A DNA stretch of 63,727 nucleotides, counting the filler, from Reticulomyxa filosa (lineage: Eukaryota; Protista; Foraminifera): the NCBI GenBank assembly GCA_000512085.1. It is 13 parts of 13 records of this genome, joined end to end, with 100 filler letters (N's around TTAATTAATTAA, not from the genome) between each part and the next. Parts side by side here need not be neighbours in the genome. Positions count along the whole stretch, not along the records: positions 1 to 30,727 come from ASPP01007854.1; 12 more parts are not named here. One strand, written 5' to 3'. The position numbers and the translations under genes were made by a program. Within the stretch, counting starts at the first letter, position 1. Each line of letters opens with the position of its first letter. Of the stretch, positions 1-63,727 are shown piece after piece. Under the pieces are notes generated by a model that saw only the letters and a list, made by a program, of their open reading frames with translations, made no database searches and was not told where the DNA came from.

Positions 1-71
1 AAAAAAAAAAAATATTTTAAACAAACAAAAAATATATATGTATGTGTATGTGTGTGAACTTGATATGACAG

Positions 72-1560
72 AGTAAAGCCCGTGGGGATGCTCAAATGGC
101 TACCACAAAGTCGATGCCCGAATGGTGACAAGTGCCAGTACTCGCATACGATATTGGAGCAAATGTATCATCCCAATATCTACAAGACGTCGATGTGCGT
201 GAATTACGCCAACCCTGCTGGGAATCGTTGTAAATGGGGTTATTATTGCACCCACGCGCATGGACAAGGCGATGTAAGGTCGCCGGTAAATCGCAGATTC
301 AATTCTCTGGAAATGGATGACTTGGTCATTAATACCGTTGGAGATAAGAAATACCATCCGCAGCATCAGCATCAACACCAACATCAACACCAGCATCACT
401 CGAATCAGAGAGGTACCACCAGTGGCAATAGCAATGGCAGTAACAGCAGTATCGATACAAGTGTGGTGATTCCTTCCGATCTTCATCAACATAATCATAA
501 CCATAGTCATAATCATAATCATAACCATCATCACCAGTCCAATGGTAATGGCAACAATATGATCACGATTCCAGTGACAAGGTCCGTACATAGCCCTTCC
601 AGCCATGACATGACTGTGTATCCTGTCGTACTGGAAAAAAAGTTTGCTACTATTTCGTCACCGGTTCCACAAAGATCTTTTCAAGATTTACCATACAAGC
701 AATCCAAGATTAATCACAATGCCAATACCAATGCCAATACTAATGCCATTGTGGATGTATCTCTCGCCTATCCCAACTACCCGTTCTGGACATCTTCCGT
801 TGCACCCTCATTGATTCAAACCACTCCCTCTTTTGGCGTTCCTAAATCTGACATAACTACAGATAGCAAAGCAAAATCGAGGAGAACGACGACGACGACG
901 ACGACGACGACACTGACTAACGAAATATCACAGAGGTCAATTGCAATAGCGACGGAAATTAGTACACCAGATCAGATAATGGAATCGCTTGAACCCGAAT
1001 TCTTGGGGTACTTGTCTCGACCAGCGGTGCAAGGCGGTGGAATTGGATGGTCGGACACTGATTTTGATCACCATCGCAATGGCAATGAAGACGACGACGA
1101 TGAGGATGAAGATGAACTTCACTTGTTTCCCTTGAATTTACCATTACTATCGCCCTCACCACAATTACCTTTGTGGGATGCCAATTCAACCACTGCATCG
1201 TTTGATGTGCTTCCAAACACATTGACAACGATGACATTGCCAAGGCAATCACAACATCATGCCAAATATACCCAGGATATTCCGCTTGTTTCCCAACTTC
1301 CCCCTTCCAATATTGGTCCTAATCATAAACTCACTTGTCATGCCTGTGGGCTCATTGTTCCGCAATCCATTACGCAACTTTTTTATCCGTTTTGTGCATT
1401 TTTTTTTCTCATCTCTCGACACACTCTCTCTTTTTTCCCCCACTCAGCTACCTTACGTGTCTACAATAGATGCAGCCATGTCTTATGCAAAAATTGTTGC
1501 TCCAATCAAATTAATTGCTCCTTATGCCTTACCAAGATATCCCAATACACTCATTTGTAA
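72..1560 (+). CDS. Unkempt-like tandem CCCH zinc-finger RNA-binding protein with C-terminal RING (3' part; upstream exons outside window)
   Basis: The exon begins after GACAG at 71. VKPVGMLKWLPQSRCPNGDKCQYSHTILEQMYHPNIYKTSMC...CKWGYYCTHAH matches the Unkempt CCCH spacing. A His/Asn/Thr low-complexity middle follows. The C-terminal CHAC...PCSHVLCKNC...CSLC forms a RING once GT-AG intron 1389-1469 is removed. Confidence 0.8.
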
Positions 1561-2509
1561 TTGTTCCTTTCTAGGCTCAGTCAATGCAGAGAGAAATGCG
1601 CACAAACATCCTTTTTTTTTTTTCTAACCTTGTAATTATAGACTTGAATAAAGAAACATTAAAAAACGGAAAAAATACATTATTATTTTTTTTAGAGTAT
1701 GTGTAATCAAATGCTATGTGGGGTCCATTCCAAGTTAAAAAAAATAGCCCACTTATTCTATTTTTCTTACACCCTTTTATTGATTAATCAACACAAAACA
1801 CCTTTCTTTTTTAAAATTTAGTTCCTTTTTTTTTTCCCCTTTGAAAACAGAAAAACACGACAACAAATAGTTTTTATTTTGTTTTGTTTTTATGTTTGCA
1901 AAAACGCATTTTAAAAATTGATTATTTGACTAATTGGTAGATAATCTGCTGGTGACGGTTTGCTTTTTTTTTTTTGGTGGGTTTCAATCGATTATTCCAT
2001 TTTGCTTGGTAATTTGAATTGTGTGAATTTTTGGTGGAATGCGTTTTGGAAACAACTTTCTTGTAATTGTTGTTTTGTTTTTTTGAATCTTTGAATTTTT
2101 ATGAGGAATAAGCATTTCAACTTCTTGAGGAAAAAATGGAGAGAAATGTGAGGTGGAAAGGTGATGTGTTTGAAATTAAGGTAAATGGATATTCCTATAA
2201 AGAGTCTGTATTTTCTATTATTTTGCAAACAACTAAAATTATGTGGTGTTGTTTTTCAATGATTTTGTTTTATAATATAACAACGTTTGAAACTTTTTTT
2301 TTATTGACATTAAATTTCTAATAATTTTGGTCACTACTTTATACTCGAATCGACTGACAAAAGAAGCGAACACAAGGATGATCGAATATTTACTTACGAA
2401 AATTCAATATAGATAATAAAGAAAACAATAAGTAAATTACACTCTGTTTGACTTTTAACAATAAGAAAAAAGCAACCGTCAACAGTAATTTACCAGACAT
2501 TCTTGCCCC

Positions 2510-5500
2510 TTACATCATCTTATTGGAATACATATTGGTTGCCAGGTTGTCATTTCTTTTACGTGCTCTTGACTTCTTTTGATGCAACTTTGAGTCGAAC
2601 GTAGTTTTTTCCACTTTTTCGGTACGTTGCTCTAGTTGCATCATCTTGTCAAGCATTATGTTGTTATTAACATACGACGTTGTTGTCGTCACATGTTCTT
2701 CATTGATTGCATTGCGGTTCATCCATAACGCATTAGTAAATATGTTTGCTTTATTTAACAATGCAAATCATATAGTCAAACTTTCATTCCCTTTCTTCAT
2801 TTTCCTCTCATCATCACAAACAATAAAAAACACAAATTTTACCTCGTGCAGCTTCGTAGTCTCCTATTTAAGTTTCAGATTTCAAACAACAAAGGTCATA
2901 TAACATTTGGATACAAATACAACAATAAGATTTAAGGAGCCAAAGAAATCTATACCTGCTTCACAGAGCCGAGCTGATTTTCTGGAGGCATTGGCTATCA
3001 TAACAACGCAAACAATATTGGAAAGTTACCTTAAGCAAATTGGAAGAAAAAAAAAAAGGTAGCACAAAAAGCTTAACCAGCAATGACTTCCATATTTAAG
3101 TTTTTCAAAACTTCTTCTTTATTTTGAGAAATGGGTTTTTTCTGAGTAATTACGCGCAACATCTTGGCTTTTTTTTTTTTGCCCCAATATGCACACATGA
3201 CAATTGTCTTGTTGTTGAAGTGTTTGGAGGGAGGAGACGAGAGGGAAAAAAAAAGAAAAGAACAACAGTCATACCTCCATCGACTCGTACGTAGTGTATC
3301 TGCAATTGAAACACGACATCTTTCAAATCTTTATACTCTTCTTTTCCCAACAATTCTTTGCGAATGATATATTCAAAGTATGTTTTTGAATCTTGGAAGA
3401 CATTACCAATATCTTGCACCTGGCGACTAATCTCAATTTGTGATATTTTTTCTTCTGTCGCGCCTTCAACGACTTTGGGGTTTTCCACAGCCGAACTACC
3501 TTCCAATTGTTGTTGTTCTTGTCCTGGTTGTTGTTCTTGCCCTGGTTGTTGAACATTGTTCACATTCAAAGCGTGAACATCATTTTGTTTTTCTGTTGTT
3601 GTAACACGTTCTGTTCGTCGTCGGCTTTGAAGCGAAGCAAAGGATGCAACAACATGGTGGACTGCACTTTGGTGGCCAAGACCTTTTTTTCCAAGATGCC
3701 TTTGAAATTAGTGGTCAATTGCAAAGGATTGATTCTCTGCACCTTGCCTTGGGTGATGTCACAAACCTTGCCCAAGTTTTCTAATTTGCATTCGCTATCG
3801 GTGATGGAAATGACGTTAACTACGACGCCTTTTTCTAAAGCCCAATTTGCAATCTGTTCGTACCACTGTTCGACCGCTTCGATTTCCTCGTCGCCTCTCA
3901 GCCCGTCCAAATTCCCAAGTCCAACATTCGCCAGTCCATCCGTGCACAGTATCACTTGCGATCCCGGCTTTTGTGCGGCCAATCCAATGGACACAACTAA
4001 CGCCGGACCTAGTGCAGTTTGCCCTTTTTCCGTCAATCGCCACAGCTTTTCTGACAACGCGCTCGCCGACTCCTTCACTTCTTTCTCAAACTTGTATCCA
4101 CTGGCAATGCTCTTCAAGTCTTCCATTTTGCTCAGTTTGTCGCCCGCTATGTACTCGGCTTCGCTTGTCCCGTCGCCCACAATCGTCACCTCATTTGAAA
4201 ACGTCACCAATCCCACTGTTTTATTATTATTATTATTACTTATCATTGATTTGAAAATAACATAGAAAACTCCAACCTTTGCATTTGGGCTTGTCTTTTG
4301 CCAGTTCATTCAGTTGCTCATCAACTGCGGCTTGCACACTTTGCAATCGGGAAACCCTTTTCATTATTTATTTGTATTTTTTGCCTTTGATGAACTTTTG
4401 AAATTGCTCAACCTTTCTTCTTTTTTTTTTTTTTAATTAAAAAAAAGTTCTTTGTTACCAGGTGGTGTTTCTCTTTTGATTAGGGAAAAAATTGGTCGCT
4501 ATGATCTTCATTGAACGCGCGAATGTCGGGCATGTCCTGAGCCCCACGTAACTTGATTTTTCCTTTCCATTTCTTGGGCTACACACTTTGAAAAACATAC
4601 ACATCACATATTGAAAGTGACAAAAGCATTGTTCATTACCATTAATTTTTTCCTCCTCTCCCCTCTTGTTTGTCAGTTTTTTTTAAAAAAAGATTACCAT
4701 TGATCCGGAAATATCAACACAAAATCTATGTCAACCAATCATTTGTTCCACAACCAACAAAAAAATTAAGTGTAAAACGATTGCTCAGTGTTCATGTTTT
4801 GTAAACACAAAAAAAAAATAATAATAATAATAATAATAAAAAATGTGTTTGATTTTAAAGACATGACGTTATGTTGAAGATCCGATTTTTCATCTTCCGA
4901 GGACGGCTCCACAATGTAATCGACGGTATCGCCTTGGGGAATTTCTTCATTTTGGATTTGGATAATGTTGCGTTGATTGCACAGTTGGCAGATCCAAATG
5001 CTATCATCGTCGTCGACTTTCATGTCTTTGTCGCTTGTTTTCAATATGTCAATTCCGGACAAGATCGCCTTGCACTTTGCATTGGCGCACACAACAGGGT
5101 CGCCCGTTGCTATCGCATTCGCTTTGTCACCCAACGTGCCCAAGTCGAATGCCACCACGTTTGTATTGATTTTTTGTGTTCGCACCGCTCGACGCGATTT
5201 GTCTTCTTTTTTCTAAAGCCCAACGCCAATTGTTGTTATTTTATTTTTTATTATTATTTGTTGTTTATATTGTCATCATGTTGTTTAGTTGTATACATTT
5301 TATATAACATAACTCTGTTGTCCACAAAAGCAAGAGCATCATTCACGTTCGCACCAGGAGCGTTATTTGCGTTTGCGCCAGGGACGTTATTATTCTCGTC
5401 GATAGCAGCGGACTGGGCGACAGCAGTGGACTGAACTTCTGTAGCAGACTTTGTCTCACCTCCCAGACCGAAACTATCTTTTAACATGCCCCAGAATCCC

Positions 5501-6155
5501 ACTGAGGTAGTTCGAACAGCAGCAGCTGATGATGACGGTGGTGACGATAACGATGATGCTCGTGAGGCTCGAACCGATTGTCTCGCAGCTCTTCCAAGCC
5601 CTCCGCTTGCTGAATTACTCGGTTTATTGTCTTGCGTATTTGCGGTGTTGTTGTCACTAATACGATTTTTTTTTTTTTTAAAAAGTATACGTATTGTTTT
5701 ACATATACAGCTTCAGTAAGTGGGAAGGTTATTATAATTTATTTTTTTAAAGAACAACAAAAAAAAAAGGGTAAAAAGGGAGTCACAAAGAGGGGTTTGA
5801 TAATATGCTATGCGACAGGATGCAACACCAAAAAAAAAAAAAATTGGAAAATATCCATGAAACAATTGTATCTTCTGTTGTGTGCTTACTTGGCGGATTT
5901 GAATGGGTTAAGGTAATGCAAGAAGGATTGACCCTGTTGTCTGCCATCACTTGCTTTTGCTTCATTGGAGTCGACAACAGCTGCCACTTCTTGGAGCCCA
6001 GTTTCCATCTCTTCTTCGTTCATTGATATGTTGTCCCTAACGAATGTTTTATGTTTTTGATTGTCTTTTTGATGTAGGGGTTACTCGGTCTCTCTTTTGT
6101 GTTTGCTTAACTCTTCGGAATCTACGCCGGACACAAACTTTGAAGCGTGGAACAT
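2510..6155 (-). CDS. Sec23/Sec24-type zinc finger + vWA domain protein (circularly permuted Ras protein 1-like, no Ras domain seen), multi-exon
   Basis: Manual splicing gives start MFHASKFV (ATG 6155), TNVVAFDLGTL...ATGDPVVC..C..WICQLC (zinc finger), FCVDISGSM (MIDAS), SRLQSVQAAV, VGLVTFSNEV, TALGPAL, ILCTDGLANVGLG, FQLQIHY and ARLCEAGDYEAAR. Several 1-nt homopolymer indels interrupt the frame. The 3' end is approximate. Confidence 0.75.
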
Positions 6156-7430
6156 ATTCTTAGATTATATGTTTATCAAACAAATAGAAAAGCTGACAAA
6201 ATTTGCCCAAATTTTCTTATATGAGGATACTTTCTTTTTGTCTGAACACCCTGCCCCAGCTCCAAAAAATACTTTCACTGTTTATTGTACTTTTTTTGAA
6301 TCAGATTCATTTTAAAACTGCAGTGTATCTAATACTGTTATGAACAATTACTTTTTTTACTCAAATATTTTAAAAAATATTTATGATAATTCAAGCTTTT
6401 TCTCTTGGAATGAGAAAAGTCTTTGAAAAGAACAAGTCAAACACAAAAAGATTGAAAAAAATTCGAAATTTATTTTCAATTTTATCTAGCACTATTTTGC
6501 CACTCCCAAAGAAAAAGTAAGCAAACGAAGAATCAATATCAGCTTTTCTTCAAGCGTTTCAGAAGCATACTTCTCCTGATAAGACAATAACATAAACTAG
6601 TACGAACGTGAAATCAAAATGGTAAACCTGAAAAAATCAAGAAATTACTAGTAATTTAAATGCAACAGATAGCATATAATTTCATCAAAAGCTTGTCTAA
6701 AATAAAAAAATATATAAAAAGTAAAATTACAAAAAAGGAAACAAATATGTCAAAGTTTAAAAACTACAAATTTTGTCCGGATATCAACAGGTTAAAAAAA
6801 ATCTATCACAAACAAAATGTAGTTCAATTGCTTGTTTCCGAATATAAAAAATTAACTTGAACTAAATACTTACTTCATGATATTGAGTAACCCACTGTGG
6901 GTCCCACCGTTCCGTTAGTATTTAAGGATGTAATGTAGTGACTTTCACTACACTTGAAATCCGTTTTGTAATAGAAATTACTCGAAGATTAAGTCTAATA
7001 GCGCTAAAATGTTGGAAAAACTTAAATACAATTGTATTTGAGAATGTTTAGATATTTCAACAGCCAAAAAAGTATTATTCAACTCGTTGAGTCTTAGTAC
7101 AAAAAGGAAACACAATATCAATGTGTAACTATTGCAAATACATTTTTATAATTTTTTCAAAAGTGCAAACATTTTTCAATTTCACAATTCATTTTCAGCA
7201 TCAAATTCTTCTGTTTCGTTTGGAAAAAAGTCTTATATAAAAAAAAGTATCTGAATGATTCACGCAATCCGGTAATCTTAAATAATCCCCTTATTTTAAC
7301 TCAAACACTTACAATCATTTAAGACATGCATGTTTTGGTGTCCGCTGAATGCTTTGACTAGTGTAACGCGAAAACGACTTTTTAACAAGTAAAGTAAAAC
7401 CCCTCGTCAATTGGGTTCAAAAGTATAATA

Positions 7431-9258
7431 ATGATAACATTGTTGATTACTTTGGCATTGCTTCAGTTCAAAGAATCTTTAACAGCTAAAGAAGATGTTT
7501 TATTAAATCTCATTCAGATGATCGAGAGAGATGACGTGTTAGGGTTGCGTGAAGAAATAGAAAAGAGTCCAGAATTGATAGATGTAGACTTGTGGAAAAA
7601 TGACGATGAATCAAGGAAAGAGACAAAAAGACCGCATACGTTGCTAGATGTTGCAACGTTGTACGGGAAAGTGAGCATTGTGGAATACTTATTGGAGCAC
7701 CAGGCTAGTGGGAGTGCAGAGGATTCAATGTATTGGATCTGTGTGGACCCTCAAGACCACAACACATGGAACACACAGCCGCTCCCATCAGTGCAAAATG
7801 GCTTTGAAGACAAAGCATACTCGAAAAAGCTTTTGCAAGCGTACCTGCGTTACAAAGCAAATATCAACGACACTTCGCGACACGCGGAAGGTATGAGCCT
7901 ACTCACGACGTGTGTCTTGAATGGCTACATAGACGTGGCCGAGCTGCTGTTACAAAGTGGCGTCAATGTGTACGCCAAAGATAATTACGGCCTCGACGTT
8001 TTAGATTGGCTTGTCAAAGCGCCAGCCGTCAAGTTTTTTTTTTTTTTTTGAGTACATATATACATGTGTATACATATATGTATATATGTATATGCACATT
8101 TATGTATATAAATTTATATATGTATATATGTACATATATATATGTGTATATATAAACATAACATCAATGTTTCGATTTCAAAACTTTGACAACAAACAAA
8201 AAAAAAAAAGATGGATTCACAAGACATTGGGACAAGACGTTGCATTAACACGGAAGAAAAAGTTTATGAAGTTGTTTGAGGCGCATAATGTGAAATGGGA
8301 TTTGGCTAGATTGTCAACGCTACAAGATACTGACCAGTCTACTTTGACAAGTTTGAGACGACAATCGACCATACCAGGTTAACTTGCAAATAACAAGTCC
8401 TTCCTCTCTCCCCTTCTCCCCCCCCCCCCCCTTTTTTTTTTTGTAAACGCTCATGCGAAAAGCGCATCAAATTGTCCAAAACAAGAAAAAAGCAAAAGCG
8501 ACGACACAATTCAACAACAGTTACAAGCGGGAAGAGAACGCATCCGCGCAAAGATGAAAGAGCGCATAAAACAAAAACTACACACGCCTTCGCAATCCAA
8601 CTCTTATGAAGACGACCATATGCACAAGATTGAGGATATTATTAAAAAAACAAGTTATTTGTGATTTCATAAAAAAAAAAAAAATCAGTTGTATTATGTT
8701 TTGAATTATTATAATCATATTATATACATACAAACATATACGTATACCATATATTTATATTTATATTAAGATCGTGCAAGAAAGAATGAGAAAAGTAATA
8801 CGCGACAGAAAGGGATTCGAGAAGATGGAAAAGGAAAGGATGCAATACAAATGGAAAAGACCCAAACATATGCACATGGATCGGAGAACGATGGTGAAGA
8901 GGATAGAAGAGAGGGGACGCACATTCGCGAATATATGGACCAATTGTCCGAGCTACGCAAACAGGACGAAGAGTGCAGGAAACAATACCTTCGACGTGAA
9001 CTAAGTGGGGAGGAATGGCGTGCCAAACATGAACGCTTTCGCCAAGAGCGAGAGCGCATTCAAGGTATCTTGGACGATATTCGCGTGAAGGAAACGGATC
9101 GCCAACGTGATATTGTCGCTCAAAGGCTAAAACTCGAACGTGACTTGGCTAAACAGAGAGAAGAGGACGACGAAAGTTGGAAGCAAGTTTCGGAAATGAA
9201 GAGAAGGAGATCGCGAAATCAAAAGCCAGATTTTTTAACTTTTCATGATGAATTGTAA
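7431..9258 (+). CDS. Signal-peptide ankyrin-repeat protein with charged coiled-coil tail ending HDEL (probable ER lumen), multi-exon
   Basis: N-terminal MITLLITLALLQFKESLTA; ankyrin motifs TLLDVATLYGKVSIVEYLLEH and SLLTTCVLNGYIDVAELLLQSGVNVYAKDNYG; GT-AG intron 8033-8210 keeps frame; the last exon (ORF 8851-9258) ends FHDEL-stop. Joining of the middle exons is inferred. Confidence 0.65.
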
Positions 9259-9796
9259 ACTCATTTTTATTTATTCAAGAGCCAAAAAAAAAAAGAATGA
9301 AGGAAAAAACTAGAACAAATTTCATCATTCTTGTGTTTATACTTTTTTTAAAATTTTTTGCACGTTGCAAAATATTTACTGCCGTCAATTGTTGAACTCA
9401 ACCACGATTTTTGGGCCGATGATTTATTGATGAAATATATGGACCCAATTCTTTTTTTCTGATTTGTCAATGTTAAACAAAAAAAACCTTTTTTCCATCT
9501 TTGGCGAGTAGTCCTCTATTTCGTAAGTCTTGAATACTGTAAAATGTATTTCATTTAGGTTTTTTTAAATGAAATCGGTATGTTGTTTATCAACACACAA
9601 ACAGATTTGTTTTCAGAATTTTTATTTCTGCTGTACATAAACCTTTTCAATTGAAAAGAATCAGGGATGTCAAACACCCCCAGCGCAAAAGCGGGGGATC
9701 AGTACAAGTAGAAAAGAGTGGAAAAAAAGGCGCAGAAAAGATTAATAAACATCCTATAAAACAACAAATTATACAAAATCGGTAAACACTTCAATA

Positions 9797-10853
9797 ATGG
9801 GTTGTGTAGAAGGTGGTGATATAACGGAGGAAGAGATAAAAGCAGCTCAACAAGACCACGAGCGAGCCCAAAAGATTAAAGCGAAACAAAAAAGTAAAAA
9901 AGGAAAAAGGAAAGAAGTCGAGACCAGTAGTCACTTCAGTAAAACAGGGAAGTCTTTTAACATCACAGCAACGCCTAGTGGGTTTCATGATGAAAAGGAT
10001 ATTATCCCCGACCAAAAGCCAATATACGGAACAACACTAAGTGTCGAAAATGCAAATAAAACTAGTTTTGAAAGTGTACGTGTATGCTTTTTTTTTTTAA
10101 AGCTTGAGTGGCTTAAAAAAAGATTACAAAAAAAAAAGGTGCACTGCATGCACTCAAACCCTACTTGATAGAGGGAGAGTGGGAAAAAAAACAAAACAGA
10201 AATGTATTTGTTTGTGGTTTGCTTGTTCTCAATGTGCAGAAAACACAGTGACGACGAACTTGAGCGTGTTATGTGTAATCTATTCTTTCGATAAAGTGTT
10301 TCCGATAGCAAACTTTGACCCCGTGTTGGACGTGACGGACATGACCTCCAATGAAGCGTTGCGCTATTTCGGAGGAGAGCGTCGGACACAGAGATTGACA
10401 GAGCACTTGAAATTGCTTACGTCGGAGATGCAATATGAAGTAAATACACAGACGACAGTGCGAAGCAAAGAAATTTTTGTGGTTAGTGATACGCTGAAAA
10501 CAGTGCAAATGTGTACATTATTGGAAAAGGTCGGTTTGCTGGACAAGTTCACCAAGTTCGATGACCTTCAGAATTCAGGCATTGCCAACCATGTTATTGG
10601 GGTTGATCACAAATACATGTCGGAAGGTGCCTCGAAGAATATGGCCGTATTCAAAATTATGCAATCAAAGAAATACGCACATGACCAAATATTGTATGTC
10701 GATAATATCAAGTCGGTCGTTGAGTATTTCAATAGTATTGCTTTATGTAGGACCGTTTTTGTTGAGGATGAATATGGCATTGGCAATGAAACCTGCCAAC
10801 GAATTGAACAAATGTTTGAAAAAGAGGCCATCAACGCCAAAATTACTTTGTAA
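9797..10853 (+). CDS. N-acylated (MGC) HAD-superfamily-like protein, two exons
   Basis: Starts MGCVEGG followed by a basic patch. The second exon shows a HAD-like motif order: VIYSFDKVF (motif I-like), IFVVS (II), SKN (III), ILYVDN (IV). Intron about 10074-10239. Confidence 0.5.
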
Positions 10854-11367
10854 AAAAAAAAAGAAAATCTAGGTCTCACTGATTGAACGTATTCAGGTCG
10901 ATACGATGAATAAGATTTTTTTTTTGTTTTTAGTTTAACACTTTGGAGTACACTCCCAAAAAAAAATACCTAATTTGTGTTTGTTGTATGTCGACCTCGT
11001 ATGCACCCTATATAATTTTGTTGTTATCAAAAATGGAGACAATTTTTTTTCAAAGAGTCTATTAGTTGACTTGCTATTCCGTCTAAATGTGTTGCAGCAG
11101 TTTGAATGTACAAATTCAATCCAAGCCAAGTCCTCCCCTTTTTTTTATGAGTCAAAAATGCGAATTTATAAATAATGAATTTGTTGGAAATTTTTTGAAG
11201 AGGATAGTATTATAAGATAATTGAAACTGTGTTTCTGTACAAAACGCACATTAAAGCGATTTTTTGTTTTTTAGCAGTTAGTCCACAAATCACCTCCATA
11301 CTTTTTGCTACAAGACGAATGAAGAAAAAAACAATACTGAGAAAAAAAAAGTGGCAATAACTGTACG

Positions 11368-13761
11368 TTACATAGTAGTTGATGTTTCATCAGTAGTAGT
11401 CGGACTTTTTCCTTCAATTTCTTGGTCTCCTTTGCTCCTTTTCTCGTCTGTATATTTTTTTTTAGCCGATTTTTTAGTTCCAGAGTTAGTGACTTTTTTG
11501 GTCTCTGGAATCACTTCTATATTTTTGTGTTGGTTATTGTAATCAATAACAGCCTGTTGATTGGCCTTGAAGTACCAAAAGTAACCAACAACCGCACCGG
11601 CCACTAACAATACAAATGTTCCACAGCTGACAATTATAATAGTCAGCAAGACATTTTTAGTGATTAATTTGGAGTTTGAAGTCGAATCAGGATTCTGAGA
11701 AGCAACAACGACACTACGTACAAACACTTTTTTTTGTTTTTTGTGCACAACCAACCAATTTCATGTCAACTTTTTTTTTATATAAAAAAAAAAACACACA
11801 CACATACACATAATAAGTACAAACACAAATCGCGCACTTTGGTGGTTGCTGCCACTTGAGATTGTATCGTTGTAGCTAGTTAATTTCAATGACATGGCAA
11901 TGTCATTCGCGGCCGTGTTATTTGGACATAAAAAAACCAGACAGTGATTGGTGAAATTGATGTAAGACGAAGTCCATAAAGCAGATCCTTTGCCATTCTC
12001 CTGTAAATAGTCTTCGGTCTCCACTTGCGCCCATTCCAACAGTGAGTTTTCACAATTGCTGTTTGAATCGTTGCAATGAATTGAAAAGTATATTGTCACT
12101 TTTGCATATCTTGACGGTTGGACGACAATACCCGATTTAGCATAAGCATACGTATACATACACATGTAGTACATAGTTTTTTTTTTTTTTTTTTTTTTTT
12201 GTGCAATAGCATTTTCATCCACACTACAGACACACACACACAAAAAAGCATATTATTCGGACATACGTGACTCTCGTTGGGGAGGGGGTCGTTGTTGTAG
12301 TAGTGTCATCGTCAGACGAATCAGTGGTTTTGGTCTCATTATGGTATGCTGGATAAAGGGTTGGTTTATGAGTAGGCCTACTAGTAGGAGGCTTACTAGT
12401 AGGAGGCATACCAGTAGGAGGCATACCAGTAGGAGGCATACCAGTAGGCTTACTAGTAGGAGGCATACCAGTAGGCATACCAGTAGGAGGCATATCAGTA
12501 GGCTTAGTAGTAGGCATGCGTGACGGAAGGATCGGTATCGGTGACTGAGTGGGGAGCTGGTGAGTAGTTGAAGACATCGGACTACGTGTCGGGCCCTGGG
12601 CTATGCCAAACGATGGCCCAGTGGTGGGCTGATAAGTATTAGGTTCTGCATTCAGCTTGAAGCGAAATTTGGACGATCTTGATTCTGTACATATTTTCAT
12701 AAATATGCAAATATAACATAAACGTATACATACATATATGTGCACATATATGTATTTATGTAATTATTCCTTGGCAAGTCCATGACATTGAGGCTGAGTG
12801 CTTTAGAGGACATTGTCGACTCAGGTCTCCACCAAAATGCTAACAAAAACACCGAACAATATTAATCCCCACCCTCTTTTTTTTTTTTTTTTTAGTGCAG
12901 CACAGTTCAAGGACATTAACAACATTTACACATACCAAAAGAAGGCGTTCACAAGAGGAAATATCCGAGCATGTAATATTGACATTGGAAAGACCTCCAT
13001 TGTTCCAAATGTCCACATCCTTTTTTTATTATTATTATTATATTTTGAGGGATTTTTTTTTTTTTTTTTATTGATAGAAAAAAAAAAAGGGGGAGGGAAG
13101 GAAACTAAAAACTTTCTTTTTCTTCCCTCCCCCCTTTTTTTTTTTTTATAATCTTATAAAAGGACAATAAGAACAAAAAAGACCCTACGTGGCATAAAAC
13201 GTCTTGTGTTTGATTGAATGGTGTGGTGGAACACATGAGATGACAGAGAGAGGTTGAAAAGTCTGTATGATAGGGACAGTGCAGGTGAATGTCGTGACAT
13301 GAATCTCTGGCAGCGCAGTTCAAGGACATTTGATGACCGGCCTTGCCGAGGATTTGCATGCGAACGCAACTCTCTGGAGACATGCAGTGCAATTGCACGT
13401 TATCGTTTGCGCTCATCGATTGAAAAACTACATTTTCGCCTGCAAGCGCTTGGCTGCTCATTATTACTATACTTCGATGCCCTAATGACCATTTCGATGT
13501 TATATGCATATTTGAACCACTCTCCTCTTCGCTTAACAGGATTATCGCTGACACAGCTTTCTCTCCTATTACGTATTTCATGTCCTGACACGATCTCTTC
13601 CCAGTGCATCTTAACACACACTTCTCATGTACGCACGTCATCTCTTTATTACAGTCGTCGGGCCCTTTGCATTCCACCACCTCTGTTGTTAATGCTTTAT
13701 TGAGATGGGCTAATACAATTATTGACCAAAATAAGCCAATTATCAAGCTATCTACTTTCAT
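11368..13761 (-). CDS. Type I membrane/surface glycoprotein: signal peptide, Cys-rich repeats, Pro/Thr mucin stalk, TM helix, short basic tail
   Basis: Collinear minus-strand ORFs 13105-13761 (signal peptide, repeated C..xxSC motifs), 12224-12745 (PT repeats), 11761-12243 and 11368-11754 (TM VLLTIIIVSCGTFVLLVAGAVVGYFWYF) are separated by homopolymer-rich introns. Confidence 0.7.
12360..12520 (-). repeat. Coding minisatellite (12-15 nt units) encoding PPTGM / PTSK mucin repeats
   Basis: Repeated CCAGTAGGAGGCATA and ACTAGTAGGAGGC units on the + strand. Confidence 0.9.
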
Positions 13762-14150
13762 ATTTCTTGCGCTCTCAGTAGGAAACTTCTATTAGTTATA
13801 GAAAAGGTTTACACTTCTTTTTGTAACGGCTAAACTTCTCTGACAAAACGATCAACCACATACGCTATTAATGAATTGTATTAAAGTAATTATTTAAGAA
13901 ATTTTCACAGTATACAACGATCTTAAAGTTTATTTATCCATGTCTACTTTATTTCGAACAAAGAATAAAAGCCTTCAAATTTGTGAAAACAACAGAAGCT
14001 GAACGTTTTCTTTTTCTTTATTTGAAATTATAACAAGGTATTGGTATTAATTAGTTTATTTTAATTTGCTTTTGAAAAGGAATGTAGTTTTTTAACATTT
14101 TTAGTATAAATTATTAAATAGGGCGAAGAAAAAGAAGTATGAAAAATGAC

Positions 14151-17100
14151 TCAAGGTCTTGAAGTTTGAGAAAGATGAAAAGAACTGGAATTTATTAAAC
14201 CATTTTTTCTATGCAACGAAAAGATTTCTGCTTTAAGGAGCTCAATTTGTGCTGTCTATGTAAATTTTTTTTGTTAACTTTCGTCCCTGTCATATGTATA
14301 TATATTGAAGGAGTGTCTAAAAAAAAAAAGCGCAAACTTGTTCGTTTGCAACTTCGATGAGTGCTTCCAACTCTTGACTTTGCCTTTGAGTGATTGGTGT
14401 AGTGTCTTCAATCTATTCAAAGCAAGTCAAATAACATTTAAAAAATTAAAGCAAACGGATCCATTCAAAAAACATTGGCAGCAAAAACCAATCATACTTT
14501 ATTATTTTCAATACACACTCAACAACAGCAATGGAAGCAATAGCTTCCATTTCTTTATCTAAGGCATTAATTTTGGACAACAACTTTGCTTCCAACTCCA
14601 ATTTCTGAGTATTTTCTTGCATCACGGCACTGAACTCTTCTCTTGCAGAAAGTGTTCGTTTCTTCCACGTTTGCAGCTTGCTTGTACCTTCTTTTTCTAT
14701 CCTATATGCGCAATATATGAGTAAATAATTTTTTTGCATACGTGCGTAATAAATACGACATAACAAAAAAAAAAAAAAAAAAAAAAAAAGTGTCTGAAAT
14801 ATAAAGGAATAACTTATCCAGCTTCATTTGTAAAGCTGTAGCACCTCCATCATTTTCGGCTTTGTCCAGCACTTCCATTGGTACCAAGCGACCATATTTC
14901 AGGTATTGCACTTCTTCACATTTATGTTTTTCAAGGTCTATGCACGCCTTCACAAAATACATAAATCGAATCTAGTAAACATGCTTAAATACGTGCATAC
15001 AGCAATTGTGGAGGGACTGAGATTACCTCTTCCTCAATCCTTTCAAATTTTTGTTTTATTTCGTTTTATTTTTTTGCAGTAACTTGTTTTTCATTGATTC
15101 TCTTTGTCAACATTTTGTGTTGTTTTTTCAATTCTTTGTAGTCTTTTTTTAGCGTTGTCTGTATATCATTTTCCCCCCCCCCCCCCCGGCCCCAACATAT
15201 AAATTTTTTTTTTTAGTAGTGTACTTTGTCATGACGTATACTCTCTCTCACTTTCTTTGGAGCAAACAACAACAATAACAAAAACTCCTCCTTGCACACA
15301 CTTGCTCGAATTCTTGCTCTTGCACTCTCTTTTGCAATTTTTCCAAGCCATTTAGTTCAAACACTAACACGTGGTCAATGTTTGCAGGTAAAATTGGATG
15401 CGAAAATCTGTGCTATAACAATAGTGTAACAGCAAAGAAATTGAGTATCGAGAGGGAAAAAAAACAAAAAAAAAAAAAATAAGCCTCTATTTTTTTTTGT
15501 GATAAACTTCATCAGTTGGGACAGTCTCAAACGGTGCTTGATAGCTTTCTTTTTGGATAATTTTAATCTGAGATTGCGACAAGGGAACCGTCACAATTAT
15601 TTTGTTTAGTTTTTTTTGCTTTTCTGTTTGAAACTCTTGAATTTCTAATTCTGCTGATTGCAAGTTTCTATAACGTATATACGTATATGTGTGCTTTTTT
15701 TTTGCCAAAATTCTGTATACGTTTGTGCGTCATTATGATAAATAGACTCCAAACTTGTCAACGATTTTTTCTTTATGTTGCAGTGCCTGATGTTTGGTCC
15801 TGACCTCATCCGCAGTTTTTTGGAGATCTGCCAAGGCATCTTCTTCGTCCAGTTTTTTTTCACGCAATTCTATGACTTTATCAAAAATTGTAGTGTCACA
15901 ATCCTTTGGGCAAGAGTCGTCTCCTTCTTCGCTGGCACTATCATTCTCCACATCGTTACTACTTTCTAATGTCTCATCACTGTTTGATGATTCATCTCCG
16001 TTTTCAGTACGCTTATTTTTAGTTTTTTAAAATTACTAAATATTTTATTTTATTTATTTTTAGAAAATTAACAAACCTTTTTTCTTTTAATTTTTCTTGT
16101 AAACACTCTTTTTAGTTGCTCATAAAATGGATTTCTTTCGCCGACAATACTGTTAAACTCTTGTGTAATTTTTTTCACTTTTTCATCACATGCTGTAATT
16201 TCTTCTAGTTTTCGTGCTAACTTTTGTTGACACTCTGTTGTGTCAATACTTATCTATTATTTTTAGTAAATTCAAACAAGCCCCCGTTAACAGAAAAAGT
16301 TCGCGCTCAATCGACATTTCGATGAGAAACAATTTTGGCAGTAATTTAGTTTCGTTTTCCTAGCATTTAAAACAACATGAAAAATTTAAAAGATGTACTT
16401 GTGATTTTTCCGTCTCGAATCTTAATAATTTTTCGTTCAGTTCGTTTTCCCTGCCTTCGAATTCTTTCAAAACGTTGAACTCCTTCCACAATTTTAACAA
16501 CTTTGTGTCAGTAAACTTCAAACTTGAAGCCACTTTATACTTCTCTTCTCGCAGTTCAATAACTGTATTATCAAACGTTTCTACTGCCGAATTGATTTTT
16601 TCCAATAATACCTTTCTTTCATACTTTTTTATATTTTATATTTAAATTAAAACAATCTTTACCTATCTATCAGTCCTTCTTTTTCCTTGATGTCTTTGAA
16701 TAAAGAAATTGTGGCTGTGCATTGAAAAAAGGCTTTAGTAAGGAGACTCCATACCTCCAATTGTCGTTTCTTCACATACTTCTCTCGGACTTCTAATGAT
16801 GATGAGCGCACCAGTAACAGGCGTGTCTGATATGCTGACAAATAACTCTGTCTACGGATACTTGAAGAAGAAGTTTTTCTTGATGTTGGTTGTACTTTCA
16901 GCCATACAAGAGACATGGATATAGGTAATGCAAAAGTCAAGATCAAACAAATACAATAAAAATAAAGTAAACCAGCTTTTGCAAGAGAATACGTTGATTC
17001 TTCATCTTTTCCAAAAGCATTATCTCCTCCAGCATTTATTTCCTTTTTTTCATCTTCTAATATTTTTTCAAATGCTTTTGCTTCCTATTTTTTGTAGTCA

Positions 17101-20100
17101 TTGTTTTAGTTTTGTGTTAAAAGAGGGGATGCCACAAAAGAAAAAACTCTTGAATTAGTACAAAATCATATAACCTCTTTAGTATAATGATATCGATGTT
17201 CTGGTGAAGGATCTTCTTGCAACAATGGAGCTAATCTTTCTTCTGGAATATCTATTGTCAATTCTGTGTCAATTTCTTGTAGCCTCTTCATGTCGCTTTG
17301 AATGCTTTCAATAATTTTTTTTTTTAAGTTACGTAAAGATAATACTCGTTGATTAAGTTGCATTTGCATAAGGTTGGCTGCTTCCAACAATAATATCATT
17401 TCTTTTCTTTTTTGGGAAGCGCCAATATGTTTGTCAATAGGAACCTTATAATCTTCTGCAGATTTTAATTTATAATCGCCGACGTTTTGTTTCGCTTTTT
17501 TAATTGCTTCAATGTCTTTTGGATCGTCTGTATTTTCATCCGGTTTTTCTAGCAGCATCACGTCTAATTTAGACTTTATCTGCTCTCGTATATGCTTTCT
17601 AGTTCAAATAAACAAATTTAAGTAAACGTAATAATTAATTTAAATTTTAAACAAAAATTAAAATTGAAAACTAAATAGTCGTGTGTATAACTTCTGCAGA
17701 GAGGCCTTTTTTTGACATGGACTTTTGATAAATGTTGACGCACTTTGCTTATCATTAATATTTGTGTTGATGTGACTGTCATCCAGTGCAGGATTATTAT
17801 TTACATTTTCACTTTTTTTCTCTTTATATTCGTTTCCTGTGTTTTTGTTGCCATTACTGACAGAATTAATGTAATCCGATGATTTGGCCGACGAGTTGGC
17901 GTCCGTTTCATGCACCTTTTTAAGAAAAGTTTTTGTAAATTTTTTTTTTAGAATAACCCCCTACATTCATATCTTTATTTAAACTTTTGCAATGTCCTGC
18001 TGAAGCCATTCAGGCAGAGCTGGAGTTCGGAATGAAGAAATTTTGTGTCCAGATCGAAATGCAGACACTTCAATTTTCTCAGCAATAACTTGTTTCAAAA
18101 AAGCATTTTCCACTTTTTGCAAAACAGCCAATATCCTTTCTGACTCGGAAGCCGTTCTTTGTTTGACTTGAGCAACCTGTTTTGTTTATTTATTAAAATT
18201 GCATTTCTAATTTGTTTGTGATTAAGGATTTTAAACAATATTTCATACCTGTTTCTCGTTTTGTGTGGCCATTTTTCTTTTAATGAGTTATCGATATTCA
18301 GATCTGACTCTGTAAAATTCAATCCCACGTTCAAAAAAGGAGCAGCTTTTCGATAAAGCTGTTTTTTTTTTGATGAATATCCTCAATCGACGCTTTCATA
18401 TCTGCTTTCCACGTCTGTGCTTCACGGAGCGATTCATCCTTTTTTTGCGTGTACAAACAAATATAAATTCAAAAATACAACTCTTATTGTAAGTTTTTGT
18501 TTATTAGGCTCTCGTGTGTCAATACAAACTATTTTTTTTTGTTTCTTTTCGCTCTCGACGCTATAATCCTGAGCACTCTTGTCTGTGCAATCGCTTTCAC
18601 TTTCTAAAGGCTGAACGTTGGAGTCGGCTAAACTTTTGAACTGAGGAGCCCCTTCCGGCTCATTAGTGCTTGCGATTGAGTTTGCAAGCCAAACAAAAGA
18701 TTAATTTGACATTCGAACCAATGTATATGATCCAAAATAAATAAAAAAAGAAACCTGTTTTGGAATTTGCTCCTGTCAAACGCGTGAACAAAAAGAGCAC
18801 CGTCTTTAGTACTGGATATTAAGAATCGGTCGTCAAAAGAAAGTGATAGAAAGCATTTATCCGACCATTTGCTTGCAATTCTCAGCGACACATATGCCTG
18901 AATATTTTATGTTGTTTTGTTTTGTTAAGCTATCCTCACTACTGAAAGGAGGTCTTGTATTTTGCTATGCAGCCACTCCAAAAAAACATCAAAACAAAAG
19001 AAAAAAAAAATGGAGTCCCACATACATTGTAGTCTTGGGCCGAACGTATTTGGATCAAGCTGCTGACAGTGGCAAATAACAAAAAAAAGCGACTTGGCGA
19101 AAAGGCCATATAGTTAATCGGTTCATCACAAAACGATTTGAATGCTTTTGTACCCGTTTTTTCATCGAACCAATAATCACAAGCGGCCACAGTCTGTGTG
19201 CTGTCTCTTTCCTTTGTGCTGTTGTCACTCTGAAGAGTCCATTCATAAAAGTATGGCATATTGCTTTCGCCGATTGTTAGGGATAACAAAAATACATCAT
19301 TTGTGCAAGGGTTATTAATGGTGTCCGAGAGAGATTTGGAGTGAGTGGGCACTCCTAGCAAACAGCAAATTTGCCAAGGCACTCGTTTAAAATCAATCCA
19401 TTTTAAGTTGTCTGTTTTATTTGAAGTGGTCGGTCTATCTTGAGCTGATTTATTCTCTGGCATGTCCTGCCCCCCGAGTTGTACCGATAATTGAGGCACA
19501 ACAGAGACTCTGTTTTTTCCCTCCTCTTCTTTTTGCACAGGATCAAATGGAGTGAATTCCACGTACTTTGGAGTGTGAAACTGGGTCGGGATGCAATAAG
19601 TGGAACGGGAGTCGATTGCGCTTACATTGGGTAGTGGAAATGCCACGATTGAATGCGAGTGATAACTGTAAATATAGGCGTCTGATATATTCCAGTGCCA
19701 GTTAAACAAGGGGCCTGTACTTTGTGGTTGCGGGATAAATGTTAAAGGGGTTATCGCAACGTTTCCAAGTCCATCAAACTTTATTATTATTTTTTTTTTT
19801 GGAGCAAATAAAATGATTAAAAATGAATAAAAGAACAACAAGTAGTATAATTACTATATAAGGAGAAAACAAAAAAATGGACAAAATGTCACCGACCATA
19901 ATTTTAGAAAAAAATATCTCTTGAGTTGTAACAGTGACTACGTATTCACCACTCTTTGCAATACTGCCGTTGACAACTGCCTCATTGTGTAACCTAAGAC
20001 TTTTTTTTAATACAAAGTTGGTGGATCCTTGTTGATAAATTCGGATTACACCATCACTGCAACCCATTAGATCTTTTTTTTTTTTGTTTATTTGTCTCAA

Positions 20101-22100
20101 TATGTACAAAAAAAAAAAAGAGCTCACGATTGTGATCGATATCAAAAAAATTAAAAAAAAAATGCAAAGGGATACGTAACAAAAGTAAGGAGTAGACAGA
20201 GGTATGACAAAGTGAATTGCAGCTTGACAGTTTTTCTGAACGTCACAACTCTTACTTTGCAAATTGAAATTACGTATCGTGTTGTCCAATCCCACGCATA
20301 CAAAATTATGTGAGGAATAACTCGGTACCACTCCTTTGATTATTATTACAAGTAGTCTTTTTTTTTCTTTCAGTTATGTTTCTATTTATACAATAAAGAT
20401 CAAAAGCGAACCTGTAATTTCAAGTCCTGGAAACTCCAAAACACTGACACACTCCAAACTTTCGCGGCTCAATATCCATATATGCCCGTATGCGTCTTGG
20501 ATAATCCACTCTTTTTCTTGGTTTTTGACTACACTTGTCAGCAGACACTTTTTGTCGTTTTCGAGTCGTTTTGCTTCTTTTTTACATTGAGTATCTGTTG
20601 TGTCGCCGATAAATATCTGCCGAACTAATGTCAGTTCAAAATGATCCGACTTCTCAGACGGCTCAAAATATTCCAAATCATCCATTTCCCAGATTTTAAT
20701 AAAACCATCTTCACCTGCACTAATCAAGCCCAATTTATCATCCATCTCCAAGTAAATTATGTCTCCATCATGACATGGCTTCGTCTCAATACTTTCCTTT
20801 TGATTCTTGTTCTCACTGACATCTTCACTACTCCCATCCATTTTTTCAGTTCTGGCTGAGGTTATGTCGCTGTTGCTGTCCTGTAGTTCTGAACGTTTGA
20901 GACTTCTATTTTCGACTTCTTCTTCACACTCCTGCTCACCCAAAGCATTATCGGAATCAATTGAATTATTGCTTGAAATGTGGCTGCCTTCTGAGGTTGA
21001 ACGTCGAGTTGTAAACTTTTTTCTTTTTCTTGAACGGTTGGTGGCACCAGCATACACTGTGTATTGAACTTTATCGCCTTGCCACATTAATAATATCCCA
21101 CTTTCGCTGCCAGTCAAAATTTTTCCACTATTAAATTCTACAAACGCGTGAATATCGCTTATATCAATTTTTCCAAACTTTCCTGTTTTTCCTTGAAGCT
21201 TTAGTCCTGTGAATGTTTTGGACATTTCCCAAAAGCGGATGTGCCCACTTCCACATGTAATCAGCCGGTTCTATTTTATTAAAATGAATATAACTTATTT
21301 TATCAGTGTTTTTTGGGCCGTACGTCGAAAGGGGAGAAGTCAAAAAAAATACATTAGCAACTCGCTCATCTTCAACTTACATTGTCAAATGGAGAGAATC
21401 CAACAGTGAAGATGTCCTGCGAAAATGCCTTTGTTCTTAAAATGATTGTTCCGTACGTCCAATTCCAAATCGTCAACATGTAGTCTGGTGAGGTGCTAAC
21501 ACTTGCCAAGTATTGGCCATCTGGGCTGAATTGCATGTCACTGTACCCTTTTTCAGAGCCCTGTAATATCATTCAATAAAGATATTATTTACTATTCCTC
21601 CTTCTCCCTCTTCTACCTCCTTTAAATTTATATCCTAACATTTGACAAAGTCTGGTGTTCTTCAAAGGAAGGATACTGATAAATGTAAATATTGGGGTTT
21701 TTTCCAAGTTCGCCACACGCAAAATACTGATGACTGGGATGAATCGCTATAGCTCCAATACCATCCATATGGCCATGAATAATTTTTTTGATAGTTTTGT
21801 CACTGATGCTGATTTTTTTTCAAACTTATGTTTACATTGACCCATTGGCTAAATTGTAAGAAAATTATAAAGTAATTTGTACCTGATCAGCTGAATAGTA
21901 TTACCAACAATAAAAAGTAATGTATCATTTTGTATGCATCGAATATTGTTCCTTTTGTATAACGAAAAGCCTTTATAGTTTTCGTTGCATTGTGTTTTCT
22001 ATCTCTTCATCATTAAAAAAATTTATGTTTCAATAGCAACAGATGTAACATACCAAAGGACGCATATAAATCCAAGCAATGAGACATTTGCTTGCAATGT
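14151..22100 (-). CDS. CFAP44: Cilia- and flagella-associated protein 44 (WDR52), many exons
   Basis: Family motifs: LASVSTSPDYMLTIWNW..IILRTKAFSQDI, GSGHIRFWEMSKTFTGLKLQGKTGKFGKIDISDI, NVGDYKLKSAEDYKVP, DDSCPKDCD..FDKVIELREKKLD, QKKLNKIIVTVPL, QYLKYGRLV, and C-terminal IELLKAEIFSLHRKNG...stop at 14151. The start exon is approximate. Confidence 0.9.
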
Positions 22101-22517
22101 TGTTTCTGCAGTGTAGTGATGGGTTTATTGTGTTTATATTACTATGACAACATATATTCAAATTTTCTTTGGCGTCATTATGCTATAATATTGAAAGTCT
22201 GCAAACTTACATAAGAGGAGGAACATTTTAAAAATATCTAAAGAAATTTTTTTTTTTGTACTCTCGGAATAAATGGAAAAATCGCTTTGGTACGGGGCGT
22301 TAAACGTTTTCTTTACAAATCAAAAATAGTGGACCAAGACAACACAAACTCAAAGAATGAGAACAATCAATCTTTCAAAAGTACAAAAAATAAATACTAT
22401 TGGCTAAAAAAAGTTTTAACTGTCGATGTTTGGAACAAAAATATTATTAAAAAAGAAATATTTTTGTGTATGTTTTTTTTATTTATTAAAAAAATTGCAG
22501 TTTATTTTGCTGTTGTT

Positions 22518-25500
22518 TTATTTTTCTCTCTCCGTATGTCTGACAATGTCAGCCAATTGATCAATGTGTTTTTCTGACATTTTGTATTGCGTAGCAAATT
22601 CCTGATACAAAAGCTTTTGAATTTGAGGTATTTCAGTGATCTCGTATCTCCCTTGTTGATATTGCATCAATTTTTCAATTTGGTCATTAAGCATCATCAT
22701 CTTGACATAGTTGACACCCCCAGTTTCGGTACTTGTATCTTCTTTGCCCTCGTCAATGATAAATAGCACTTGCAAATACAAGCCGATATGAGGTACTGCA
22801 GGCGCAATGCTTTGTTCTTGCAATTGTCTTAGTTTGGTCATGCGCCAGTCAAAAAAATCGTTAATTTCGTCCCATTCTTTGCGACTAGTACGAGGAAGTT
22901 TCTAAATCCAAAAAAAAAAAAGAAAAAAAAAGGTGAATAAACTCTTATATACATTAATATAATATATATATTATATTAATGTATATAAGAATTTATTCAA
23001 AACGTAACATCCCACGTTAATCTTAATTTTTTGATATCAGCACTGTTGAGTGCGGCATGGCAGGCACAAAAGCTGCTGAAATTTCGATTTTTTGTAACGA
23101 CTTCATCATGGTGACAATCTTTTTGATAATGTTGGAGCGTTCTTTGGGCGTCTTTCCTCCCAGCACCGTCAGCTGCGTCCATTTCGAGACACTATTGAAT
23201 TGAGCGATCATGCGCAATACATTGGGGGCTAATTTCCATTTTTCCTCCCCCTTTTTTTTCCACGACTGGCCGATGCACTCTCTCGCTTTGATCTGTTTGA
23301 ACAGATAAAAGTCCATCGACGTCAGCTGCTGAGCAAGTTCATCCGGGTCAAGCAGCATCAAATCCATTCCACTGGGCACCACCAAGTCGCTTTTTTCGAG
23401 ATGAGGCCAGCGTAAATGGACCTGGTCTTTTCGGTATTTCTCTTCTTTGTCTGCCATCTCATTGCCATTGCCATTGCTTTTTGACTTTCCACTGGATGTT
23501 GCACTTTCCAAACTGTTTCTGCTCCTATTAAAAAAAAAAAAAAAACGAAGCTGAGAAAAAAAAAACTACATATGTACATATATGCCTACGTATAATACAA
23601 AACCGAGTAACGTCTGGCCCCTTGACAGACTGAAAAGACTTGCCATTGTTGACGCTTTGCAAAGTGTTGTCCAATTTTTCTTTCAAGTTTTGTGCTTTGG
23701 AAGGCTCGCACACTTGGTCGATGTCTTGTTGAAACTCGGTGATCTGCTGAAGCAACTCCTTTTGCGAGACAAAGTCTTCTTCCCAGTAGTGTTTTATCCA
23801 AAACCTCACAACGTTGCACACGCGCACGCGTACCAACCAGTCTTTTGCCTCCTTGTCTTTTTCCCTCTCTTTCTCATTGCCGATGCTATTTTCGGGGTCG
23901 TCTTCCAATTGAAACTGGTGAAACTGATCTCCTTCACGAAATTGGGTCCGTAATTGTTTCATCAATGAACTGTTTTATACATATACAGCATTGAAAATTT
24001 TTTTTTTTTTTTTTAAAAGGAGGGGGGGGAAAAAAAATTGAACTTTTTTAAATTTTTTTTTTTAAAGTTCAAACAACATACGCACTATCAGCAAATGATT
24101 TATGACACAAGATCAAAGCATTCAAAGTCTTTTGCATGTCATGGCCAATGGGAGAAGTGATATCAATGACCAAGTCAGCCAAAGTCCAAACCCGAGACTC
24201 TTTGCTTCCGCGAGAGCTGCTGTGCCCACTTCGCGTGCCACCATCATCGCCTCTTTGCTGCTGTTGTTGTTTGGTATCAGTGTCCTCCTCGACGACGCTA
24301 TTGTGATGCCGATGTTTTTGTTTGTCGTTTTCGTCGCTGTTTCCAGACCCAATACTTTCGCTCCGCACATTAGTCGTACTTGCAGCACCACCAACACTTG
24401 CAAGAGCAGTAGCAGAAGTTGAAGGCAATGGTTTGACTGGAGGCACTCGATTGGCCACCACGGCCCTGGCTCGCTTGAGACGTCCGACGCCTTCAGAGTC
24501 GTCGCCTCCACCGCCTCCGCCTCCTCCGCCGCCGCCGCCGCTTTCTCCAAAGGCCACGGCGGCCCATGGTGAAGACTGATGCACGTCGCTGAGACTCTCT
24601 CGACCATTGTGCGCGTCGTCCTGGCCTTGGTCGTCGTATTCCAACACAAAGTGATTCAAGAACGGAGGGGACGGGTCGATGTCCGACTTAGTCTTGAAAT
24701 GTCCTCCTATCCCTACTCCTCCGCTGTCCTCTTTGTGTAATTTCAATGCCGACGATGACGACATCACCGACTTTGTGTTCGTCGAACTCTGCGTCGTACC
24801 CGTCGACGATGTCATCGCCGTTATCGTCTTGTAGTGCGCGCTACGTCGCGTCGGCGGGGGAGGCTTACGGTTCGGCGGGTTTGGCTTGTGTCGTGGCGAC
24901 GTCGTCCAAACCGAGTTCTCTGCGTGCTGCCCGCTCTTCAAACCCGTCGGCGATGGAGATGACTCCACGCCGTCGGACGTATACGAATGACGATGATTGC
25001 TTGGGATCACTGCTCTTAGGCCACTCGTATTGCTTGGGTTTTTTTTAAAAAAAAAAGATTATATATACATATACATAAATATATGTATATACATATGTAT
25101 GCATGCTTTGCATGTTTGCTTCATGTAACAAAAAAAAAGATACCTTTGAGGGGTTGGAGACAATCTTGCAGTGGTAACGAGCTCTTCTGTGGCGGAGTCG
25201 GTAGAGTCTTCCGTCTCGTGCTTGATAAATTCGTCTGGACTTTGTAACATTTTAGGCGGAGCTGTTGAGCGCTTCTTTTTCTGTACTTGTCCCAACACCA
25301 TGGCAGTATTAACACACAAACAAACTTACATTAAAAAAATACATATAAATATATATATAAATATATATATATATATTTATATATACATGTATATTAAAAT
25401 GAATTTATTTAATAGGCATTAAATGTCAATGGCACATATTAAAATAATAATAATAATAAATAAAAAAAAAAGTTTGAGAAAAACTGAGTTGTCACTTTGA

Positions 25501-26697
25501 TGAGACGGCTTGACGAAGGAAGAGCGGTCGTGATGAGTGTCATCTTCGTCGGGCGAGAGGTTATTTCGCAAATCATATTTTTTGGGGATTGGCGTGGACA
25601 ACTGCAAGTGGCCAACGTCCTTGTTATGTTTCTCATGTGGCTCAATTTTGTCTGTCTCTTGCATCACTACATCCTCGTCCATCGAAAGAATCTGGTCCGT
25701 TCTATCTCCAGTTGCCGTTGGTGGTGATGAGCTTGCCCTTGATAACGGTGCATTATTTTCTAATTGCATATACATATATACATATATATATATATATATT
25801 ATGTATACATACATATATTTATATATGTTATAATAATGATATCGTTATTATTATTATTAGTAATAATCCCAATGATTACAATCAGTTTGGAACTCAAACA
25901 AAAGCAAAGAAAGCAACTGTCATCGTGATGATGCATGGACCGTACGGAAGACGTCAGCGAAGGAGTAATGAGAGAAGTGACATCATTTGTGGTTAGTAGT
26001 AATGGCAGTAATAACACCAACTTTTGCCGCAAGTGAGATGGCAATAATGAGTCATTTATTATTTCTTGCAATGACACTTTCACCTTTTTTTAAAAAAAAA
26101 AAAGTTTTTTTTTTTTAAAGAAAAAATAAAAAGCAACAAATGAAAAACTTACTGTTTTCATTTTAGTTTTCATATTTTTGGTGAGATCAATAAGTTGAGA
26201 GAGCTGACTTTCCAATTTCTGCAATTCGCGTGGATCATCCTTTATTTTATTTTATTTTTTTGAACGTTAGCCCCTTGATTTGAACTTAAAAAAAAATTCA
26301 TTATCAATTTTTTTTTTTCTTCCTCTTCCTACCTCTTTTTTTTTTTTAATATGAAAAAAAAATGTACATTATTTTGCGGAGCTTGCATTGTGTCCTGATA
26401 GTTTTGGATCTCTCTTCGTAATCTCTCATTTTCATGATATGCCAGGTCCAGCTGCTCAGATCGTTGGGAGAGCAACTTTTGTAACAATTTTACCTCTATT
26501 GCAAAGTTTCCGATTGTATGTATGCCGTTGTTTACAACTTTTGGAGTTACTGGAAAAGCAAAGCTTCCAAAGCATATTTACTCTTTCTGAAAATACATTG
26601 TGTGTCGAAGAATGAGACGAAAGGGGAGACATATGTGAGTTACACAACTTTTGGCATTCATTTCAGGGTCTTCTTTCAGGTCTGGACGTGCTTCCAT
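22518..26697 (-). CDS. Ras guanine-nucleotide exchange factor (REM + CDC25 domains) with long low-complexity N-terminus
   Basis: REM: ALILCHKSF, VRVRVCNVVRFWIKHYWEEDF. CDC25: LLDPDELAQQLTSMDFYLF, APNVLRMIAQFNSVSKW, NFSSFCACHAALNS, PAVPHIGLYLQVL. There is one A-run frameshift at about 23090. The start is tentative. Confidence 0.85.
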
Positions 26698-27099
26698 CTT
26701 ACAACTATTTCAGATTAAAACAGAAAAATGATCAAATGAACTATTTACAATAAAGTGCTGAGGGTTTCGGTTTTCGTCTACAGACAGCACCACTACAATA
26801 TATGATGTTTTTTTTGCCTGAACTTTCATTTCATCTTTCCCAAAGTTCAGTTTAATTTTCCATTTGGAACAGCTTATTACTTTTTAAAGCGTTAAGTAGC
26901 GAAAAAACACAACACCAATAAAAAAAAAAGTATATATAGTTTCTTTTTGATAGAGACAAAGACTCAAAAACAAAAAAACCAATCAGTTACTAATTACATT
27001 CTCTGATAAAAGAAAGCCAATTTTTACCTTTGTGCAACGTAAAAAATGACAGCTGATATAATCAATTCTTCTAAAGAAAACAAGATCAAAGGACCGTGT

Positions 27100-28300
27100 A
27101 CGCAAATCGAGATCATTGGGCTGGTGAATAGCTTTCAATTTTGCCAGCCTTAATTGGTGATTTTGTGTGAAAACAGTGAAGATGGATAAATGTCAGCAAT
27201 GTCAAGGAAATTGATGAGACCGCACAAGGAGGGTGCCCAAGTGGAGATTGGTTAGCACGGCCAAATGCTCTTAATGATGGGATATTTGGAACGCGAATCT
27301 CGACCAAACTTGTCTCAATACTTCCTTCTCTGGCTCAAGCTACTGCACCATATCAAACGCATTTTGCTGTTTGTCACGGACACTATTCAAAGAATAAAGA
27401 TCCACTCCATGCATTATTATCGTTTTTATCACTTCACAAACTTTTTCTCCACTCAATTGTTCGTAATATCGTTCATGCTCTTCCAATAGCATGCACAAGC
27501 ACGCCTCCTTACTTAGTTTTTTGACGAGAATATAGCAGTTTTCCTCCGCTGTATGTGTACACACATTTAAAAAACAGCAAAAAAACATAATGTACACCGT
27601 TAGATAAGGATACGTACTTGTGCAGATCGTTTTGTACGTACGTATAGTCTATTTATATATACTCGATATGAACATTTTTCTCTTTTATTTCGTCTACTTT
27701 TTTAAATATAAAATCAATCATACGTATAAAATTACCGAACTAAGTTTACGTGGGCTCTTTTCTCTACAAATATTCTATCCACTTCAGGCAATGCTGTAAA
27801 ATTGCAATAAGTAGTGCTTTTGGTACATATAATTGATTGGTAAGCAGTTTTTTAACTTTTTTGAAAACTGAAAAAAAATAACCTTTTTGCCGCAATGTAC
27901 ACGGGAGCTTCTGCTAGAATTGTATATCTTACTATACAAAATCCCCTTGAATATACAACGAATTGAACATTCGCTCCATTTTTGACTAACATACTCAAAT
28001 CGCGACGAGTGCTCTAGCAAAAGGTACACACATTTGCAAGGTATCATTTCTCTGGATGACTTCAATAACATTCGTTGTTGGCATTGTCTCTTTTTTCCAG
28101 TGCCAAATTCACAGCTCCAAATTGTTTCTTTAAGCTCTGTTCTGTGCATTATTTATTCATTTAAACAACTCATCCTCTGTTTTCTTACTACTATTTCATT
28201 CTCTGTTTCCTCTCCTCTCTTTTGCATTTCAAGCCTAACATTCTTGCAAGGCACTCAACTTGTGTCCCTTTTTTTTAAATTGTGCATTTTGACGAATTAA
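27100..28300 (-). pseudogene. Possible decayed gene remnant (weak ankyrin-like segment)
   Basis: Coding-like composition broken by in-frame stops (e.g. ...IIMHGVDLYSLNSVRDKQQNAFDMVQ*LEPEKEVLRQ). No clean splice model found. Confidence 0.3.
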
Positions 28301-28448
28301 AAAACAGCAGCCTTTCCACTACATTGACATGAGCTAAATCAAATTTTTATATGTTTTATCAGAGAAATAATTTTTTTGAGTCCCGAATATTGAAATAAAA
28401 CTTAAAATTGGTCAAGAAAAGTCGCATTTCTGAATGCACCAATTACAC

Positions 28449-30727
28449 TTAAGTATTTGTGTAAGATTTGGAAAACTTTGCATTGTATGCATTAACAAGT
28501 ACACCCCCATTTGCTCCCCCTGCATTTTTGAGAACTTCTACAGAAACCAAATCTGTTAATTGATCTGAACCCTTATTTGAATTAATGTCCAGTTTTTCGC
28601 ATCGACCACTTGAAACATTAGCGATCTGCATAAAATTTTGCTGTGCCCTCTGCTCAATATAGAAAGCATGAACTGGGATATTACGCTCTTTCAAACGTGC
28701 GAGCTCGTCCTCATAGTATGAGGGAATAGAAAATAGTTTGGTATTTTTCCAATAATCTTCACCAAATTTATACTGTTTTGAATCTTTTCTTTTACTAAAA
28801 ACTTCTGGTTTTGTATTTGCGGCGGCATCACCAATTAAGATCACTTGCGAAACAGATCCTTTTTCTTTTTCTACTTCTCTGTTGACGTGAGCCAATCCGA
28901 TTTCAATTGCTTCATTTCCCCATCCATAATTTGCCTCAATACTCTCCATAAAATTGCGAAGATTTTCAGGTTTTGATTCCCAAGTAGATGTCTGCAAAAT
29001 CATATCTTCAGGTGCATTGTAATTGCGATAAACAACAAATTGCATTTCAAAACTGTTTGGAGATTCTCCATTTTCCTTCAATATTGTTGAAATACGTTCA
29101 AACATAGTACATACTGCATTTTTGGCTTTTTGCAACAAATGATCCATTGACCCAGTTCCATCCATAAGAACAATTGTTCTTGAAAGCTTTTTCTGTTCTG
29201 CTCCCTTATTTCTCTCACATAACATTTTCTTCACTGTGTCCACATCATCTCTTTTTAAGGCTGCAATCAATTCCTCACCCAATTTATGTTCATTTGCAGC
29301 ATATTCCACATATTTCTTACTTTCTGCATATTGCAATTTAAAAAATTCACTTCTCTTTGCATGGAGTAATGGATAAAAGTTCCCTGCCTTTCTAGCACTT
29401 TCAATTTCCGTTTTGGTGATTAAAAATCTCTCAAGTGGTTTCTCACATAACACCAAACTATAAGAACCAGAAGTACCTTGTCTTGCAGTTCGTCCTCTAA
29501 TTTGCATTTCTTCAGATAATTCTTCAGAAAGGAATGTTTGAATCACATGAATTCCACCATTCGCAGCAACAATTTCATCACGAGAGATAAAGTCTGTCCC
29601 TCTTCCGAATGCCCTGGTAAACAATCCAACATATCCGGAAGTAGTTGCACGTTTAATTAAAGCTTCTTTTTCTTGACAAATTTTTTCTTCGTCCATCATA
29701 ACCGCATTTTCTTTCATCACAAGAAAATTGGAAGAGTCATAAAATTCCATTAATTGTTTCTTGGATTCAAAAAACACCAATACTGATCTTTTTGTTGCAG
29801 GATTTGTTCCAATCAATCTATCGTCAATTTCTTTCTTAAGAGTAGTAAAGTAATCACATTCTTCCACAATGAGAATATCTTTCTTTTCTGCAAAGATAAG
29901 TTTATTATCACCAAATAAAGATGGCATATAAGTATTTTTTGAAACATGATAATCCTTTTCCACAACTTCTTTTTCTGGTTCACTTAATGTCTTCAATGTA
30001 CCACTCACACCCATAATACAACAGAAGTTTTTAGGAACCTCTGCATAAGAAAAATTACCAATTTGAAATGACATAAATATATTCTTTCTGAAACTCTCAT
30101 CACTAATTTTATTTTGTTCATGCTCATAGTAATATGCAAATAATGTCTTATAACCATAACGAACATTATAACAAATAGTATCCTGCTCTTTATATCCAAT
30201 TTTATCATTACTCACTTGATATCCATGAGATTCAAATGTTTGAATATCATTCAACATATCTTTGATTGCCTCATCCAATAACAAAGACCATTCTTTTAAT
30301 ATTTTGCAACATTCTTCATATTCATTTGATTTTTTAACCTCATCCAGAGTCAAATTGAGTGCTTTGTTCTTCCAAATGTAATCAATCAAATTGGTGATTG
30401 TATGATGGCTTAATGTAGCAGCAGGTGAATAACAACTTCCATAAAATTCTTTATTGAAAAATACATCAACTTCATCAATTAACAGTATTTTGGCTCGAAT
30501 TACACGTGATATTTCAGCTGATTTTTTTTCTTCATCGGGTATGATCATATTTTCCACCAATTTACGAACATCACCTCCTTCATTAATGATTCCTTCACAA
30601 AGTTTGTTGAAAGTGCCATAATGAACATGATCAGTGATACTCAAAGTAGTAAACAATAGTTCAAAACTCTTAAAGTCTCTGTCACTCAAATACTCACTGT
30701 ATGATGCACAACTCACATCAAATCCTA
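28449..30727 (-). CDS. SecA-like SF2 helicase/ATPase motor fused to C-terminal vWA domain (5' truncated by contig end)
   Basis: Uninterrupted >755 aa ORF with GFDVSCASYSEYLSDRD, VHYGT, LLIDEVDVF (motif II), MGVSGTL (III), VLVFFES (IV), TRAFGRGTDF (V) and GGIHVIQTFLSEELSEEMQIRGRTARQG (VI), all SecA-type. It is followed by vWA motifs TIVLMDGTGSM, VVYRNY, GWGNEAIEIGL and VILIGDA. Confidence 0.85.
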
Positions 30728-30827
30728 NNNNNNNNNNNNNNNNNNNNNNNNNNNNNNNNNNNNNNNNNNNNTTAATTAATTAANNNNNNNNNNNNNNNNN
30801 NNNNNNNNNNNNNNNNNNNNNNNNNNN
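30728..30827. other. Artificial contig spacer N44-TTAATTAATTAA-N44 (six-frame stop linker); identical spacers at 33391, 35341, 41659, 43357, 44705, 49327, 50677, 51913, 53315, 59762, 60971
   Basis: The identical 100-nt structure occurs 12 times. TTAATTAATTAA is palindromic and places stops in all frames. Confidence 0.98.
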
Positions 30828-30920
30828 TCCGTCATGTTTCTTGGGACACATGGATGCTATTGAGCAAAAAAAATCTTTTTTATGTATTTATCAAATTCTA
30901 CTTTTTTATTTTATTTTTAC

Positions 30921-31054
30921 CTCCCATTGTGTAGTTTTATCATTATAATTTAAGTAATAAGGAGTCCCATCAACATCATATGCCTTTTTCCAACCTGGAG
31001 GCAATGGTGGTTCAACAGAATGATGAAATTTATGAATATCTGCGAATCCGGCCC
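30921..31054 (-). CDS. Exon encoding a WW domain (gene fragment)
   Basis: EPPLPPGWKKAYDVDGTPYYLNYNDKTTQWE followed by a GTAAAA donor. Confidence 0.8.
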
Positions 31055-31484
31055 TTTGAAAATTTTAATTTAAACTTTGAAACATGAATAAATTGTTTTT
31101 ATGAGATATAATTTAAACATTAGTTACTTTCTTCACAAATTAACGCTTTTAAACGTATTACAGAATTTGATTTTTCGAAAAAAATTGACAAAGATTTGGA
31201 ATTAAATTAAGAACTTTTTGTGGTGATTGCATTTCTAAGTTTTTAAATGTGTATTACATGATGACATCAATTATGCAACCGGAGAAAGTCCGAAAAATTG
31301 GCAATGTGTAATTTTTTTTATGAAAAAGACTTCGTTTAAAAGAACAAAATGCAATCAACTTAAAAAAACTTTAACAAAAACAAAGAGATCTGAAGAAGAA
31401 CGGACAATTAAAAAAAATGTTTTTTGTTTCTTGAAATAAGTTCACAGCAAAAAAAGAGGAAGATGAAGAGGGAAAGAAATAAAA

Positions 31485-32648
31485 TCACACATCGGTGTTA
31501 GTATTTGATTTTTCTTTGGACAAGTAAAGCAATATTTCGTAACAATCAGCAAAAAGAGTGCCCTCCAAAGTAAGCAAAGCCACACGAGGTGCAACACCTT
31601 TGGTGAGCCCATGCCACTTTTCTTTTTTGACAATGACTTTGAGAAGTTTGAAAGGATTAGTTTGCCCATAATCACCAGTACGTGTTTGTATTCTGGTGCG
31701 TGCGATATCAAAGGGATTGGTTAAAATGCCGGTGACAAGTCCTCCCAAGGCACCTGCGCAAGTGTAAGTAGCTCCGTTGTTCGCACAAAGCAAATATTTG
31801 AAGGCTTCATAGCTGGCCCACCAAATTCCGCTTGACGGGACATATTGCAGCAGTGCCGCCCCAGTGCCTCGATAAAATGACTTTAAAAAATTTCGATTGT
31901 GTTCGTTATATACTTGCCGAATCGTTGACCACACCGTCACTCCCGAGTTTGGATGACTCAGTACATAGCGTTGCTGCACCACCTCTTGCGGCACATATGC
32001 AATAACACCCACTGCCTCTGCCAACAGCCCACTGACAAACGGAAACACTGCGTTGTGCCATATGGGATTCGACATGTGCAGCTCACTGAATTGGTGCTTG
32101 CATATTGTATACACTCCGACGTGTGCTATTATCCCTGGAAATACCGTCACAGAATTGAATATATATCCACGATATAGCCCTATCCCCCATCGTTAGTGCA
32201 TGTTTTTTATTGTTTTGTCCACCCAAACCATAACAAATATCTTATTCCAATAACAATCAAATTCTGGAAATTTCTTGGTTTTTTTTTCTAGTTTATTAAT
32301 AGAAAAGGGCAACAATAGAAAAAAAAAAAGAGGGGGAGCATTTTTTTTTTAAATACCTTTAAATCCAAATTCTTTTACAATTGTGTTGGTTTGATTATAT
32401 AAATCTTTGAGAGCGTTTCCACTAAGTTCTCCAACATTGGTTTGAAGGTGGGTTTTGCAGTAAAATAACGGATACAGTATCGAATTGACTGCCGATTCCA
32501 TCAATATGCCGTAGGATATAAACTTGAATAGATTAATGTCTGGTGGCCATAACGTGTGTGTGTTTGCTGTTGTTGTTGCTGTCCGTTCTGCTGCTTTGTC
32601 GGGTGTTGTTGAAGAGTGAACTCCTGTTAATTCCATTTGAGAATACAT
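31485..32648 (-). CDS. Mitochondrial carrier family protein (SLC25A44-like), two exons
   Basis: Three carrier repeats: YPLFYCKTHLQ...GLYRG, VPQEVVQQRY...FYRG, NPFDIARTRIQ...GLTKGVAPRV. Confidence 0.85.
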
Positions 32649-33490
32649 GAGAGGGAGCAAGAAAAAAGAATATTGGAAAAATTTACTGTAAAGAAAAGCA
32701 ATTTACAACAATAAACTAGCAAGGTTGTCGCATGTTTGAAAATATTGCCCCTGTTCTTTTTTTTTGGGCAGAACGTTTGAAAGAACTCTGTGTTTGTTTT
32801 TGATTAATTGGAATTAAATCCTGCATAATTTCATGGAACATGGACTTGTAAAATTTCTTTCCTTCGTTGCATTTGAGTAAATTTTTTAAAAAGGTACAAC
32901 AGTTGATATTTGAAGAATATTAAGGTTAGCCAGAAGTGCGAAGGTATAAGAGACTTTTGACCATGCAGGTCATATTGGTGCAAAACGTTAAAATTAAATT
33001 GACAAAGAAAACAAGACATGACGCTTTGAGTAATGTTCTAAAATTTCACAAGTAAAACGAATTTCATCGCAAGTGTCAAATATCCGACAAAAATTTGCAC
33101 AACAACCTTGCACACATGTGTACGTGTGTGCCAGCGACTATAAGTTCCAACCATTATTTGTGTGACTCGTGTAGCCGAAGTGAAGTGCCAACAGTATGTA
33201 ACATCTTACTTCACATCCAGCCATAGGATGCACAATTACCAAAAAAAAAAAAAAAAAAAAGAATAGTACAAAAGCTCAATACAAACCAATTGTGTGAAAA
33301 TAAAATCTAAGCCTCTTTGGGTCAAAAAAGTAAAGCCAGCCATTGAGCATGAAAAAATGTATTTGTGGTCAAGATTTTTTTTTTTTTTTTNNNNNNNNNN
33401 NNNNNNNNNNNNNNNNNNNNNNNNNNNNNNNNNNTTAATTAATTAANNNNNNNNNNNNNNNNNNNNNNNNNNNNNNNNNNNNNNNNNNNN

Positions 33491-33715
33491 AGTAGGAATG
33501 GAACTGTCATTAATTCAAATGTAATATGTTCTGGTTCATTGGATAATACAATTCGTTTTTGGGATATTCGATCAAGTAAAAAAGAGCTGTATGTTATCAA
33601 AGGGGGTTATGGAGTATATTGTCTTAAGTTTTTATTAAAAAACAATCATGATCATAATTTTGGTATTAGCCTATGTTATGGTTCGCGTAAAGGTTCTATT
33701 TGTGTTTGGGGATGA
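33491..33715 (+). CDS. 3' end of WD40-repeat protein
   Basis: SNVICSGSLDNTIRFWDIRSSKKELYVIKG...LCYGSRKGSICVWG-stop. Confidence 0.85.
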   Translation, partial: SRNGTVINSNVICSGSLDNTIRFWDIRSSKKELYVIKGGYGVYCLKFLLKNNHDHNFGISLCYGSRKGSICVWG

Positions 33716-34471
33716 ATACATATCAATGATGTATTCTTTTAAGTTTATTAAAATTTTGTAAAATGGTTTTGCAATGAACGTAAGTAAATTTATTTGTTTG
33801 TCTTTCTTTTAATTATTTCTTCATTAAATATTTTTTAGCCTCTTTATAAATTTCTTTTTTAGATTATATGCAATATTAAGTAATGAGAATGATAAAATCT
33901 ATAATTAAACAAAGTGCCAGCATTTATGCCGTTCCTTTTTGTTTTCACTGACTTACAGATTAAAAAAAATAAACTTTCACTTTTTGTTATTCTCCTTAAT
34001 AAAGTTCTTCAAAATAAAACTCTTTTTCGAACTTTGAACTCCACTTTCTCAATCTCAATGTGTATTACGCAGACATGAAATCCTCATCTGTGGAAGTCAT
34101 CGAATAATAACTATACATTTGTTATAAAATATATGAGTGTTTTTTTCGAGTAAATTAAATATTTCCTTCAAGTAGCCACATGTCATGTATTCTATTGTAC
34201 TTTTTTCCCAATTACACGTAAATACGTCGATTGTTTTTAAGATATATAATCTTAAGTTTGAGCAAGAGACACACGTAATTAAGAAATACCTGAAAAAAAG
34301 TTAAATTGCACAATAAACGAGATGGTACTGAATCATTTTGTAGTTTCATGTATACGGAAGAGAAAGTAATGACAGGGTTTGTGTCAAATGTAATCAAAAT
34401 ATTTTTGGCGAGCCCCTTTTGTGACAGAATAAAGTTTTAACCTTGCATTGTTATCAGCAGAACTTGAGAAA

Positions 34472-35340
34472 ATGGGCAATCCTCTCACTAAAATGGTAAC
34501 TTCGACGCAATTGTCAAAAGTAAGTTTCTTTTCAATACACTCTTCAGAAATCCCGGTTTCTTTAACACGACTTTATGTGATTTGAGATAAATCGGTCAGA
34601 AGAAGAAATTAAAATAACTGTTAAGTATTGGATTCGAATGTCAAACATTAAATTAGGATGGATCAATGAATTTGATACACTTGTTGTCAATTATGTTATG
34701 TTTCTTTTGTCCATTTAATTACAATTGAAAATGTTTAAATATTTGTTAGTAATTACTATTTAATATAGGTTGCCACTTTTTTTATGCTTGACACATTTTG
34801 TTCATCATCTAAATTACTCAAAACATTCACCGGACATACAGATAGTGTGTATAGCATTGATTATTCGACATTTGATGGTAAACAATTACTTTGCTCTGCA
34901 TCATGTGATAATACAATTCGTGTATGGGATGTAGATACTAACAAACAAGTCCAAATATTGAATGAAGATTTACTTGCTGTATCTTGTGTGAAATTTTCAC
35001 AATATTATCATTATAACTATGGTCGTCATATTATTTGCTCGGTATGTGGAGAAGACATTCGTTTTTGGGATATTAAAGATAATCGACAATTTCAAATATT
35101 CAGTAAATACGAATTTCAGGTTTGTGACATTGAATTTTCACCTTTTAATAGTGGTCGATATTTATGTTCTGGATCACATGAAAATACTATTCTTTTACTT
35201 GATGTTGAGACATCCAAACAATTGCACGTTTTCAATGGACATGGGGCTGGTATTTTGAGTCTAGATATTTCACCATTGCAAAGCAATAACAACAAAAATG
35301 AAAGTAATAGTATTGGTGTGATTGGTGGTAATGGATATAC
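34472..35340 (+). CDS. WD40-repeat protein (lineage-expanded family), 5' part, three exons
   Basis: MGNPLTK... exon 1 (34472-34519), EEEIKITVKYWIRMSNIKLGWINEFDTLVVNY exon 2, then LLKTFTGHTDSVYSID...CSASCDNTIRVWD repeats. Truncated by the spacer. Confidence 0.9.
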
Positions 35341-36351
35341 NNNNNNNNNNNNNNNNNNNNNNNNNNNNNNNNNNNNNNNNNNNNTTAATTAATTAANNNN
35401 NNNNNNNNNNNNNNNNNNNNNNNNNNNNNNNNNNNNNNNNAACTTTTTAAAAAAAAAAAAAGGGGGAAAAAAAATTGTTGTGCACCTTTTGTAATATTTT
35501 CTGACTGAGACAAATATGATTTGCTTCTCAATGCTTGGTCTCTTGTACTTTTAAATGCATTTCGAACCATCCATGAGTCGTTTTCGTCCAAACCTTAAAC
35601 CCACCCGTGTTTTTCGTGTTGTTTCCTTTGTTGAGAGGGATAAATTGTTATACACAAGAAATAGTTCAAAACTGAAGCCAGAGTCATCCATGTTCGCACA
35701 TACAGTCTTTGTTGCTCGGCTTGATTGACGAAATTTTTTGAATTTCTTCGCGGTATTCATCACACAATAAAGGGCCAAATGAAAAAGGCTTAGAAATGCT
35801 TTGCTATAGCAAAACTAGAGGGTGAGAATAATGCAATTTCTGCACCATCTTCTTGAACCTAAAAAAGTCTTTTCTCAAAGGGTGTAGCAGTCACACTACA
35901 ACATTTTCCTTTGATCAATGCAAACACGTCAAAGTTTAACCAAGATATTGTCATGAACAATGCATTATCAGAAAAAAATTTTTTATTGATTTGGTTTTTT
36001 CCAAACGTATTTGATTCAGTTGCTTCAACTCAAATTAATCTTTGTTTCATCTAAAAAGATAGCTTTTTTCCAAGCATATACAGTTCAGTTATTTATTAAT
36101 TTGCAAATTCTTGCATTGCATTGATATCCATCTTCAAAATATGTCTTTTTCTTCTTAGTCACCGCAGTTAAACAATTTCTTTTTGACGAACACTGGATCC
36201 GTTAAATAACATGCCAACTGCGACTCCTTTCTTAAAAAAAATACAAAATTTTTTACCATTTTGAAAATGTAAAAACTTCAAAATAATGTTTAAAAATAAT
36301 AATATAAAAAAGTAAATGAACAAAGCCAAAAAGCAAAAAAAAAAATTGTAT

Positions 36352-36462
36352 ATTTAAAAACTACAAGATTTGTATTCTAGTAACTTTTTAGAGTTCGTGA
36401 AAAATATAGTTTTTTTCAGATATTTTTTCTACGTATTTTACTATCTTTTGTAGTTTTCAAAT
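36352..36462. repeat. Short inverted-repeat element (MITE-like) related to the 49168/63553 repeat
   Basis: ATTTAAAAACTACAA (36352) and TTGTAGTTTTCAAAT (36448-36462) are 14/15 reverse complements, and both match the outer end of the repeat at 49168-49326 and 63553-63704. Confidence 0.5.
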
Positions 36463-37142
36463 TAATAACTATTAAGAAATTTTATCTATTAAAATAAGAA
36501 TAAATAAATCACTGTAGCACTTACTTCAAAACAGTCTTTTTGTCAGAAAAGCAAAGATCCAATTTGTTAGATCCTTTTTGATATAACAGTGGAATTATTT
36601 CGATTGCTCATTTGTAAGCGGAGAGGATGTAATTTAGATTTATATAAAAACAAAGAGCAAACACAATAAAAAGAGGAAGAAAAAACAATGGCTTGGAAAA
36701 AAATACAGTGATGAACCAAAAAACAGCATACATGGAAGTGATCCCATTTTCACTTGCCTCACCCTGCAGTAGCAAGAGGTGGTATCAAAGTCAACAGCGA
36801 TTGCTAGAAGGCGAGGCCAGATCAAAACTTTGCAGATAGAATGCAATAAATTAGACTGATTTGTTGGTGCATTTAGTTGGGAAACTTTTGTTTTGTTTAT
36901 ATTGTCGTATCATCAGAATCTATCTTTTTTTGGTTTGATAATCTTTGTAAGCAGTGTCAATTCATTTTTCTATATTGCGAGATAAGCAAAGTCTTTCTTT
37001 TCTAGAAAGAATTTTGAAATATTGATTTCGAATATTATAAATTTGAAGCTTTTAAACGTGATTACAAAGCAATTTTGTAAATTAAAAAAAAGATTGTAAT
37101 GAATTTTGAAATACATAAGTAATGTGAAAATGATTCGAATGT

Positions 37143-38368
37143 TTATTGGAGTTGATATTCAATCATGTGGAACGCTCCAACAGGTTTGACATTTCTCAAA
37201 TCTCCAACCCTCTCAAAGCCGGATTGCCGACATAATTTGTCATATTCATATAACGTTCTTTCTTTTCCACCATACATGGCCATGAGATGGATATCCATGA
37301 AATTCAAATGTTTATTGCTTCCCAAGGAGTGTTTTGAATCTGGCAAAAGTTGTTCTACAATAAGTAAGCGTGGACGATATTGTTTGGAATCAGTCTGTGT
37401 GGCAGCAGCCTGAATATTTTTCAAAATTTTCAAGCATGATTTATCACTGTGATCATGCAAAATCCATTTCAACAAATATACATCTGCTTGAATGGGAACG
37501 GCGTCATCGTGATTATCACTTAAAAAATCTGCGCACACAAACTCGATCCTACCTCCAATGTGATTTGTTTTGTCATTTTTGGCAATGTATTCTTTGGCGT
37601 CTTTGATTACATTGCGTGTTTCGAGCAAATAGCCATATAATTCAGGATTGCGATGCAGCAACGTGGATAGCACATGTCCCAGCCCACCTCCAATGTCTGC
37701 AACAGTGAGAACCTTTGATCATTCAAGATGGTCAATATAAAAAGAGAGGAAAAAAAATGAATAATATATATATATATTAATGTTATTATTTGAAACTTGT
37801 GAAAAATCAAAATTATTTGCAATTTGCATTCGACATTCTTTGGCAGTTTCCAGCATATAAAGATTAAAGTAAGTATCAAAACCAGAGGTATGATACAAAG
37901 CATTGTCTCCGAAAAGCTTGTTTTTTTTGACATATTCGGCCAAGCTCAAAGGGCGGTTGCTTTGTAAAATGAGCTTCCAATCTTCGAAGATCAGTGCGTT
38001 TAATGGCGACGTCTTGGACATCAAAATGGGGAATGCATACCCTTTCGACGTGTATTTGACGGAGCTGTTCGTGTGTCGGACAAACACTTTGTCCATGTCC
38101 ATTTCCTCCCCCTCCTTCTCTTTCTCTTTCTCCTCGTCGCTGCCTTTTTCACTTCGTTTCATGTTTTTTGTGTTCGCAGTTGCATGGTCGTGACCTTCGT
38201 CTTCGTCGACAAATTCATATGACAGTGTTGTGTAATCCACAAAAGACAGCGCCCGCAGTATTCGATAAATTTTATATTTGTCCAATCCACACTTTTTGCT
38301 CAAGTCTTCGATTGATATCTTTACAAAGCTATCTTCTTCTGTGTTTCTGTCTGTCGTTCTTTGTATCA

Positions 38369-38400
<32 letters not shown>

Positions 38401-38909
38401 TGTTAATTTATAAACACACACACACACACACACAAATACTTGTATTTATGAGGATTGTTAATGCGCTCAAAGTCGATATTCGCGTGAGGGATTGAATCGA
38501 AAATATTTAGCCGCGCGCATTCTCGCAACAGTACAAGCGTTTGCAGATGCTCCACGTGGTTCACTAAGTCTTCTGGCAATGGGCTTCTGAAGTATTTCGG
38601 CTCATTGTAGGTCGGCGTGAACTTCAACGTACCACTCTGCTCGCGCAACAACTGCTTTTGCTTCTCACTGATACGGTATGTGTCGTAAATATCTATTGGT
38701 GGACCCTTGGACCCTGTCTCTTCCGGGTCGTCTCGCATCAGTGGGAATCGCTCCGTTGTTATACCTCCTCCCACGTCCCACAGATCTATCAACTTTTCAC
38801 GATCATCACCACTGCCACTAACACTACCACTGCTCAGTCTACGGAAGAGGATTGATGGCAGAGCACGCCTGAAACTAGAACATGCTCTATACGTGTGTGA
38901 TAATAACAT
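37143..38909 (-). CDS. SAM-dependent O-methyltransferase family 2 (COMT/ASMT-like) with predicted mitochondrial presequence, three exons
   Basis: VADIGGGLGH (motif I), CADFL, ADVYLLKWILHDHSD, GGKERT; winged-helix ISIEDLSKKCGLDKYKIYRILRALS; Arg/Ser-rich N-terminus without acidic residues. Confidence 0.85.
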
Positions 38910-39195
38910 TATTATTCAAAAAGAGTTTTTTTATCGCATATGGTTTCCGTTTTCTTTTAGCAAAAAAAAAAGACGTTTAAAGCACCAGAAACCACCAGAG
39001 AAAATAATTTAGCTGCCTTTCTTAAGTTTGGAACAAAGAGTAAAATTTTGATTTCAACAATGAGTTATATTTATTTTAAAAAGATTTAATTATATTAAAT
39101 AAAATTTTTTCGACTACAAGATTAAAGCAATTTTGTGTTCAGATCAAAAAGTTTAAACAAAAGTAATAAAATAAAAATGTAATGAAAATTATTCA

Positions 39196-41596
39196 TTATC
39201 CGCGCAACAATAAAGCAGGTGGTGTATCGACCAAGATTTTGGAAGGAAGCACAGACGCGACAATGGCAGCGACATAACATGATGCAGTGAGTGTGCAATA
39301 CAACTGCCATGGAAAAGAAAAGCGAAAAAGGCTTTCGGTCAAGACTTGAGATTGCATCGTTAACACAACAGACTGCGAAACTCCTAATTTTCCAACAAAG
39401 CAAAAACAATTTTTTTATCTTTTCTCCATCCCGGTCAAAGTTATCCGTTGTCGGATATTATCACATGAAACTTACCAATGGCAGTTCCCAGCAACAGTGA
39501 TGTTGTCACAATGACTGCCGCTTCAAAAATAAACAATAGCAGCACGTCGGTGCCCTTTAGCATACAATCAAAACATTGCACATACTACGTGCAATGGCGT
39601 GTCGCTTTAGTGCACAAGGACAAAGCACTTAACACTCAAGCCAAGTGATCGCAGCACTGCAAATTGATATATATTTTCCCTTACATTTTGTTGAAAGCTT
39701 AAAAAGGCAATAAAAAAGCATAGCAACATAGACAATATTGCTACTACTTGAAAGAAAGCGATCAGTGCAGAGGCGGCACTTGCTGTTGTTTCAACAATCG
39801 CTTTCGTGTCAACTGTTGTTAATACATCTGCATTTAGACCATTCCTGTTTTACTCAACAGCATTGCAAATTTTTTTTTCCCCTGATGTTATAAACATAAT
39901 TAATCTAAATTCAATTTTTTTTTTTTTTGTCTCGTAACGTCAAAATGCCCAGTACCTCTCTCCTATCCTTTGCGCTTGTGTTTTTTGTAGTTTTTAAAAG
40001 CAGTTTTTGCATTGGCAAAGGACCATATTTCAGATTGAAAACTTCTGAATTTTGTATGTTTGTTACTGTTTCGTTTATAATATCTTTGTAATTGTCTTGC
40101 GTAATGATGATCGGGGTCATACCAACAAGACTCGAGTAAGAGGAAAAGGTTTGACCTGTTCAGTTTTATCGATCATTTTACAGGTGCAATTTACTTAAAA
40201 TTTTGGTCCATTTGTTTCTTTTTTGCTGATGTTTGCTTGTCTTTAAAAAAAATAAAAAACGAAAGCTATGACCTGGCAACTTTGAAACAAAAGCTTCTGC
40301 CGTGCCAAATCTTGCACTTTCAAAAGTTTGGTGTTCACCAGTGAATGGGTTGAGTTTTGAAAAGACCGGAGATAGTCGTAATGGTATGTTTAGGTCAACA
40401 GTGCTTGCACTAGACAAAGCCGTGGAAACAAGGACATTTCTGCAACCAACTCAAGTATATGTGTATACAAATCAATATAACTCTGGTTGCAAAAAAAAAA
40501 AAAAAAAAAAAAAAGTATTGTATTAATATATACATATACATATACATATATATCTATATATGTATATACTTTTGCATAAAGTACAGAATCTTAACATGGA
40601 GTGGTTGTAAAGATAAGCAGATTGCTTAACAGCCTGTGCCAAGGCAAATTCATTGACGTCGGAGCTCCAATAGCCAGATAAAATAGTAGTCGGTGGTACG
40701 TAGTTAGCTGTAACGTGCATCCTTTGCCCAACGTCGGTGGGAAGGTATAGACCTCGAATTGGGTCTGGTCTTCCGTTTTTCAGTGTTGGGTAAGTATCCG
40801 GTTTGAAAGAGGTTTGCACGTTGGACAACAGCAAATACTCCTCGCAATAAGCGGTATCACAATAGTCGTCCGCCAAAGCGACAAGTGGCTCCAAATAAGT
40901 GACCCCTCCACCCAGAGGCCCGATATTACAGTCTTGAATGTGCTCCTTTCGATCCCCACTCCAAATCGCGGACATTGGGAATGACACAAACGTATACGAG
41001 ACAATGTGCTTTCTTAAAAAAGCGTTCGACTCGATTGTCTCACGGACGTAGGTCTCGTTGAAAGCAAATTCTTCATAGTGTTTGCTATTTAAACTAATAT
41101 TATGCCATTCAACGACAAATAACAATGAGCATTGTTCAAAAAAAAAAAAAAAAAAAAAAAAAATATGAATTGACCTTAGATCAGCTCCTGTCAATGTCAC
41201 AAACAAATCAACAATATTGTTCAATTGCAGAGTCACCATGGACCCACAAAAGACGACAAAAGCTGTGCTAATGATAATCATCAATCCCGTTTGGGCGTTC
41301 CTCTTCGCATGTCCGTGCATGTGTTTCAGCAGCACGCTTTTGAGTTTGCGTACATAGCCCCATTGGCACGCAAGACGGACTACGTACACGTTCATGGTCG
41401 GCTGTATCAATGACACAATAAGCGCAAGGCCCAACAGCATGCCCAAAAAAATCAAATTAAGTATCCAAAAAAGAAGTGACAAATTCTGATTGGCAAACGA
41501 ATATGGAATCACATACAAGCACACAAAACCAATGATTGACAATGTCACGCCCAACGTGGTGTGCATTAAATTGAAGCCCAAGTCTTTTAACTTCAT
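39196..41596 (-). CDS. FtsX/MacB-type (ABC3) permease-like multi-TM protein, C-terminal half, multi-exon
   Basis: TM cluster, HAKRNAQTGLMIIISTAFVVF, a large extracytoplasmic loop, then FLSFQQNVRENIYQFAVLRSLGLS, SLLLGTAIG and FSFPWQL...SVLPSKILVDTPPALLLRG-stop (FtsX C-terminal pattern). Confidence 0.75.
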
Positions 41597-42678
41597 TATA
41601 TATGCATATATATATACGTATATATATATATATATATATATATAATAGTTATTTATTTNNNNNNNNNNNNNNNNNNNNNNNNNNNNNNNNNNNNNNNNNN
41701 NNTTAATTAATTAANNNNNNNNNNNNNNNNNNNNNNNNNNNNNNNNNNNNNNNNNNNNTCTGGGGGGGGACATTCGTCTATTATTTCTACTATTCTTTCA
41801 TATACTCGGATGTGTAGGTTGGGAATTCTTTGAAGGTTGTTCGACGTTGTTTCCAAATTTTGAAGGAATTGTTGTAATGGATGATAAAAATTCAACTAAA
41901 AATGTAGACCGAATTACCACTACTGACCTGATTTTGTAACGACGTCATTATTTTTCTATTTTTAAAAAAATAACTTACTCCCTTTTTAGACTAACACAAC
42001 AGTTACAAACAAAATGGTGTTTAAATATACATTCCAAAACAACGAAACATTAAACTCTTCAAAGTTTCGCGAGACTAGTTTTAAGAAACGAAAAAGAGGT
42101 TTCACACCAGTTATAACCAATAATTAGCTATAAAAATTGAAATTTTCATTCAATAAACAATCAAGTTACAAACACGTGTTCTCTCCCTTCTATCCTTTTT
42201 TTCCGTTAAAAAAAAAACAAAACACAATTGACACGTGATAATAAAAACAAAATAAAAAATTTTAAAAGGAGGCTGAACTACAAAACGTGGCCGAGGTAAA
42301 CGTTAGAACGTTCAAAAAGGTCTCGCAAAAGTACTGAACATCACTGTTTTGTTTCGTTGTTTTATTTTTCAGTTTTTATAGTTCAAATTTCTTTGGTTAA
42401 ATGGAAATTTGTATTTTTCGCAACGTGAATGCCTTCTTTTGTTTTCAAAAAGATGAGGTAAATTTGTTGTGTTTGTTTTTTATCTGTGCCAACTTCGCCC
42501 TGCCTTTTCCTCAGATAAAATGCAGGTATTAAGCGGCACTAGAGTAATAAATTTTATTTATCCTTTTCGTATCTGAAAGCAATACTTTCCCATTGTAATG
42601 CTTTTTCTTCCTTTTGGAACATAAATTTTTTTATCTTTTGACATTGTTTAAACTAATTTGTTTGATTGAAATAGGTGT

Positions 42679-43356
42679 TTGTGCGAAAATGTGAATCCAA
42701 TTTATACATGCGAAGACCCGGTGCAAGTGAAACAAGAAATTCAAGAATTTCGCAATATAATTATGGAATGTCAGATGAGATTATCTCAACACTGCGTCCA
42801 GCATCAACTCTCGTTGTGTTATAATGAAAATAAAAAAGAGAAAGAGAAAGAAAAAAAACCCAAAAAAGAATTTCCACAAGTGATCGATATTGCAAACATT
42901 TTGGTGAGTTCCGAATTGAAACAGCAAATCCAATTTGTAAATGTCTGCGATCAACTCTTGAATTTGTTTCCACCAGCCTATGGATCAGAGCATTTGTATT
43001 CTTTTATCGCCAATCTGTTGAAAGAATGCTGTATCATGATGAACAAAAATGACGAGCCCGCACAATTCCAATTAAATCCGAATATCAACGGCCCTGGAAT
43101 TCAAATGTATTTTGACTTTGCAGGACTGTTCCCAACCCAATTGTTACCAAACACAAACATTGTTTTGGACAAAAATGGCAACACTATGATGTATTGGTTC
43201 CGACTGGCCAGTCCTGTTCTTGTTTCACAGAATACAATTGATGTATTAAATAGGCTTTGTGGACATAATGCAAATGTAGACGATTTGCAAACAAAAAAAA
43301 ATAAAATTAGTGGACTGACCGAAAACATTGTCCCATTGGAACACTTTGAATATCAT
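42679..43356 (+). CDS. Hypothetical protein exon (truncated)
   Basis: About 225 open codons after an ATAG acceptor, with protein-like composition. No family recognised. Confidence 0.5.
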
Positions 43357-44849
43357 NNNNNNNNNNNNNNNNNNNNNNNNNNNNNNNNNNNNNNNNNNNN
43401 TTAATTAATTAANNNNNNNNNNNNNNNNNNNNNNNNNNNNNNNNNNNNNNNNNNNNCAAGATCAAGATCAGAAGGACGAGAGCGTGGCGAAGAGGATAGC
43501 ATTGTAGAAGATATGGAAGAACGACTGTTGAAGAGAAAAAAGGAGAAGCGCAATCGTATTACACAAGTGGATATATGGTGATAATGAATGGGGACAATGC
43601 CATTGCAAAAATATCCGTTCGAGTTTGCTTACAAAAAGGACCTGTTGAATATAATAAACATTGAGAACGTGACGCGTTTGAAAAGGAAATAGCGTTGGCG
43701 TACCTGGAATACTTTATCCGTGAACACGTGTGCTCAGATACGACTCATGGCTGTTTCATCGCGATCACTCACACGTCGAAGGTCGTTGTCATCGATTTGA
43801 CAATCTCACAAAGTTTCAAAAGTCCATTGCCAATTGGAGCTTCTTCTGACTCTGTCTCTTCAACGCCAACTCTATCGCAGCGTCAACATCTTCTTGCAAT
43901 GTGATGCTTGCTCCGCTCTTTTTCTTCAGTCCGTTCCATGCCACCGCTATACACACACGCTACAAAGTTTATATATATTTTATATATATGTTATATATAT
44001 AATTTTGTTTTTTTATGAAAATAAAGATTTACAGAGCACAGATTTGTTTGGAATTGGGAATGTTAGGACTGTATTGCATTGATCCCCGCTAATGTGTTTG
44101 GGGGAACATGTTAGTGACGCCAAAGTCAAGAAATGCAAAGAAACAGACGCAGTCAAAATTGACAAAGACAAAGTTTGTCAACATTCAAAGAGCGAAGGCT
44201 CAAACGCAGACAATGTCTCGATTTGGTGTTGAATTCGCACAAACTTGGAGAAATGGTATTTTCCATTCCACTCATTTGTTGTTCTCTCATTATATTCAAA
44301 ACTCTTTTTGTTTGATTGTTCTGGAATTGCAAGTGGAATCGTACGAAAGTGGTGATTGGATTTTATTTACATATGTCATTCAAAAACTACTCACTTTATG
44401 AATTTTTTTCCATCACTAACTCATTGTTTATTGTTCTTTTTTTTCTTTACAAAAATACCTCATTTATTTTAAAAAAGTGTTTTTTTACAAGTTCACTTGG
44501 AGAGAGACAGTGTTTACTCAGTTTTGTTTTTAATATTTTTTTTTTAGCATATCCAAAATGCATTGTCAGTCCACATATTAAAATGGAACATTTTTTTTGT
44601 TGCAAAGAAAATAAATTAAACAATTAGTGTTGTCTTGAGGAAGCAAAATAGCAAAAAAAAAAAAAAAGTGTAGCACGCTCTTAATCACCCATCCTGCAAT
44701 GACTNNNNNNNNNNNNNNNNNNNNNNNNNNNNNNNNNNNNNNNNNNNNTTAATTAATTAANNNNNNNNNNNNNNNNNNNNNNNNNNNNNNNNNNNNNNNN
44801 NNNNAAAAAAAAAAAAAAAAAAAAAAGGGGGGGAAAAAAAAAAAAAAAG

Positions 44850-46234
44850 GAAAAGGCATATCTGAATTATTTAATGCGATAATTGATCGAATCCCGCCAC
44901 CGAAAGGGAACATTGAAGCGAGCCCACGCGTGTTGTTGTATGATAGCTTTTGGGATGCTCACCGTGGAGTGGTGTGTTTGGTGTTTGTGAAGGACGGATG
45001 CCTGCGCGTGGGCGATACGGTGGGACTGTACCACTCGAACCGCGAGTTTGTGGTGCAAGAGTGCGGTGTGATAATGCCGCACCTGCAGCCGATGGACATG
45101 CTGCGACAAGGACAGGTGGGCTACATGATGGCGAACGTGCGCGACCCGGCGCAGATCATCATTGGCGACACGATCTACTTGGTGAAGAATCGCAAGTTGA
45201 TGGGCAGCAAGTTTTCGTTGGAGACGACGCAGTTCCAAGAGGTGAAGAGCAAGACCGAGGAGGTGACGCCGTTCACCACGCTGCATCGCAACAAGTGCAT
45301 GGTGTTTGCATGTTTGTATCCGGTCGTGAGTGAGGAGTACAACAAGCTGCGTGCCAAGATCAAAACGCTGATGTTGGAGGACGCGTCGGTGAAAATGGAG
45401 GAAATATCCAATGAAACCTTGGGCGCGGGATTTCGCTGCGGCTTTTTGGGCGTGTTGCATATGGAAGTGTTTCGACAACGCTTGGAAGATGAAAGTGGTG
45501 TGCAGGTCATTGTCGCCGCGCCGACCATTACATATAAAGCCATTCGCAAGCACGATCAACAAGAGTTTATCATTGAGTCGCCCGAAGAATATCCTGAAAA
45601 CCCCGGCGTTATGCAACTCTTCTTGCAACCTATGGTGCGTGTCACGGTCATGTTCCCTGCCAAGTTCTTAGATGATATGCTGCGTCTACTCACTCACACT
45701 GGTGGCGTCGAAGAGGAACTCAACTACGTCGGACAGAACTTGGACACCATTGTCTGTAAATACAAATTCCCTTTAAACAAAATCGTCACCGACTTCTATT
45801 CCAGTGTTCACAGCATCACTCATGGTCTTGGCAGCTTCGACTATGAGGAGTGCGGATGGGAACCCATCGACTTGGTCCAGGTCCGCATTCTCATCAACAA
45901 AAAATCCATCGGCCCTTTGAGCGTCTTGTGCGAACGCGAAAAGGCCATGCACATTGGCAGAACTTTGTGCGAAAAGCTGGCCGATGTCATTTCCCGAGAA
46001 CTGTTTGAAGTCAATATCCAAGCAGTCTTGGGTGGCAAAATCATTGCTAAAAGAAGACTACAAGCACATCGCAAAAATGTCTTGGAAAAAGCTGGAAAAA
46101 TCATTGGCCAAGGCGATATGACCAGAAAACGAAAATTGCTGGACGCTCAAAAAGAGGGCAAAAAAAGAATGAAGGAAATTGGAAATGTCAAGGTTCCTCA
46201 GTCTGCCTTTATGGCTGTTCTGAAGATTAACTAA
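44850..46234 (+). CDS. GUF1: Translation factor GUF1/LepA (EF4), organellar, last exon
   Basis: GISELFNAIIDRIPPP, LGAGFRCGFLGVLHMEVFRQRLEDE, SITHGLGSFDYE, RELFEVNIQA, RKRKLLDAQKEGKKRMKEIGNVKVPQSAFMAVLK. Confidence 0.93.
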
Positions 46235-46701
46235 AAAAAAAAAAAAAGGAGCAAAATAATTGATCAATTGTCACCCCTTTTTTAGTAAAATCTACAAAAT
46301 GTTGTTTTGTTTTTTTTTTGTTTTCAAAAAAACCTCAATCGCAACAAAATCGTATCGCAATCGTGGCCACAGTATTTCAAACATCACATTGTACAATTGT
46401 TGTTCATTTCAACTTTTGACACTATTCTTGTTTATACCAAACGAAATGGTTTCTCTTTTTTAAAAATAAAAATCTTATGTGTATTTTTTTTTTTCCTTCT
46501 AATATTATCAAATGATTTGGTCAGCAAAAAATATGCACTTAACGAGCAAAGTCATACAATTTACAAATTTCAAAAAGCAAGTGGATTATATGCAATGCAC
46601 AAAAAACAGCACAAAAAAACCAGAAAAAAAAGAAGATATTTTGTAGCGGTTCATGAAAGCAATTTCATGTTTCTCCGCAACACCTACTAACGTGATTTGT
46701 T

Positions 46702-48644
46702 TCACAATGCAGTACTCATTGGGTCCTTTTGAGGATCTGGTGAAAAGCTTATTTCAGCATCGCCAGGATCTTTGCTTGAGGATTTAGTGTTATTTGCATG
46801 TTTTTGTTTGTGCGATTGAACAAATGAGCGAATCTCATGTTCGATATGAGTAAGATCAGAGCTGATCACCTGAACGGTGTCGATATCGATAGTAAGTTCA
46901 TTAATAGGGATATCTTTTTCAAGTTCACCGGACTGGATCATGACCGCTACCTCTTCGGGTTTGATTTTGGAAAGGGGTACAGCCGCGGTCGACAGCAAGT
47001 GTTTCAATCCACGATCGGTATGCAAGGTGCCGAGATTGGAATGTAAGCTGGGCATCCTCTCGTTGCCAGGGACACGTGGGGCGGAGGGTCCTCCCGAGTT
47101 TTGCACGGTTAGCGAGACAGGACGTCGCAAGAGCACATCCACAGCGTCGACATTGGAAAGGCCGAGCAACGTCAGTGCACTGTCTCCATGCATAAGCATT
47201 AAGCCAGGTGCTTCATCTTTTTCCCCCCCCCCCAATCAATTCAAAAAAAAAAAGTGAGGACATTATTAAAAAAAAATAGAAACGATACGTATACGTATAC
47301 GTTACCCAAAACGTTTTTTTTTAATGTAAAAAAAAAAAAATTATGTATATAAATTATGTAAAATCTGAACCTGGAATAGCAAGATTAGAATCGTTAGGAG
47401 CAGAATGATTGAAAGCCAAGTTGACAGGCAAAGGAGGGAGTGTAGAAAGTGGCGGACTTTCTTCAGGAAGGTTGCTGTTATTGTTGTTGTTGTTGTCGTT
47501 GTTGTCGTTGTCGTCGTTGTCGTCATTATCGCCGCCATGAATACTGACACTGTTGGGTTTGCCAGTGAGAGTCGAGTCTCGATTGACGACGTGCTTGAGT
47601 TCAGTGACGGTATCAGCTTTTCGCAGTTTGATATTTTTGGGTTGACTTGGGAACTTTTTATCGGCCTGCCAAGAGGGGATGCGACAGCAGGAATAAGCCA
47701 AAGCATTGCGAAAGGTGGGATGGATCCCCCCAGAATACCAAGCCATGAACCACGTATACCAAGGGAAGTCGATGGAAGACACGCCACGACAAAGACCATC
47801 GACGATTTGAACAGCAGCATCTTCTGCGTCAATGGCGACCTCCCAACGCCAATCATGTTTATCTTGCAACTTTGCAATGAGATTGGTTTTCACCCATCCT
47901 GGATTGATCACAGTGACGTCGATGTTTTTATATCGCAATACCCACGACAAGTTTTCACCCAACAAACGTATAAATGCCTTTGTCGCATTATAACTGCTTG
48001 CTACATTTTGATTGCCATAACTGCCTATGCTACTCATTAATGCAATGTGACCATGCTCTCTTTGCTGCATGCGCGGAATGATCGGCAAAATTGTGTTCAC
48101 TGCTCCCACTACGTTCACTTCAAACATTTGCGATAACTGCGATACGTAATCTTTTCCAATCTCTTCCGCATTCGCTGCATCCACTCCTGCATTTGCTATC
48201 ACCAAATCCAATGGCTTCATCTCGTCGCATGTCAATATCCACTTCACCAACGTGTCGCGGATTCGCACGTCACACACAAACGTGCTCACGCTCGTGCAAC
48301 CGTACTTCTCCATACATGTCTTCACCACTGCTCGCAGGCTCTCGCGCTTACGTCCTTGCAAAAACAGTGTGCACTCCGGATTCCTTCGCGCCAATTCGTA
48401 TGCCAAATGCTCGCCCAGTCCGCTTGACGCTCCTGTTATCAACACGCTCCCCAAACTTCTTGTACTTCACTTTGCACGAACATCTTCCCGTTTTACAACT
48501 TGACGAAATCACCAACAACAATGGGCTCACACATAACATTACTACATCTAGTAATAGTCGCAACCATGAGACCAAATACAACACTCCTATGTCACGGATG
48601 ATGAACCAGGCCCTACATCGACAATATTTACAACATGAACACAT
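46702..48644 (-). CDS. Short-chain dehydrogenase/reductase with N-terminal membrane anchor and C-terminal extension
   Basis: VLITGASSGLG, CDV, IANAG, MSS, SYNATK (YxxxK), NPGWVKT. The N-terminal Cys-rich/TM segment (ORF 48348-48644) joins through a G4 homopolymer frameshift at about 48450. ORF 46702-47235 is the probable last exon. Confidence 0.8.
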
Positions 48645-49167
48645 TTTTTTTTTTTTTTGGCCTTTGTCTCCTCGTGTTGTTTGTTCGTCACATAAGAAAA
48701 AAAAAAAGTTTGAACATTACAAAGTAGACAGAATTTGTAAATGTCTTTCTTGTGTCTCTTCTTTTTTAAATGATCGTTGAATCAGAATACTCATTCGAAT
48801 TCAGAGAAAATTGCTTTTTATCACAATATGATGTTGCTTCTTGCTAACTAAAGTCTAAATATTATTGCTGTTTGTGTTATAACTTTTTCATTTTTTTACT
48901 TAAATGTCAGCAAAATCATTTGAAATAGGATTGTTTGAAGCAAGTAGAAACTATAATAATTGAACAAGTACCAAATCGATTAAGAAAAAAGAATATTTTG
49001 ATTGACAACATCAAAAGAGAAGTTTTTTAATCTATATGAAAATAAATTGTGATAATATACATGTCTTAAGATAATATACACGAAGTAGCACATTTTATCA
49101 CAAAACGACATATAAGTGCAAACATTTATCAATACATATGTCGGGAACAACACTATTACACATATTG

Positions 49168-49326
49168 AACTACAGTATGTTGCAAAGAAAACTGAACGCA
49201 TAAAACATATCTTATGATGATAATTGATTTTCTCAATGAAAAATCAACATTTAGACCTAATTTTTTTTTTATTTAAAAAAAATATCTACAAGTATTGTAG
49301 TTTTTAAATATGATATTGATTTTTTA
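49168..49326 (+). repeat. Dispersed ~155-bp AT-rich repeat (copy 1)
   Basis: Near-identical to 63553-63704 (AACTACAGTA.GTTGCAAAGAAAACTGAACGC...GATGATAATTGATTTTCTCAATGAAAAATCAACATTTAGACCTAA...TATGATATTGATTTTTTA). Confidence 0.9.
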
Positions 49327-49428
49327 NNNNNNNNNNNNNNNNNNNNNNNNNNNNNNNNNNNNNNNNNNNNTTAATTAATTAANNNNNNNNNNNNNNNNNN
49401 NNNNNNNNNNNNNNNNNNNNNNNNNNTG

Positions 49429-50676
49429 AATGGATTAAAAGATGAAAATGAATGTATTCGTGCCTTATGTAAAAAATCATGTGAAACAATTTCAACAAAA
49501 TTGAATGATAAACAATTTGATAGAGTTTTCAGTGTTTTCATGCATGGGTTAAAACATAAATATAGTGCAAAATTACTTGCAACAAAAGCGAGTGAGAAAC
49601 AACTGGAAAAAGTGTTCGAAACTTTGATGAGTGGATTAAAAGATGGAAATAAGTATATTCATTGTTTATATGCAGAATCACTTGTAGTAATTTCAGCGAA
49701 ATTGAATGAGAAACAACTGGAAAATGCAATTAATACTTTGATCGATGGATTGAAAGATGAAGATAAAAATGTTCGTAATTCATATGCAAGATCACTTGGA
49801 GTAATTTCAAAGAAATTAGATGAGAAAAAACTGGAAAATACAATTAATACTTTGATCGATGGATTGAAAGATAAAGATAGAGATGTTCGTATGTCGTGTG
49901 CAGAATCACTTGGAGTAATTTCAACGAATTTGACTGATAAACAGCTGGAAGGAATTTTCAATGCTTTGCCAAATGATCTGGAATGGTATTACTTGCATTC
50001 ATATTTCAATGCACTTGAAGAAATTTCAACGAAATGGAATGAAAAACAATCGGAGAGGGTTTTCAACGCTTTGACATTTGTTTCCAAACATTCGATCAAC
50101 ACAAACAACGACGAATATAAAGATAGACGATTGGTGAGATTACTTGAATTATCAACGAAATTGAATGACAAACAATTGTATTTATTGGTTATACATTTGT
50201 TGGAAAGAGCGAAAAAGGGATTTACACGGAGTGTGAAAGATGCATTGCCAAAAATATCCGCAGATATGTGGAAACGTGCAACAATTTGTGGATTGAAAGA
50301 AAATATCCAAATGAAAAATGAAAATACATTGATGAACAAACAGAATTCAAATAATCGTGTCTTGAAAGCAGCCAACAACATAGATTTCGAATTATTGGCA
50401 TTTGGTTTGATGACATTTATTCCTTGCATTCAATTAAGTTGCAATGATAATAATACCAATTTTGATGATTTAAATGAGCTAATCAGATATTGTGATAAAC
50501 AAGCCATTAAATGGGAATTCCCAACTCATCAATCAAAATGGACTAATGATAATAATTACAATGATATTCAATATCCTTGTTTGAATGATGAAATTGAAAA
50601 AGTTTCTAATGATGAGAATGCATTCAAAGGACTTTACACTGTTGTTCATGAAGCAGCAAGATCAGGAGACTTGTCA
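49429..50676 (+). CDS. HEAT (PBS-lyase-like) repeat protein running into an ankyrin repeat (internal fragment)
   Basis: 38-aa/114-nt tandem units GLKDEDKNVRNSYARSLGVISKKLDEKKLENTINTLID starting at 49633, 49747 and 49861. The fragment ends TVVHEAARSGDLS (ankyrin start). Confidence 0.85.
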
Positions 50677-50776
50677 NNNNNNNNNNNNNNNNNNNNNNNN
50701 NNNNNNNNNNNNNNNNNNNNTTAATTAATTAANNNNNNNNNNNNNNNNNNNNNNNNNNNNNNNNNNNNNNNNNNNN

Positions 50777-51912
50777 TGCGATTTATATCCCGCGCGTCGG
50801 TAATGTTGGCGTGGCAGGGGTCAAGTTCAAGGACTTGCAAGCCCACCTGAAAAAGTCCATGGCAAAATCTTTACCAATTTCGAACTCACCGCTTCGCTTT
50901 CCCAGACGCGTGCCATTCAGGTATACGTTCACGGGCTTTGCCCGCCAGCCCGGCAGTTATCAGATCAGTGCCATGAGTACACTGGTGAACGCACTGTTTG
51001 CCGTTGGCGGCCCTTCTGCTGAGGGTTCTGTGCGTCGTGTCGAGGTAAAGCGCAATGGCAAGACCATCGCTACGTTTGACTTGTACGCCTTCCTGAATGA
51101 AGGTAGCAAGCCGTCCGATGTCCAGTTGCAAGACGGTGATGTCATCCATATCCCCGCTATGGGCAATTTGGTCGCCTTGACCGGTCTGGTCAAACAGCCA
51201 GCCATTTACGAAGCCCTGCCGAAAGAGTCGCTTGCGGCATTGTTGAAGAGAACCGGCGGTGTGCAAGCGGTTGCCGAGCAAGTAGAGTTGCAGCTTGAAG
51301 TTGTCGATAAAGGCTGGCTCCGTCAAGAACAGAGCGGCAAGAAGCACGCCGGCTACGATGACCTGCTGCGTGCAGTGGCGGCAACCTCGCCGCGTCAGGG
51401 CGGGATTTACCGTATCAGCAGCCCGGACGCCGTGGCACTGCGGGCTAATGCATCGCAGTATTACGTTAAGGTGGATGGCGAAGTTGTGAACCCTGGGGTG
51501 TACAAGCTGCAGCGGGGCGAGACCTTGCGCGACTTGATGGCCAGGATTGGTGGTGTTGGTGAGGATGCCTATTTGTTCGGGTTGGTACTTAGCCGCTCTT
51601 CCATTCGTGAGCAGCAACAGAAGGCATTGAATGAGGCGGTAGATCGTTTCGAGAAAGAAGCCGAAGCGGCGGCGTCGAACAAGCTTGCTACGACCAGTGT
51701 GTCGGATAATATGCAAGCGATTCAGGCAGAGCTGGAGCGTAACCGCAAGCGTGCGCAGAATATGCGCAAGGTACAGGCTGTTGGGCGTGTGGCTCTCGAG
51801 TTTTCCGATTACAAGGTGAAGCTGAAAGATCTTCCTGATCTGCCTTTGGAGAATGGAGACGCCATTTATGTGCCACGTCAGCCGGGCACTATCAATGTCT
51901 TTGGTTCTGTCA
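50777..51912 (+). CDS. Bacterial SLBB-domain polysaccharide export outer-membrane protein (Wza/KpsD/OtnA family), internal fragment
   Basis: The whole contig is one intronless, markedly GC-richer ORF. Motifs: IYIPRVG, ARQPGSY.ISAMSTLVNALFAVGGPS, FDLYAFL, LQDGDVIHIP, VDGEVVNPGVY, LENGDAIYVP. Confidence 0.9.
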
Positions 51913-52742
51913 NNNNNNNNNNNNNNNNNNNNNNNNNNNNNNNNNNNNNNNNNNNNTTAATTAATTAANNNNNNNNNNNNNNNNNNNNNNNNNNNNNNNN
52001 NNNNNNNNNNNNCAAAAAAAAAATGGCCCCTTTTTTTCTCTTCTTCTTCCTTTTAACTGTTGATGTGCTAATAAAATCCACGTAATAGCATACAATAACC
52101 ACAACACGAAGATAATATTTCCTTCTCACTGCCATTTTATCCAATATTATCTTTGCAACTGTCTGTTCTTTCGTTGTCGTATATTTTTTTTTTTTTTGTA
52201 ATCACATTCAAACGATCCGAAGAATCATATTCACTCAATCAAAATATCCTTCTCCGACAATCATATCTACTCTATCCCAACATTTTTTATTTCTTTTGCT
52301 TTGCTTTTTTTTTTCTCTTTAGTTTGTTTTGGCCGCGTTGAAGTGTAATTGTTCGTACTGCAATCACCAAACAATTTGTTAACACATTTGAATTCTTCAT
52401 CCCAAAGAAAAACAACACTGGCAACAGAACAAGCATAGTTTTTTTTTAAGTTACTTTCCAATTTTTATTTAACAATGGGGCGTGAGAAACAAATGTAAGT
52501 TTTGTCTGGAGATTATTGAAAATACATTTGTTATCTTCACACAAGACCTGGATAAGGAAATTTAACATTCTTCATTTACGAAAAGTAGTTAATTTGTGAG
52601 GTTGGTACTTTTTGCTTTTTTTGTTTAAAAAAAAGCTAAAAAAAAGGTATATTTTTGCTTTACCACCAGCGAAAGTGGTCGTATTGTTACTAAAAGATAT
52701 ATTTATTGCGTCCTTCACAACAATTTTCCAGTAGAGATAATT

Positions 52743-53200
52743 ATGTGCTTTGGCAATGGTCTGTCTCTTTCAGCGACATCATCACTGTTAGGGACAATTC
52801 TTGCTCTTATAGAATTTCTTTTGTTTGCTGTTCGTTGCGTTGAGAGTGACAATGTGTATTGTAGTGACATTTCATCTGCATCCGAGTGTCTGCAACACTT
52901 GGATGTATGCTTTGTCCGAGACTCTTTATGTCTATGTAAGAATGCAGATAATTCTCGAGTGCCAATGGACGTTGTATTTTTGTTGGAGTCATCAGACATG
53001 ACAGAATACATATTTAGTCAAGGAGTTAAAAACATAACAGCGCTCTACGTGAGCAATGTCCAATCTCCCTCCACACATGTCCATGTAATTATCTATGGTG
53101 CCAATGGTACCACTTCGGATGGGTTGCTTATATATGAAAATCCTACGGCCATTCAAGTAAACAATATCCCTTACAAAGGAACTGTGTACTTGATTTCCAA
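52743..53200 (+). CDS. Secreted/membrane protein with Cys-rich module and vWA-like strand (fragment)
   Basis: Hydrophobic N-terminus, C..C..C..C-C module, then MDVVFLLESS (vWA beta-1-like) and VHVIIYG. Confidence 0.45.
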
Positions 53201-53424
53201 TGCTTGTATGGTTGACGATATCAAAAAAAAATTTTTTTTTTTGTTGGCAAAATACATTCATACCTACAAAAAAAAAAAAAAAATAACATGTGACATGTAC
53301 CTGAGATGTATTGTNNNNNNNNNNNNNNNNNNNNNNNNNNNNNNNNNNNNNNNNNNNNTTAATTAATTAANNNNNNNNNNNNNNNNNNNNNNNNNNNNNN
53401 NNNNNNNNNNNNNNTTTTTTTTTT

Positions 53425-54185
53425 TTACCAAAGGTACAAAATTAATATGCTGAACACTGCAAATGAACCATTACTGACAAGCCTTTGGATGTCTTCTCTG
53501 CCAATAAACTGCAGTATGAGATAAATCAAAAACTCCCCCAAAAATATCGGCAAGACGATGCGCGTATATACCCATCGCGAATTTCCAAACGTGCGACGTG
53601 TCGACGTGCGGATAAACCACTTCAACGAATCGTCCATCACCAATGCCGATGGATTCAATGAATGGACCCACTTTCCTTGCGACAATGCCACACTGTACTG
53701 CAAGTTATAATATAAAAAAAGATCCTTGCTGGAAATAGTATCACTGGCCCAAAATATGCTGTGTGCATGTGTGTTTTTTTTCATTGACCATTAGTTTTTT
53801 TTTTTTTTTTTTTTGGCATACGGGCATATAAAAACAATCTTTTTTTTTAGAAAAGAAAGTTGCCTTTTTTTTTTTAACCGACAAACCACGTGACATTTGC
53901 AAACACGTAAAAAATGGATTGGATTGTCATTACTGTTTGTGTTCTCTCGGTACGATCTTCCATGTGTGTCCATATCAATGTTGCGGGCTGAACTATACAC
54001 ATTGCTGTCAACAAACATATATTGCACGAAATTTGTAAAATGTATTCCCGCTTGGCTATTACTGGCAAAAAGTGAATCTTGTGATATTCAAACATCCAAT
54101 AAACACAAAATCCAGCCAGAAGCCATTCAAAAAGAATATCTACCGTCAAAATAGACAATGACCAATTTGACAAATACATGGCCAA
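53425..54185 (-). CDS. Multi-pass (7TM-like) membrane protein, 5' part
   Basis: At least five hydrophobic helices across two exons; PVIAKR after TM1; WFI..TFGN loop. Truncated by the spacer. Confidence 0.55.
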
Positions 54186-56056
54186 GCTTTTATGTTGAAC
54201 TTAATGATTATATATTTTTTATATATCAACAGTTCAGACTGAACTTGTTGTGCTGTTGTCCTTTGTAGTCAATGGATTAACTGTCCCCTCGTATTTTCCA
54301 AATCTCTTTTGTCAGTATTTTAAAATGCATATACTCTTTTTTATGCATTAATTAAGTAATGCTATTTTATTTTGCTCATTCTTATGGCTTTCACGCGATC
54401 ATTACGCTTTTGCACGATTTATCGTTAAGTTTAGCTTCTACAATTATCTTAGTGCATTACATCATAGGGAGCATGTGTACAGAAGTTGGTAATTGTAATA
54501 TAACAAATGCTCTTATTGATAGCAGTTTTCAATAAAGCAAAAGTAAATAAAAGAAGAATAACAACAAATGGAAAGAAAGCTACGAAAAAGTGAAGATAGT
54601 TTTGGAGAAGTTTAACCACTAGTGAATACTCAGACAAAATCAGTTCAGCAGTCTACAGTGTGACTTGACATAAACCCTTTTCAAATGGAAAAAAACACAT
54701 CTTGGTGAAGAGCAGTATCAAAGCTAAAGGATTTTCTCCTTTTCGAAAGTATGAGTTTACGAAGAACAACATATGAAAATATTCTTAAGCCAAGGTCGCA
54801 AAATCGCGTAACATGTAACTACACGACGCAACTTGTACTAGTTAGTCCAGCTGGAAGTACAGAACTAACAAAAAAAAAATGGTAAAACAAGCAAAATATA
54901 ATTTAAGATAATATTACACTTACGTACATGCTATTAGAAGCAGAAATGATATTAGCTTTAATTTGAACACAAGCATGTGCAAAATTAGTTTAGATGCAAT
55001 ATTACGAAAATTACAACAACGATTTATCGTAATGTGTTTAACGTCTTGTAGTATAAAAACTTGACATTATTAAGAAATACATAACATTTTTTGGAGTGGA
55101 ATTCTTATGTATAAAGTTCTTCCATTGTTAGGTGGACAACTAGAATACAATGTTGTTTGACGTACCAGTTTTTCTTCAAAAAAAAGGGGCACGTGATCTG
55201 CGTTTTTATTTTGTAACAAAAAATGAAAGTGGTATTTAGACAAAAAAATCTTGTGAAAGATTGGAAAAACATCTAGAAACAATCCTTACAAGGGCTTGTT
55301 TGATCGCACGACCAAAGTTGCTAAATGTGAGTCTTTTAATTTTTTACAACTGCAACGCGTCAGGGTCATTCCACATCACTCTGATGTAATGTTCATGGAC
55401 AACTATACCATATTGTTCAAAAGTACAAGCACCAAGAAATCGTGTGCATTTGAATATCGACGAAGAAAGAGAAAGGGATAGTATCACACGTACTCTTGCA
55501 CTCTCATTGTTTTGTATCTTTAGTCGCTTCGTTTCATCATTTTTTTATTGTGATTAAAAAAAAAGAGCCAAAGAGTGAAAGGAAAAAAGGTGGATATAGA
55601 GGGAGTCGGGAATGAGAGGAGAGGATTGACACTACTAAAATTTTGTTTGATGAATTTTTAAAAAAAATATGACATCATCAATCATTATCCACTTATTTAC
55701 GTTGCTTCACACATGTTTGACAAAAGATAGTCTTGCATTACGTCTGTGGTTTCAATCAGTAAAAACTAACATCAATTTTCTCAAAGTGATTGACACAACC
55801 AAATCCACATCACTAAAAGCTCATCTTTTTTTTCTTGGTGAGAGATCATTATCTCAAATTTTTTTTTAAAAAGATAGTCTATCTTCAAAAAGCTTATACA
55901 ATTTCATCAGACAGATAACCTTTTTTAAAAAAGATTGGGTGACTATGAAAGTAAGTGCTCAAGTTTTAACATAAACAAATCGAATAAAAAAAAGAGCCGC
56001 ATCAAAAGACAAAAAAAAAAAAAAAAAATGAAATAAAAAACGGGAAAATAAAAGCA

Positions 56057-57788
56057 ATGAGGCCAAAGCTCAAGGATATCAATAAAATTGCGGATACTAT
56101 AGCAATACAAGCGGTGACATCACAGCTGCCGAATTTGCGTGAAAGGTCATCCGATTCTTTCAAGTCGCTTTCAGTCCGTTGGGGTATCGCATCCTCTTGC
56201 ACACGGAAACGAAAGTTTCGAAGAGGCCATTCCAATCGAGTCACTCGTGGCCCACTAAAGCGCAGTCATCATGTTACTAACGAGGAGAAAAAAATAAATA
56301 AATAAACAAATAAAACTATATGTTGGATGTTTTTTTTTTTATCATTTGATTGTTATTTAATTAGTTAAAAAAAAAAAAAGAGTGAGTTTAAGTTTGAAAA
56401 GGAAAGATTGAAAAAAATTGCATTGTTTATTTCTTCATTTGTCGTAATTAATACATTTAAAAAAAAAACAAACAAACAAAGGTTGCATCTGCTTCATGGA
56501 CAACTCCTGTTCAAGACTTACAACTAGTGAACTCGAAAAGGTGTCGTGTGCAAGACTTTTACACAGACATTGACGCATTTACGTATAATGAGGACTTGAC
56601 ATCGTTTCGTCCGACCGTAGACGTGAATCAACTGATCAATAGACAGTCGGACAGTATCGACACAAGGCGTGAAGATCAACTGCGATCAATTAATTATGAA
56701 CATTTAGATGAACTGAATATTACTGCTTTGATCGAACAAAGTGAAAGCTTGTTGTCATCTTCGACAAGTTGCACGAATGACTACAACTTTGGAGAATCGT
56801 TGTTTGATGACCCTGATTTATTAAATACGCTGCCACAAAGTACTTGTTGTAATATTCCTCAAACACCCATTGCAAACAGCAATGTGACAAGTCTCACTGG
56901 ACAAAAAGGTAATATTAAGTCCGCAAATCAAAAAAATAAAAATAAAAATAAAACATCAATGGCTTTGTTCATGAATAGAAGATCTGCCAATCAACTCACA
57001 AGAGCCAACGTTCTGGTGTGTACTCACCCCACAACAAGGAACTGTAAACAGTACACTACACGAATTGCACGTGGATGAATCAAGAAGTGGTACAGAAATT
57101 TTGTTGGTACCATCCAATTGTGACAACACGAACGATACACAAGCCACTCAACTTAACTTGGAGATTGTTAATATAGATAACGATATCACATACACAAGTG
57201 ACTCTGATTCGTCTCTGTCTCAGCAAAATCAAACCAAGTGGTCAAAGGTACGCTGCCATTTTGTTATCTTTGAAACTAATTTTTTTAAGTCACCCCTGCA
57301 AATTCTAGGTCACCAAGATATCCAGCTTTCAAGGTTTGGAATCTACAATTATGTTGAAAAAGACAGTCGATGTGAAAGAACAAGAACGAATCGCACAAGT
57401 TTGTTGCTTTTGTTTGCTTTTCTTTCTCCGGGTACATTTAAACAACACATAAAAAAAATAATAAAAACAGAGTGCGAAAGTGACCCACTTTACCGGTCTC
57501 AAAAGTAGTACTAAAAAGATGCGAACTGCACAAATAGATGGCAACATATTGGCATCTAAGTTAGTCAGTGGTGGCTCTGCATACGAAGAGGTAGTAAAAC
57601 AAAAAAGCATTAGTAGAAAAATCAAAAAAACGATTAGTGTTAATTCCTCTCAAGTCTTACAAGCAAAAAGCGTTTTTAAACAATTGGAAAAAGAGAATTG
57701 TCGACAAAATGCTAATATTTCGAAGATCATCAATCCCAGATCTAAGACAGCAAGTAAAGATACTATTCGGACTGAACAGGGACAATGA
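56057..57788 (+). CDS. Hypothetical multi-exon protein (Ser/Asn/Thr-rich)
   Basis: Collinear + strand ORFs 56057-56305, 56527-57078, 57065-57508 and 57480-57788. No family recognised. Confidence 0.4.
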
Positions 57789-58833
57789 TGAAACAAAAAA
57801 TGATAAACATTAAAGTTCAACGGTAAAAGGCCTTGAATGATTCTTTGCATTGTAAAATGTTACTTTTAGTTGAGCTATTTTTAAGATTGCACTATATGGA
57901 TGTACAAATGTCCAATTATTGTTAACCTTAAAGAAATTTACGCTGCCAACAAGGAACGTCAGCAAAGAGAAAAAATGTAAAAAATAATTCTTACATCAAA
58001 TGTTAATGTATCTACTGATCGAGCATAACAATTTTTCAAAAGAAAGTATTTTAATTAACTTACAAATCAATAAACGAAATGTGACAAGAAAATAATTTAC
58101 ATAAGATTTTATAACAAAGATATCGATTATTGGTGTGGGTTTTCTGCTGAAAGAGGTGCACAAAATGTAATACGAAAGGTTTCGCTCTTCTGAGCAATTT
58201 AAAACAAAAGAATAATTAATTAAATAAAAGAAAAACAAATAACAAGATTCAACCAAGTAAAAGAGGAAAGACAAGTCGTGAAAGTGGGTAGTGTGTTGTT
58301 AGAATAAAGGGGTTCCAAAGTTCACTTGGATTTTGCGAGAACTGCTTATTACGATATATCATGAGTACTATATCAGTCCTTTTTTGTAATGTTAGCAATT
58401 ACTGAAATATATTAGCATTGAAGATAAACTAAGATCAATAATATCATTGTCAATGTAAAATGATAGCTGTTCACGATGTGATTGTTTATTTGCTCATAAA
58501 GTGATTGTTTTTTAGATAATAATAGTTATAATTACAATAAGAAAACAATAACAACAAAAAATTATGCGAATTTGTTTATCTTTGTAGCTATAGCTTTGTC
58601 AATCTTGGTCTTTACAGTATCTATCAAATTATAAATTTGTTGTTACTTTGGATTAAGTTTGGTTTTCACTTTACTATTTTTTTTGGAATTTTTATATTTC
58701 TCTTAGATCCAATTTCCAAATTTTACTGCAAAAAGTTGTGGACAGCATTGTCAGTAAACAAAGCTTTTTCAAAGGGTGAAAGAAGGGGAAAAAAAGATTT
58801 ATTTGCGACCACATAAAAGGTTGAGATTCGATA

Positions 58834-59652
58834 ATGACCAGCGACGTTCGACCTTTGCTTTCAATACAACAAGATTCAAAGCTACCAATATGGGAACGTA
58901 AAACGGCATGTTGTGCAAAATACCCGTGTGTTGAAAAGACATCGTGGGCATTGTTCGGAGTGTTTTTGTTAATACTGGGTCTGCAAAGCTTGTATTTGCC
59001 ATCGTTTTTGCGGAAGCAAGTGCACCACGGAGTGAAAGAATCGTTGGTGTTCAAGTATCCAAAGCCAGGAGATTCAAGTTACGACAGCTGGCAATACAAC
59101 CGCGGTCACAACCGAGTGCCATTATGGATGGAATATCGTTTCTTCAACGTGATCAACACAGATGAAGTGTTGCTAGGGAAGCCCCCAAGATTTGACATCA
59201 CCCCTTTGGTTGCTTATGATATGTACGAATACAAGGAAAATGTTCAATTCAGTACCGATTCGACCACTGTCACTTATGACGTTCGCACTTTTTACATGTT
59301 ACCAAAAGGGGGGGAGGGATAGTTTTTTTTTTTTATTTATTTATTTTTTATTTTTTATTTTTTTTTTACAAAGTTTTATTTAAATTTTAAATAATTCAAA
59401 CAAATAGATAAAAATTGACAGATTAAAAAAAAAAACCCCATTAAATTTAAAAAAAAAAAAAAAAAAACAGATATAATTCGGAACGCTCTGTTGTAAACAG
59501 CGAAGATAAAGTAACGCTAATAGCACCCTTTGTAGGAATGTTGTGGCATTATTATGAAAGTCAGACCTATTTCACCAGAGAGCAAATGGATTTTATTTTC
59601 CGATACCTCAGTGACCACCCTGAAATGGCGGATGATTTGTTGTTTGTTAAGT
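58834..59652 (+). CDS. CD36/LIMP-2 scavenger-receptor family protein, 5' part
   Basis: N-terminal TM, then DSSYDSWQ...PLWMEYRFFNVINTDEVLLGKPPRF...Y...KENVQF...TVTY. Intron 59298-59470 joins to YNSERSV..DKVTL. Confidence 0.85.
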
Positions 59653-61088
59653 GTCGAGCTTTTTCTCTATTTTTGTTTGTCGTTTTGCAGATAAGAATAA
59701 AGGTGCAAAAGGGGAATACGTATCTTTAAAAAAAAAAAGGGGGGCAAAGGGGGAGGGGGGGNNNNNNNNNNNNNNNNNNNNNNNNNNNNNNNNNNNNNNN
59801 NNNNNTTAATTAATTAANNNNNNNNNNNNNNNNNNNNNNNNNNNNNNNNNNNNNNNNNNNNATTGTTAGAACAAACAATGATTGAAATGCATATCAAAAA
59901 CTCAACTATATTGAAAAACAACGACAACTAAATTGCAACATATTTGTACTACAGATCAAACCACACAATGGTACTAAATTATATAAAAAGAAAAGAAAAA
60001 AATAAGGACATGCCAATAAGTTGACTTGTTATATCATTTTTCATATCATCGAAAGGGATCGGACTGACAATATTGCCAAAATACATGTATTGTGGAAATA
60101 TTGTTTTTTATTTTCGTATTTGTGCATTCCAAAGTCGTGGTAGCTGTATTTGATTTGTTTCTGCCGATGCTACAATTACACGCTTTGCAATAAAGATTGA
60201 TCTCGATGATAACGATGATAATGCAATCGAAGACATCTTTGACAGCAGCTAATGCAATAAGCGAAGAAGAATAGGAGGTACGTCGATACGACTGTGATCC
60301 CAAGAATAGACCATGGTATTAACGTCACCTCAAGTACCCAATGGTGACAATAGCGACGAAATGGAGCCAATAAAATGACAATCGATTGGAAGGCAGTATT
60401 CGTAATACTCACATTTAATACAATGATTTGATCATTTTTTAATGTGCTGAACTACCGCTTTGCCTCTGGGCATGAATGGAGGCAAGAGGATCAACATTGC
60501 TTCGATGCGAAATGATGGATCGCGTTTGTATATACAATGGCAGGACTGTTCATGGATTTGGCAAAACGGAGTGACCTTTGAGAATGCAGGTATTACTACA
60601 AGGACAAGATGTGGTATGTGCATTGTGAAAAGAATCTCCTTGAAAAAGATTCACCCATTTGTATTTGACCAAGTGGAAATGATACTTCCGACCCGTCTCT
60701 TTTGCAATGATACTATTCGCTGTCGTTGATGTTATTTGTCATAGAAGAGTCACTATATTATTGATCTCTGGATACCGTTTGCACGTCGAATCTTTTTTTT
60801 AGTTTTTGTAATGCCTCCGTTCTTACTAAGACAGTAGCATTTGCTCCAACATTTCTGCACATCCTCTCATTCTCTTTCATTTGCAGTTTCACCATATACA
60901 CTGCCTGCGGACTAACGTATTCTGGTTGTTGTAAAAACAACAAACAAATAAACAACAAATTAGTTCAAATNNNNNNNNNNNNNNNNNNNNNNNNNNNNNN
61001 NNNNNNNNNNNNNNTTAATTAATTAANNNNNNNNNNNNNNNNNNNNNNNNNNNNNNNNNNNNNNNNNNNNTATTTCAAAAGACAAATA

Positions 61089-61130
<42 letters not shown>

Positions 61131-61140
61131 ACATGATTAG

Positions 61141-62360
61141 AGACTGATTCTTTGATAACCTCTCCAAGTCCAGAAATAGAGGAAATTGCCGCACAACTTC
61201 AACCCGTGGGTGAAATCAGCGCACAAAAGCTATATGCTTCGACAGGCGTCTCTTATCCATATTTACACTCGCAACTGTACTTGACTTCCACGCCTAACAT
61301 GAGACATACTTTTACAGTTTGTTGTTTGTGTGTTCTCCTCAAAGTAAATTCTTATCTTTTTGTATGTACATATATGTACGTATATGTTACTATTATTATT
61401 ATTATTATTATTATTATTGCTATTTGTTTTGTTATAATGTGTATTCAATTAAAAATCTTTGCAGCACACGGAAATGAAACCACTTAGCTTAGACGAACAA
61501 AAAGAATCGACAAGCATGAGCAACTTAATGTCGAGCTTTCGTGGCCATGAAGACAGCAAGAAATGGTTTTCTCAAATCGAAATATTCAGCATGGATGACA
61601 CAAAGCAAGTCTCATTGTGGGGCAATCCGCAGTTCCGTTTTGCAATCGTTTCGTCTGACAAACCTTCTCAAGTCCAGGACGGCTCCACACAAGATACTTC
61701 GACCAACAGTCAAATCGATATTTATTCCTTTCTAGATTTATCCAAATTTAATAACATCAAAACTGTGACCTTGAATGATCACTCACCGTTTTGTTTTTTT
61801 TTATATTCAAAAAAAAAAACAAAAAAAAAAAAACATTATTATCAACTTGTTTGTTTTGTCTTGTCTTATGATATTTTGACATCCGCAATGTACTGATCAT
61901 ACGCTTGACAAGAGTGATCCAAGCAAAAATGCTTCCTGAAATTCGTATGTCAGGAGACGCGCAGTCTTTGTTGGCCAATGCAATGATTGCCACGTTAGAC
62001 GGAGACAAGAAAAACTGTACCGACAATTCAGACACTCCTTCCAAAAGATTCACCCATAAATCCAAAAAAAAAGAAGATTCAGAGTCACAAACATCTCATT
62101 GGGCAAATTTGCAAAATGGTTCTTTTTTCCTCCATTTTTTTTTTTCTTTCTTCAATATCAAACTAAACAAAGACCAAATGCTTTGTAAATGTCTACTTGG
62201 TATGTGCTTGTTCCCTCAAAAAAGCTATGGTCAGCGAACCATATTTTGTCACAGACACAGAGCCAAGAGAAAAACAACAACAAGTCAACTTATTAGACGC
62301 TGTTGTTTGGAGTGATGAAGATAACGAAAGTGCCGATAATGACAAATTGTATCATGAAAA
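61141..62360 (+). CDS. Hypothetical protein, internal/3' exons
   Basis: Collinear exon-like ORFs separated by homopolymer introns. No family recognised. Confidence 0.4.
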
Positions 62361-63040
62361 AAAAATTTGAAAAACGTAATATCACCCAACCAAAATGTTA
62401 AACTTGCCGTCATTTTGTTCAAACACTGTTATTGTTTAAGTGATGCTGGTTGACAAACTAGCAAAGTGTTTTTTAGTTTTTAACTTATGTTTGCGATTTT
62501 TTTGGATTGTCTCATTTGATTGCTTTGGATTGGAAAAAAATGCTTCATTTTCCTTTTATTCGACTTCTTTTTTGCTTTTTTAATTTTCTGAGTAAGTCAT
62601 ATAACCCCGAAAATTTGAAAAAATTATATAAAATAATTTTTTGTAAAAACCAAACATACCTTTGTGTTTTCATACTTATCGATACTAAAAAAAAGTTTTA
62701 AAATTACAAGTGTTTGTAGGGTTTTTATTTTTCAATGAAATTATTTTTTCTTCTGGGCCTTATTTTAAAATTTTATACTTTAATTTCTATCAAAGTTAAA
62801 AAATGATAAATTTTCTACTGATTCTTAAAAATTCAATAGTAAACATGCAATATTCCTTTTTCACAGTCTTTTGGTCAACGAGCTTCATCGTGTGGGTGTT
62901 CAGCTCGATTAAGATATTTTCTGGATGTGATATATAAGAAAATTTCAAAAGCTTTGTAAAGTTAGTATTTTGGATATAAACTCTTGAAAAACCAATATAA
63001 TAATCAAATTTTTGAAACAATTAGTAAAGATTTAATAAAA

Positions 63041-63704
63041 AAAAAATCACACTGAAAACTGAACAATTCGTAGATATTTTTTTAAAAAAATTATGTGGAT
63101 ATAGTTTCTTCATGAAGAAAATCAATAGTCTATATAATGTGCAGTTTTATTTGTCAACTTTCTTTTGCATTCTATTGTATGATCAATATGTTAATTGATG
63201 TAGTATTTAGATTGACTTGATCAGTGTAATTGCGAATAATACAATACAAGATGGTCTAATTGATAACAGACTGATTTTGATTCAATAACTAATCATGTTG
63301 GCGAAAACATTGTTGTGTTACGTAGCAAGCCTTCGCATAGACGTACAATAGTGGTATGCGCGTATATAGAATCAAACGTATTTTCTGTCGTTTGATAAGG
63401 TTAAATGTATTTTTGAAGTCAATTTTAGCATAAGCTAAATTATCATTTTTTGGACCGATGATATCATTGATTTGAAGCTTTGCACAAAGCATTAAATCAC
63501 TGACTTGACATTGATCCTAGATATCTTGGACCGATAAATTGTTTGACAGTATAACTACAGTAGGTTGCAAAGAAAACTGAACGCCTAAAACATATCATAT
63601 GATGATAATTGATTTTCTCAATGAAAAATCAACATTTAGACCTAATTTTTTTTAAAAAAATATCTACAAATCTTGTAGTTTTCAAATATGATATTGATTT
63701 TTTA
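63041..63704. mobile_element. Putative long-TIR (foldback/MULE-like) element: diverged left arm 63041-63130, right arm 63553-63704
   Basis: GTAGATATTTTTTTAAAAAAATTA...TTCAT.(G)AGAAAATCAAT at 63070-63126 is the reverse complement of the right-arm repeat. Confidence 0.5.
63289..63492 (-). mobile_element. Degenerate non-LTR retrotransposon reverse-transcriptase fragment
   Basis: AYAKIDFKNTFNLIKR...PLLYVYAKACY resembles the RT motif (K/L)DFxNAFN(S)xxR and the downstream P.L..Y....Y of CRE/R2-like elements. The fragment is short and stop-bounded. Confidence 0.6.
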
Positions 63705-63727
63705 ATAACTTTTTTTTTGTTGGATGA

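Follow-up and report, generated by a model that had tools for sequence, protein, structure and literature searches.

The question raised by this locus is why a eukaryotic genome should encode an ATPase motor of the SecA type joined to a vWA domain, and whether that pairing makes up the whole protein. SecA is the textbook motor of bacterial protein secretion, working with SecYEG in the bacterium or the plastid, and to our knowledge it is known in eukaryotes only from plastids. The window analysed here, a 63,727-nucleotide stretch of DNA (filler included) from the foraminiferan Reticulomyxa filosa, holds at the edge of its first piece (positions 1 to 30,727) a minus-strand open reading frame (ORF) of 758 codons plus stop at 28449..30725, with its TAA stop codon at 28449-28451 and its 5' end cut by the piece edge, to which the frame remains open. 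The truncation falls about 20 residues after the position of the family's Walker A motif. The single open frame of 2.3 kb described in an earlier note on this DNA was borne out, as an uninterrupted run of 758 codons would be expected by chance with a probability of only about 1e-16, given a stop-codon fraction of 0.047 over all six frames of the piece. The same note had called the ORF AT-rich, but its composition is not unusual, with a GC content of 0.333 versus 0.361 over the piece as a whole. What the ORF represents is a genuine gene fragment under constraint, the intact C-terminal end of a foraminiferan gene.

The motor resembles SecA specifically, with SecA and SecA2 its nearest relatives by sequence profiles, profile-profile alignment and fold search. 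The first part of NBD1 (residues 1-89; 30459..30725, minus strand), delimited by profile comparison with the PDB, motifs and hhalign, contains YSEYLSDRD (residues 9-17), which corresponds to the SecA-like signature YSxYLSxRD, and leads into the Walker B motif LLIDEVDVFF (residues 81-90; 30456-30485). Following an insert, NBD1 returns at 29916..30029, as judged from family conservation, motifs and hhalign, with GVSGT as motif III (residues 239-243; 29997-30011). NBD2 (residues 271-430; 29436..29915), assigned from profiles, motifs and hhalign, then carries FGRGTDF (residues 373-379; 29589-29609), GGIHVI (residues 390-395; 29541-29558) and QIRGRTARQG (residues 408-417; 29475-29504), all on the minus strand. 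Across 30 family members the motif residues of both motor and vWA domain were invariant or nearly so. All of the helicase motifs previously quoted as SecA-like were thus found, and SecA was the best match by profile, hhalign and Foldseek. A family profile run against the PDB retrieved 24 SecA/SecA2 sequences (E 2e-15 to 5e-9) before the next match, Mss116 (6e-5), while hhalign aligned the family with canonical SecA over 399 columns, insert included, at a probability of 99.3 and an E value of 1.5e-20. Structural evidence agreed, in that the top 34 Foldseek matches were all SecA and, in structure comparison (VIA), SecA2 (Z 19.2) and SecA (Z 17.8) ranked above Snf2-type helicases (about 13.5). 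Pfam SecA_DEAD was matched in 28 of the 30 members and P-loop_SecA in 26. The likeness is nevertheless a distant one: identity between SecA/SecA2 and the query family is only about 15-22%, and the curated NCBIfam SecA/SecA2 models scored 19-37 bits against cut-offs of 725-1085 (37 bits against 862 for the SecA model). Held in common are a two-lobed DEAD motor with GEGKS/T, YLxxRD, DEVD, GRGTD and RGRxxRQG, and an insert, about 150 residues long, in the place of the SecA preprotein cross-linking domain (PPXD). SecA is bacterial or plastidic, whereas the query protein is eukaryotic, putatively cytosolic and very probably part of a giant protein.

The insert, which was absent from the earlier note, lies between motifs II and III (residues 90-232, about 150 residues; 30030..30458, minus strand). 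Its length is conserved across 29 members, it was modelled with a pLDDT of 86, and the hhalign alignment to SecA passes through it. In position and size it is comparable to the PPXD of SecA, to which it bears a weak resemblance, and it is regarded as a putative divergent domain of the PPXD-like kind. When the insert alone was used for structure comparison (VIA), the best match was an isolated PPXD (5k94_B), weak at Z 4.7; Foldseek with the insert alone returned nothing at E ≤ 0.001, and Pfam SecA_PP_bind was not matched in any of the 30 members.

Beyond NBD2, hhalign aligned nothing to SecA, and no match to SecA_SW (PF07516) was obtained in the 30 family members. Where SecA has its scaffold, wing, two-helix finger and C-terminal tail, the query protein has a vWA domain instead, preceded by a linker (residues 431-511; 29193..29435, minus strand) that occupies the place of scaffold, wing and finger, and the replacement of these parts by helices and a vWA domain had been correctly recognised. 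The linker had also been described as short and helical. Helices are indeed predicted at residues 438-447, 450-491 and 495-505, but the linker measures about 80 residues in all, 42 of them in a single helix. The parts of SecA that follow NBD2 include the two-helix finger, which reaches into SecY. As these parts are absent, the query protein would not be a Sec translocase, and a non-translocase, protein-handling role may be proposed for it. One relative, P0115, carries an inserted J domain in the linker that joins motor and vWA domain; this single case was counted as a link to protein handling.

The predicted fold of the C-terminal domain (residues 512-752; 28470..29192, minus strand), identified by profile, conservation and fold search, is clearly that of a vWA domain. 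Structure comparison gave vWA matches at Z 15-17.5, those to integrin beta I, ITIH1 and TFIIH p44 having Z 16-17.5 and 172-200 residues aligned, while its Pfam VWA score of 22.1 bits was slightly below the cut-off of 23.8. The DxTGS and GDA motifs attributed to it were both located by motif scan and are conserved: VLMDGTGSM (residues 519-527; 29145-29171) holds DGTGS, a DxTxS variant of the DxSxS-type MIDAS loop, and the GD of LIGDAA (residues 630-635; 28821-28838) is kept. The MIDAS-type residues D522, T524, S526, G632 and D633 are conserved across family members and make up a predicted metal site. The usual threonine of the third MIDAS loop was not evident, and a conserved WGNEAIE loop is found in that position (WGNEAIEIG, 28896-28922, minus strand, from family conservation).

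It could be argued that the motor, like most SF2 enzymes, works as a helicase or translocase on nucleic acids, and that the vWA domain serves only for protein docking, as in TFIIH p44 or Ku. Nucleic acids are the usual substrates of SF2 motors, Helicase_C was matched in 19 of the 30 members, Snf2/CHD4/FANCM-type motors still aligned at Z 13-14, the vWA domains of TFIIH p44/p34 were among the best vWA matches, and Zhang et al. term the domain 'helicase-related'. However, SecA outranked the best DEAD-box match by ten orders of magnitude, the insert is kept at the PPXD position, and a J domain is fused in P0115. Furthermore, the stretch that comes after Walker A is patterned as in SecA, with YLSxRD versus YLAxRD in SecA, a position at which DEAD-box helicases carry their RNA-contacting motif Ia. 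A nucleic-acid motor is considered fairly unlikely, and on the favoured reading the motor would act on a polypeptide.

The pairing of a SecA motor with a vWA domain, as read in the earlier note, stands as a C-terminal module and not as a whole protein, the paralogues being of about 3,000 residues and equipped with a GTPase. Upstream sequence is available for five R. filosa loci (L022, L023, L024, L035 and L036), and all of them run on, on the same strand, into sequence of the giant type, which in the nearest paralogue, L036, reaches the contig edge. The giant architecture was also seen in L002/L003 and in a Rotaria gene of 2,998 residues, and L007, L012 and L013 are single ORFs of 3,025-3,462 residues. 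In those paralogues the motor-vWA module is the last quarter of a polypeptide of about 3,000 residues, in which a septin/AIG1-like GTPase is followed by a helical region of about 1,700 residues, the SecA-type ATPase with its insert, the linker and the vWA domain. The GTPase, which lies outside the query ORF, is an N-terminal P-loop domain with G1 (GxTGxGKST) and G3 (DTPGFxD) motifs that resembles septin, AIG1 (GIMAP) and Toc-type GTPases. This family likeness required a profile, as searches with a single sequence matched nothing but P-loops in the PDB and NCBIfam; with the profile, septins (E 4e-5), GIMAP4 (4e-4), MMR_HSR1 (9 of 10 members) and AIG1 (3 of 10) were matched, all below Pfam cut-offs.

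Alternatively, the query gene might encode a stand-alone protein of about 1,000-1,200 residues, consisting of a short N-terminal region, motor and vWA domain, with no giant GTPase fusion. This would agree with the annotated R. filosa and rotifer proteins of 980-1,200 residues and with EukProt/MMETSP transcriptome ORFs of 800-1,100 residues from other protists that are marked complete. It is, however, an unlikely reading in view of the five R. filosa loci that all enter giant-type sequence, and of a rotifer entry of 1,202 residues, the N-terminal 374 of which match the upstream ORF of L002 in its C-terminal part, suggesting that the start of at least this shorter entry lies within the longer architecture. 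The consequence for genome annotation is that at least a number of the roughly 1,000-residue database entries would be fragments of a much longer gene. Judged from its paralogues, the complete query gene very probably encodes some 3,000 residues, of which the ORF supplies the C-terminal module, and the upstream loss probably amounts to about 2,300 residues, more than the Walker A-bearing N-terminus that had been supposed.

The family, named in databases as 'SecA family profile domain-containing protein', is expanded as previously surmised: the query gene is one of at least ten R. filosa-type paralogues, and the 120 best matches include 10 proteins from R. filosa. Across 100% of the query, R. 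filosa proteins are 63-82% identical to it and rotifer proteins about 50%. In the tree, the query ORF belongs to a clade, supported at 100, that comprises eight R. filosa rows, and a very long branch divides the family from canonical SecA; the family is not nested within bacterial SecA, which is how the proposed phylogenetic check came out. Since the backbone within the family is not resolved, no claim is made as to which way the family passed between eukaryotes and bacteria. The relatives in bacterial MAGs, two of which (L006 and L007) show 53% identity, might raise the suspicion of bacterial contamination, or of a chimera in which bacterial SecA-like DNA was joined to a eukaryotic contig. 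Against this are the well-supported R. filosa clade, the long branch to canonical SecA, the agreement of the ORF in GC with the rest of the piece, and the R. filosa best matches of other genes on the piece, so that such an origin is extremely improbable. The source contig is nuclear-looking and eukaryotic. A further bacterial MAG match, P0102, stands alone on a 3-kb contig and was set aside as uninformative.

Paralogue comparison gave dN/dS values of 0.11-0.15 in every domain, showing that the gene is under strong purifying selection. The immunity-like character entertained in the earlier note is not supported, as these values argue against rapid diversification between the paralogues compared. 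That the query copy is a decaying pseudogene or the passenger of a mobile element is very unlikely. Paralogues are many, L035 is colinear with the giant protein yet has about ten frame changes, frame breaks occur in L022 and L024, an rve_3 ORF lies upstream in L002, and Hydra P0117 has a hAT dimerisation domain. The query copy itself, however, has 758 open codons and every catalytic and MIDAS residue intact, in addition to its low dN/dS. The mobility suggested in the earlier note was likewise not upheld: comparison of the query flanks with R. filosa paralogue loci revealed no shared flanks or repeats, similarity stopping at the coding region, and none of 205 pattern matches on viral contigs was a relative.

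Carriers of the family are patchily distributed among foraminifera, bdelloid rotifers, Hydra, Hexamita and brown algae. Relatives were also found in Legionellales, Chlamydiae and Wolbachia, where ordinary SecA is retained in the same genomes; their matches end at the motor (query residues up to 421-433), with no vWA domain seen. No consistent partner gene was found across 14 bacterial loci, three of which had a TPR protein of about 200 residues after the giant gene and three others a common AAA_14/DUF4143 ATPase near it. The loci in these three bacterial groups fit the published picture of endosymbiont effectors. 'SecA-like helicase-related domains' have been listed in Amoebophilus effectors (PMC3482391), and the 'SecA DEAD-like' gene lfa2470 of Legionella fallonii is among candidates for horizontal transfer from eukaryotes (PMC4256840); such domains were reported alongside GIMAP-type GTPase domains in effectors of intracellular bacteria, being listed without architecture or function (PMC3482391, PMC4256840). 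By the wording of these papers the domains appear to be of the same kind as the query motor, a likeness by description only, and the query protein is a eukaryotic member. The family is accordingly little-studied but not wholly unnoticed: the claim that its architecture was uncharacterised holds in so far as the literature search found no functional study of the SecA-like plus vWA family, and fails in that the domain is mentioned in both papers. Midasin/Rea1 and MoxR-vWA systems may serve as analogies, as they also combine an NTP-driven motor with a MIDAS-bearing vWA domain, and midasin is likewise one giant polypeptide. Their motors are AAA+ rings, however, whereas the query motor is two-lobed and of the SF2/SecA type, and no relationship to the family was found beyond the generic vWA fold and P-loops, midasin matches being confined to the P-loop of the upstream GTPase region.

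The reading that we favour, with moderate confidence, is that the ORF encodes the C-terminal motor-adaptor module of a GTPase/helical/SecA-type/vWA protein of about 3,000 residues that grips and remodels polypeptide targets. The vWA metal site would seize a protein target by one of its acidic residues, the lobes of the SecA-like motor, together with the PPXD-like clamp, would spend ATP to grip that target and pull or pry it, and the N-terminal GTPase may govern assembly or targeting. The occurrence of the family in both scattered eukaryotes and intracellular bacteria suggests a role at the host-symbiont interface. A more far-reaching and distinctly speculative possibility is that a cytosolic eukaryotic descendant of the SecA lineage, with a PPXD-like clamp and a MIDAS grip in a giant septin/GIMAP-like GTPase scaffold, forms a cell-autonomous machine acting against or managing intracellular bacteria, and that the copies in Legionellales, Chlamydiae, Wolbachia and Amoebophilus were acquired as effectors that mimic or jam it.

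If the favoured reading is true, a SecA motor would have been reused outside Sec translocation in a large, conserved and strongly constrained cytosolic family. Such motors would have shed the parts that dock on SecY, retained the PPXD-like insert and acquired a MIDAS domain, all within GTPase-bearing proteins of about 3,000 residues, and the motor-vWA module is small enough for expression and assay. Shared as it is by a patchy set of eukaryotes and by obligate or facultative intracellular bacteria, the family is a candidate player in host-symbiont conflict.

One continuous open frame, 758 codons long, was found on the minus strand at window positions 28449-30725, ending in a TAA stop (28449-28451) and remaining open at its 5' end as far as the edge of the piece. 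Given the six-frame stop-codon fraction of the piece (0.047), the chance of an open run as long as this was about 1e-16. The encoded protein contained YSEYLSDRD (residues 9-17), LLIDEVDVFF (81-90), GVSGT (239-243), FGRGTDF (373-379), GGIHVI (390-395), QIRGRTARQG (408-417), VLMDGTGSM (519-527) and LIGDAA (630-635), among them every motif quoted in the earlier note, whose observation of a SecA-type motor and a vWA domain in one ORF was thereby confirmed. These residues were invariant or nearly invariant in an alignment of 30 members of the family, a group of proteins with this SecA-like motor that is shared by scattered eukaryotes and intracellular bacteria. The Walker A motif of the family consensus (GTGEGKS) lies about 20 residues ahead of the first visible residue. 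The ORF had also been described as intronless and AT-rich; it is indeed one open frame, but its composition is not distinctive (GC 0.333 versus 0.361 for the whole piece).

Scores of the single protein fell slightly below the Pfam thresholds (VWA 22.1 bits, Helicase_C 21.9, P-loop_SecA 20.8); SecA_DEAD was matched by 28 of the 30 members and P-loop_SecA by 26. Comparison of the family profile with the PDB returned 24 distinct SecA/SecA2 sequences (E 2e-15 to 5e-9), followed by the DEAD-box helicase Mss116 (6e-5), and hhalign against two canonical SecA proteins gave a probability of 99.3 and an E of 1.5e-20 over 399 columns. The AlphaFold2 model of the 758 residues was confident (pLDDT 86.6, pTM 0.82), and the top 34 Foldseek matches of this model in the PDB were all SecA or SecA2. 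Exhaustive structural alignment ranked SecA2 (Z 19.2, 388 residues) and E. coli SecA (Z 17.8, 344 residues) ahead of Snf2/CHD4/FANCM-type motors (Z 13-14), so that SecA proteins and not other helicases were the best structural hits. Profiles and predicted structure thus point clearly to a SecA-like motor. A tree built on the motor region set the family apart from canonical SecA by a very long branch (support 100) and did not nest it within bacterial SecA.

The hhalign alignment to SecA ended where NBD2 ends, and Pfam SecA_SW was matched by none of the 30 members. The linker that follows was modeled as three helices only (438-447, 450-491 and 495-505), the second of which, at 42 residues, is placed in the model where the SecA scaffold helix would begin. 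Residues 512-752 adopted a vWA fold, with integrin beta I, ITIH1 and TFIIH p44 at Z 16-17.5 in structural alignment. The replacement of the SecA scaffold, wing and finger region by a linker and a vWA domain, as earlier proposed, was therefore upheld. Of the MIDAS, previously called intact, the DGTGS loop (a DxTxS variant) and the LIGDAA Asp were conserved across the family; the usual third-loop threonine was not evident, a conserved WGNEAIE loop standing there. In SecA, the two-helix finger after NBD2 inserts into SecY. As the post-NBD2 parts of SecA, including this finger, are absent, the family protein is, judged by its sequence, not a Sec translocase, and its description as a non-translocase SecA-like motor with a vWA domain stands. 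Separately, a hAT-family dimerisation domain was observed at residues 232-300 of an annotated Hydra vulgaris protein (P0117), N-terminal to a truncated SecA-like NBD2-vWA; this may be a transposon fusion in the gene model or a real chimera.

Between motifs II and III the motor carries an insert of about 150 residues. Of the 29 other aligned members, 28 had an insert of 151-168 residues, and a Hexamita protein (P0078, 336 residues) was the exception. The preprotein cross-linking domain (PPXD) of SecA sits at the same point and is of similar size. The hhalign alignment continued through the insert, pairing a 'Y-x-V-..-DKIGY' hairpin of the family with 'Y-x-V-..-V-I-DE' of SecA. When modeled on its own (pLDDT 86), the insert had as its top structural match among 48,161 chains an isolated SecA PPXD (5k94_B; Z 4.7, a weak score, over 91 residues), with the SecA2 PPXD region ranked fourth (Z 4.0, likewise weak). 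Because these scores were weak, and because Foldseek with the insert alone gave nothing significant and Pfam SecA_PP_bind matched none of the 30 members, the insert is termed only PPXD-like, short of a proven PPXD.

In those R. filosa contigs long enough to hold sequence upstream of the SecA-vWA part, very long open frames preceded it on the same strand. Locus L024 had a 2,399-residue ORF including Walker A, then a frame break and a further 703 residues; L023 had 1,865 residues upstream, and L022 had 1,470 + 282. The stretch L035:3233-9134 was colinear from residue 331 on with the giant form (about 3,000 residues: GTPase, long helical region, SecA-like motor and C-terminal vWA), with about ten reading-frame switches, and is either a pseudogene or badly assembled. 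The nearest paralogue locus of the window, L036, showed giant-type sequence up to the contig edge. With many frame breaks in the R. filosa assembly, the intactness of single giant copies is uncertain. A 211-bp fragment at L022:14310-14517, about 2 kb downstream of the paralogue there, matched the 3' end of the vWA coding region in the window at 73% identity and may be a partial duplicate.

The same architecture was seen beyond R. filosa. In L002, a metagenome scaffold from ENA that also contains Ras and cyclin fragments, 2,008 residues lay upstream, divided from the SecA part by an in-frame TGA alone (9765-9767) at the family's conserved Trp position (IFAxWT), which reflects either a UGA=Trp genetic code of the source organism or a single nonsense change; L003 was arranged likewise. 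Rotaria had an annotated 2,998-residue gene adjoining a shorter paralogue, and L007, L012 and L013 had uninterrupted ORFs of 3,025-3,462 residues. A rotifer protein annotated as '1,202-residue' aligned through its initial 374 residues to the tail of the upstream ORF in L002 (E 3e-37), so at least this annotation appears to start within the longer architecture. The giants share, close to their N-termini, a P-loop domain with G1 GxTGxGKST and G3 CDTPGFxDTxGxE, whose profile matched septins (E 4e-5) and GIMAP4 (4e-4); MMR_HSR1 was matched by 9 of 10 members, Septin by 5 and AIG1 by 3 (best E 1.6e-6), all under the curated cut-offs. These weak matches suggest a septin/AIG1-like GTPase. Where little more than Walker A had been thought missing, the paralogue loci point to the window's gene very probably being without about 2,300 residues upstream.

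The other ORFs of the piece were eukaryotic in type (Unkempt-like CCCH finger, ankyrin repeats, WD40/EML-like propellers), with nearest database proteins also from Reticulomyxa filosa. The longest, with 492 codons at window 82-1560 (+), encoded the Unkempt-like CCCH finger and matched best to R. filosa paralogues, though only locally, at 86-87% identity across 10-15% of the query; the remainder had at most 313 codons, consistent with neighbours interrupted by introns, as had been stated. The sole GC-rich kilobase (GC 0.52), at 24069-25010 (-), held a low-complexity ORF of 313 codons that includes a run of Gly, a stretch rich in Pro and a 9-bp tandem repeat (24503-24541) and gave no Pfam match. 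The studied ORF had its best database matches among R. filosa proteins (63-82% identity), of which none was identical to it, and in the motor-region tree it lay within an eight-row R. filosa clade (support 100; nearest P0002, 80% identity). This points to an origin of the piece in R. filosa or a very close relative, and to an unannotated or different paralogue. Against three R. filosa paralogues, dN was 0.14-0.20 with dS above 1, and dN/dS, rough given saturated dS, was 0.11-0.15 for the whole ORF and did not exceed 0.21 in any domain, the vWA included, a signal of old paralogues under purifying selection and not of decay or rapid diversification. An expanded family, as the earlier note suggested, was borne out, with 10 R. 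filosa proteins among the best 120 database matches. Mobility was not supported, as DNA similarity to the paralogue loci stopped at the coding region and no relative was found in the viral contigs searched; nor was the 'immunity-like' label.

Bdelloid rotifers (about 50% identity), Hexamita, Ectocarpus and Hydra had full-length relatives, as did protist transcriptomes and many metagenome contigs. With one representative genome searched per species, 16 bacterial loci were found; the match was limited to the motor in Legionellales, Chlamydiae and Wolbachia and extended through the vWA domain in several Gammaproteobacteria MAGs. Extra domains comprised a U-box (L007) and ankyrin repeats with an AIG1-like GTPase (L013). 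At least two genomes (G001 and G003) encoded an intact ordinary SecA besides the giant (SecA_DEAD 438 bits versus about 38 bits for the giant). Legionellales, Chlamydiae and Wolbachia rows grouped together in the tree (support 93); its backbone was unresolved, so no direction of transfer is claimed. Several features of these loci were also observed. An unbroken 3,048-residue ORF in a 'Pseudomonadota MAG' (L007:3101-12244), 53% identical to the window protein and with its U-box N-terminal to the GTPase-like P-loop, may represent an effector of eukaryotic type or else a eukaryotic contig that was misbinned; beside it lies a roughly 2,100-residue gene whose matches were to AMP-binding, PP-binding, P-loop NTPase (nSTAND/AAA-like), pentapeptide-repeat and beta-propeller domains. 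In three MAG loci (L006:6371-6964, L007:12174-12818, L012:12864-13472) a TPR protein about 200 residues long (33-74% mutual identity) overlapped or directly followed the giant's stop, and an AAA_14/DUF4143 ATPase lay close to the giant gene in L008, L011 and L013. In Wolbachia (G002, contig C6, 115-124 kb; L028/L030), two SecA-like genes 7 kb apart were a 1,515-residue family member and a 3,911-residue open frame that matched SecA_DEAD much more strongly, at 137.9 bits over almost the full-length model; the same search reported no ordinary SecA for this genome.

A J domain (DnaJ, 55 bits, E 8.6e-15) was found within the motor-vWA linker of one family member, P0115 (GCA_041443045.1, residues 697-767). 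That the SecA-like motor is a nucleic-acid helicase remains the main mechanistic rival; the fused J domain, however, points toward the handling of protein rather than nucleic acid. In SecA, the two-lobed motor and PPXD clamp extended polypeptide, and in MIDAS-type vWA domains a metal ion typically mediates binding to an acidic residue on the protein ligand. The family keeps the ATP-driven two-lobed motor, the SecA-type signature motifs and the PPXD-position insert, whereas it is without the post-NBD2 parts and has gained the vWA domain. For the SecA-vWA module we infer substrate, force and role as follows: the MIDAS-type vWA would grip a target, which the SecA-like clamp would pull or pry, while the septin/AIG1-like GTPase and long helical region may serve assembly or targeting.

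A full-text literature search gave no functional study of the family, in agreement with the earlier note, and two passing mentions only. 'SecA-like helicase-related domains' beside GIMAP-type GTPases were listed among Amoebophilus effector domains by Zhang et al. 2012 (PMC3482391), and L. fallonii lfa2470 [SecA DEAD-like] among candidates for eukaryote-to-bacterium transfer by Gomez-Valero et al. 2014 (PMC4256840), both likened here by wording. The family is catalogued but functionally uncharacterised, and the window's gene adds a new paralogue to it. Set beside known systems, the family represents a new SecA variant, and the presence of relatives in intracellular bacteria suggests that it acts at the host-symbiont interface.
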